A stretch of DNA of 36,466 bases from IMG/VR virus record IMGVR_UViG_3300020045_003272, positions 1-36,466 of that record; one strand, 5' to 3'. The DNA is from a virus. Lineage: Duplodnaviria; Caudoviricetes. The notes under the pieces were generated by a model. It was not told the DNA's origin and searched no databases. It saw nothing but the letters and a program-made list of their open reading frames with translations. Shown piece by piece: positions 1 through 36,466 of this stretch. The stretch's first letter is position 1. Every line of letters begins with the position of its first letter. The translations under genes and the position numbers were made by a program.

Positions 1-121
1 CGACTTAGTCATTATTTAAGCCCGTGTAATTGTTGCTCAAGCTGTTTAATATCATTGATAATCCGAAGCCCATCTTTTAAAGGCCTTTGGTTTAATTCAA
101 GATATAGTTTAGAGAGTTCGC
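1..121. repeat. Terminal direct repeat, left copy (circular-assembly overlap)
   Basis: 1-121 is identical to 36346-36466; the minus-strand ORF 12..143 stops in a TAATG overlap with the ATG of ORF 36073..36357 across the join. Confidence 0.97.
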
Positions 122-143
122 GCTCTATTTGCTCTTGTGTCAT
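12..143 (-). CDS. Small hypothetical protein, 43 aa (MTQEQIERELSKLYLELNQRPLKDGLRIINDIKQLEQQLHGLK)
   Basis: Manual translation; GAGG RBS; ATGA/TAATG coupling to both neighbours. Confidence 0.7.
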   Translation of the reverse strand: MTQEQIERELSKLYLELNQRPLKDGLRIINDIKQLEQQLHGLK

Positions 144-292
144 GCTACCTCTTCCAATGTAAGAATTGCAAAATTATTGCGTGTGAATTTACTAAGCATT
201 ATGCAGCACTTATCGTGAGTCATAGGATAGCTAGTGCAATAAGTTTTATTCTTAGTTTTGTTATTTATAGCGATAATATGATATAATCTCAT
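140..292 (-). CDS. Small hypothetical protein, 50 aa (MRLYHIIAINNKTKNKTYCTSYPMTHDKCCIMLSKF...)
   Basis: Manual translation; AGGAG RBS; first gene after the promoter at 330-358. Confidence 0.7.
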   Translation of the reverse strand: MRLYHIIAINNKTKNKTYCTSYPMTHDKCCIMLSKFTRNNFAILTLEEVA

Positions 293-329
293 TTTTAAAT
301 CTCCTTAAAGCTTAATTGCTTATGTACAT

Positions 330-360
330 AGTATAATAGATTGTTGTTGATGCGTCAACA
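330..360 (-). promoter_or_regulatory. Sigma70 promoter TTGACG-17-TATACT with operator-like palindrome TGTTGATGCGTCAACA (345-360)
   Basis: Consensus hexamers with exact 17-nt spacing; palindrome nearly identical to 870-885. Confidence 0.8.
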
Positions 361-367
361 GTTATTA

Positions 368-655
368 TTAGTTATTTACATTTATTTTTAATAAAAAATC
401 TCTGGCTTCAACTTCTGCTGTAAAGGCGTTGGTTATGCTAACAGATTGCTCAGCGTTATTATTTCTATATTCCGTTACATCTTTTGATAATTCCTCATCC
501 CAAACACGCAACTTCAAATCATCAAATGGAAATCCATATATTTTATTAATCTTTGACTTAAAAACTCTATCATAACAACCGATAGCCCAAATCTCTTTTC
601 CGTCTTTCATTATGTCTACTAATTCGCGCACAGATATATTTATTAAAGCTACCAT
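368..655 (-). CDS. Hypothetical protein, 95 aa
   Basis: ORF track; GGAGG RBS; TAATG coupling to upstream ORF. Confidence 0.75.
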   Translation of the reverse strand: MVALINISVRELVDIMKDGKEIWAIGCYDRVFKSKINKIYGFPFDDLKLRVWDEELSKDVTEYRNNNAEQSVSITNAFTAEVEARDFLLKINVNN

Positions 656-822
656 TAATAAACCTCCACTGGTTTATAGTTAGCCCAAAAAACAACTTTA
701 GTGTCATTTACAGGTTTGCAGTAACAACCAGACTCAGTAACCTCAATAAGCCTCGCAACGTTGTTTGTCTTTAGATTCTGAACATATTTCATAGCTTGTA
801 GTCTTTCTCTAACTGTAGTCAT
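655..822 (-). CDS. Small hypothetical protein, 55 aa (MTTVRERLQAMKYVQNLKTNNVARLIEV...)
   Basis: Manual translation; AAGGA RBS; directly downstream of the promoter at 855-883. Confidence 0.7.
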   Translation of the reverse strand: MTTVRERLQAMKYVQNLKTNNVARLIEVTESGCYCKPVNDTKVVFWANYKPVEVY

Positions 823-854
823 TTTTTTAATCCTTAATTAGTTGCGATAAACAT

Positions 855-900
855 ATTATAACAAACTACTGTTGACGCGTCAACAACTAAATAACATAAT
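855..900. promoter_or_regulatory. Divergent sigma70 promoters sharing the perfect palindrome TGTTGACGCGTCAACA (870-885)
   Basis: Minus strand TTGACG(883-878)-17-TATAAT(860-855); plus strand TTGACG(872-877)-17-CATAAT(895-900). Confidence 0.8.
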
Positions 901-962
901 ATTGAATTATTTTGACTTATCGGTAAGATGTTGTAATATATAGATTCAATATGGGGGTTATT

Positions 963-1010
963 ATGAATAAATGCGGTACTAAGAAAACTAAAGGCGGAAA
1001 AGGTAAGTAA
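963..1010 (+). CDS. Tiny basic peptide MNKCGTKKTKGGKGK (15 aa)
   Basis: GGGGG RBS; TAATG coupling to ORF 1010. Confidence 0.45.
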   Translation: MNKCGTKKTKGGKGK

Positions 1011-1246
1011 TGGCTTATTGTCGCCATCAATTTAGCTGTACGGGAAAAGATATTAACCCAATCAAAGATAAGATAAATAAATCTATGGCAGAAGAAGGCT
1101 TTAGTGAGTTGCCTTATGAGTCCAAACAATGGCGTATTATTGGAGATACTTCTAAAGCTGGAAAGGTTTTTAGGGTAGATGTTTTACTAACAAACGACAT
1201 AGAAGAACATAACAAATTTATGAGTTTAGCAAATGGCAGGCGGTAG
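1010..1246 (+). CDS. Hypothetical protein, 78 aa
   Basis: ORF track; AAGG RBS; overlaps terS start. Confidence 0.7.
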   Translation: MAYCRHQFSCTGKDINPIKDKINKSMAEEGFSELPYESKQWRIIGDTSKAGKVFRVDVLLTNDIEEHNKFMSLANGRR

Positions 1247-1634
1247 ACCTTTAAAGTTCAAAACAGTAGCAGAATTGCAACAAGCTATAGATGCTTACTT
1301 CGAGGATATGAAAACAGTATTATATACTAACGCCGAAGGCGTCCCAATCTATGAGCCACTAACGATTACAGGCCTTGCACTAGCATTAGACACAACAAGA
1401 CAAACACTAATGGAGTATCAAGAACGAGACGAGTTTGTTGACACGATAAAGAAAGCAAAGACACGAATAGAGAATTATGCGGAGAAAAGAATATTCGGCA
1501 ACGCTCCTACAGGCGCTATATTTGCACTCAAAAACTACGGCTGGCGAGATAAGACAGAAAATGAGTTATACGGTAAGGATGGCGGAGCTATAGAGCAAAG
1601 TGTCACGGTTAAATATGTAGACGGAGATGAATAG
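1233..1634 (+). CDS. terS: Terminase small subunit (P22 gp3 / DNA-packaging family)
   Basis: GRPLKF...YF...TITGLALAL...TL.EY...GAIFALKN.GWRDK motifs; upstream of terL. Confidence 0.92.
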   Translation: MAGGRPLKFKTVAELQQAIDAYFEDMKTVLYTNAEGVPIYEPLTITGLALALDTTRQTLMEYQERDEFVDTIKKAKTRIENYAEKRIFGNAPTGAIFALKNYGWRDKTENELYGKDGGAIEQSVTVKYVDGDE

Positions 1635-1738
1635 CTTGTTACAAACAAGGCTGAATCTGTAGAGTAAAATATTACATATCGGGATTAAAGTATCGTTTAA
1701 AACCGAGCGGAGATAAAAAAACTCAAATAAAGTGTAAC

Positions 1739-2062
1739 ATGCTCCCAAAAGAACTAAAAGACGAGTGTAGATATTGTAAGCAAGATAACACAGATGATGT
1801 GTGTTATTCATATTGGCAAGCTGAACAGTTTAAATGCCATAATGAGTGTAAGAAGGAAGGCGCAAAGGTTGAGGCGCACGAATGTCAAAAGATAGACGCT
1901 GATTGTAATGACTGCAAACACTTTAAAAGAATTAGTTCCCAACAGATAAAGGGAACTAGTGTTAAGTGGGGTGAAGGTAATTGTTTAAAGTTGAATAAAG
2001 AAGTTAAAGCGTTCCCTAAGTATTGCAGTAGTCATAGTTGTTTTGAGCATAGGTTAGATTAA
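1739..2062 (+). CDS. Cys-rich hypothetical protein (11 Cys; probable metal binding)
   Basis: CxxC pairs (CRYC, CNDC); TAATG coupling to terL. Confidence 0.7.
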   Translation: MLPKELKDECRYCKQDNTDDVCYSYWQAEQFKCHNECKKEGAKVEAHECQKIDADCNDCKHFKRISSQQIKGTSVKWGEGNCLKLNKEVKAFPKYCSSHSCFEHRLD

Positions 2063-3354
2063 TGACTGAAATAACAATCCCATCGGCATATAAATTCCTA
2101 AGAACTCCATCGCGATATAAAACAATGTATGGCGGTCGTGGTGGTGGTAAATCAGTAGGTGCACATCTTACTGCATTAATTATGGGAATGGAGCGGCCAA
2201 TACGTGTTGTTTGTGGTCGTGAGATACAGAAATCCATTAAAGACTCAGTGCATACACTCTTATCGGATATGATACGCCGATATAATCTAGAATGGTTTTA
2301 TACGATACAAGAAACTGTCATCAAAGGTAAGAATGGGACAGAGTTTAAGTTTCGTGGATTAAAGCATAACATAACCGATATCAAGTCTTTAGAGGGCGTT
2401 GATTACTTCATCATAGAAGAGGCGGAAAACGTATCTAATAACTCATACGAGGTATTACTCCCTACAATACGTAAGGAAGGCTCAGAAATATGGATTATCT
2501 TCAACGTAAAGAATATATCAGACCCCACGTATCAAAGATTTATAGTTAATCAAGACCCTGACAATCTTGTTAGAAAAATATCTTATCGTGACAATCCGTT
2601 CTTTCCTGCTGTATTAGAGAAAGAGCGTTTAAAACTTCTCAGCGATGACCCTGAGGCATATCAGCACATTTGGGAAGGTGAGCCGGATATTAGACGGTCG
2701 GGCGCTATATACGCCAAGCAAATGGCAAAGGCTCGTGAAGAGGGGCGTATTACAATCGTACCTTATGACCCAGCCTATGAGGTATTTACCGCGTGGGATT
2801 TGGGATACAGTAAAGGCAATGCAACGTCTATCTGGTGGTTGCAGTTTGTAGGCCGTGAACTTAGATGGTTAGAATACTATGAAAGGGAAGGGGAGTTTGT
2901 TCCTCACTTTGCTAAGGTAGTAAAAGAAAAGCCATACCAATATATGGTTAAAGGTCATTTCCTTCCGCATGATGGTGCTGCTGGAAATGTTCGGGGTGGC
3001 TCGGTAGTTGACCAGCTTGCACAATTAGGCATATTAACTACAACAATAGATAGAGCTTTGAATGAAGAAGTCATTGCAACACAAAGGGGCGCATTAAGTG
3101 CTATGCTTGAGTATTCTGTATTTGATGTAAAGAAAACAGAGGAAGGCGTATTTGGATTGGAAAACTATCACTTTGAATGGGATGAAGATAGAAGCCGCTT
3201 TAAGAATAAGCCACATCATGATTGGTCGAGTAACCCAGCGGATGCAGCAAGATATGCAGCTTGTGCTGCTGGTATAGTAAAGAATGGATTGTCACGTGGT
3301 CCAGTTAAATCGTTTCAGATGCAAAGTAACGGTTTGTCTTATATGGGCAATTGA
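2062..3354 (+). CDS. terL: Terminase large subunit, PBSX family
   Basis: Walker A YGGRGGGKS, Walker B FIIEEAEN, nuclease motifs AWDLG and HDWSSNPADAARY. Confidence 0.96.
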   Translation: MTEITIPSAYKFLRTPSRYKTMYGGRGGGKSVGAHLTALIMGMERPIRVVCGREIQKSIKDSVHTLLSDMIRRYNLEWFYTIQETVIKGKNGTEFKFRGLKHNITDIKSLEGVDYFIIEEAENVSNNSYEVLLPTIRKEGSEIWIIFNVKNISDPTYQRFIVNQDPDNLVRKISYRDNPFFPAVLEKERLKLLSDDPEAYQHIWEGEPDIRRSGAIYAKQMAKAREEGRITIVPYDPAYEVFTAWDLGYSKGNATSIWWLQFVGRELRWLEYYEREGEFVPHFAKVVKEKPYQYMVKGHFLPHDGAAGNVRGGSVVDQLAQLGILTTTIDRALNEEVIATQRGALSAMLEYSVFDVKKTEEGVFGLENYHFEWDEDRSRFKNKPHHDWSSNPADAARYAACAAGIVKNGLSRGPVKSFQMQSNGLSYMGN

Positions 3355-3379
3355 CAATGTGAAATAATAGTTGTACAGT
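3351..3379 (+). promoter_or_regulatory. Sigma70 promoter TTGACA-17-TACAGT upstream of the portal gene
   Basis: Consensus -35 with 17-nt spacer in the terL-portal gap. Confidence 0.6.
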
Positions 3380-3446
3380 TATAAAACTATAGACATTTGT
3401 CATAGTCAATCAAGCGCTTAGGCTGCTTTTACATTTAGTATTTAGG

Positions 3447-5564
3447 TTGGCCGTGTCAGATATTATCAAAAGAGCGCAAGATAACTACCAAAGAGATAAG
3501 TCTCATTGGTCAGACATCTACGACCGCGCTCGTGATGATTTAAAATTCCTTTCCGATGATGATAATGCCCAATGGAATAGTAAGGACTATGATGCCCGTG
3601 TAAAGACTGGTAGACCAGCTTTAACAGTAGACCAGTTATCGCAGTTTGTGCACCAAGTCGCAAACGACATACGAATGAACACTCCGACTATAAACATTAT
3701 CCCCGCTGGTACTGAAGCTAACATCGAAACAGCTAATATATTCAAGGGTTTAATCCGTAATATTGAATATATTTCTAGTGCTGATGATGCTTATGACACA
3801 GCTTCTTTAAACTCGATTAAATGCTCAATTGGTTTTATCCGTATTGACCACGATTATGTTAATGACAAGAGTTTTGAACAAGAGTTATTGATTAAACGGG
3901 AAGTTAACCCACTTTCTATATTGATTGATTGCGATTCTACTGCGTGTGACGGTAGAGATATGAAGCACGCCACTATATTAGATTCGATTCTAGTTAGTGA
4001 GTTTAAAAATCAATTTAAGGGCAAAGAGCCTAATAGCTTCGGAGAGTCAGATAGTAAAGAAAAGAAAGATGATGAATATGTAACTATTGCGGAATATTTT
4101 GAGTTTGATGAAACTACAAAAACAATCGGTATTAATGAATTAGGTGAAGTTGAAGATGTTATCGATGGTAAAGTTTACAAATCCACTCGTACTGTAAAAG
4201 GTAAGATAGTTAAGCGTTACAAGTTATCTGGTTCGGACGTGTTAGAAGAAACCACATTCCCAGGTAAGTATATCCCTATTGTGCCTGTATATGGTGAAGA
4301 GGCTTGGATTGATGGTAAAAGAAACATATTCAGTCTTATCCGTAAGTCTAAACAAGCTCAGCAGATGTATAATTTGTGGAAGTCTTTAGAAACTGAGCTT
4401 CTACAGAAACAACCAAACGCTCCTATTATGGTAGCTGAGGGGCAGATTGAGGATTATGCGGAAGACTGGAAGAACCCATCAAAAGCAATGGCATTGCGTT
4501 ATAAGACAACTGATGCGGCTGGTAATCCAGCACCTGCCCCACAAAGACTCGCACCTCCTACTATTCCGACAGGCGTTGTTGGTGCGGCGAGAAGCTCGGT
4601 AGATGATATCAAGGCAACAATGGGGTTATATAACGCTTCTATTGGTGCTCGCTCTAATGAGACCTCAGGCGTTGCTATTCAAGCCCGTAACCAAGAAGGC
4701 GATGTTGCCACATTCCACTTCAATGACAACTTAATCCGTTCAATCACACAAGTTGGGCGCATATTGGTTTGTGCTGCTCCTGAGATATACGACACTGCGA
4801 GAATAGTTCGTATTATCGGGGAAGAGGATGAGCCACAGGAAGTTGGTATTAACGGTCAAGTGGCAGAAGACCAAGAGGAAGTATACGACCTAACGAAAGG
4901 TATTTACGACGTTCGAGTTGTTACAGGTGCGCCATTTACTACACGTAGACAAGAGGCAGTTGCGTTCTTCAGTGACATAGTAGCTAAACAACCTGATTTG
5001 ATGCAGGTGATGGGTGATTTGTTATTTAAGAATATGGACTTCGCTGGCGCTCCTGCAATGGCTGAGCGTATGAAGAAAGTAATCGGAGCGGCTAATCCAC
5101 AATTACTGGAAGACGATAAACAGAAAGAAGTTGACCCAGAAAAGCAACAGATGGCAGTTGCTTTAGAACAAGGTCAGCAAATGATACAAGGGCTTCAGGC
5201 TCAGATGCAAGAAATGGCAACTGATGCCCAGACTGAAATAGACACGCTTCAAATGGAAATCGACAACAAAGAAAAAGAGTTGGAAATTAAAGCTGGCGCG
5301 GAAATAAGCAAAGTCGCAGTTGAAGAACGTAAGATGAAAATTGAAGTTCTCAAAGTACAAATTGAACGCAAGAAAGCAGACGACGAGCATAGGTTTAAAA
5401 TGGCAGCGTTAGCCATAAAGGATAAAGAGTTAGCTTTAAGAGCTGCAACAGAGGCCGCGAAGTTACAATTAGAGTCGGAGAAACAAGAGCAGGCAGAAGA
5501 AGCCTCGTCAAAAGAATTGGAAACCCCAATCGCTATGCAAGAGCAAGCGCAACCTTATGAGTAA
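3447..5564 (+). CDS. Portal protein, P22-like (TTG start, C-terminal coiled-coil barrel)
   Basis: 705 aa after terL; QW...R...GRP.LT, IP.VPVYG, SNETSGVAI..R..EG, G.YDV.V.TG..F.TRRQE motifs. Confidence 0.93.
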   Translation: MAVSDIIKRAQDNYQRDKSHWSDIYDRARDDLKFLSDDDNAQWNSKDYDARVKTGRPALTVDQLSQFVHQVANDIRMNTPTINIIPAGTEANIETANIFKGLIRNIEYISSADDAYDTASLNSIKCSIGFIRIDHDYVNDKSFEQELLIKREVNPLSILIDCDSTACDGRDMKHATILDSILVSEFKNQFKGKEPNSFGESDSKEKKDDEYVTIAEYFEFDETTKTIGINELGEVEDVIDGKVYKSTRTVKGKIVKRYKLSGSDVLEETTFPGKYIPIVPVYGEEAWIDGKRNIFSLIRKSKQAQQMYNLWKSLETELLQKQPNAPIMVAEGQIEDYAEDWKNPSKAMALRYKTTDAAGNPAPAPQRLAPPTIPTGVVGAARSSVDDIKATMGLYNASIGARSNETSGVAIQARNQEGDVATFHFNDNLIRSITQVGRILVCAAPEIYDTARIVRIIGEEDEPQEVGINGQVAEDQEEVYDLTKGIYDVRVVTGAPFTTRRQEAVAFFSDIVAKQPDLMQVMGDLLFKNMDFAGAPAMAERMKKVIGAANPQLLEDDKQKEVDPEKQQMAVALEQGQQMIQGLQAQMQEMATDAQTEIDTLQMEIDNKEKELEIKAGAEISKVAVEERKMKIEVLKVQIERKKADDEHRFKMAALAIKDKELALRAATEAAKLQLESEKQEQAEEASSKELETPIAMQEQAQPYE

Positions 5565-5569
5565 ACATT

Positions 5570-6370
5570 ATGTCTACAGAGGAAATTATTAATCAGGCTA
5601 TGGAATCAACAGTAACTGAATCACCAGTTGTTGTAGAAGAGCCGACTACTAATGAATCACAAGAAGCTTCAGAAGAAAATATATCTACCGAGACTTTAGA
5701 GTCCGATGATGTTGTTTTCCCAAAGAAAGCAGTAAACGCGTTATCTAGACGCGATAAAACGATAGCTAAACTCAAAGCAGAGCAAGCGGCTGATAGGGCT
5801 GAATTGCAACGTTTTAGAGAAACTAATAATAAACTACAAGAATCAAATGAACCTTCCGAGGCTGATTTTGAGACTTATGGTGAATATTTAGAGGCTAAAG
5901 TTTTACACAAGATAGAGACGAAACAAAACGAAGGCGTTAAGAAACAAGAACAAGCTCAATCCACTGCTAAACAACAGGAATGGATTGAGGAACGACAAGC
6001 TGTTTTGGCTGAAAAGGCTCAAGATGCGGTTAGTAAAATACCTGATTATCAAGCTGTATATGCTGAGTATCAGGATGTATTTGAGGACTTGCCAGAGCAT
6101 ATTAACCAAGCTTTTCTTGAATTAGATGACGCGCCTTTAGCTTTCTATGCGTTAGCAAAGGAAGGCAAGCTTGAGTCGTTAAAATCAATGTCATTATCGA
6201 AAGCCATTATCGAATTAGGTAAGGCAGAAGACCGTGGGATTGCAATGACGAAAGTAAGACAAACAACAAAAGCACCTACTCCATTAAGTGCCAATAAGGG
6301 TAACGGTATGGTGGGCAAATCTTTAAACAATATGAGCGCAGATGAGTTACTCAAATGGGCTAAATCCTAG
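5570..6370 (+). CDS. Scaffolding protein
   Basis: Acidic N-terminus, EP.E.DFE.Y.EY motif, KAP.P tail; lies between portal and coat. Confidence 0.85.
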   Translation: MSTEEIINQAMESTVTESPVVVEEPTTNESQEASEENISTETLESDDVVFPKKAVNALSRRDKTIAKLKAEQAADRAELQRFRETNNKLQESNEPSEADFETYGEYLEAKVLHKIETKQNEGVKKQEQAQSTAKQQEWIEERQAVLAEKAQDAVSKIPDYQAVYAEYQDVFEDLPEHINQAFLELDDAPLAFYALAKEGKLESLKSMSLSKAIIELGKAEDRGIAMTKVRQTTKAPTPLSANKGNGMVGKSLNNMSADELLKWAKS

Positions 6371-6382
6371 GAGGGATAGAAT

Positions 6383-7612
6383 ATGACTAATGTTATTAAT
6401 AATGTAAAAGACGTCGGGTCGATTATTTCTAAAATGGCTGCTGGAATGCTAGAAGATGAATTCCAGTTTATCAAAACTATAGATAAAGAAGATGTTTCTA
6501 GTTTTGGTCAGACAAATGGTTACAATAATGGTGATACTATCAATATCAACAAACCAGCTCGTTTTACAGTAGGTTCAACTGTTGATGTTACTTCTGGTAT
6601 TCAAGATGTAACAGAAGAAAAAGTTCCTTTGGTTCTTGACCAACGTGCAGTTATTGCTATTGAATTGTTATCTTCAGAGATTGCTACAGATTTATCATTG
6701 AAATCGTGGGCTAATCGCATCTTAAAACCTGCTATGTCAAGCATGGCCACTAATATTGAGTCATCTGTATTAACTACAGCTAAAAACGCTGTTTATCAAA
6801 GTGTTGGAACTGGTGGTTCTACTGTATTTGACACTGATACTATGCTTTCAGCTCGTGAAAAACTAAAGAAAAGCCTTGCGCCTTCTGGCGATTTATATGC
6901 ATTACTTGATTCAACTGCAGTTCGCTCTGCTGTAAACGCTCGTAAAGGCTTATTCCAAGATACTACTGAAGTTTCTAAGCAGTACAAACAGGGCGCAATG
7001 GGTCGTTCTGACGGGTTTACATTCCTAGAAAACAACCTTCTACCAACACAAACTAACGGTAATGATATCGTGTTTGAAGTTCGTACAACTGTATCGGTTC
7101 AGGGTTCTACTTCACTAGTGGTTGAGGCTCTTACTACTACGACTGGTACAGTGACTGCTGGTACGGTATTTACGGTGGCTGGTGTGTATTCAGTACATCC
7201 AATTACTAAAATTTCAACTGGTCAGTTGCAACAGTTCGTATCTACAACTTCTGTAACTGCTGATGGTTCTGGTTATGCTACACTCGTTGTATCACCAGCG
7301 ATGTACACTACTGGAACACTAAAGAATATTGCAAGCTTCCCAACTGATGGCGATGCAATAACTCCAGTTGGTGGTGTTTCAAGTGCTTATACTCAAAGCA
7401 TAGCTTATGCTCCTTCAGCATTTAGATTTGTATCAGTACCTTTGGTTATGCCTAATGGTGTTGATATGGCTTCTCAGTCAACTGTAAACGGTATTACGGT
7501 TCGTGCTGTACAAGACTATACAATCTACACTGATAAGATGGTGTTGCGTCTTGATGTTCTTTATGGATTTGCAGCGGTTCGTCCAGAATGGGCTTGCCGT
7601 ATAACTGCGTAA
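6383..7612 (+). CDS. Major capsid protein, P22 coat family
   Basis: GDTININKPARF near the N-terminus; RLDVLYGFAAVRPEWACR C-terminus; strong RBS. Confidence 0.95.
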   Translation: MTNVINNVKDVGSIISKMAAGMLEDEFQFIKTIDKEDVSSFGQTNGYNNGDTININKPARFTVGSTVDVTSGIQDVTEEKVPLVLDQRAVIAIELLSSEIATDLSLKSWANRILKPAMSSMATNIESSVLTTAKNAVYQSVGTGGSTVFDTDTMLSAREKLKKSLAPSGDLYALLDSTAVRSAVNARKGLFQDTTEVSKQYKQGAMGRSDGFTFLENNLLPTQTNGNDIVFEVRTTVSVQGSTSLVVEALTTTTGTVTAGTVFTVAGVYSVHPITKISTGQLQQFVSTTSVTADGSGYATLVVSPAMYTTGTLKNIASFPTDGDAITPVGGVSSAYTQSIAYAPSAFRFVSVPLVMPNGVDMASQSTVNGITVRAVQDYTIYTDKMVLRLDVLYGFAAVRPEWACRITA

Positions 7613-7619
7613 TTTAATG

Positions 7620-7642
7620 GGTGGGGATTAAACGTCCCCACC
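7620..7642 (+). terminator. GC hairpin after the coat gene (leaky terminator or mRNA stabiliser)
   Basis: GGTGGGGA-TTAAACG-TCCCCACC; weak U-tract. Confidence 0.65.
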
Positions 7643-7666
7643 TTCATAACATAAAGGGGATTTAAA

Positions 7667-7987
7667 ATGACTATAGGAATACCAAACGGAAATACAAAAG
7701 GTGTGTATACATTTAAGGCTACATTAACACCTTCAGCTGTACTTACTATAACGGCAGTAGAGCAGGATTTTACAGTTACAGGTGTGAAAGTTGGAGATGC
7801 GATATCAGTTTCTCCTCCAGGCGTTACAGCTGGTGCTGTGATAGTTGGAGCTAGAGTTAAAGCTGCTAACACTGTGTCTATGCAATTTGTAAACCCAACT
7901 GTTGGAAGTGTTACGCCTTTAGCTGGTGTTCATACATTTACTGTATTTAGACCTGAAGGCCAAGGCACAACAGTTATATCTGACTAG
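7667..7987 (+). CDS. Putative capsid decoration/cement protein
   Basis: 106-aa beta-rich protein (EQ.FTV.G.KVGD...ARV.AANTV...F.NPT) immediately after the coat gene. Confidence 0.6.
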   Translation: MTIGIPNGNTKGVYTFKATLTPSAVLTITAVEQDFTVTGVKVGDAISVSPPGVTAGAVIVGARVKAANTVSMQFVNPTVGSVTPLAGVHTFTVFRPEGQGTTVISD

Positions 7988-7995
7988 GAGGTATT

Positions 7996-8136
7996 ATGAC
8001 TACTTTAATAAAAGGTGATGATACCAAAAACGTAAGTAATGAAGATAATATAAAAATCCTCATTGCTAGTGGCTGGAGAGCACTAAAAGAAGTGAAGGAG
8101 GAGAAAATTGTCAAATCTATCAAGTCTAGTAATTAA
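7996..8136 (+). CDS. Small hypothetical protein, 46 aa (MTTLIKGDDTKNVSNEDNIKILIASGW...)
   Basis: Manual translation; AGGAGG RBS. Confidence 0.65.
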   Translation: MTTLIKGDDTKNVSNEDNIKILIASGWRALKEVKEEKIVKSIKSSN

Positions 8137-9130
8137 CCAAACTACTGATTTAACTAAAAGTTATACTTATACTAACTCTGTATTGTTAGCTGCTAGTGTA
8201 CCTGAATCCTTCACCGTCCCTACTGATGAGAATGGCCAAAAAGCAGGTTATGTTATATTTGGTTCGCCTGTTGCAACTGACTTCTATGCTCGGACATTTG
8301 ATGTGCAAGAAGCCACTGATAGGGTAACTAACGGCACGTTTGCTGAATACGTTACTAACGGTGCTTTTGCCTCTGATACGGGTTGGACAAAAGGTACTGG
8401 CTGGACGATTGCCGCGGGAGTAGCTACTGCAACTGGGGCAATTAGCACAGTTTTGTCACAGACTTCTGCAATTACGTTGATTGAAGGCTTTACCTATACT
8501 TTGACGTTTACTGTAACGGCTTTCACGGCTGGTACTGTAACAGCTTCAGTAGGTGGTACAGCTGGAACTGCTCGGGGTTCAGCGGCGACATTTACTCAAA
8601 CATTTATAGCTGGAAGTTCTCAGATTATAGCTTTCACTGGTGCTGGTTTTACTGGTAGCATTGATAACGTAACTGTAACGGCTTGGACTCTAGGTACAGG
8701 CTGGACTACTGACGGTGCAACGGCTATTGCGACTGGTGCTATTTCTACAGCATTAAGTCAAACAGCTTTATGGACTTATCCAATTGTTGCAGGTCAGGCT
8801 TATCTAGTGACATATGTGGCTACTAGAGCAGCAGGAACGGTTACGGTTAACGTAGGTGGTACAGCTGGAACTGCTCGTTCTACATCTGCGACATTTGCAG
8901 AGGTAATTATTGCAGGTTCGACTCAAGCTATATCCTTCACGACATCGGCATTTACTGGAACAGTTGACACGGTGACTATAGTTGCTGTTGCTTCAGTGCC
9001 TATTGATGCGACAACTGGGCTTTCAGCAGTAATGAATCCAAAAGGTTTTAAACTAAGCTCTACAGCTTCTACTGTTAGTGTTGTTAGTGCTGGTACGCCT
9101 GTTATAACTGCTAGTTTTTACAAAAGGTAA
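8108..9130 (+). CDS. Virion structural protein carrying two nested carbohydrate-binding-like beta domains
   Basis: Thr/Ala/Gly rich; two VTNG.F...W..G.GW copies that are homologous to a segment of ORF 15032. Confidence 0.75.
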   Translation: MSNLSSLVINQTTDLTKSYTYTNSVLLAASVPESFTVPTDENGQKAGYVIFGSPVATDFYARTFDVQEATDRVTNGTFAEYVTNGAFASDTGWTKGTGWTIAAGVATATGAISTVLSQTSAITLIEGFTYTLTFTVTAFTAGTVTASVGGTAGTARGSAATFTQTFIAGSSQIIAFTGAGFTGSIDNVTVTAWTLGTGWTTDGATAIATGAISTALSQTALWTYPIVAGQAYLVTYVATRAAGTVTVNVGGTAGTARSTSATFAEVIIAGSTQAISFTTSAFTGTVDTVTIVAVASVPIDATTGLSAVMNPKGFKLSSTASTVSVVSAGTPVITASFYKR

Positions 9131-9133
9131 TCT

Positions 9134-9817
9134 ATGACTACTGGTTTAGAGATTATAACTAAGGCAATGCAGAAGGTGGGGATTTTGATTAAATCAGAGT
9201 CCCCTGCTTCTGATGAGGCTGCTGACGCTTTAGATGCGCTTAATGATTTGATTGCATCTTGGTCAACAGAATCAATGCTTATATACGCAAGGACATTAGA
9301 AAGCTTTACGCTTGCTGGTGGCACTTCATCTTATACGATTGGTTCTGGGCAGACATTTAATACAGTTAGGCCATTAATGATTATTGATTCATATATTAGA
9401 AACAGCACAATTGATACGAATGTAGCTATAGTACCAGATGAGGTGTTTGCAAATATTACAAATAAGACAACTCAAGGAATACCTGAGTTTTTAAATTACG
9501 ATAACGCCTTTCCAACTGGAACTATTAAGTTATGGCCAGTTCCAAGTTCGGCTTATACGTTATTTATATCGTCAGAAAAAGAATTATCATCATTGACTCT
9601 TGCAGGAACGGTTTCATTACCAGCAGGATGGAAAAGGGCCTTGATATATAATTTAGCTTTAGAGCTTGCGCCAGAATATGGCCAGTCAGTTGATGAAGCT
9701 ATTTTAAAACATGCTAATGAGTCAAAGAGAAATATAAAGGCTACAATAATGAGAAATAGAAGTATGGATGCAAACGCGACTCCTTCTCTTGGTTTTAACG
9801 TATATTCAGGTTATTAA
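9134..9817 (+). CDS. Head-tail adaptor, P22 gp4-like
   Basis: II..A...G.L...E.P...E..DAL..LN.L...W and AL.YNLA.ELAPEYG motifs; upstream of the gp10-like gene. Confidence 0.85.
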   Translation: MTTGLEIITKAMQKVGILIKSESPASDEAADALDALNDLIASWSTESMLIYARTLESFTLAGGTSSYTIGSGQTFNTVRPLMIIDSYIRNSTIDTNVAIVPDEVFANITNKTTQGIPEFLNYDNAFPTGTIKLWPVPSSAYTLFISSEKELSSLTLAGTVSLPAGWKRALIYNLALELAPEYGQSVDEAILKHANESKRNIKATIMRNRSMDANATPSLGFNVYSGY

Positions 9818-11217
9818 TGAAGATAGGATTAGTAGGGCCGACATATCAAGCTAATAGCTTACCTTTTGATGCTCAAAGGACAGTAAACCTATATCCAGTT
9901 TTAGACCAAATGGGTAAAGAAACGTCGGCATTATATGGTACGCCTGGATTGTTATTATTTGGAACGGCTGGTGTTGGTGCAGTTCGCGGAATGTTTGCCG
10001 CTACTAATGGACGTGTATTTATAGTTAGTGGTTCTACATTCTATGAGATTGATAACGCTGGAGCGGTAACTAATTACGGTGCGATGTTACAAAGTTCCGG
10101 AATAGTTTCTATAGCAGAAAATGGGCTCCAATTGTGTATTTGCGATGGCACAAAATTATATACGTTTACATACTCATCAAACGCCTTTGCGGTGGTAAGT
10201 GACGCTGATTTACCTTCTGTTAGTACAGTTACATTCCTAGATGGATATTTTATAGCAAGTAAGAATAGCTCGGGAGCATTTTATATCTCAGCTCTTTATG
10301 ATGGTACTAGCTGGGCTGCATTGGATTTTGCAACAGCAGAATCAAGTCCTGACAATTTATTAAGAGTTTACAACGCTTTAGGTCAATTATGGTTAATGGG
10401 TGATACTACATCTGAAGTATGGACAAATACAGGAGCTTCAGCATTTCCATTTCAAAAAATTGCGGGTGCTAAAATTGAAACAGGAATACTTGCGCCACAT
10501 ACTACAGTGGCATTAGATAACTCTTTATTCTGGGTTGGTAAAGACGGATTTGGGCAAGGAATGGTTTATCGTGCATCTGGATTCAGTCCCACTAGAATAT
10601 CAACAGAACCTATTGAGTTGTTAATCCAAGCGGCTACTAATACCGATGAAATTAGAGCATATGCGTATCAAGACCAAGGGCATGTGTTTTACGTCTTAAC
10701 AGGTGGTGGATTAGAAACAACTTTAGTTTATGACCTTACAACAGAGCAATGGCATGAAAGAGCGTACTTAAATACTGAAGGAGTCTATGAACAACATAGA
10801 GGCTCTTGTGGTGTATTTGCATTTGGTAAACAATTAGTCGGTGATAGAGAAAATGGCAATATCTACCAATTAGACATGGATACTTATACCGATAATGGCG
10901 ATGCGATTCTAAGAGAAAGAGTTTACACTCATTTATCTGATGAAGGTAAATTCATGCGGTTTAAATCATTAGAGATAGCTTTTGAAACTGGTGTTGGTCT
11001 TCAAAATGGCCAAGGTTCAAATCCATTAGTTGCACTTCAATTAAGTAAAGATGGGGCAAGAACATGGTCAACTACCTTTACAACAACAATCGGAGCGGTA
11101 GGACAATATCTAACATCGGTGATGTTTAACCGTTTAGGTATCGCCAGACAGATGACATTTAGGATTAAAATATCAGACCCTGTAAAAGTAGCAATTTGCG
11201 GGAGTTATTTATTGTGA
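9817..11217 (+). CDS. Tail hub / packaged-DNA stabilisation protein, P22 gp10-like
   Basis: LYGTPGL, FATAESSPD, TLVYD..T..WHER, S.DG..TW, RLG.AR...FR...SDP motifs. Confidence 0.92.
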   Translation: MKIGLVGPTYQANSLPFDAQRTVNLYPVLDQMGKETSALYGTPGLLLFGTAGVGAVRGMFAATNGRVFIVSGSTFYEIDNAGAVTNYGAMLQSSGIVSIAENGLQLCICDGTKLYTFTYSSNAFAVVSDADLPSVSTVTFLDGYFIASKNSSGAFYISALYDGTSWAALDFATAESSPDNLLRVYNALGQLWLMGDTTSEVWTNTGASAFPFQKIAGAKIETGILAPHTTVALDNSLFWVGKDGFGQGMVYRASGFSPTRISTEPIELLIQAATNTDEIRAYAYQDQGHVFYVLTGGGLETTLVYDLTTEQWHERAYLNTEGVYEQHRGSCGVFAFGKQLVGDRENGNIYQLDMDTYTDNGDAILRERVYTHLSDEGKFMRFKSLEIAFETGVGLQNGQGSNPLVALQLSKDGARTWSTTFTTTIGAVGQYLTSVMFNRLGIARQMTFRIKISDPVKVAICGSYLL

Positions 11218-11639
11218 TTCAACCTCCGCCAATTACAAATCCTGTTGTAGATGAAAACCAAGTTGCAACAATGCCTTGGGTTCTATTTTATAATCAATTA
11301 TTTACAGGTGATGCTGGCACTAGTTGGACACCTACATTTACTAGTTTAACAGAAACAGGAACTGCAACAATAACAGGTAGATATTATAAACTATCACAAT
11401 ATCTATGTTATTTTAATGTAACTGTAACCCCTGCAACTGATACAAGTGCGGTAGCAGGTACTACTTATATTAATAATTTTCCATTAACGGCTTCGGCCAA
11501 CGGTATATGTTTTGCAGTATCGGGTAATCTCGGCACAAACTCAGGAATGGTTGTAGCTAGTAATAATCGCATTTATGTACCCACATGGACTGCTGTAACA
11601 GTTCCAGTAACGGTCATAGGTTTAGTTGAAGCAAATTAG
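11214..11639 (+). CDS. Putative tail needle/tail tip protein (gp26 position); probable GTG start at 11214
   Basis: GTGA overlap with the gp10 stop; PPP..P.VD....T.PW..F N-terminus; synteny. Confidence 0.55.
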   Translation: MIQPPPITNPVVDENQVATMPWVLFYNQLFTGDAGTSWTPTFTSLTETGTATITGRYYKLSQYLCYFNVTVTPATDTSAVAGTTYINNFPLTASANGICFAVSGNLGTNSGMVVASNNRIYVPTWTAVTVPVTVIGLVEAN

Positions 11640-11648
11640 GGGTATATT

Positions 11649-12671
11649 ATGGGCTGGGGAAAACCGTTTTCAAAAAAAGGCTGGGGAACACAATTAGCTA
11701 AACTAGGCGCAGTTGGTATAGGTTCGATATTCGGCGGCCCTGTGGGTGGAGCTGCGGCTGGTGCTGCTGTTGGCGGTATGGGTGGCGGTGGAATAGGTGG
11801 CGCTCTAGGTGGCGGTGCTTTAGGTGGATTAGGCGGAATGCTTTTAGGGTCGGGAGCTGGTTCAGCATTAGGCGGCGGTATGCAAGGTGCTACGCAGGGG
11901 TCTGGATTACTTGGTGGGTTAACTGGTGGTTCAAGTGGATTGGGTAGTTTGTTTGGTGGTGGTGGCGGCCTTATGTCTATGCTTGGTGGCGGTTCTACTG
12001 GTGTTAGTACAGGCGGAAGCATGGGTGGACTCGGAGGGTTATTCGGTGGCGGTTCTGGAGGATTAGGCAGTATATTAAATATAGGCTCGTCGTTGTTAAG
12101 TGGTGGTATGCAGAGCAACGCCATTAATAAGATGGAAGACCAAAAGTTGGAAATGGAAAGGCAGCGTATGGCGCAACTTCAGCCATATAACGTATCTGGA
12201 CAAGCTGCGAATCAAGCATTAGCTGGTAAATTAGCAAGCGGTGAATTGGGCGGAGCATTTAATCCAGGAGACTTAACTAAAGAGCCAGGTTATCAATTTG
12301 ACCTACAGCAAGGCGAACAAGCTTTGGGACGTAAACAAGCTGCAACTGGTAACTATTTTTCTGGACAAGCTCTAAAAGAGGCTCAAGACTATGGTACTGG
12401 ATTAGCTGATAAAACTTATGGTAATGCGTACCAAAGATGGTTGCAAAATCAACAAAATACCTATAATATGTTATCTGGACAATCGGCTCAAGGTATTAAC
12501 GCTGCAACTGGTGTTGGCAATATTTACAGTGGTATGGGCGACGTATCCGCAGGTGCTACTGGTGAGAAGAGCAATACACTAAATCAAACTCTTGCTGCTT
12601 TGTTAAGTGGGAGCGGTGCGATAGGTCAGAAAAGACCAACGGTTATTAATGGTCAGGTAGTTTATGTCTAA
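11649..12671 (+). CDS. DNA ejection/pilot protein (gp7-like) with a long Gly-rich N-terminus
   Basis: Gly-rich hydrophobic leader; PGYQF.L.QG.QAL...SGQALK...YG.GLA motif; synteny. Confidence 0.75.
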   Translation: MGWGKPFSKKGWGTQLAKLGAVGIGSIFGGPVGGAAAGAAVGGMGGGGIGGALGGGALGGLGGMLLGSGAGSALGGGMQGATQGSGLLGGLTGGSSGLGSLFGGGGGLMSMLGGGSTGVSTGGSMGGLGGLFGGGSGGLGSILNIGSSLLSGGMQSNAINKMEDQKLEMERQRMAQLQPYNVSGQAANQALAGKLASGELGGAFNPGDLTKEPGYQFDLQQGEQALGRKQAATGNYFSGQALKEAQDYGTGLADKTYGNAYQRWLQNQQNTYNMLSGQSAQGINAATGVGNIYSGMGDVSAGATGEKSNTLNQTLAALLSGSGAIGQKRPTVINGQVVYV

Positions 12672-13632
12672 TATATTCAGTAATTTAAAATCATTAAATG
12701 ATTATCGCAGAGCGGAAGAAGAGTTTAATATCCGCAAGCAGGAAGCTATGCAAAGAAGTGCTGGCTCTGCTCCCGCAGCTTTACAATTGGCTAATGAATA
12801 TCAAAAGCGCATTGCCGCAGGTGATATTGAAGGCGCTAATCTATTATCACAATTTGCCAAGACGGTTGATAGAGGACTGCAAGTAACTCCAGAAGGTACT
12901 TACGCTCCAATGCAAGGATACGGCGAAGCTGTTGGTGGTATTGCTGCTGCCAAGAAGGGTATGGAAACACAGGCTCAGAAAAATGTCGAGCTTCAAATGA
13001 ATCCTGCTATTGCTGGCGGTGAGGCTGGCGCTAGACAAGCACAAGAAGCGGCGTTTGCTCCTAAAATTGCAGAAGGTAAAGAAATAGGAAAAGCTTCTGG
13101 ATTGAAGATAGCAGAGAAAGAAAGTAGAGCAGCAGGTGCTCCTAATCAGTTAATGTTAATTAAAGAAGCGCGAGCTTTACTACCTAAAGCTACTAGCGGA
13201 TTATTACAAACAGGTATGCGTGGCGCGGCTAATATTGCTGGTGTCAGTACCGATGCAAGTAAAACGGATAGACAATTACAAGTATTATCTGCGGCTTTAA
13301 CTGGTGCAGTACCGAGATTTGAAGGGCCGCAAGGTGTGTTAGATGTTCAGTTATATAAACAAGCTGCAGGTGATGTAGCTAATCCTTTAGTGCCTGATGA
13401 AGATAGGCTTGCAGCTTTAGACACAATGGAGAAGTTACAGAATAAATACGCATCTGCTGTAAATACTCAAAACGCTCCCTCGCAAGCGGAAGCGGCGGCC
13501 GAAGTATCACCAGAATTATTAAATGACCCTTACGAAAAAGCGCGTATAGCTATAGACAATGGTGCTAATAGACTGCAAGTGGAAAAGCGGTTAGTTGAAA
13601 ATGGTTTAGACCCTAGAAAGTTGGGATTATGA
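12664..13632 (+). CDS. Putative DNA ejection protein (gp20 position)
   Basis: Ala/Gln-rich helical protein; VPR.EGPQ...D motif; synteny. Confidence 0.6.
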   Translation: MSNIFSNLKSLNDYRRAEEEFNIRKQEAMQRSAGSAPAALQLANEYQKRIAAGDIEGANLLSQFAKTVDRGLQVTPEGTYAPMQGYGEAVGGIAAAKKGMETQAQKNVELQMNPAIAGGEAGARQAQEAAFAPKIAEGKEIGKASGLKIAEKESRAAGAPNQLMLIKEARALLPKATSGLLQTGMRGAANIAGVSTDASKTDRQLQVLSAALTGAVPRFEGPQGVLDVQLYKQAAGDVANPLVPDEDRLAALDTMEKLQNKYASAVNTQNAPSQAEAAAEVSPELLNDPYEKARIAIDNGANRLQVEKRLVENGLDPRKLGL

Positions 13633-15035
13633 AAGATATAAACTTTGATGATTTAGTGCCTAATAAGCCGGTGGCTAATGAATTATCATTTGATGATTTA
13701 GTGCCACAACAGACTGGCTTTACTGCGGATATGAGAAAACGCGGTGCAGAATTAGCTAATATTATACAGAACGTAGATAATCAAAACCTAGGTTCGCGTG
13801 CTTTACAATTAGCTGGTGGTGTGGGTGGAACAGTTGGCGATGTTGTCGGTGCTGGTATATCAGCAGCACAAGCGGTTAATCCAATGATGAATCTTGCAAA
13901 AGCTGTTATTCCTGAGCAAGTGCAGCAAGATGTATCGGGTATGATTGCTAAGCCAGTTCAGGCTTATGAGCAAAACTTACAAGCATATAATGCTGCAAAT
14001 CCTGAAGCAGGTAGAAACTTGCAAGCTATTAGGGATTTAGGCAATTTACTTCCTATGAGTAGCGGGCAAGTTAGGGCTGGATTAAAGCAAGCTCCCGCTT
14101 TAGGGGAAGAAGCTGTAAGAGGATTAGGTCGGGGGGTTAGAATAGCAAAAGAAACTATTATCCCAGCAAAATCGCCAATACCAACTGCGGATGAAATTAG
14201 AGCTTTATCAACTCAATCATATAATAGAGCTGAGCAATTGGGGGGTAATCTAAAGCCTGATTTTACAAATAAGGTTGTGGATACTGCGCAATCTATATTG
14301 CCAAAAGACCCGTATGCAAAAATTGGTCGTGGTAAGACTGTTAGTGATGAATTTGCGGAAGAGTTAAAACAATTCCGCGACCAGCCTATGACACTAGCGA
14401 ATGCAGAAGCGTTAGATAAAAATCTAACAGAAAAAATTGCGGGAACATATGATGTTAACAAGCGTGGACATTCAGCGGCAGGTAAAGAGCTTATAAAGCT
14501 ACAAGATGAATTTAGAGAAATGATAGAAAAAGCTGATGAATCTATGGTTATTGGTACTAAAGAAGGTTTTGATTCATATAAACAAGGTGTTAAGTTGTGG
14601 GCGGCCTCTCGGAGAATGGATGATATAGAAGATATATTCAAACGGGCAGAAATGACTGATAATCCTGCCACTTCTATAAAAACTGGTTTTCGCACATTAG
14701 CTATGAACCCAAAGCGGATGAGGGGTTATACACCAGAAGAGGCTAAGTTAATAGAAAATGCTGCGAAATCAGGAGTAACTACGGATTTATTAAGAACTTT
14801 CGGTAGCAGATTATTGCCTATAGTAGTAGGGGGAGCTGGTGGCGGACTGGGAGCAACTGCTGCTGCTTCGGCAGGTTCTATCGCTTCAAGAGGTATAGCA
14901 AGCAGTATGCAGGCGAAAAGAGGCGAAAAGGTAGCGCGAGAAATAAGTAAACGGGTTAAAATTCCAAAAGAAGTATATAATCTACCACCAGAAGAAGCAA
15001 AAGCGGCAATTAGAAAATTAAGGGAAAGCAAATGA
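13629..15035 (+). CDS. Putative DNA ejection protein (gp16 position)
   Basis: Repeated FDDLVP at the N-terminus; helical body; Gly/Ala hydrophobic C-terminal segment. Confidence 0.6.
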   Translation: MKDINFDDLVPNKPVANELSFDDLVPQQTGFTADMRKRGAELANIIQNVDNQNLGSRALQLAGGVGGTVGDVVGAGISAAQAVNPMMNLAKAVIPEQVQQDVSGMIAKPVQAYEQNLQAYNAANPEAGRNLQAIRDLGNLLPMSSGQVRAGLKQAPALGEEAVRGLGRGVRIAKETIIPAKSPIPTADEIRALSTQSYNRAEQLGGNLKPDFTNKVVDTAQSILPKDPYAKIGRGKTVSDEFAEELKQFRDQPMTLANAEALDKNLTEKIAGTYDVNKRGHSAAGKELIKLQDEFREMIEKADESMVIGTKEGFDSYKQGVKLWAASRRMDDIEDIFKRAEMTDNPATSIKTGFRTLAMNPKRMRGYTPEEAKLIENAAKSGVTTDLLRTFGSRLLPIVVGGAGGGLGATAAASAGSIASRGIASSMQAKRGEKVAREISKRVKIPKEVYNLPPEEAKAAIRKLRESK

Positions 15036-16936
15036 CAGCAGTATTAATGACTCCTCCATATTTACAATTCTTTGATGCTAGTGGGCTTCCGTTGGCTGGT
15101 GGTAAAGTTTATACTTATACTGCAACTGGTACATTCTCAACAGCAAAAGCAACGTATACAACCGCTGCTGCAAGTGTAGAACATCCAAACCCAGTAATAC
15201 TTGATTCAGGTGGTAGACCAACTACTGGTAATGGTTCTATTTGGATGTCGGGAACATATGATATTGTAGTAAAAGATTCTAATGATGCAACGATTGAAAC
15301 CACATTAGGAGTGACTGCGTTTACAACGCTTTCTTCTTCATCTACAGCTTATTTTGAGTCATTTAGTGGCACAGGTTCACAAACTGCATTTACTACATCT
15401 AGTAGCCTTGGAACAGACGAAAAAGCCATTTATGTTTGGGTTAATAGCGGACTAACTAACGTTGTCACAAATGGAACATTCGCAACTGACACAGGCTGGA
15501 CAAAGGGTTCGGGATGGACAATAGCAGCAGGAGTAGCTACTGCAACTGGGGCAATATCTACCGCGATAAGCCAGACGGCAGCTATTACTTTAGTAGAAGG
15601 TCAGGCCTATAGAATAACGTATACAATAACACGTTCAGCAGGTGGATTAATACCTTCAATTGGTGGAACAAGTGGAACTGAACGTACTGCAAGTGGTACG
15701 TATAATGAAGTTATAGTTGCTGGAAGTTCACAGACTATTGCTTTTACTGGTAATGCTTTTACTGGTACTCTTGATACAGTTCTTATAAACGTAGCAAGCA
15801 CAGCAGGATACGAGATACAAAACCCTTCGGCATATACGATAAGTGGTACAACGTTAACATTCGCAACTGCTCCAGTAAGTGGAACTAATAATATTTATGT
15901 TTCTGCGCCTTCATTACTTGTAGGAGCTGCGTCAAGTTCAGCAGCAGATGCGGCGGCGAGCGCTGCGGCGGCATTAGCTAGTGAAACACAAGCAGGGGTT
16001 TACGCAGGGCAATTAACTATAGTTTCTACAACAAGCTTGGCTATTGGCACAGGTTCAAAAGTGTTTACAGTAGCTTCTGGTTTAGCTTTAGAGGCTGGAC
16101 AATTTATACTTATAGCAAGTGATGCTTCACCGACTGTAAATTATATGTGGGGCGTAATAGCTAGTTATTCTAGTACGACTTTAACTATTACAGTAACTGC
16201 AACTGGTGGAAGTGGAACTCTTGCAGATTGGACTATGTATCTAACAGGTGCGAGGGGTGCGACTGGAGCAACTGGGTCAATAAGTGATTTTACAGGAGTA
16301 GCTACAGCTACAGCAGCAACTGGTGACTATCTTGTTTTCCAAGATATTAGTGATAGTAATTTAACTAAAAGAGATACTGTTGCAAACTTATTATCATTAG
16401 CTTCGGGAACGCTTGTCTTGCTGCAGGCGCAAACGGCGAGCACATCGGCTTCAATAGCTTTTAGTTCTACATATTTAACAACGACTTATAAACAATATAT
16501 ATTTGAGTTAATAGATGTAGTTGCGGCAACTGATAACGTAAGTTTAGGTATGGTAGTATCTGAAGATAACGGCTCGACATATAAAACAACCAATGAGTAT
16601 AACTACGTAGGTTTCGATGGGGTTAGTAGTTCAGCTACACCAGTTACTACAGTTGGTTCGTCATCAACTAGTGTTATAATATCTCCAGTTGGTAATATAG
16701 GCAATACTGCTGGCAGGTCATTATCTGGGCGCGTTATAGTGTATAATCCATTAGGAACTGCGGCGCATAAATTATTCTTATATGATACTACATGTGAAGA
16801 AAACGCTGGTGCTAATGCACATAGGAGAGGTAGCGCAGCTTATAAGGGCACTACTAACGCTATTAATAACATTAAATTTACATTAAGTAGTGGCAATATA
16901 ACATCTGGAACATTTAAATTATATGGGGTTCTATAA
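15032..16936 (+). CDS. Tail fibre/spike with N-terminal virion-attachment domain and inserted CBM-like domain
   Basis: QFFD..G.PLAGGKVYTY...NPVILDS.GR N-terminus; mosaic beta domains; ..SGNITSGTFKLYGV C-terminus. Confidence 0.85.
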   Translation: MTAVLMTPPYLQFFDASGLPLAGGKVYTYTATGTFSTAKATYTTAAASVEHPNPVILDSGGRPTTGNGSIWMSGTYDIVVKDSNDATIETTLGVTAFTTLSSSSTAYFESFSGTGSQTAFTTSSSLGTDEKAIYVWVNSGLTNVVTNGTFATDTGWTKGSGWTIAAGVATATGAISTAISQTAAITLVEGQAYRITYTITRSAGGLIPSIGGTSGTERTASGTYNEVIVAGSSQTIAFTGNAFTGTLDTVLINVASTAGYEIQNPSAYTISGTTLTFATAPVSGTNNIYVSAPSLLVGAASSSAADAAASAAAALASETQAGVYAGQLTIVSTTSLAIGTGSKVFTVASGLALEAGQFILIASDASPTVNYMWGVIASYSSTTLTITVTATGGSGTLADWTMYLTGARGATGATGSISDFTGVATATAATGDYLVFQDISDSNLTKRDTVANLLSLASGTLVLLQAQTASTSASIAFSSTYLTTTYKQYIFELIDVVAATDNVSLGMVVSEDNGSTYKTTNEYNYVGFDGVSSSATPVTTVGSSSTSVIISPVGNIGNTAGRSLSGRVIVYNPLGTAAHKLFLYDTTCEENAGANAHRRGSAAYKGTTNAINNIKFTLSSGNITSGTFKLYGVL

Positions 16937-17226
16937 TGAAAAAAGTAATTAATACTAGTGGAATTCAAATCGAGGTTGATGCTTCAGTAACTACTAAAAT
17001 GATTGATGGCGTTCACTATTTGTTAACGCCAGAAGAAGAGGCTCAGGAAGTAATTAAAAGTGTAGAATGGCAAGCGGGCGAAGTTAAGCGCAAAGCATTA
17101 CAGGAAATGGAACGATTAGAGGCTGAAATAACCCCCAGACGTTACAGAGAAAAGATTTTAGGAATTGGCAACGGGTGGCTCGCTAGACAAGATGCTTTAA
17201 TTGCAGCAGAACGCGCTAAATTATAG
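16936..17226 (+). CDS. Putative tail fibre assembly/chaperone protein
   Basis: LTPEEE...W; LE..ITPRR.RE...W....D..IA..R motif; directly after the fibre gene. Confidence 0.55.
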   Translation: MKKVINTSGIQIEVDASVTTKMIDGVHYLLTPEEEAQEVIKSVEWQAGEVKRKALQEMERLEAEITPRRYREKILGIGNGWLARQDALIAAERAKL

Positions 17227-17234
17227 GAATTAAC

Positions 17235-19892
17235 ATGCAAGAATTAGATGACCTATTAAAAGGTGTTGGAATTGATAAGATAGATAATCTCTTCGAGATT
17301 CCTATCATGTTTCAGGGAGAGCGCGGGGAAAAAGGCGATAAAGGCGATAAGGGAGATAAAGGTGATTCCATAAAAGGCGATTGTGGAATGGATGGCTGTA
17401 ATGGCATGGATGGTCGTGACGGTGTCGATGGTATTAATGGAAATGATGGTCGTGATGGTTTAGATGGGGTTTCCGTAGCAACTGCTATGGTCAATTCTAG
17501 AGGCGAATTAATCATTCGTAAATCAGACGGTGAGAAAATCAATGCTGGTATTGTTAAAGCTAATGATGGAATTTCAATTGACCAAATTGAAATTAATGAA
17601 TCAGGCGAATTGCTTATTAGTAAATCAAATGGCGAAGTTTTAAACCTTGGTATTATTAAAGGTAAGGACGGAACAAGCGCCCAGTGGGTTGGTAACGCTT
17701 ATACTGAATTGAAAGAGTTAGAAGACGTTGCTATATCCTCCCCTACTAATAATCAGGTATTAACCTATAATTCAACAACAAGAAAATGGAATAATGCTAC
17801 AGGTGGCAGCGGTTCATCTGCCTTCGCTGACCTCACAGCAGGCACAAACACAACTGCTGCAATGGTCGTGGGTACTGGTGCTTCTTTAGATACTAGCGGC
17901 TCAGGTACAATTGCAGCAACATCAACAACTGCTTTAAAATCGGCCACTACTACGGTAAATGTATCGTCATCCACAGCACCAACAGTTGGTCAGGTTCTAA
18001 CTGCAACTAGCGGTACTGCGGCAACTTGGCAAAACTCTGGCGCTGGCTCGGCGTTTAGCGCTTTAACATCAAGTACAAACACCACAGCAGCGATGGTGGT
18101 AGGAACTGGCGCGTCCTTATCGGCAACAGGTTCGGGAACTATAGTTGCGACTAGTACAACGGGCAACGCAGCTACAGTTACGACTAACGCAAATTTAACT
18201 GGCGATGTAACAAGTGTTGGAAACGCTACAACTATTGCCACAGGCGCAATTGATATTGCTATGCACTCTGCGACTGGAACACCGAGTGCTTCAACTTATT
18301 ACAGAGGCGATAATACTTGGGCTACGGTTTCGGGTGGTTCGTCTGCTTTTAGTGATATTACATCTGGCACTAATACAACTGCCGCAATGGTAGTTGGCAC
18401 AGGTGGTTCATTGGCAGCTACTGGTTCTGGTACAATCATAGCAACTAGCACGACTGGAAACGCTGCGACTGTTACAACTAATGCTAATTTAACAGGACCT
18501 ATCACGTCCGTTGGTAATGCTACAACCATAGCTGATGCAGAGCTTGCAGCACTAGCTGGATTAACATCCGCAGCAAATAAAGTTCCAATGTTCTCTGGCT
18601 CTGGTACGGCTACAGTTATTGATTTTCTTGATGAAGATGATATGGCAAGTGATAGCGCAACTGCTGTACCTTCGCAGCAATCTGTGAAAGCTTATGTTGA
18701 TAATAGCATTACTACTTATTCATTACAGACTTATATGTTTGCTGATATCGCTTCAAGTATCGGCGGGTATTATCAAGCGGTAAGTTTATCATTATATACA
18801 ACGGCTGCGGTTGAAGTTATTCCTGTTGCTCTTACAACTACGCCTGCGGTTATGGCTAGTATTGCAACAAATGCTAACTTTCCAAATATAACGTCAATAC
18901 CGATTGGAACTATAACGGTTCATTATGATACGCAAAAGGCTGCGGGTTCAAATAATTATTATACATATGCAGAAATATATAAGCGTGTTTTAGCGGGTAC
19001 TGAAACACTGCTTTTAACCACAGATGTATCAGCATCCACAGCGGTTAATACTGTTGTTAGCACGACTGTTACTGCGGTCAATCCTTCGGTTATTACACTA
19101 TTATCAACTGATAGAATTGTAGTAAAAGTATATGGTGTGATGGTATCTGGTACAGCCACGGTTGATTTACGCATTGATGACGCTACAAGCGCAAGACTTG
19201 AATTGCCAGTTGTTGCAACGAATGCAAATCTTGTACCGTATACAGGAGCATCGCAGAATGTTGACTTAGGTTCATATAACCTTAATACAACTGGAGTTAT
19301 AACGGGTGTTGGCACAGGACTTTCTGGAACGGCCGCGAGTTTAACGGCTGGTAATGTCACGACCAACGCAAATCTAACAGGGCATATAACATCTACAGGT
19401 AATGCTACTGTATTGGGTTCGTTTACATCGGCGCAATTAGCCACAGCTTTAACGGATGAAACTGGTTCTGGTGCTAACGTGTTTGCTACATCACCAAGTT
19501 TAGTTACACCAGCCTTAGGGGTTGCTACATTTACCAGTTTAAACGGTGGCACGATTGGTGATTCCGCAGTTGTAGCAGTACAGGGATATAGGCCAGTTAA
19601 TGCTCAAACAGGAACGACATATACGTTAGTTTTAGGCGACGCTGGTAAACTCGTCACGTTATCTAATGCCGCCTCAATTGCTTTAACTATTCCTGCGAAT
19701 GCTTCAGTTGCTTTCGTGGTTGGTACGGAAATAGATTTATTATCACTTGGTGCTGGAATCGTAACGGTATCTATAACAACAGATACATTAAACTCAAGGA
19801 ATAGCAAAGTTACACTTTCGGGACAATATTCAGGTGCTACGTTACGTAAGATAACTTCTACGAGTTGGGTATTAGTTGGAGATTTGGCATAA
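17235..19892 (+). CDS. Collagen-repeat, mosaic long fibre protein
   Basis: GXY run (GERGEKGDKGDKGDKGD...GRDGLDG); 3x SAF..LT..TNTTAAMVVGTG.SL; 3x VTTNANLTG..TS.GNAT; C-terminal NAQTGTTYTLVL.D...W.L.GDL domain. Confidence 0.85.
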   Translation: MQELDDLLKGVGIDKIDNLFEIPIMFQGERGEKGDKGDKGDKGDSIKGDCGMDGCNGMDGRDGVDGINGNDGRDGLDGVSVATAMVNSRGELIIRKSDGEKINAGIVKANDGISIDQIEINESGELLISKSNGEVLNLGIIKGKDGTSAQWVGNAYTELKELEDVAISSPTNNQVLTYNSTTRKWNNATGGSGSSAFADLTAGTNTTAAMVVGTGASLDTSGSGTIAATSTTALKSATTTVNVSSSTAPTVGQVLTATSGTAATWQNSGAGSAFSALTSSTNTTAAMVVGTGASLSATGSGTIVATSTTGNAATVTTNANLTGDVTSVGNATTIATGAIDIAMHSATGTPSASTYYRGDNTWATVSGGSSAFSDITSGTNTTAAMVVGTGGSLAATGSGTIIATSTTGNAATVTTNANLTGPITSVGNATTIADAELAALAGLTSAANKVPMFSGSGTATVIDFLDEDDMASDSATAVPSQQSVKAYVDNSITTYSLQTYMFADIASSIGGYYQAVSLSLYTTAAVEVIPVALTTTPAVMASIATNANFPNITSIPIGTITVHYDTQKAAGSNNYYTYAEIYKRVLAGTETLLLTTDVSASTAVNTVVSTTVTAVNPSVITLLSTDRIVVKVYGVMVSGTATVDLRIDDATSARLELPVVATNANLVPYTGASQNVDLGSYNLNTTGVITGVGTGLSGTAASLTAGNVTTNANLTGHITSTGNATVLGSFTSAQLATALTDETGSGANVFATSPSLVTPALGVATFTSLNGGTIGDSAVVAVQGYRPVNAQTGTTYTLVLGDAGKLVTLSNAASIALTIPANASVAFVVGTEIDLLSLGAGIVTVSITTDTLNSRNSKVTLSGQYSGATLRKITSTSWVLVGDLA

Positions 19893-20965
19893 TGGTATTT
19901 GGTATCGGTTGGGGAGCGCAGGCGTCAGACAATAGTCTTATAAGAAGTATTCAAGAAGTAACAATAACAATAGCTGCTTCTTCAACTTCCAACACCGCAA
20001 CGATAAACGCTATTAATACTGGTAAATCGTTTGTTATGTTTAATGGTATGAACTCCAATAATACAGGCACTACTAACCCAGCTAATGCCTTTGCATACTT
20101 GGAGATAACTAACGGAACAACCATCACAGCCACTAGAAGTGACGGCACAACTAATACACTAACGGTTTATGGTGTTGTGGTAGAATTTGTATCTGATGCA
20201 GTAATAAGTATGCAAACTGGTACTATTGTTTTAGGTTCGACAGTAACATCAAACACAGCTACGATTTCTTCAGTAGATACGGCTAATGCTTTTGTTGTTT
20301 ATGGCGGCCTTTTAAACACAACTACTGGTGCGTCCTCTGCGCGTGCAATTCTTACGATGATAGATTTAACCGATGCCACAACTGTTACTGCGACAAGGAA
20401 TTTGGGTACAGATAGTACAACAGTTGCCTATACAGTGGTAGAATTACGCCCAAATATTATTAAATTAGTTCAGAAAATATCTCAAGCCGTAGCTGATACA
20501 GCCTTAACAATTGATACCACTATCACGGCGGTCGTTTTAAATAATTCAATGATAATTGAAAACGGACAAATCACAGGTTCGGCTAACTTCGCAAATACTA
20601 ATATGTATCGTCAATCTTTAACATCAACCACTAATCATAGATACGAACGTGTCGGGACTGCTTCTACATCTAGGACGTTAAAGAGTACGGTAGTTGAATT
20701 TGAGGCTGGGTATATTAGAGCTAAAACTACAGGACAGACTACTTTAACTACTTCAGATACACAAATAGATACTTCTGTAACGATGACAGATAGAAACAAA
20801 GTCATGGTAAATTATAACGGCCGTACGAATAGTACCACAACTAGTACTTGGGCTTCTATACATCTTGGCGTATTATCAACATCTACAACGAATGTTAGAA
20901 GCATAAGAAATGCAGTAGGAACAATACAATTAACGACCGCGTTTGAAATGATTGAATTTATCTAG
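19892..20965 (+). CDS. Virion protein with four tandem ~87-aa beta repeats (possible lectin-like adhesin); start probably at ATG 19892
   Basis: Repeats of the type I.S.Q...I......TATI..V......LT..TT.TATR.....VVEF; TAATG coupling. Confidence 0.75.
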   Translation: MVFGIGWGAQASDNSLIRSIQEVTITIAASSTSNTATINAINTGKSFVMFNGMNSNNTGTTNPANAFAYLEITNGTTITATRSDGTTNTLTVYGVVVEFVSDAVISMQTGTIVLGSTVTSNTATISSVDTANAFVVYGGLLNTTTGASSARAILTMIDLTDATTVTATRNLGTDSTTVAYTVVELRPNIIKLVQKISQAVADTALTIDTTITAVVLNNSMIIENGQITGSANFANTNMYRQSLTSTTNHRYERVGTASTSRTLKSTVVEFEAGYIRAKTTGQTTLTTSDTQIDTSVTMTDRNKVMVNYNGRTNSTTTSTWASIHLGVLSTSTTNVRSIRNAVGTIQLTTAFEMIEFI

Positions 20966-20973
20966 GAGGGGTT

Positions 20974-21225
20974 ATGTTTGTACAATATAAATTAGGCGAT
21001 GGCGATACTGTTAATATCCAAGCTACTAATAGTAAAAGAGTTGATGACGCTATATTATTATCCCAAGGGCGAGGACAATATGAAGTAGTAGATATTGCAA
21101 ATAAACTCTCTAAAGTTAATGTTAAAACTGGTCAAATCTCTGCTCCAGTTCTTAAAGCTAATGACACTCCTATTCTTACTGATGAGGATTATATAGAGCA
21201 AGACCCAAAATTATCAAAACTATAA
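20974..21225 (+). CDS. Hypothetical protein, 83 aa
   Basis: ORF track; AGGAGG RBS. Confidence 0.75.
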   Translation: MFVQYKLGDGDTVNIQATNSKRVDDAILLSQGRGQYEVVDIANKLSKVNVKTGQISAPVLKANDTPILTDEDYIEQDPKLSKL

Positions 21226-21238
21226 CCATGGTTGAATT

Positions 21239-21619
21239 ATGAAAGGCCGCGTTGAGATATTAGAAGACGATGTTACTGATATAAAAGTGGCGATTGCTGG
21301 TATAAAGGCAGAAACTACCAGTGCACATAAACGTATTGATTATCTCAATGACGTTGAAGTTCACCGATTAAGAGAGTCTAAGCATGAACACGCTAATAGA
21401 ATCCAAGTACATGAATCAGCACTGCATAATCTTGAGGGATTAATGGCAACATTAGGAACGACCATTTCCGAAAATGCGAAGAAAACTGGCGAAAACACAA
21501 TGGCTATGATAAAGTTACAAACTAAAGCTGATGTCATTATCTATATGACTGGATTGTTCTTTACTATATGCACTACAGTTGGCGGATTTGTCGGTGGTAA
21601 ACTCTTACATTGGTGGTAA
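21239..21619 (+). CDS. Coiled-coil protein with C-terminal transmembrane helix (lysis-module membrane protein)
   Basis: Heptad-like body; hydrophobic VIIYMTGLFFTICTTVGGFVGG; upstream of the endolysin. Confidence 0.65.
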   Translation: MKGRVEILEDDVTDIKVAIAGIKAETTSAHKRIDYLNDVEVHRLRESKHEHANRIQVHESALHNLEGLMATLGTTISENAKKTGENTMAMIKLQTKADVIIYMTGLFFTICTTVGGFVGGKLLHWW

Positions 21620-21620
21620 A

Positions 21621-22046
21621 ATGGAAATAAAACTATCCAAGAACTTTACTATAAGTGAATGTCAATATTCAGAATATGCACGTAAGAATACAATTGATAA
21701 CGTATTGCCTGCTATATGTTATAAAAATGCCATTGCGCTAGCTAATAACGTTCTAGAGCCAATTAGAAAGCAATTCGGAGCATTCTCCCCTTTATCATGG
21801 TATCGTTGCCCAGAAGTAAATAAAGCTGTTGGAGGCTCACAAACAAGCGACCATATGATAGGTTGCGCAGCAGATATATGTATCGCAGGAGTATCTAATA
21901 AAGATTTAGCAGAATGGATAGAAAAAAATCTAATGTTTAAACAAGTAATCAATGAAGGAAGTTGGATTCACGTGTCGCATGTAGAAGGTGATAATCGCGG
22001 ACAAGTTCTTCATAAAACAAAAGACGGATACGGTATAGGCTTATGA
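21621..22046 (+). CDS. Endolysin, peptidase M15A family; start probably at ATG 21621
   Basis: LS.NFT..E, S.YRC..VN.AVGG...SDH..G.AADI and WIHVS Zn-peptidase motifs. Confidence 0.92.
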   Translation: MEIKLSKNFTISECQYSEYARKNTIDNVLPAICYKNAIALANNVLEPIRKQFGAFSPLSWYRCPEVNKAVGGSQTSDHMIGCAADICIAGVSNKDLAEWIEKNLMFKQVINEGSWIHVSHVEGDNRGQVLHKTKDGYGIGL

Positions 22047-22495
22047 TTGGAATTGATGATATTATCGCCACAGGTTTAAAGATTATTGATAAAGTTATTC
22101 CAAATCCAGAGGCTCGTGCAGAGGCACACCGAAAGCTTTTAGAGCTTCAACAAACAGGTGAGTTAAAACTTGAAGAGTTTGATATTAAACGCGAAGAATT
22201 ATCAATTAACGATAAGATAAGCGCAAGAACAATGCAGGGCGCTGCACTTGGACAGGATGATTTATTCTCAAAGAGATTTATATATTATTTCTCAATATTC
22301 TGGTCAATTGCTAGTGCGACATATATAGGATTTATAACGTTTGGAACAATACCAGTTGAGAATACTAGGTTTGCCGATACAATATTAGGATTTTTATTAG
22401 GAACTGCAATTGCGGGAATGTTTTCATTCTTTTACGGTTCTAGCAGTTCAAGTAAAAACAAGGATGCAATAATCCAAAGTATGACAAACAAATGA
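22043..22495 (+). CDS. Putative holin
   Basis: IIDKVIP.P.A.A N-terminus; two hydrophobic helices; FF.GSS.SSK.KD C-terminus; follows the endolysin. Confidence 0.75.
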   Translation: MIGIDDIIATGLKIIDKVIPNPEARAEAHRKLLELQQTGELKLEEFDIKREELSINDKISARTMQGAALGQDDLFSKRFIYYFSIFWSIASATYIGFITFGTIPVENTRFADTILGFLLGTAIAGMFSFFYGSSSSSKNKDAIIQSMTNK

Positions 22496-22599
22496 ATTAT
22501 CTAAAAAAGCAATTCCAGAAAGTGCCGATTTACTATAGAGGTGTTCTATTAGTAGGGATTATATTTTTAGTGTGTACTTTCTTGGTGCAGGTGCTCTGA
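22492..22599 (+). CDS. Small single-TM peptide, 35 aa (MNYLKKQFQKVPIYYRGVLLVGIIFLVCTFLVQVL)
   Basis: Manual translation; ATGA overlap with the holin stop. Confidence 0.55.
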   Translation: MNYLKKQFQKVPIYYRGVLLVGIIFLVCTFLVQVL

Positions 22600-22647
22600 A
22601 AAGAACTTATCGCAGGGGTTGATTTTATCCTGACTAAAGTATAATAT

Positions 22648-22678
22648 AATACGCAGTAGTTTTAGGCTGCTGCGTATT
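22648..22678. terminator. Strong hairpin at the end of the late operon
   Basis: AATACGCAGTAG...CTGCTGCGTATT inverted repeat with AT-rich flanks near the late/early convergence. Confidence 0.7.
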
Positions 22679-22692
22679 TATTAAGGATTATT

Positions 22693-22785
22693 ATGGCAAG
22701 AATATTAGATGTTTTAATATTGATTTCTTTAGCTACAGGGTTAATTGCCTTAATGAAACTTGTTATATGGCCGTTACTTTTCTAA
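22693..22785 (+). CDS. Small hydrophobic peptide, 30 aa (MARILDVLILISLATGLIALMKLVIWPLLF)
   Basis: Manual translation; AAGGA RBS. Confidence 0.5.
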   Translation: MARILDVLILISLATGLIALMKLVIWPLLF

Positions 22786-22971
22786 AGCGGAGTATTGATA
22801 TTTTCCCGCCTCTCTTACATACTTTATCTTACTCACCCATGCAGTATCACAATTATCACATGCAAAATATGGGCTATATTCTATAGTAGATAGGAAATGG
22901 GGCTGTTTATTTTTGCAATCATTATCAGGGTGGTTATTCTTACCGCGCCTTGTTTCTATGTAACTTCTCAT
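22774..22971 (-). CDS. Small Cys-motif protein, paralogue of 23080..23289; start probably at ATG 22971
   Basis: RGK...C....P..LS...FACDNCD..W motif. Confidence 0.7.
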   Translation of the reverse strand: MRSYIETRRGKNNHPDNDCKNKQPHFLSTIEYSPYFACDNCDTAWVSKIKYVREAGKYQYSALEK

Positions 22972-23083
22972 GAATTGCCTGTTTTTTATATGTTCCACAG
23001 CGTTCGCAACGTCTAAATAATACGTTATTTGCGAAATCGCCTATTAATTTAATTTTATGCCATCCGAAAAAACATCTAATCAT
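22940..23083 (-). CDS. DUF1660-like Zn-ribbon miniprotein, 47 aa (MIRCFFGWHK...RCERCG...)
   Basis: Manual translation; AGGAGGAG RBS; C.FG.H...C.RCG signature. Confidence 0.65.
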   Translation of the reverse strand: MIRCFFGWHKIKLIGDFANNVLFRRCERCGTYKKQAIHEKLHRNKAR

Positions 23084-23289
23084 ACTCTCCTCCTTATTGT
23101 TTTATTGATGCGGTCTTGCCAAGAGTCGTCACAATTATTGCAAGCGAATTGATTGATATGATTATTAATTGATAGGATAAACGGCTTATGTTCTACACAA
23201 TTTAATCCTGCTTTTCCGCGTGGGATTTCGTTATATTTCTTTACTAATGCACTTCCGTGAGTGCCTTCGCCTGATTGATTACTCTTCAT
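23080..23289 (-). CDS. Small Cys-motif protein, paralogue of 22774..22971
   Basis: RGK...C....P..LS...FACNNCD..W motif; ATGA coupling. Confidence 0.7.
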   Translation of the reverse strand: MKSNQSGEGTHGSALVKKYNEIPRGKAGLNCVEHKPFILSINNHINQFACNNCDDSWQDRINKTIRRRV

Positions 23290-23735
23290 AAAAAATATCC
23301 TTGTTGTTGTAGTTTTTTCAATACTTTATCGACTTGTTTTGCTGCACTAGCATCTTGTTTTCTTATATCCTCATTCTGGATATTCTTCTCGAATTCATCA
23401 TTCATTGAATTTAATAACTCAATACAGTTTTCACTTAGTTCTATAGATTCGTTTTCATGTAAAATATAAGCTAGGCGGCTAAATATCATATACGCCTTTC
23501 TTCTGGGCATCTCTTCCGCCACAAAAGGGTTAAATAAGCTATTTCGCAGCTTTTCTATTCTTGTTGCTAAATTCCTAGATATTATATTTTTGTTTATATC
23601 TTGGGATAGTTTTTTCAATCCTTCTTGATATGCGGCTTTATCCTCTGCATCGTCATCTTTATGTTGTTGAATAAGAGAAAAAAGACAAAAAGGAATAAAT
23701 GCATCTTCCACTCTGTGTTTATCTGACTTATACAT
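23286..23735 (-). CDS. Hypothetical protein, 149 aa
   Basis: ORF track; GAGG RBS; overlaps both neighbours. Confidence 0.8.
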   Translation of the reverse strand: MYKSDKHRVEDAFIPFCLFSLIQQHKDDDAEDKAAYQEGLKKLSQDINKNIISRNLATRIEKLRNSLFNPFVAEEMPRRKAYMIFSRLAYILHENESIELSENCIELLNSMNDEFEKNIQNEDIRKQDASAAKQVDKVLKKLQQQGYFL

Positions 23736-24099
23736 ATTTAATCCTCACATATAATCTAACAGTTTTATAAACCCACCAAGCGCGTAATTTGCACATACCG
23801 TCCTCAATACAGATTTGCTTTAGAAGTATATCCGCATTTAACCGTTGAGATTGTGGCAGTCGCTTTAGTGCAATCAATTGACACGCTGCATCGTGAATAA
23901 GTGAACCTCGCATGAAGTTCTTTGTATCAATACCACCTGTTGCACCATCCCAAGCATAACCCTCTTTAATTGTCATCATTCCGCTTTTATGCAGGTATAT
24001 AAAATCCTCTTGAATATCCTCATTCAGCACGATGTTGGTTTGTACGTTGTACGTACTAGTTAGTTGATATTTCCATTTGGGGAGCTTTCTATATTTCAT
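23728..24099 (-). CDS. DUF1353-family protein
   Basis: GYAWDGA...SLIHDA...AD..L...GM...RA...Y..VR motif. Confidence 0.8.
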   Translation of the reverse strand: MKYRKLPKWKYQLTSTYNVQTNIVLNEDIQEDFIYLHKSGMMTIKEGYAWDGATGGIDTKNFMRGSLIHDAACQLIALKRLPQSQRLNADILLKQICIEDGMCKLRAWWVYKTVRLYVRIKYV

Positions 24100-24572
24100 C
24101 TACTTAGGTTATCCGCATAATCTTGTGATGTTTTCCATTCGCGGAAGTCTCTTAATAAAACATGAAATGCATCTTGAGCGTTTTTATTAGTAGCTAGTTC
24201 AGAGCGTGATTTAATATTGCACGCGTCATAAATGGCACCAATTGCCCCATCCTCTGATGATACATATTGCCAATCCTCTCCCGCGCTAAGATTCCCAACA
24301 TATTTCTGGAAACCAGAATCTTTACACAACATAACCGCCATAGTTCTAAGTCTCTCACCTTCTATTTGTTCAGTAATCAAAGATTCTTTTACAACTCCAT
24401 TGCTTTCGTCATAGTAATCGGCATCTATAAACACTACGTAATATCTTTTCCCCATTGGGTCGGAATATAAAAAATCTGGCATATCGGCGTGCTGGATGGT
24501 AAAGCCTAGCTTTATCTCGCCACCCTGCATCTGACGTAAAGAATCCTTTTTTACCTCTAGTTTATCATTCAT
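24096..24572 (-). CDS. Conserved phage hypothetical protein
   Basis: A.MLC.D..FQ...C.I.SRSEL..N..A...F motif typical of phage recombination regions. Confidence 0.75.
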   Translation of the reverse strand: MNDKLEVKKDSLRQMQGGEIKLGFTIQHADMPDFLYSDPMGKRYYVVFIDADYYDESNGVVKESLITEQIEGERLRTMAVMLCKDSGFQKYVGNLSAGEDWQYVSSEDGAIGAIYDACNIKSRSELATNKNAQDAFHVLLRDFREWKTSQDYADNLSR

Positions 24573-24574
24573 AT

Positions 24575-25150
24575 TTAATCCTTTTCTAATTCTAATCCTA
24601 TATTTGCAAGGACTCCTTTTATTTCATTTAATGATCTGCGCCCAAAATTAGGAAGCTTTAATAATTCTTTTTCTGACCATCGTAATAAATCAGAAATATT
24701 TCTTATGTTGCTATTCATTAAACAATTCCGCGTTCGACATGCGAAGTTAAATTCATCAATAGATATATTATGTTGTTTATAATATAATTCTCTTTCTATT
24801 TGGTCTTCTTTAGCTCTTTTAATAGCTAATTGACGATTCTCTTCTTGTATCTCTGCCATCCTTCTATTTTCACGCATGCATCTATTTCGAGAAGGATGTT
24901 TTAATTTTCTTAATGCTTTAGATTCAATTTGGCGAATCCTATTTCCAGTTACACCAAAATCTAATCCTATAGCTTTTAATGTACAAAAATCATATCCATT
25001 GAATGCGAATCTTTTATATAAAACTAATGCTTCTCTTTCCGTTATAGTAGTCATTATATCTTCAATGAATATGCTCTCTGAAAATGAATATTGTTCAGAT
25101 ATTTTTGAATCATTAAACACAGTTTCGATTAAATCTTTATAACTCATCAT
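24575..25150 (-). CDS. Fusion of sigma70 region 4 and RNA polymerase alpha subunit C-terminal domain
   Basis: aa 31-90 TEREALVL..RF...TL..IG..FGVT..RIRQIESKALRKLKHPSR match RpoD region 4; aa 128-188 IDEF....RTRNCL...I..I.DL...SE.ELLKLPNFGRRSLNEIK.VL...GL match RpoA CTD. Confidence 0.92.
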   Translation of the reverse strand: MMSYKDLIETVFNDSKISEQYSFSESIFIEDIMTTITEREALVLYKRFAFNGYDFCTLKAIGLDFGVTGNRIRQIESKALRKLKHPSRNRCMRENRRMAEIQEENRQLAIKRAKEDQIERELYYKQHNISIDEFNFACRTRNCLMNSNIRNISDLLRWSEKELLKLPNFGRRSLNEIKGVLANIGLELEKD

Positions 25151-25355
25151 TTCTCCTTAGAGTATTTCCAGTTTCATACGTTTCGATAACTGCCCTTGCT
25201 ATAGTGCCGTAATCATATTCATTATCATTGTCTTTATCCTTAGTCTCACATAACTCTTCTAAAATAAGAGTGATTTTCTCTAATAATGTCAAATTATATG
25301 CATTAATACGCTCTATAACTTCTTTGTATTTGTTGTTAAATATCTGCGGCATCAT
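25137..25355 (-). CDS. Hypothetical protein, 72 aa, flanked by 24-bp direct repeats
   Basis: ORF track; AAGGAG RBS within the repeat. Confidence 0.75.
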   Translation of the reverse strand: MMPQIFNNKYKEVIERINAYNLTLLEKITLILEELCETKDKDNDNEYDYGTIARAVIETYETGNTLRRNDEL

Positions 25356-25373
25356 TTCTCCTTAAAGTATTTC
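25145..25373. repeat. 24-bp direct repeats (25145-25168 and 25350-25373, one mismatch) containing RBS and start codon
   Basis: CATCATTTCTCCTTA(G/A)AGTATTTC; both upstream proteins end in NTLRRND. Confidence 0.9.
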
Positions 25374-25746
25374 TAATTGCTTCACTTGGACTTCTATTAG
25401 CTAAATCATCTGCTATTAATTCAGGGTTTTTATCCCAACCTTCCCAAAATGTTTCTTCACCCATTTGATGTAATGTATTATGATGAATTTTGCATAAAGG
25501 CACGGTGTTACTATCACATGTTTTAGTGGAAGTTCCTTTGTCTTTGAGTTTATTCTTTAGCGCCGTTAAATGGTGGGCTACACGGCTTTTGACTACATCC
25601 CACACTCTTTCACCTCTTGTGCATTTATGTGATAACCAGTGACTCATATTAATATGCTCATCATCCTTAGTTATACAGCATGGCTGCTCCCGTACAAATT
25701 TACGGTGTATAGGAGAGCGTATTTTAGTTGTTTTAACGATTTGCAT
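25336..25746 (-). CDS. DUF968-family putative HNH nuclease
   Basis: FVR.QPCC...AHHL...K..D...VPLC..HH..LH..GE..FW motif. Confidence 0.85.
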   Translation of the reverse strand: MQIVKTTKIRSPIHRKFVREQPCCITKDDEHINMSHWLSHKCTRGERVWDVVKSRVAHHLTALKNKLKDKGTSTKTCDSNTVPLCKIHHNTLHQMGEETFWEGWDKNPELIADDLANRSPSEAIRNTLRRNDAADI

Positions 25747-25843
25747 TCATACCCTCTATGAATAATAATGTAAAACCTAGTAGAAAATAACCTATTGGTA
25801 AATCATAGTATAAACCTGCAAAGAACGCGAATATTGCTACCAT
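25733..25843 (-). CDS. Small membrane peptide, 36 aa (MVAIFAFFAGLYYDLPIGYFLLGFTLLFIEGMNANR)
   Basis: Manual translation; fills the gap between 25844 and 25746. Confidence 0.45.
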   Translation of the reverse strand: MVAIFAFFAGLYYDLPIGYFLLGFTLLFIEGMNANR

Positions 25844-26038
25844 CTATTCATCTATCCATTTCTTGAGTTGAGCTATTAGTCCTTGATTTTCATAAACATA
25901 TTCACCAGAATCAAGAAATCTTATTATATCAGGCATAAGCTCCATTATCTCACGCAGCTTGGCTTCCATTCTATGCGGATTTGCTCTGCATAAATGATTC
26001 TCTTCTTTTGCTATCTCTAGTATATCAGCTATCTTCAT
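25844..26038 (-). CDS. Hypothetical protein, 64 aa
   Basis: ORF track; AAGGAG RBS. Confidence 0.75.
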   Translation of the reverse strand: MKIADILEIAKEENHLCRANPHRMEAKLREIMELMPDIIRFLDSGEYVYENQGLIAQLKKWIDE

Positions 26039-26053
26039 AACAACTCCTTAAAT

Positions 26054-26108
26054 TGGTGGGCGGTGTAGGTATACCACTAGCCAAGAACTCCCAGCCAATA
26101 CACCGCCC
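26054..26108 (-). ncRNA. 55-nt tRNA-like mini-element (acceptor-like stem plus ACCA)
   Basis: GGGCGGTGTA...TACACCGCCC-ACCA with an internal G-U-rich hairpin; intergenic after ssb. Confidence 0.5.
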
Positions 26109-26117
26109 ATAATGTAA

Positions 26118-26558
26118 CTAAAAAGGCACCTCGTCCGATAATATATCTTCCGAGCTTTCACTAGGAGCGTATCCATTACCTTTAGCCTGACTATGCTGCG
26201 ATATATCATCCGATTTACTATCCAGTAATTGAAGAGTGCCATTAAACGCCTGTAACACAACCTCGGTACTATAACAATCCTTTCCAGATTGGTCTTGCCA
26301 TTTCCTAGTTTGCAAAGAACCTTCCACATATATCTTAGAGCCTTTTTTAACGTAGGATTTAATCACGCCGATTAGTCCTTGATTAAATACAGATATTTTA
26401 TGCCATTCAGTTTTTTCTTTGCGCTCGCCAGAATTTTTATCTTTCCAATATTCGGAAGTAGCAACGCTGAAATTAGCAACTTCACGGCCATCTTGTGTTG
26501 AGCGTATTTCAGGGTCTTTACCGACTCGGCCAATTAAAATAACTTTATTTACTGACAT
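26118..26558 (-). CDS. ssb: Single-stranded DNA-binding protein
   Basis: SVNKVILIG..G.DPEIR...ATSE.WKD...GE.KE.TEWH...LQTRKW.DQ; acidic DEVPF tail. Confidence 0.97.
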   Translation of the reverse strand: MSVNKVILIGRVGKDPEIRSTQDGREVANFSVATSEYWKDKNSGERKEKTEWHKISVFNQGLIGVIKSYVKKGSKIYVEGSLQTRKWQDQSGKDCYSTEVVLQAFNGTLQLLDSKSDDISQHSQAKGNGYAPSESSEDILSDEVPF

Positions 26559-26730
26559 ATTTACTCTCTATTGATTGTTGTAGTTCATTTAGTATCTTCT
26601 TTGCTGTTTCTATATCCCAAAACTCAATAACTTTCGTCCGCTCTTTTAAAATAATAAATCGAACACCAGTAGACATTGGTATAGCTTCCACAAAGGTTTT
26701 ATTCTTAAATGGGTCTATATATTCTATCAT
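26545..26730 (-). CDS. Hypothetical protein, 61 aa
   Basis: ORF track; coupled between erf and ssb. Confidence 0.7.
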   Translation of the reverse strand: MIEYIDPFKNKTFVEAIPMSTGVRFIILKERTKVIEFWDIETAKKILNELQQSIESKYVSK

Positions 26731-27320
26731 GGCAATGCTTCGGTTAGTTTAGTAATTTCCGCCTCGACTTTATCTGATAATATTTTGTCATCGATATAAA
26801 GCTTATCTCTAGCGTCTATAACTACTTGCAGTTTAGTCCATTCTTTAAGGGCTGCATATTCAGTAAATCCTTTTGCCTTTGTTATAAGCCTATCTGCTGT
26901 ATCTTGCGGAGTCACAACTTTAGGTGCTTTAGATACTTTAGATGAGTTATCTTGAGAATCAGCATCAACACCATCATCAATAGCAAATAATCCGTTTAGA
27001 GCGTATTTGCGAGCATATGATGATGCAGCACCAGTAATCTGAGAGGAATCCATGCCTTTTTTGTCATCGGACTCACGCGCCCATCCTTCAGCCTTATACC
27101 ACTTATCACCACTTTGTAATGTAGCAACAGCCTTAACATAAAAACGACTACCTATGAGAATTATCTCATCAGTAAGAATAAGATAACTTCCCTCTGGAAG
27201 TAGTTTTTTTACCGCATCAATAATATCCTCAGCATTACGATAATTGTAATTACCAAAAGAATTACGTCTATTTTTTGGCACGGATAATTTTACTTGTATT
27301 TCGTGCAATATATCAATCAT
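26727..27320 (-). CDS. erf: ERF-family ssDNA annealing protein (recombinase)
   Basis: PK...N.FG.Y.YR..EDI..AVK and GMD.SQ.TGAASSYARKYAL.GLF.IDD motifs. Confidence 0.93.
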   Translation of the reverse strand: MIDILHEIQVKLSVPKNRRNSFGNYNYRNAEDIIDAVKKLLPEGSYLILTDEIILIGSRFYVKAVATLQSGDKWYKAEGWARESDDKKGMDSSQITGAASSYARKYALNGLFAIDDGVDADSQDNSSKVSKAPKVVTPQDTADRLITKAKGFTEYAALKEWTKLQVVIDARDKLYIDDKILSDKVEAEITKLTEALP

Positions 27321-27380
27321 ACTAACCCCATATAATAATCATACATCATTTGCTCATCTTCTTCGCTTATGTGTTCTAGT

Positions 27381-27548
27381 TTATCCATGATTCCTACCAG
27401 TAGCTAATCTTGCTACAATACTTGTAGCTTCTTTTTTACTTACATTATCAAACCAAGTTTCTTTAAATTGACCATTTGTATCGCTAACTTTTACTATTTT
27501 TTTGTCAGAATATTCTTTACTATTTTCTAGTTTAATGATTTTCACCAT
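27381..27548 (-). CDS. Small hypothetical protein, 55 aa (MVKIIKLENSKEYSDKKIVKVSD...)
   Basis: Manual translation; GGGG RBS. Confidence 0.55.
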   Translation of the reverse strand: MVKIIKLENSKEYSDKKIVKVSDTNGQFKETWFDNVSKKEATSIVARLATGRNHG

Positions 27549-27625
27549 ACTAAAACCCCATCTTAATTAATACCCACACCAACACAAATAAACCTATCAT
27601 TATATATGCTTTAGTGTGGAAGTTG

Positions 27626-27832
27626 TTATTGAACATGTATTCCGTTTTTATTTAAGTTATCTATTAATAATTGCCTTCTTTTTTCATCAACAATCATAAT
27701 AACGCCAGCTCTTAATTTAGCTTCCATATCCCTATAAGTAGATGATTTAACTATCATTGCGCCAGCGTGATGCAGCTCCTCATCATCAATGTTAGCGGCG
27801 TTATGTATTGAAGCCTCTTGTTTTATACGCAT
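27626..27832 (-). CDS. Hypothetical protein, 68 aa
   Basis: ORF track; TAATG coupling. Confidence 0.7.
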   Translation of the reverse strand: MRIKQEASIHNAANIDDEELHHAGAMIVKSSTYRDMEAKLRAGVIMIVDEKRRQLLIDNLNKNGIHVQ

Positions 27833-28128
27833 TATATTTCATCCCTATAAAATTCAATATTCTTAATGTTATTTAAACTTGCCATTTCAGCCGCACTAAA
27901 CATTGCTGTATATGAATTGCCAAAACTACTTATGGCATTAGCTACTTCAAGCTTTTTGCGCTCGTAATCTGCAATTTCTTCTTCATTAGGCTTAACAGCC
28001 CAATCTTGACGAAAACAATCCCGAGCAGTTGACTCACGTAAATCATAAACAGAGCATGCTGTAAGCTGTTTTACGATAAAGCCATCCTCACATATTTTCC
28101 TAGTTTGCATCATTTTTACATAAGTCAT
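27832..28128 (-). CDS. Hypothetical protein, 98 aa; first gene of the leftward early operon
   Basis: ORF track; AGAGG RBS; no HTH or S24 peptidase signature. Confidence 0.75.
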   Translation of the reverse strand: MTYVKMMQTRKICEDGFIVKQLTACSVYDLRESTARDCFRQDWAVKPNEEEIADYERKKLEVANAISSFGNSYTAMFSAAEMASLNNIKNIEFYRDEI

Positions 28129-28162
28129 TTTAAACCTCTTTAGTTGTTATTCGGTAAAACCA

Positions 28163-28253
28163 TTTATATACGCTACTAGCGAACAATGCAAGTATTATTT
28201 TAACGCTGACAGCGACTTTTTTAATTGACATATGTAAAACAATAACTTACACT
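28163..28253. promoter_or_regulatory. Divergent early promoters with two CGCT-N3-AGCG operators
   Basis: Leftward TTGCAT-17-TATAAA (28191-28163); rightward TTGACA-17-TACACT (28225-28253); palindromes at 28171-28181 and 28204-28214. Confidence 0.75.
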
Positions 28254-28285
28254 TACTTCAAGTTAAAACAACCAAGGGATGACAG

Positions 28286-28516
28286 GTGAAAGTAGGCGCA
28301 GTTAAATTAAAAAAGTATATATTAGAATCTAAAGAAAAAAACAAAACAATAGATAGTATAGCTAAATCAATAGGTTGTTCGCGCTCTTATTTATTAGAGC
28401 TTGCGAGTGGAAAAAAGAACGCTCCCTCCATAGATATGGCAAACAGGATACAAACTATGACTAGAATAAAAATTAGTGATTGGAGCAAAGATGAGAAAGT
28501 CACCGAAGGAATTTAG
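28286..28516 (+). CDS. Cro-like XRE helix-turn-helix regulator
   Basis: TIDSIAKSIGCSRSYLLELASGKKNAPSIDMA..I; first rightward gene. Confidence 0.85.
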   Translation: MKVGAVKLKKYILESKEKNKTIDSIAKSIGCSRSYLLELASGKKNAPSIDMANRIQTMTRIKISDWSKDEKVTEGI

Positions 28517-28688
28517 GCAATTGCTCGACCACTATAATATAACAGTGGCAGATATTTCGCGCTATTCTGGTATTAGTGATGGTTTAATTTATGACTGGTT
28601 AGCAGGTAGATATAAACCAACTATGAAACAATGTACTTATGATAAAATAATTGAGGCGTATAAGCGATTAAAACAGGGTAAATACTAA
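28491..28688 (+). CDS. Second small HTH regulator; start probably at ATG 28491
   Basis: ITVADISRYSGISDGLIYDWLAGRYKP; GGAG RBS before ATG 28491. Confidence 0.8.
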   Translation: MRKSPKEFRQLLDHYNITVADISRYSGISDGLIYDWLAGRYKPTMKQCTYDKIIEAYKRLKQGKY

Positions 28689-28852
28689 TGAGAACAACGT
28701 CACATGATTTATTAATGGCTGGCTGGCATACGATATATGTCGCTGGCAAGACTTATTGGTCGCATCCTAACTTTAATAATATGGTACGGTTTGTATTAGC
28801 TGTTGCTGTACTAAAAGAACGTGGCGTTGATAAAGATGGGTTTATGATATGA
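28688..28852 (+). CDS. Small hypothetical protein, 54 aa (MRTTSHDLLMAGWHTIYVAGKTYWSHP...)
   Basis: Manual translation; TAATG/ATGA coupling. Confidence 0.6.
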   Translation: MRTTSHDLLMAGWHTIYVAGKTYWSHPNFNNMVRFVLAVAVLKERGVDKDGFMI

Positions 28853-28932
28853 TATATCTAGGCATATTATTATTGATAGTAGTATCGCTTAGTTTTGTGA
28901 AATTTGATGATAATGATTTTTGGGATAAATAA
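28849..28932 (+). CDS. Tiny single-TM peptide MIYLGILLLIVVSLSFVKFDDNDFWDK
   Basis: Manual translation; coupled at both ends. Confidence 0.5.
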   Translation: MIYLGILLLIVVSLSFVKFDDNDFWDK

Positions 28933-29009
28933 TGACAACATTTTATACGGTTTTAATTCTAGGAATAATTTATTGCATAGTATTTGATTATTTTATGGCG
29001 AGGAAATAA
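28932..29009 (+). CDS. Tiny single-TM peptide MTTFYTVLILGIIYCIVFDYFMARK
   Basis: Manual translation; TAATG coupling at both ends. Confidence 0.5.
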   Translation: MTTFYTVLILGIIYCIVFDYFMARK

Positions 29010-29452
29010 TGAAACGCATACAGCATCCTAATATAGCTAAGGTAAATAAGAAGCGTACAGTATACGTTCCTGACTTACTAGAAGAGCAAATACACCTAGC
29101 TATAGCTCAATATCTCGATACAGTGATTAAGCGGCCTTCTAGGTGGCATACAGTTGAAGTTTCTAACCAAGCCAGTGGCTGGCAAGCAATCAATCGTCAA
29201 AAGAAATTAAAGGCTAAGGGAGTTAGAACTGGCTTCCCTGATATAACTATATTCTGGCGGTCATTATACGCAAAGGATGTTTGTGAAGGTCAGTTAAATT
29301 TAATATTCCTAGAAGTTAAAAGCGCAAAAGGAAAGTTGTCAGAAAAACAGGAGGCGCTTCACGAGGAATTAAAAGAAGACGGCCATTATGTATTTGTCGT
29401 GCGTTCAGTAGATGATGTCAAATTAATATTAAACGAGTTAGGTGTTATATGA
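29009..29452 (+). CDS. VRR-NUC domain nuclease (putative junction resolvase)
   Basis: E..I...I..YL...GV..GFPD...FLEVKS.KG.LS..Q...VVRSVDD PD-(D/E)xK motif. Confidence 0.92.
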   Translation: MKRIQHPNIAKVNKKRTVYVPDLLEEQIHLAIAQYLDTVIKRPSRWHTVEVSNQASGWQAINRQKKLKAKGVRTGFPDITIFWRSLYAKDVCEGQLNLIFLEVKSAKGKLSEKQEALHEELKEDGHYVFVVRSVDDVKLILNELGVI

Positions 29453-29649
29453 TAATAGCTTGCAAAGATTGTAAAGAAGAATTTGAATGCAGAACGCACG
29501 CGTTACGCTGCCATATATGCCGACCAATCGCAGCAAGAAAACAACAAAAAGCTTATATAATCAAATATGCTAAAGAGAATTCAGCGCTTCTTAAAAAGCG
29601 TCAAGCTTCATACCACACCGACGCAGCTTTAGGCTCTGGATATTTCTAA
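29449..29649 (+). CDS. Small Zn-finger-like protein
   Basis: CKDC...CHIC; ATGA coupling. Confidence 0.7.
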   Translation: MIIACKDCKEEFECRTHALRCHICRPIAARKQQKAYIIKYAKENSALLKKRQASYHTDAALGSGYF

Positions 29650-29655
29650 GATAAT

Positions 29656-29870
29656 CCCCCACCTGTTTACTAGAATAATCTAAAACGGTGGGGGTGATAG
29701 CCCTATATGCTATTTACGAGCGACCTACGGAAGCCCACACATAAGGAACTTATACCAACCATACACCATAGCGTATAGTACACCTTTCGGCGTGTGTTCC
29801 GTAGCGGGAATGTTTTTGCCGACCTCCCACCACAAGCGAGCAAACTTAGTACCAATAATAATACCAAGGA
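29656..29870 (-). ncRNA. Putative ~215-nt structured RNA (multibranch core plus terminal hairpin)
   Basis: Several nested inverted repeats; GAAA tetraloop and most G-U pairs favour the minus strand; own promoter at 29878-29905. Confidence 0.55.
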
Positions 29871-29877
29871 TAAACAG

Positions 29878-29906
29878 ATTATATCAAACCGTGATAAATT
29901 GTCACG
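29878..29906 (-). promoter_or_regulatory. Extended -10 promoter GTGACA-16-(TGA)TATAAT with palindrome CGTGA-N7-TCACG over the -35
   Basis: Direct reading of the minus strand; palindrome at 29890-29906. Confidence 0.6.
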
Positions 29907-30032
29907 CGTTATCTAAAGTTGCAAAAATACCACCCCTAATATAATTTATAAAAATAATGCAAACTAATAGTTGACTCTATTACTACAACTGTTTATTACT
30001 TGGGAGGCGAGGTTTTCAATTAGGAGGTTATT

Positions 30033-30167
30033 ATGATTAAAACTATACGGTTCTATTTATCTATGGCATTTCTATTTGTAGTAATATGGACTTATGGCTT
30101 TTATCTGCCAAACACTAAGTTAGAAAATTGCGCTAATATTTTATGTTTAAACAATTTAGGAGAATAG
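30033..30167 (+). CDS. Small membrane protein, 44 aa (MIKTIRFYLSMAFLFVVIWTYGFYLP...)
   Basis: Manual translation; AGGAGG RBS; TTGACT at 29971 upstream. Confidence 0.65.
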   Translation: MIKTIRFYLSMAFLFVVIWTYGFYLPNTKLENCANILCLNNLGE

Positions 30168-30168
30168 C

Positions 30169-30534
30169 ATGTCAAGAATAGATGAGAATAATGTAGAAGC
30201 TGATAGATTTATCGCTGCTAAAGTAAAAGAATCGCGTTTACTAACTGGCCTTTCTAAACAGCAGTTAGCAACGTTAATTAACGTGACTCACCAGCAATTG
30301 GATAAATACGAACGCGGTGCAAATAGATTGTCTGGAGGCCGTATCGTATCGATTGCAAGGGCTTTAAGTAAGCCTATAGCGTTCTTTTTTGATGGTATAG
30401 ATGGGTTGTCAGTTGAAGAGAATGAGAACGACAGATTTATTATGCTACTTGCAAGAGAGGGTAGAAAAATATCAAACCGTATGCAGCGACAAGCTATTTT
30501 AGACATAATGAAAACAATGAACAAAGGTAAGTGA
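30169..30534 (+). CDS. XRE-family HTH regulator of alphaproteobacterial type
   Basis: D..I...V...R...GLS.QQLA..I.VTHQQL.KYERGANRLS.GR...IA.AL..P..FFFDG. Confidence 0.92.
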   Translation: MSRIDENNVEADRFIAAKVKESRLLTGLSKQQLATLINVTHQQLDKYERGANRLSGGRIVSIARALSKPIAFFFDGIDGLSVEENENDRFIMLLAREGRKISNRMQRQAILDIMKTMNKGK

Positions 30535-30535
30535 A

Positions 30536-30616
30536 ATGAATAACCGTACAGAATGGGTATTAGTATTTCTCATCATTAGTTTTTTATTATCGTATGTATA
30601 TTTTTTTTATAATTAG
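30536..30616 (+). CDS. Tiny single-TM peptide MNNRTEWVLVFLIISFLLSYVYFFYN
   Basis: Manual translation; AAGG RBS. Confidence 0.45.
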   Translation: MNNRTEWVLVFLIISFLLSYVYFFYN

Positions 30617-30625
30617 GAGTTTAAA

Positions 30626-30823
30626 ATGACGTATTTTTTATTATTACCAATAATTGAACAAAGTTTAAATAATGACGTATTTGCAGCATTGGTGTTATTT
30701 TTGATTGGTTTAGGTTTTGGGACTACATTAATTATATTAATCAATGGTATAGCTTTTTTAGTTGAGAAATTATCTATTAAAATAACACGTTATCAGAAAC
30801 TTAAAAACAGTTTACATAATTAA
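30626..30823 (+). CDS. Small membrane protein, 65 aa
   Basis: ORF track; AGGAG RBS; long hydrophobic stretch. Confidence 0.65.
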   Translation: MTYFLLLPIIEQSLNNDVFAALVLFLIGLGFGTTLIILINGIAFLVEKLSIKITRYQKLKNSLHN

Positions 30824-30839
30824 ACTTATTAGTTAGAAT
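30811..30839 (+). promoter_or_regulatory. Sigma70 promoter TTTACA-17-TAGAAT for the replication operon
   Basis: Near-consensus hexamers with 17-nt spacer. Confidence 0.7.
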
Positions 30840-30845
30840 AGTGGT

Positions 30846-30950
30846 TTCTTGATGCTATTCAAGTGGAGAGGGCAACACCGTTTGCAAGCGGAGCAGTTTA
30901 TGGGCTGCTAGTTGCCCCTCTTTTTCCCATAAATAACGCTCAACCATAAG
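30846..30950 (+). ncRNA. Three-way-junction leader RNA (C4/CI-like architecture) ending in a U-tract
   Basis: Outer stem AGAGGGCAAC/GTTGCCCTCT encloses two hairpins; TTTATGGG is complementary to CCCATAAA (30926-33) and partly to CCATAA (30944-49). Confidence 0.65.
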
Positions 30951-30958
30951 AGGCGATA

Positions 30959-31717
30959 ATGAATATCATAGAATGGCGTAATTTTCTTTGTTTGGATGAA
31001 AGTATATCATCGAGAGCAAAACACATAGGATTAACCCTGTCATTATTCTATCGTCAAGATAAACGCACATACCCCACAATAGATACACTTTGCGAATGGA
31101 CTTCGCTTGCTCCTAATACTGTTTCAGGAGCATTAAAGGATTTACAAAAAGGCGGCTTCATAGAGATAAAATCATATAGATTACCTAATGCAAAGTTCAG
31201 AGGGCATGAATATATCTTTTGCGGAGTGTTAAGCGATTGTAATATAAAAGAAAAAGAGCCACAACACGCAAATTTTGCGCCCACTGCTGAAGCTGCAATT
31301 GAACCTGCAAATGAAGCTGCAAATGAAGCTGCAATTGAACCCTCAAATTTTGCGTATAAAATAGAGGAAATAGAAGAAGAGAAGAAAAAGAATATAAAGA
31401 AAGAAGGCAACTTCGTTTTGCCCTTGCCTGATTGGTTACCTATGGATGATTGGAAAGATTATCTTGAGATGAGAAATAAAAAGGGAAAAGGGAAAGCAAC
31501 AAATCGAGCGCAGCAATTAGTCATAGTCAAATTGGATGAGTTGCGAACTTCAGGACAAGACCCCTCAAAGGTATTACAGCAATCAATAATTAATAACTGG
31601 ACAAGCGTTTTTGAAATAAAAGGAAATTACAATGGAAACAACAATCAAGACAAACACCAACGAACTCTCGAAGCAGCAACAAGGGGACATATGCGAGCGC
31701 AAAATCCAGACTTCTAA
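30959..31717 (+). CDS. Replication initiator (lambda-O-like: N-terminal wHTH, C-terminal replisome-organiser domain)
   Basis: YPTI.TL...T.L...TV..AL..L...GFI; LPDWL....W..Y..MR...VL.QSI.N.W..VF; internal iterons. Confidence 0.85.
   Translation: MNIIEWRNFLCLDESISSRAKHIGLTLSLFYRQDKRTYPTIDTLCEWTSLAPNTVSGALKDLQKGGFIEIKSYRLPNAKFRGHEYIFCGVLSDCNIKEKEPQHANFAPTAEAAIEPANEAANEAAIEPSNFAYKIEEIEEEKKKNIKKEGNFVLPLPDWLPMDDWKDYLEMRNKKGKGKATNRAQQLVIVKLDELRTSGQDPSKVLQQSIINNWTSVFEIKGNYNGNNNQDKHQRTLEAATRGHMRAQNPDF
31267..31408. other. Putative replication origin: 4.5 x 12-bp iterons, flanking CAAATTTTGCG boxes and a purine/A-rich tract
   Basis: TGAA(G/C)CTGCAA(A/T) tandem at 31288-31341 inside the initiator gene, as in lambdoid origins. 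Confidence 0.75.
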
Positions 31718-32015
31718 CGAAGACCAGAAGAAGTTAACTAGATTCGTTACGACTTGCTATGAGGCTTTAAACATCTATGGAAAATCTCCTGAGCAGTTAG
31801 AAGCTATTATCATGCTTATGCAAATGATTTTAAAAAACGAATCGTATTACATGATAAAAAGAGGTTTTGAAAAGCATATAAGGCAAAGCTCTGTAATGCC
31901 GACACCTCATGATATTTTAAACGCCATATCAATGATAAAACTTGAGGATATGTGCGAAGAAAGCAGATTAAACAGAATTAATGGAGCACAGAAATGTATT
32001 ACTACGAATTCGTAA
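31632..32015 (+). CDS. Possible helicase loader/inhibitor-like protein
   Basis: Follows the initiator; helical protein with F..H...S..MPTP.DI motif. Confidence 0.5.
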   Translation: METTIKTNTNELSKQQQGDICERKIQTSNEDQKKLTRFVTTCYEALNIYGKSPEQLEAIIMLMQMILKNESYYMIKRGFEKHIRQSSVMPTPHDILNAISMIKLEDMCEESRLNRINGAQKCITTNS

Positions 32016-32497
32016 ACAACCTAAACCAATTATATAAACCGTCATTAACTGGCGACCAGATGCCATTTTATAATACGTTTCTTCAGGGATATTCAGAGAG
32101 GTTTTTGGATATCCTGTGGGAAAGTACAATGCAAATGCATTTAAAAACATCAGTCCCATCTATAGGTGAATTAAATAAATATAGTGCTGGCATTACGATA
32201 GCTTCAGAGCGTCCAGTGCCGCAAAAGATGCTTACTGATGAAGAGATATTAGATACCCAGTTAGGGAGGTTATCTTTGAGGCAGGGCTGGGCTAGTAGTT
32301 ATGTTTTTTATTGCCAAGAACGCGGTATTCCAAGTCAAGATGATGATATGCTACTTTATTTTCAGAAGGCGCAAGATGACGCAAAAAGAGGTTTTGAAAC
32401 ATTATCCGAATCAGATGGATGGGATAGGCCGTTAATAAAACTCTATAATTCAATGCGTGAAAAAAATGCAGAATATCAAGCTAAGTATTTGATTTAA
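31994..32497 (+). CDS. Hypothetical protein, 167 aa (replication module)
   Basis: ORF track; GGAG RBS. Confidence 0.7.
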   Translation: MYYYEFVNNLNQLYKPSLTGDQMPFYNTFLQGYSERFLDILWESTMQMHLKTSVPSIGELNKYSAGITIASERPVPQKMLTDEEILDTQLGRLSLRQGWASSYVFYCQERGIPSQDDDMLLYFQKAQDDAKRGFETLSESDGWDRPLIKLYNSMREKNAEYQAKYLI

Positions 32498-32523
32498 CAA
32501 CATAGGCTAGAACAGGAGAGTAT

Positions 32524-32712
32524 ATGAACTACGAAAAGCAAACACAAGTACGTGAACGCCTTCTAAAGCATTATCGGTTATATCTCGAAGAAGGATATGG
32601 AAAGATATACTCGACAAAATGCGCTATCCGTGAGCTTAAAGCGGAGTTAATAGACGAGGGTTTGGATAATGACGTGGTGAATGAGTTGATAAAAAATGCA
32701 CAGAAGCGATAA
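32524..32712 (+). CDS. Hypothetical protein, 62 aa
   Basis: ORF track; AGGAG RBS. Confidence 0.7.
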   Translation: MNYEKQTQVRERLLKHYRLYLEEGYGKIYSTKCAIRELKAELIDEGLDNDVVNELIKNAQKR

Positions 32713-32720
32713 ATAAGCAC

Positions 32721-32749
32721 TTGACTATTGCAACGGCGTTGCGTATGAT
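32721..32749 (+). promoter_or_regulatory. Sigma70 promoter TTGACT-17-TATGAT with spacer palindrome GCAAC-N3-GTTGC
   Basis: Direct reading; palindrome at 32730-32742. Confidence 0.8.
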
Positions 32750-32773
32750 GGGTTTATCAAATAAGAGGTTTAA

Positions 32774-32905
32774 ATGGCTAAATCATCAACAGAGCGTTCT
32801 AGGGAATGCCGAGAGCGTAAAAAGTCAGGTTTTGTTTTGGAGGTGTTTAAGATACGTCCAGAATGGAAACAAGTAATATTGGATTACATAAAGGGGTTGA
32901 AATAG
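32774..32905 (+). CDS. Small basic putative DNA-binding protein, 43 aa (MAKSSTERSRECRERKKSGFVLEVFKIRPEWKQVILDYIKGLK)
   Basis: Manual translation; AGAGG RBS; basic helix-strand-helix pattern; directly after the promoter. Confidence 0.7.
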   Translation: MAKSSTERSRECRERKKSGFVLEVFKIRPEWKQVILDYIKGLK

Positions 32906-33001
32906 CGTTTAAACCGCCCAAACTTGCCCATACAGCAATAAACGGGCTGCGTTTGATAGATTAAAGCCAAAAGATAAAACATAACGTTAAAGAGAGGATA
33001 T

Positions 33002-33718
33002 ATGACAGTAATAAAAGATTTTATAGATATGATGGAAATAGCCATTGAAGATGATAAGCGTGATTTTAAACACAATCCCACCCAATTTAATAAAATATAT
33101 TTATCATGTAGGGAGGATATTACTCATTCTATTGAATACATCGCCCTCAAAGCCCAATTAGAACAAAAGATAGTAGTTACTGATGAGATTCTTTGCGCTG
33201 CGATGGATGCTCATAGAAAATATTTAATTACTAACTACACTAGACTAGAAAGATTGCAAGGTATTGATGGTTTTAGAGCGTGGCGTGCAGCCCTTGAAGC
33301 TGTATTTGAATTAGTTAGTATGCAGTATAATAGCGACAAGGAACTTAGTGTACAAGATAATATCAACAAGGAAGAAAAGCCCCTAAATGATGGGTGGATA
33401 CCGAATACATCGAAGCGACAACCTGTAGGCGATGCTGAAATGGTAGAGGTAAAATTTAGGAACGGCACTTTTGCCATTTGTGAAGCTTGCGAATGGAATT
33501 GGGATGCAGAAGGCGAAGGTGAAATAATAGCATATCGTATAATGCTAGAGCCTGAGAAGGAATGCACATGTAATGCAAATCTATACAGCGGTCAATTACA
33601 GCATATATGCCAGAAATGTAATAAACATAAAAAACCATATTTAATTAAACGTGCTTACAATGATGAGAAGCTTACATTTGCATTAATCAGTGAATACCTA
33701 GAACAGAGGCTTAAATAA
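33002..33718 (+). CDS. Mosaic hypothetical protein, 238 aa
   Basis: ORF track; contains a GWI...PV.....VEV.FRNG...W.W.....I.AYR domain and C-terminal Cys pairs. Confidence 0.75.
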   Translation: MTVIKDFIDMMEIAIEDDKRDFKHNPTQFNKIYLSCREDITHSIEYIALKAQLEQKIVVTDEILCAAMDAHRKYLITNYTRLERLQGIDGFRAWRAALEAVFELVSMQYNSDKELSVQDNINKEEKPLNDGWIPNTSKRQPVGDAEMVEVKFRNGTFAICEACEWNWDAEGEGEIIAYRIMLEPEKECTCNANLYSGQLQHICQKCNKHKKPYLIKRAYNDEKLTFALISEYLEQRLK

Positions 33719-33777
33719 TGGATATATGGGACTTTCAAGAAGCTATTAACGAAGAAAATAGATTAGATGGGTAGGAT

Positions 33778-34068
33778 ATGAGTGAAGACATAAAACAGCG
33801 GATTGATGTAATTAACGGCCTTAATAATTGTTATATTTGCACATTATCAATTGATTTAAATAATAATGATGAATGGTATACTCCTATAAAGAAAACTAAT
33901 TGGAAAGAAATTCGAGAATTACTAAAAGAACTAACAGTACGAGAGGAAAAGCTTGTTGAGGCATTACAAGACGTTGTTAATTTAGTGCGAAATTGTCATG
34001 ATTGTATAGAACTTTCTGACGATGAAGAATTAAAAACTACACTCAGAGAATTTGGAATAGAGGAATAA
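33778..34068 (+). CDS. Hypothetical protein, 96 aa
   Basis: ORF track. Confidence 0.7.
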   Translation: MSEDIKQRIDVINGLNNCYICTLSIDLNNNDEWYTPIKKTNWKEIRELLKELTVREEKLVEALQDVVNLVRNCHDCIELSDDEELKTTLREFGIEE

Positions 34069-34069
34069 T

Positions 34070-34399
34070 ATGACATACGATTTTGAAAAAGATGTGGAGA
34101 ATGCCGCAGTTAATTGTCGCCGTTCTTATCTCAATAAAGCAAGAGCAGCCCTATCCGCCTCCTCCGCTGTGCAAGAACTTAAAGAACTACAAGAGCGTTA
34201 TGATGCGCTTGTGAGGGATGAGTGGGTAAACATCGAGGATAAATTACCTAATACACAGGAAGTGAATTATCTAGTTCTTAGCAAGAACTATGGCTATCAA
34301 ATCGGGTATTATGCGCCGTCATTGAAAGGGCTCTCGCCCAGATTCGATATAGTTGACGTGATATTTTGGAAGCCTCTAACACCACCTAAGAAGGATTAG
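34070..34399 (+). CDS. DUF551-domain protein
   Basis: EWV.IEDKLP...YLV...V..W.PL..P C-terminal motif. Confidence 0.8.
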   Translation: MTYDFEKDVENAAVNCRRSYLNKARAALSASSAVQELKELQERYDALVRDEWVNIEDKLPNTQEVNYLVLSKNYGYQIGYYAPSLKGLSPRFDIVDVIFWKPLTPPKKD

Positions 34400-34401
34400 C
34401 T

Positions 34402-34761
34402 ATGACTGATAAACTAAAGAACTGCCCGTTTTGCGGAAGTGAGCATATCTCATATCAATTTGCAGAAAGAATGAAGCCGCAACCGCATTTTGTTGCGTGC
34501 CTAACGTGTGGTGCAACTGGTAGATATACGCAAGAAAAATGGTATGCATTACAATCTTGGAACAGCCGCGCTTCTAACACACAAATAGAATCCCTCACCG
34601 CCCAGCTTGAAGAGGCTACAAAGGCTTTGGAGTTTTATGCTGACAAAAGTAATTATAACGATGGCGGCCCAGATAATTACGGTGGAAGGTATGAGTGTAC
34701 AATTGAGGATGATAATGGACAGGTAGCAGAGCAAGCACTATCTACAATAAGAGGTAAGTAA
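34402..34761 (+). CDS. Lar-family restriction-alleviation-like protein with C-terminal extension
   Basis: LKNCPFCG...V.C..CGA.G...WNSR signature. Confidence 0.85.
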   Translation: MTDKLKNCPFCGSEHISYQFAERMKPQPHFVACLTCGATGRYTQEKWYALQSWNSRASNTQIESLTAQLEEATKALEFYADKSNYNDGGPDNYGGRYECTIEDDNGQVAEQALSTIRGK

Positions 34762-34947
34762 ATGTATTATAGAAAACCTTCAAAAGAAGAGGAAGAAATG
34801 TGGGAAAGGATAAGAGCAGAGCCACCACGCAAACCTGAAGTAAAAATCGGCGCATTTGGTAGATTTAAAGATGGTAAAATGATATGGTTTAAGAGCCTTG
34901 AAGAATGGGAAAATTCATTTAGAGCTTTAACAATAAGAGGTAAGTAA
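34744..34947. repeat. 18-bp direct repeats ACAATAAGAGGTAAGTAA (34744-34761 and 34930-34947)
   Basis: Exact match; both proteins end in TIRGK*. Confidence 0.9.
34762..34947 (+). CDS. Hypothetical protein, 61 aa, bounded by 18-bp repeats
   Basis: ORF track; GAGG RBS supplied by the repeat. Confidence 0.7.
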   Translation: MYYRKPSKEEEEMWERIRAEPPRKPEVKIGAFGRFKDGKMIWFKSLEEWENSFRALTIRGK

Positions 34948-34948
34948 T

Positions 34949-35071
34949 ATGTCGGATGCAATATGCTGTTTTATTTGGATGATTGCCTTACTAATGTGTT
35001 TGGGTGAGCCGGATATATTAGATGGATTGATTAAAAGGGCTAACAATATTGAATGTAACCAACACCAATAA
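34949..35071 (+). CDS. Small membrane peptide, 40 aa (MSDAICCFIWMIALLMCLGEPDILDGLI...)
   Basis: Manual translation; GAGG RBS. Confidence 0.65.
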   Translation: MSDAICCFIWMIALLMCLGEPDILDGLIKRANNIECNQHQ

Positions 35072-35194
35072 GGAATAACATGGAAAAATATTTTGCATTT
35101 TTATTTTTCATTGCTCTATCGTTGCTTACTTATGAAGTGGCGAAAATTGAATCATCTATAAAACAATGTTTAATCACTACCAATAAGGAATAAC
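35064..35194. repeat. 16-bp direct repeats ACCAATAAGGAATAAC (35064-35079 and 35179-35194)
   Basis: Exact match; each contains the RBS of the next gene. Confidence 0.9.
35080..35193 (+). CDS. Small membrane peptide, 37 aa (MEKYFAFLFFIALSLLTYEVAKIESSIKQCLITTNKE)
   Basis: Manual translation; AAGGA RBS. Confidence 0.6.
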   Translation: MEKYFAFLFFIALSLLTYEVAKIESSIKQCLITTNKE

Positions 35195-35195
35195 C

Positions 35196-35366
35196 ATGGC
35201 ACTAAAGTTTATGTTAACGTTTATAGTTTTTACAATAACATTTGGCTTATTGGGTATAAGCTGGGCGTACGCTAATGAGGAAAAGTTATTAAATTTCGCT
35301 ATTAAGGCGGTAAGTATAACATCGTTAGGAATTGCTATTTCTGCAATATTCTGGATATGGAGTTAG
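35196..35366 (+). CDS. Small two-TM protein, 56 aa (MALKFMLTFIVFTITFGLLGISWAY...AIFWIWS)
   Basis: Manual translation; AAGGA RBS. Confidence 0.65.
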   Translation: MALKFMLTFIVFTITFGLLGISWAYANEEKLLNFAIKAVSITSLGIAISAIFWIWS

Positions 35367-35460
35367 TAAAGATTTGCTCTAAAACACTTTTAATGTATAA
35401 TTAACAATAACTTATACCAACGAGACAACATCAATGTCACTCTCCTCTAAAGGACTTTTT

Positions 35461-35628
35461 ATGTTTATAAAACACGATGGCAAATCAATACCAGTAGAAG
35501 AAAATACCAATGTAACTATACAGCATAGGAGCGGATTAGTACATAATTGGCACGCCTCCCCGCATGATAGGTGGATATGGGGTGAAAAAGAATATGCAGG
35601 GGATATAGTGGGTTATATAGTAAGGTAG
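35461..35628 (+). CDS. Small hypothetical protein; start probably at ATG 35461
   Basis: AAGGA RBS; HDG...PV.....V....R.G...W.W.....DI.GY, same domain as in 33002..33718; TTGCTC-16-TATAAT at 35374-35401. Confidence 0.7.
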   Translation: MFIKHDGKSIPVEENTNVTIQHRSGLVHNWHASPHDRWIWGEKEYAGDIVGYIVR

Positions 35629-35660
35629 GTATAATTTTTATTTAATTATACCTGTCTTTT
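35627..35660. terminator. Hairpin between convergent genes
   Basis: AGGTATAATT/AATTATACCT inverted repeat followed by a T-tract. Confidence 0.6.
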
Positions 35661-35662
35661 AC

Positions 35663-35818
35663 CTAATCTTTATTTAGCTCTGCAAGTCTTGCATCCATTA
35701 AAGGAAAGTATTCAGGTTTTATCTCCCTGCGATATGGCTTTAATCCTCGCGCTTTTTTTTCATCGCGTAATCTTTGAGATGCTAATCTTTGCGCCTCTTT
35801 TCGTTTAGTAGATGACAT
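35663..35818 (-). CDS. Small basic putative DNA-binding protein, 51 aa (MSSTKRKEAQRLASQRLRDEKKARGLKPYRREIKPEYFPLMDARLAELNKD)
   Basis: Manual translation; AGGA RBS; basic helix-GL-strand-helix pattern. Confidence 0.7.
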   Translation of the reverse strand: MSSTKRKEAQRLASQRLRDEKKARGLKPYRREIKPEYFPLMDARLAELNKD

Positions 35819-36080
35819 AAGACTTCCTAGAATCAAGTTCATTATGTATATTCATATTGATATTTAACAACCGTTTTGCTATACTAACTCGTTGTTTCTC
35901 ATGGTTAATTTCACCAACCAAATCCTCGAGTTGGGCAAACATTATATTCATTTCTTTGTTGATATTATCAAAGAACATACCGCTTGATTTAAGCAATAAC
36001 TCGCCAAGGTTTTCATATTCGCGAATAAGTTTCTCACATTGTTTATATTCTTTAGAATAGAATTGTAGTATATTAGTCAT
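35805..36080 (-). CDS. Hypothetical coiled-coil protein; start probably at ATG 36080
   Basis: AGGAG RBS before 36080; ORF track. Confidence 0.7.
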   Translation of the reverse strand: MTNILQFYSKEYKQCEKLIREYENLGELLLKSSGMFFDNINKEMNIMFAQLEDLVGEINHEKQRVSIAKRLLNINMNIHNELDSRKSYVIY

Positions 36081-36357
36081 GGTATCTCCTGTGTGGTGAA
36101 TTAAGTTTTTTAGCAATTTGTTCATAAGTCATAAAGTAGTATTTCTCTTTTTTATCGTTTTTAGATGTTCTTGATTTAAATGCCATATTCTCATCAAGAA
36201 ACCCATTTTTTAAAGCTGAGTCATGTAAATATTTCTCATCGTCTGTATTGTTCATGATGAAATCTATATATTCTAAATCACGCTCCACATCATAATATGT
36301 ACTTGAATAATAGAAGTAATAATTTTTGAATTTGCGTGTAGTGCGCGACTTAGTCAT
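36073..36357 (-). CDS. Hypothetical protein, 94 aa
   Basis: ORF track; coupled to ORF 12..143 across the circular join. Confidence 0.7.
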   Translation of the reverse strand: MTKSRTTRKFKNYYFYYSSTYYDVERDLEYIDFIMNNTDDEKYLHDSALKNGFLDENMAFKSRTSKNDKKEKYYFMTYEQIAKKLNSPHRRYHD

Positions 36358-36466
36358 TATTTAAGCCCGTGTAATTGTTGCTCAAGCTGTTTAATATCAT
36401 TGATAATCCGAAGCCCATCTTTTAAAGGCCTTTGGTTTAATTCAAGATATAGTTTAGAGAGTTCGC
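36346..36466. repeat. Terminal direct repeat, right copy
   Basis: Identical to 1-121. Confidence 0.97.

Follow-up and report, generated by a model that had tools for sequence, protein, structure and literature searches.

A phage protein joining sigma region 4 to an alpha C-terminal domain, a possible mimic of RNA polymerase's upstream face

The phage gene at 24575..25150 (minus strand) encodes a small protein, labelled P0001 here, in which a helix resembling the flap tip of the RNA polymerase (RNAP) beta subunit, an RpoD-type sigma region 4 (sigma4) and an RpoA-type alpha C-terminal domain (alpha-CTD) are joined in one chain. We favour, with a confidence just short of even, the interpretation that P0001 is an independent DNA-binding mimic of RNAP's upstream face that would compete with the holoenzyme at AT-rich upstream promoter DNA. 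A flap pocket that would be filled in advance, kept alpha-CTD DNA contacts, a presumably relaxed reading of the -35 element and an early accessory position all fit such a stand-alone competitor. The window analysed here, i. e. the whole stretch of 36,466 nucleotides, is a complete virus record, circular with direct terminal repeats, of a 36.5-kb phage. Host-contig contamination was rejected because the gene lies inside this circular record.

Two non-overlapping Pfam matches exceeded their curated cut-offs: Sigma70_r4 (PF04545) at residues 34-85 with 44.9 bits (cut-off 24.1), and RNA_pol_A_CTD (PF03118) at residues 125-182 with 67.2 bits (cut-off 23.8). No other Pfam family matched P0001, neither Sigma70_r2 nor the alpha-NTD, and only 28 residues precede sigma region 4. 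The NCBIfam full-length RpoD and RpoA models all scored far below their cut-offs (TIGR02027 reached 69.4 bits against 227.8). Without region 2, without an alpha-NTD and so far from the full-length models, P0001 is not a truncated sigma factor or alpha subunit, and this candidate was rejected. Sequence matches in the PDB were alpha-CTDs over residues 130-190 and region 4 of primary sigma factors over residues 29-93. An AlphaFold2 model based on a 52-row alignment reached a mean pLDDT of 96.6 and a pTM of 0.74; its alpha-CTD half aligned with solved alpha-CTDs (Z 12.8, rmsd 1.7 over 67 residues) and its sigma4 half with 7kuf_B (Z 10.3, rmsd 1.6 over 71 residues). Pfam, PDB, alignment and fold place sigma4 at residues 29-93 (24872..25066, minus strand); Pfam, PDB and fold place the alpha-CTD at residues 128-188 (24587..24769, minus strand). 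Between them lies a charged linker, residues 94-127 (24770..24871, minus strand; 16 of 34 residues charged), which the model predicts as a single helix (98-126) of about 44 A, and two further helices (4-12 and 15-20) stand ahead of sigma4. These results bear out the initial annotation, which had described a sigma4-helical linker-alpha-CTD protein that is neither a sigma factor nor an alpha subunit. The helix at residues 3-13 was absent from it.

The ORF comprises 191 codons, but its first ATG is probably not the start codon. The Shine-Dalgarno sequence AAGGAG (25153..25158, minus strand) is separated from the first ATG by 2 nt and from the second by 5 nt, and the product of the second ATG has the N-terminus MSYKDL, as in the relatives P0002-P0004. 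Because both the spacing and the relatives point to the second ATG, translation probably starts at 25147 and yields 190 aa. Ribosome-binding site and start codon are located inside a 29-nt direct repeat (family D7; 25145..25173), of which a second copy, 90% identical, is present at 25350-25378. The two copies bracket a 72-aa ORF (25137-25355) that begins in the upstream copy; this repeat-flanked ORF looks like a gene cassette exchangeable by recombination. Two ORFs upstream of the fusion gene share the C-terminal peptide NTLRRND.

Terminase, P22-like portal and P22-type coat protein genes identify a P22-like phage, and its genome is AT-rich (GC 32-44% in the window). A divergent switch region lies at about 28130-28285, with helix-turn-helix (HTH) genes on its right and a leftward run, from about 28128 to 22774, of genes for ERF, SSB and small unknown proteins on the other side. 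The fusion gene belongs to this run, in keeping with its earlier assignment to an early leftward operon. No Q-like activator had been seen before, and scans of 30 ORFs against Pfam and 30 against PHROGs, in overlapping sets that took in some but not all of the small ORFs, revealed neither a Q-like nor an integrase family; the switch is of lambdoid style and accompanied by HTH genes, yet an integrase is absent among the scanned ORFs of the window. Two related palindromes in the switch region, at 28171-28181 and 28204-28214 (CGCTACTAGCG, CGCTGACAGCG), are likely operators for the adjoining HTH proteins. A promoter scan of 22400-28700 returned 22 sites where 30.1 were expected, and no promoter is claimed for the fusion gene. 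At 34402-34761 the window also encodes a Lar-like restriction alleviation protein. The best 15 matches of the phage SSB in a plasmid collection came from Rhizobium, Sinorhizobium, Shinella, Bandiella, Paracaedimonas and similar genera, which we take to be Alphaproteobacteria. Judged by these best-ranked SSB matches, the host is probably an alphaproteobacterium.

P0001 is not a singular gene. A word search retrieved P0002, a full-length relative with 67% identity on a separate 36.9-kb contig, together with further two-domain proteins, and profile and representative searches added more sigma4/alpha-CTD relatives. Among 349 proteins and 5 locus ORFs, 74 consist of exactly one sigma4 followed by one alpha-CTD, in sets that were found with P0001 as the query and hence favour its motifs. 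In the Atlas, several clusters of at least 50 members and about 200 aa contain both Pfam families, and their few labelled members are viral. Thirteen loci with a fusion were collected. Since SSB, RecT, ERF, RusA or Dam were found by Pfam near the fusions at the six loci where chosen neighbours were scanned, the phage recombination/replication region is the usual home of fusion genes. Four of the five locus-derived fusions scanned carry an extra N-terminal HTH. By these alignments and profiles, P0001 is one member of a widespread family; this is the wider occurrence for which the initial annotation had proposed a survey. Queries of viral_contigs with P0001 and with a clade motif yielded no close relative at the DNA level, and the clade motif had three matches in metagenomes, none with a sigma4/alpha-CTD fusion ORF. 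No record in the cultured-phage collection covered 80% of P0001, the one two-domain match there being an unannotated faecal contig.

The 67%-identical full-length relative on a separate contig and the 74 proteins of the same order speak strongly against an assembly artefact. That P0001 is a functionless chance fusion of captured host fragments, or else an assembly chimera, is for the same reasons hardly credible. Between P0001 and P0002 the N-terminal helix (77% identity), sigma4 (75%) and the alpha-CTD (69%) are better kept than spacer and linker (50%), the gene has a strong ribosome-binding site, and GC3 is alike low in all three gene segments (0.12-0.21).

Apart from the fusions, lone alpha-CTD ORFs of 116-273 aa without sigma4 were observed on viral contigs (L003, L009, L013, L017, L024, L028, L037), with similar entries in BFVD; stand-alone phage alpha-CTDs thus seem to be a broader unstudied class. 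In a second architecture, large proteins contain 2-12 copies of the alpha-CTD, and sigma4 often comes after them (P0095, P0107, P0110, P0111 and many others).

Upstream of sigma4, the family alignment contains a short hydrophobic helix, and residues 3-13 of P0001 (25112..25144, minus strand) lie within this block of conserved columns. A profile of the 11 columns matching these residues, made from 70 fusions with RpoB excluded, was run against E. coli RpoB; the columns were picked after the likeness had been noticed, and beta 897-907 ranked first of 1332 windows with 15.4 bits, the next window scoring 5.8. Shuffled RpoB reached this score once in 300 trials. In the resulting register L7, I8, V11 and F12 of P0001 fall on beta L901, L902, I905 and F906. 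The matched segment is the flap-tip helix that sigma4 binds (PMC9388147), and L901, I905 and F906 are the residues that insert into the pocket of AsiA (PMC6755090). The likeness is a property of the family (mean score 13.1 versus 7.7 for shuffles), with many members individually not significant and P0001 alone at p = 0.055. Aligned with the flap tip by hhalign, the helix profile paired the same ten columns, although weakly (probability 2.4%, P 0.019). Modelled alone, residues 1-97 form one domain with a pTM of 0.84, in which helix 4-12 has a pLDDT of 90-94; helix and sigma4 are thus predicted to make up one compact domain. Structural aligners did not place residues 4-12 on the beta tip of sigma4-beta-tip chimeras, where the permuted order may prevent pairing. 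The N-terminal helix likely fills the flap pocket of sigma4 in cis, and P0001 would then be a natural version of the engineered sigma4-beta-tip chimera.

The helix could also be a mere placeholder that swaps out for the real flap tip. P0001 would then be an adaptor on the flap that displaces host sigma4, brings in an extra alpha-CTD and redirects promoter choice, i. e. sigma appropriation in one chain. A precedent is free AsiA, in which the flap pocket is occupied by the protein's own helix A6; on RNAP this helix swaps out (PMC6755090). Moreover, F563 (F48) and L598 (L83) are kept in P0001, and changed -35-reading residues would suit new promoters. On the other hand, an intramolecular copy of the flap has a concentration advantage over the real one, and the clearest promoters of the phage carry near-consensus TTGACG -35 boxes with no sign of a new -35 class. 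Sigma F610 and L611, which we assume to be part of the flap pocket, are N95 and R96 in P0001, and F610 is kept in only 6 of the 74 fusions. We therefore rate the adaptor as markedly unlikely.

P0001 and the other fusions were aligned to E. coli RpoD and RpoA, and all residue assignments of the initial annotation hold: R584/E585 replaced by G/N, the activator patch and the alpha-CTD DNA contacts. In sigma4, R584 and E585 correspond to G69 and N70, and E574 to K59. These three positions are invariant in 66 of 66 full-length RpoD (primary-sigma) controls; the fusions keep R584 in 32, E585 in 54 and E574 in 23 of 74 cases. N at position 585 occurs in 5 of the 74 fusions, and G/N at 584/585 is confined to P0001 and P0002 within a seven-member clade. 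By this alignment the G69/N70 change is not a family trait. The neighbouring residues R586 (71/74), R588 (67/74) and Q589 (68/74) are largely retained. K593, R596, K597 and R603 are unchanged in P0001 and R599 is K84; this basic patch is also kept in the family (K593 in 66, R596 in 69, K597 in 59, H600 in 62 and R603 in 60 of 74), a conservation that partly reflects how the relatives were found. As R584 and E585 contact the bases at -32/-33 (PMC5101437), P0001 sigma4 probably no longer reads TTGACA as RpoD does.

This pattern is also what would be expected of a sequence-specific regulator of the phage's own promoters, in which sigma4, its specificity changed, recognises a phage operator, perhaps as a dimer via the linker helix, while the alpha-CTD adds affinity, and which represses or activates a phage unit. 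The base-reading residues R584, E585 and E574 vary while R586, R588 and Q589 are kept, as in regulator families that diversify their sites, and the extra HTH domains of the relatives would suit such a role. Candidate targets are present as well. The palindromes TGTTGA(C/T)GCGTCAACA at 345-360 and 870-885 are back-to-back -35 boxes in near-consensus promoters: 883-855 (minus strand) matches at 11 of 12 positions, 872-900 (plus strand), directed toward the terminase genes, at 10 of 12, and 358-330 (minus strand) also at 10 of 12. They are candidate operators for late or accessory control. However, the fusion gene is situated among variable accessory genes, beside the repeat-flanked cassette and far from these palindromes, and nothing ties the two together. 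Dimerization through the linker also has little in its favour: only 4 of 9 a/d heptad positions in P0001 are hydrophobic, and the linker motif L..EN..L is found in 6 of the 74 fusions. Taken together, an operator-specific regulator appears rather unlikely.

The alpha-CTD keeps its DNA-binding side. Of the E. coli residues, R265, N268, N294, G296 and S299 are identical in P0001 and K298 is R172, so that R139, N142, N168, G170, R172 and S173 form an intact set; N268, G296 and S299 are here presumed to contact DNA. R265, N294 and K298 are UP contacts (PMC5101437). Of the 74 fusions, 73 retain R265 and 73 retain G296. To compare surfaces, 81 fusions were each set against the nearest of 42 host RpoA rows, with Fusobacterium RpoA left out. 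The six DNA-contact positions agreed with this host row in 423 of 486 cells (87%). The 258/259/261, 271-273 and 285-288 patches, of which those around 273 and 287 are presumably activator patches, were identical in 136 of 243, 103 of 243 and 154 of 324 cells (42-56%), and a control surface in 149 of 405. This contrast is inflated, as hosts do not differ at the DNA positions but do in the activator patches, and the nearest host only approximates the true one. Nevertheless, kept DNA contacts together with drifting activator patches favour DNA binding over a soluble decoy as the likelier function. In P0001 itself D259 is E133 and E261 is N135. D259 and E261 form the 261 determinant that contacts sigma R603 (PMC5511352). 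Because of the E261N change and the 44-A helix predicted between the domains, a holoenzyme-like contact of sigma4 with the alpha-CTD in cis is unlikely. The linkers of the family span 5-119 aa, so no fixed RNAP-like geometry is kept.

A decoy would bind host proteins that grip sigma4 or the alpha-CTD, such as activators, NusA, anti-sigma factors or a defence sensor of these surfaces, and DNA binding would be secondary. It would account for the sigma4 patch K593/R596/K597/H600/R603, kept in 59-69 of 74 fusions, and sigma4 with a filled flap site is the very construct used to bind activators outside RNAP (PMC10245118). That the alpha-CTDs of the fusions track host RpoA types also speaks for a decoy. 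Yet the activator patches of the alpha-CTD are only 42-56% identical to the nearest host, K271, which is invariant in the 42 host rows, is M145 in P0001 and kept in only 19 of 74 fusions, and a decoy would not need such strict upkeep of the DNA-contact residues. We consider it unlikely.

Compared with host RpoA, the P0001 alpha-CTD has an identity of 53-56% with Alphaproteobacteria, 55% with Comamonas, 48% with E. coli and 36% with Bacillus. In a small panel the nearest RpoA of the 81 fusions was of Bacillota type in 36 and of alpha type in 38, the rest being beta, gamma or actinobacterial. A tree of the 81 fusions and 19 hosts was calculated from 61 columns, with Bacillota hosts thinned, Fusobacterium dropped and a bootstrap that had not settled; its starred branches force at least four label changes, and in 0 of 200 bootstrap trees did a branch set all fusions apart from the hosts. 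The RpoA of the Muribaculaceae-labelled genome G001 forms a pair with one fusion (100/95), and two others join beta/gamma RpoA (99/95), while P0001 and P0002 lie outside the alpha/beta/gamma host clade at a position that the tree leaves unresolved. Since the fusion alpha-CTDs group with different host RpoA types, repeated capture or refreshing of the alpha-CTD from host rpoA is suggested. Three fusion-bearing phage contigs with Bacillota-type alpha-CTDs (L093, L094, L095) occur in genomes titled Muribaculaceae, Gammaproteobacteria and Moraxellaceae; the RpoA of genome G003 itself is Bacillota-like, that of G001 is not. Titles or bins are therefore unreliable as host evidence.

The stand-alone competitor that we favour could act as follows. 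P0001 would bind AT-rich (UP-type) DNA both at the -35 position and farther upstream. With the flap-tip-like helix in the pocket, the host beta flap would not be needed and mostly not be taken. The alpha-CTD would supply a minor-groove grip on AT-rich DNA, and sigma4, with R584/E585 lost and the neighbouring arginines kept, would hold the DNA at a second place with relaxed or altered specificity. Made early together with ERF and SSB, the protein could weaken strong UP-dependent promoters of the host, adjust AT-rich promoters of the phage itself, or both. Possibly, the kept basic patch of sigma4 meets DNA-bound activators without giving them a polymerase. Two points weigh against this scheme. 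A monomer with one alpha-CTD and a de-specified sigma4 may be too weak on DNA to outcompete RNAP, and as the phage genome is AT-rich, a general UP competitor would hit phage promoters too.

The initial annotation had offered three roles, and they did not fare equally. Competition at UP-element promoters fits best, because the alpha-CTD DNA contacts are the best-kept surface. Against the flap-binding adaptor stand the flap-tip-like helix that P0001 itself contains and the missing F610/L611, although AsiA shows that a cis helix can swap out; the activator decoy is weakened by the drift of the alpha-CTD activator patches, although the basic patch of sigma4 is kept. A bolder interpretation is that phages have repeatedly built a catalytically empty upstream face of RNAP (flap tip, sigma4 and alpha-CTD) from host rpoB-, rpoD- and rpoA-like parts, and that this face takes the place of the holoenzyme on promoters and in contacts with DNA-bound activators. 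This seems doubtful to us at present, but if true, such a "polymerase decoy on DNA" would control transcription in a way for which no natural protein has been described. The fusion design recurs in phages with Bacillota-, Bacteroidota- and proteobacteria-like alpha-CTDs and may thus be a common but unstudied way for phages to take over the host or to time their own genes. P0001, small and well folded in prediction, would be a compact means of silencing or probing promoters that depend on UP elements and activators.

What is known of phage control of host RNAP comes mostly from small, unrelated proteins with sigma4, the flap or alpha as their binding partner. P0001 belongs to this known kind, the phage proteins that interfere with promoter recognition by sigma4 and the alpha-CTD. 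What is new is that copies of the host modules themselves are joined in one chain; as the initial annotation had supposed, no characterised protein of such design was found, and searches of the open-access literature turned up no description of a sigma4/alpha-CTD fusion. The portion of the jumbo-phage survey covered by this search (PMC7824862) does not mention it either. The outcome proposed for P0001, loss of alpha-CTD/UP-dependent transcription, e. g. from rRNA promoters, resembles that of gp67 of Staphylococcus phage G1, for which blocking alpha-CTD/UP contacts is enough to stop rRNA transcription, so that the strategy is a known one among phages (PMC3694059). However, gp67 binds host sigma4 on RNAP whereas P0001 carries its own sigma4 and alpha-CTD, and gp67 gave no match to P0001 in the PDB sequence search. 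T4 AsiA, acting with MotA, is a functional mimic of sigma4 that keeps its own helix in the flap pocket when free (PMC6755090). Unlike P0001 it is not a sigma4 homologue beyond the HTH, has no alpha-CTD and binds host sigma4 and flap; no AsiA was among the matches listed in the Pfam, PHROG, PDB and fold searches. Re-use of the alpha-CTD outside RNAP is also known from PglW of type-2 BREX defence, which has an alpha-CTD-like domain (PMC12839542). PglW-type and alpha-CTD-repeat/sigma4 proteins are large, mostly with the repeats before sigma4 (A-A-S and longer), in contrast to the small phage design.

The closest structural counterpart is the upstream face of the holoenzyme, i. e. sigma4 with the flap tip and the alpha-CTD on UP/-35 DNA (3N97, 9ZUM, 1KU7). 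P0001 shares its folds (alpha-CTD Z 11.8-12.2) and the DNA contacts of its alpha-CTD, but it is a single short chain detached from the catalytic core, differs at R584/E585 and alpha E261, and has its domains set apart by a 44-A helix in the model. The engineered sigma4-beta-flap-tip chimeras (3T72, 7KUF, 8CWR/8CWT, 8D5V), which mimic the holoenzyme state of sigma4 (PMC10245118), combine a flap-tip helix with sigma4 as P0001 appears to do. P0001 differs in being natural, in having the flap-like helix N-terminal instead of C-terminal, with docking that is predicted, and in the added alpha-CTD. In P0001, nature appears to have made the crystallographers' sigma4-flap-tip chimera and to have added a domain that reads UP elements.
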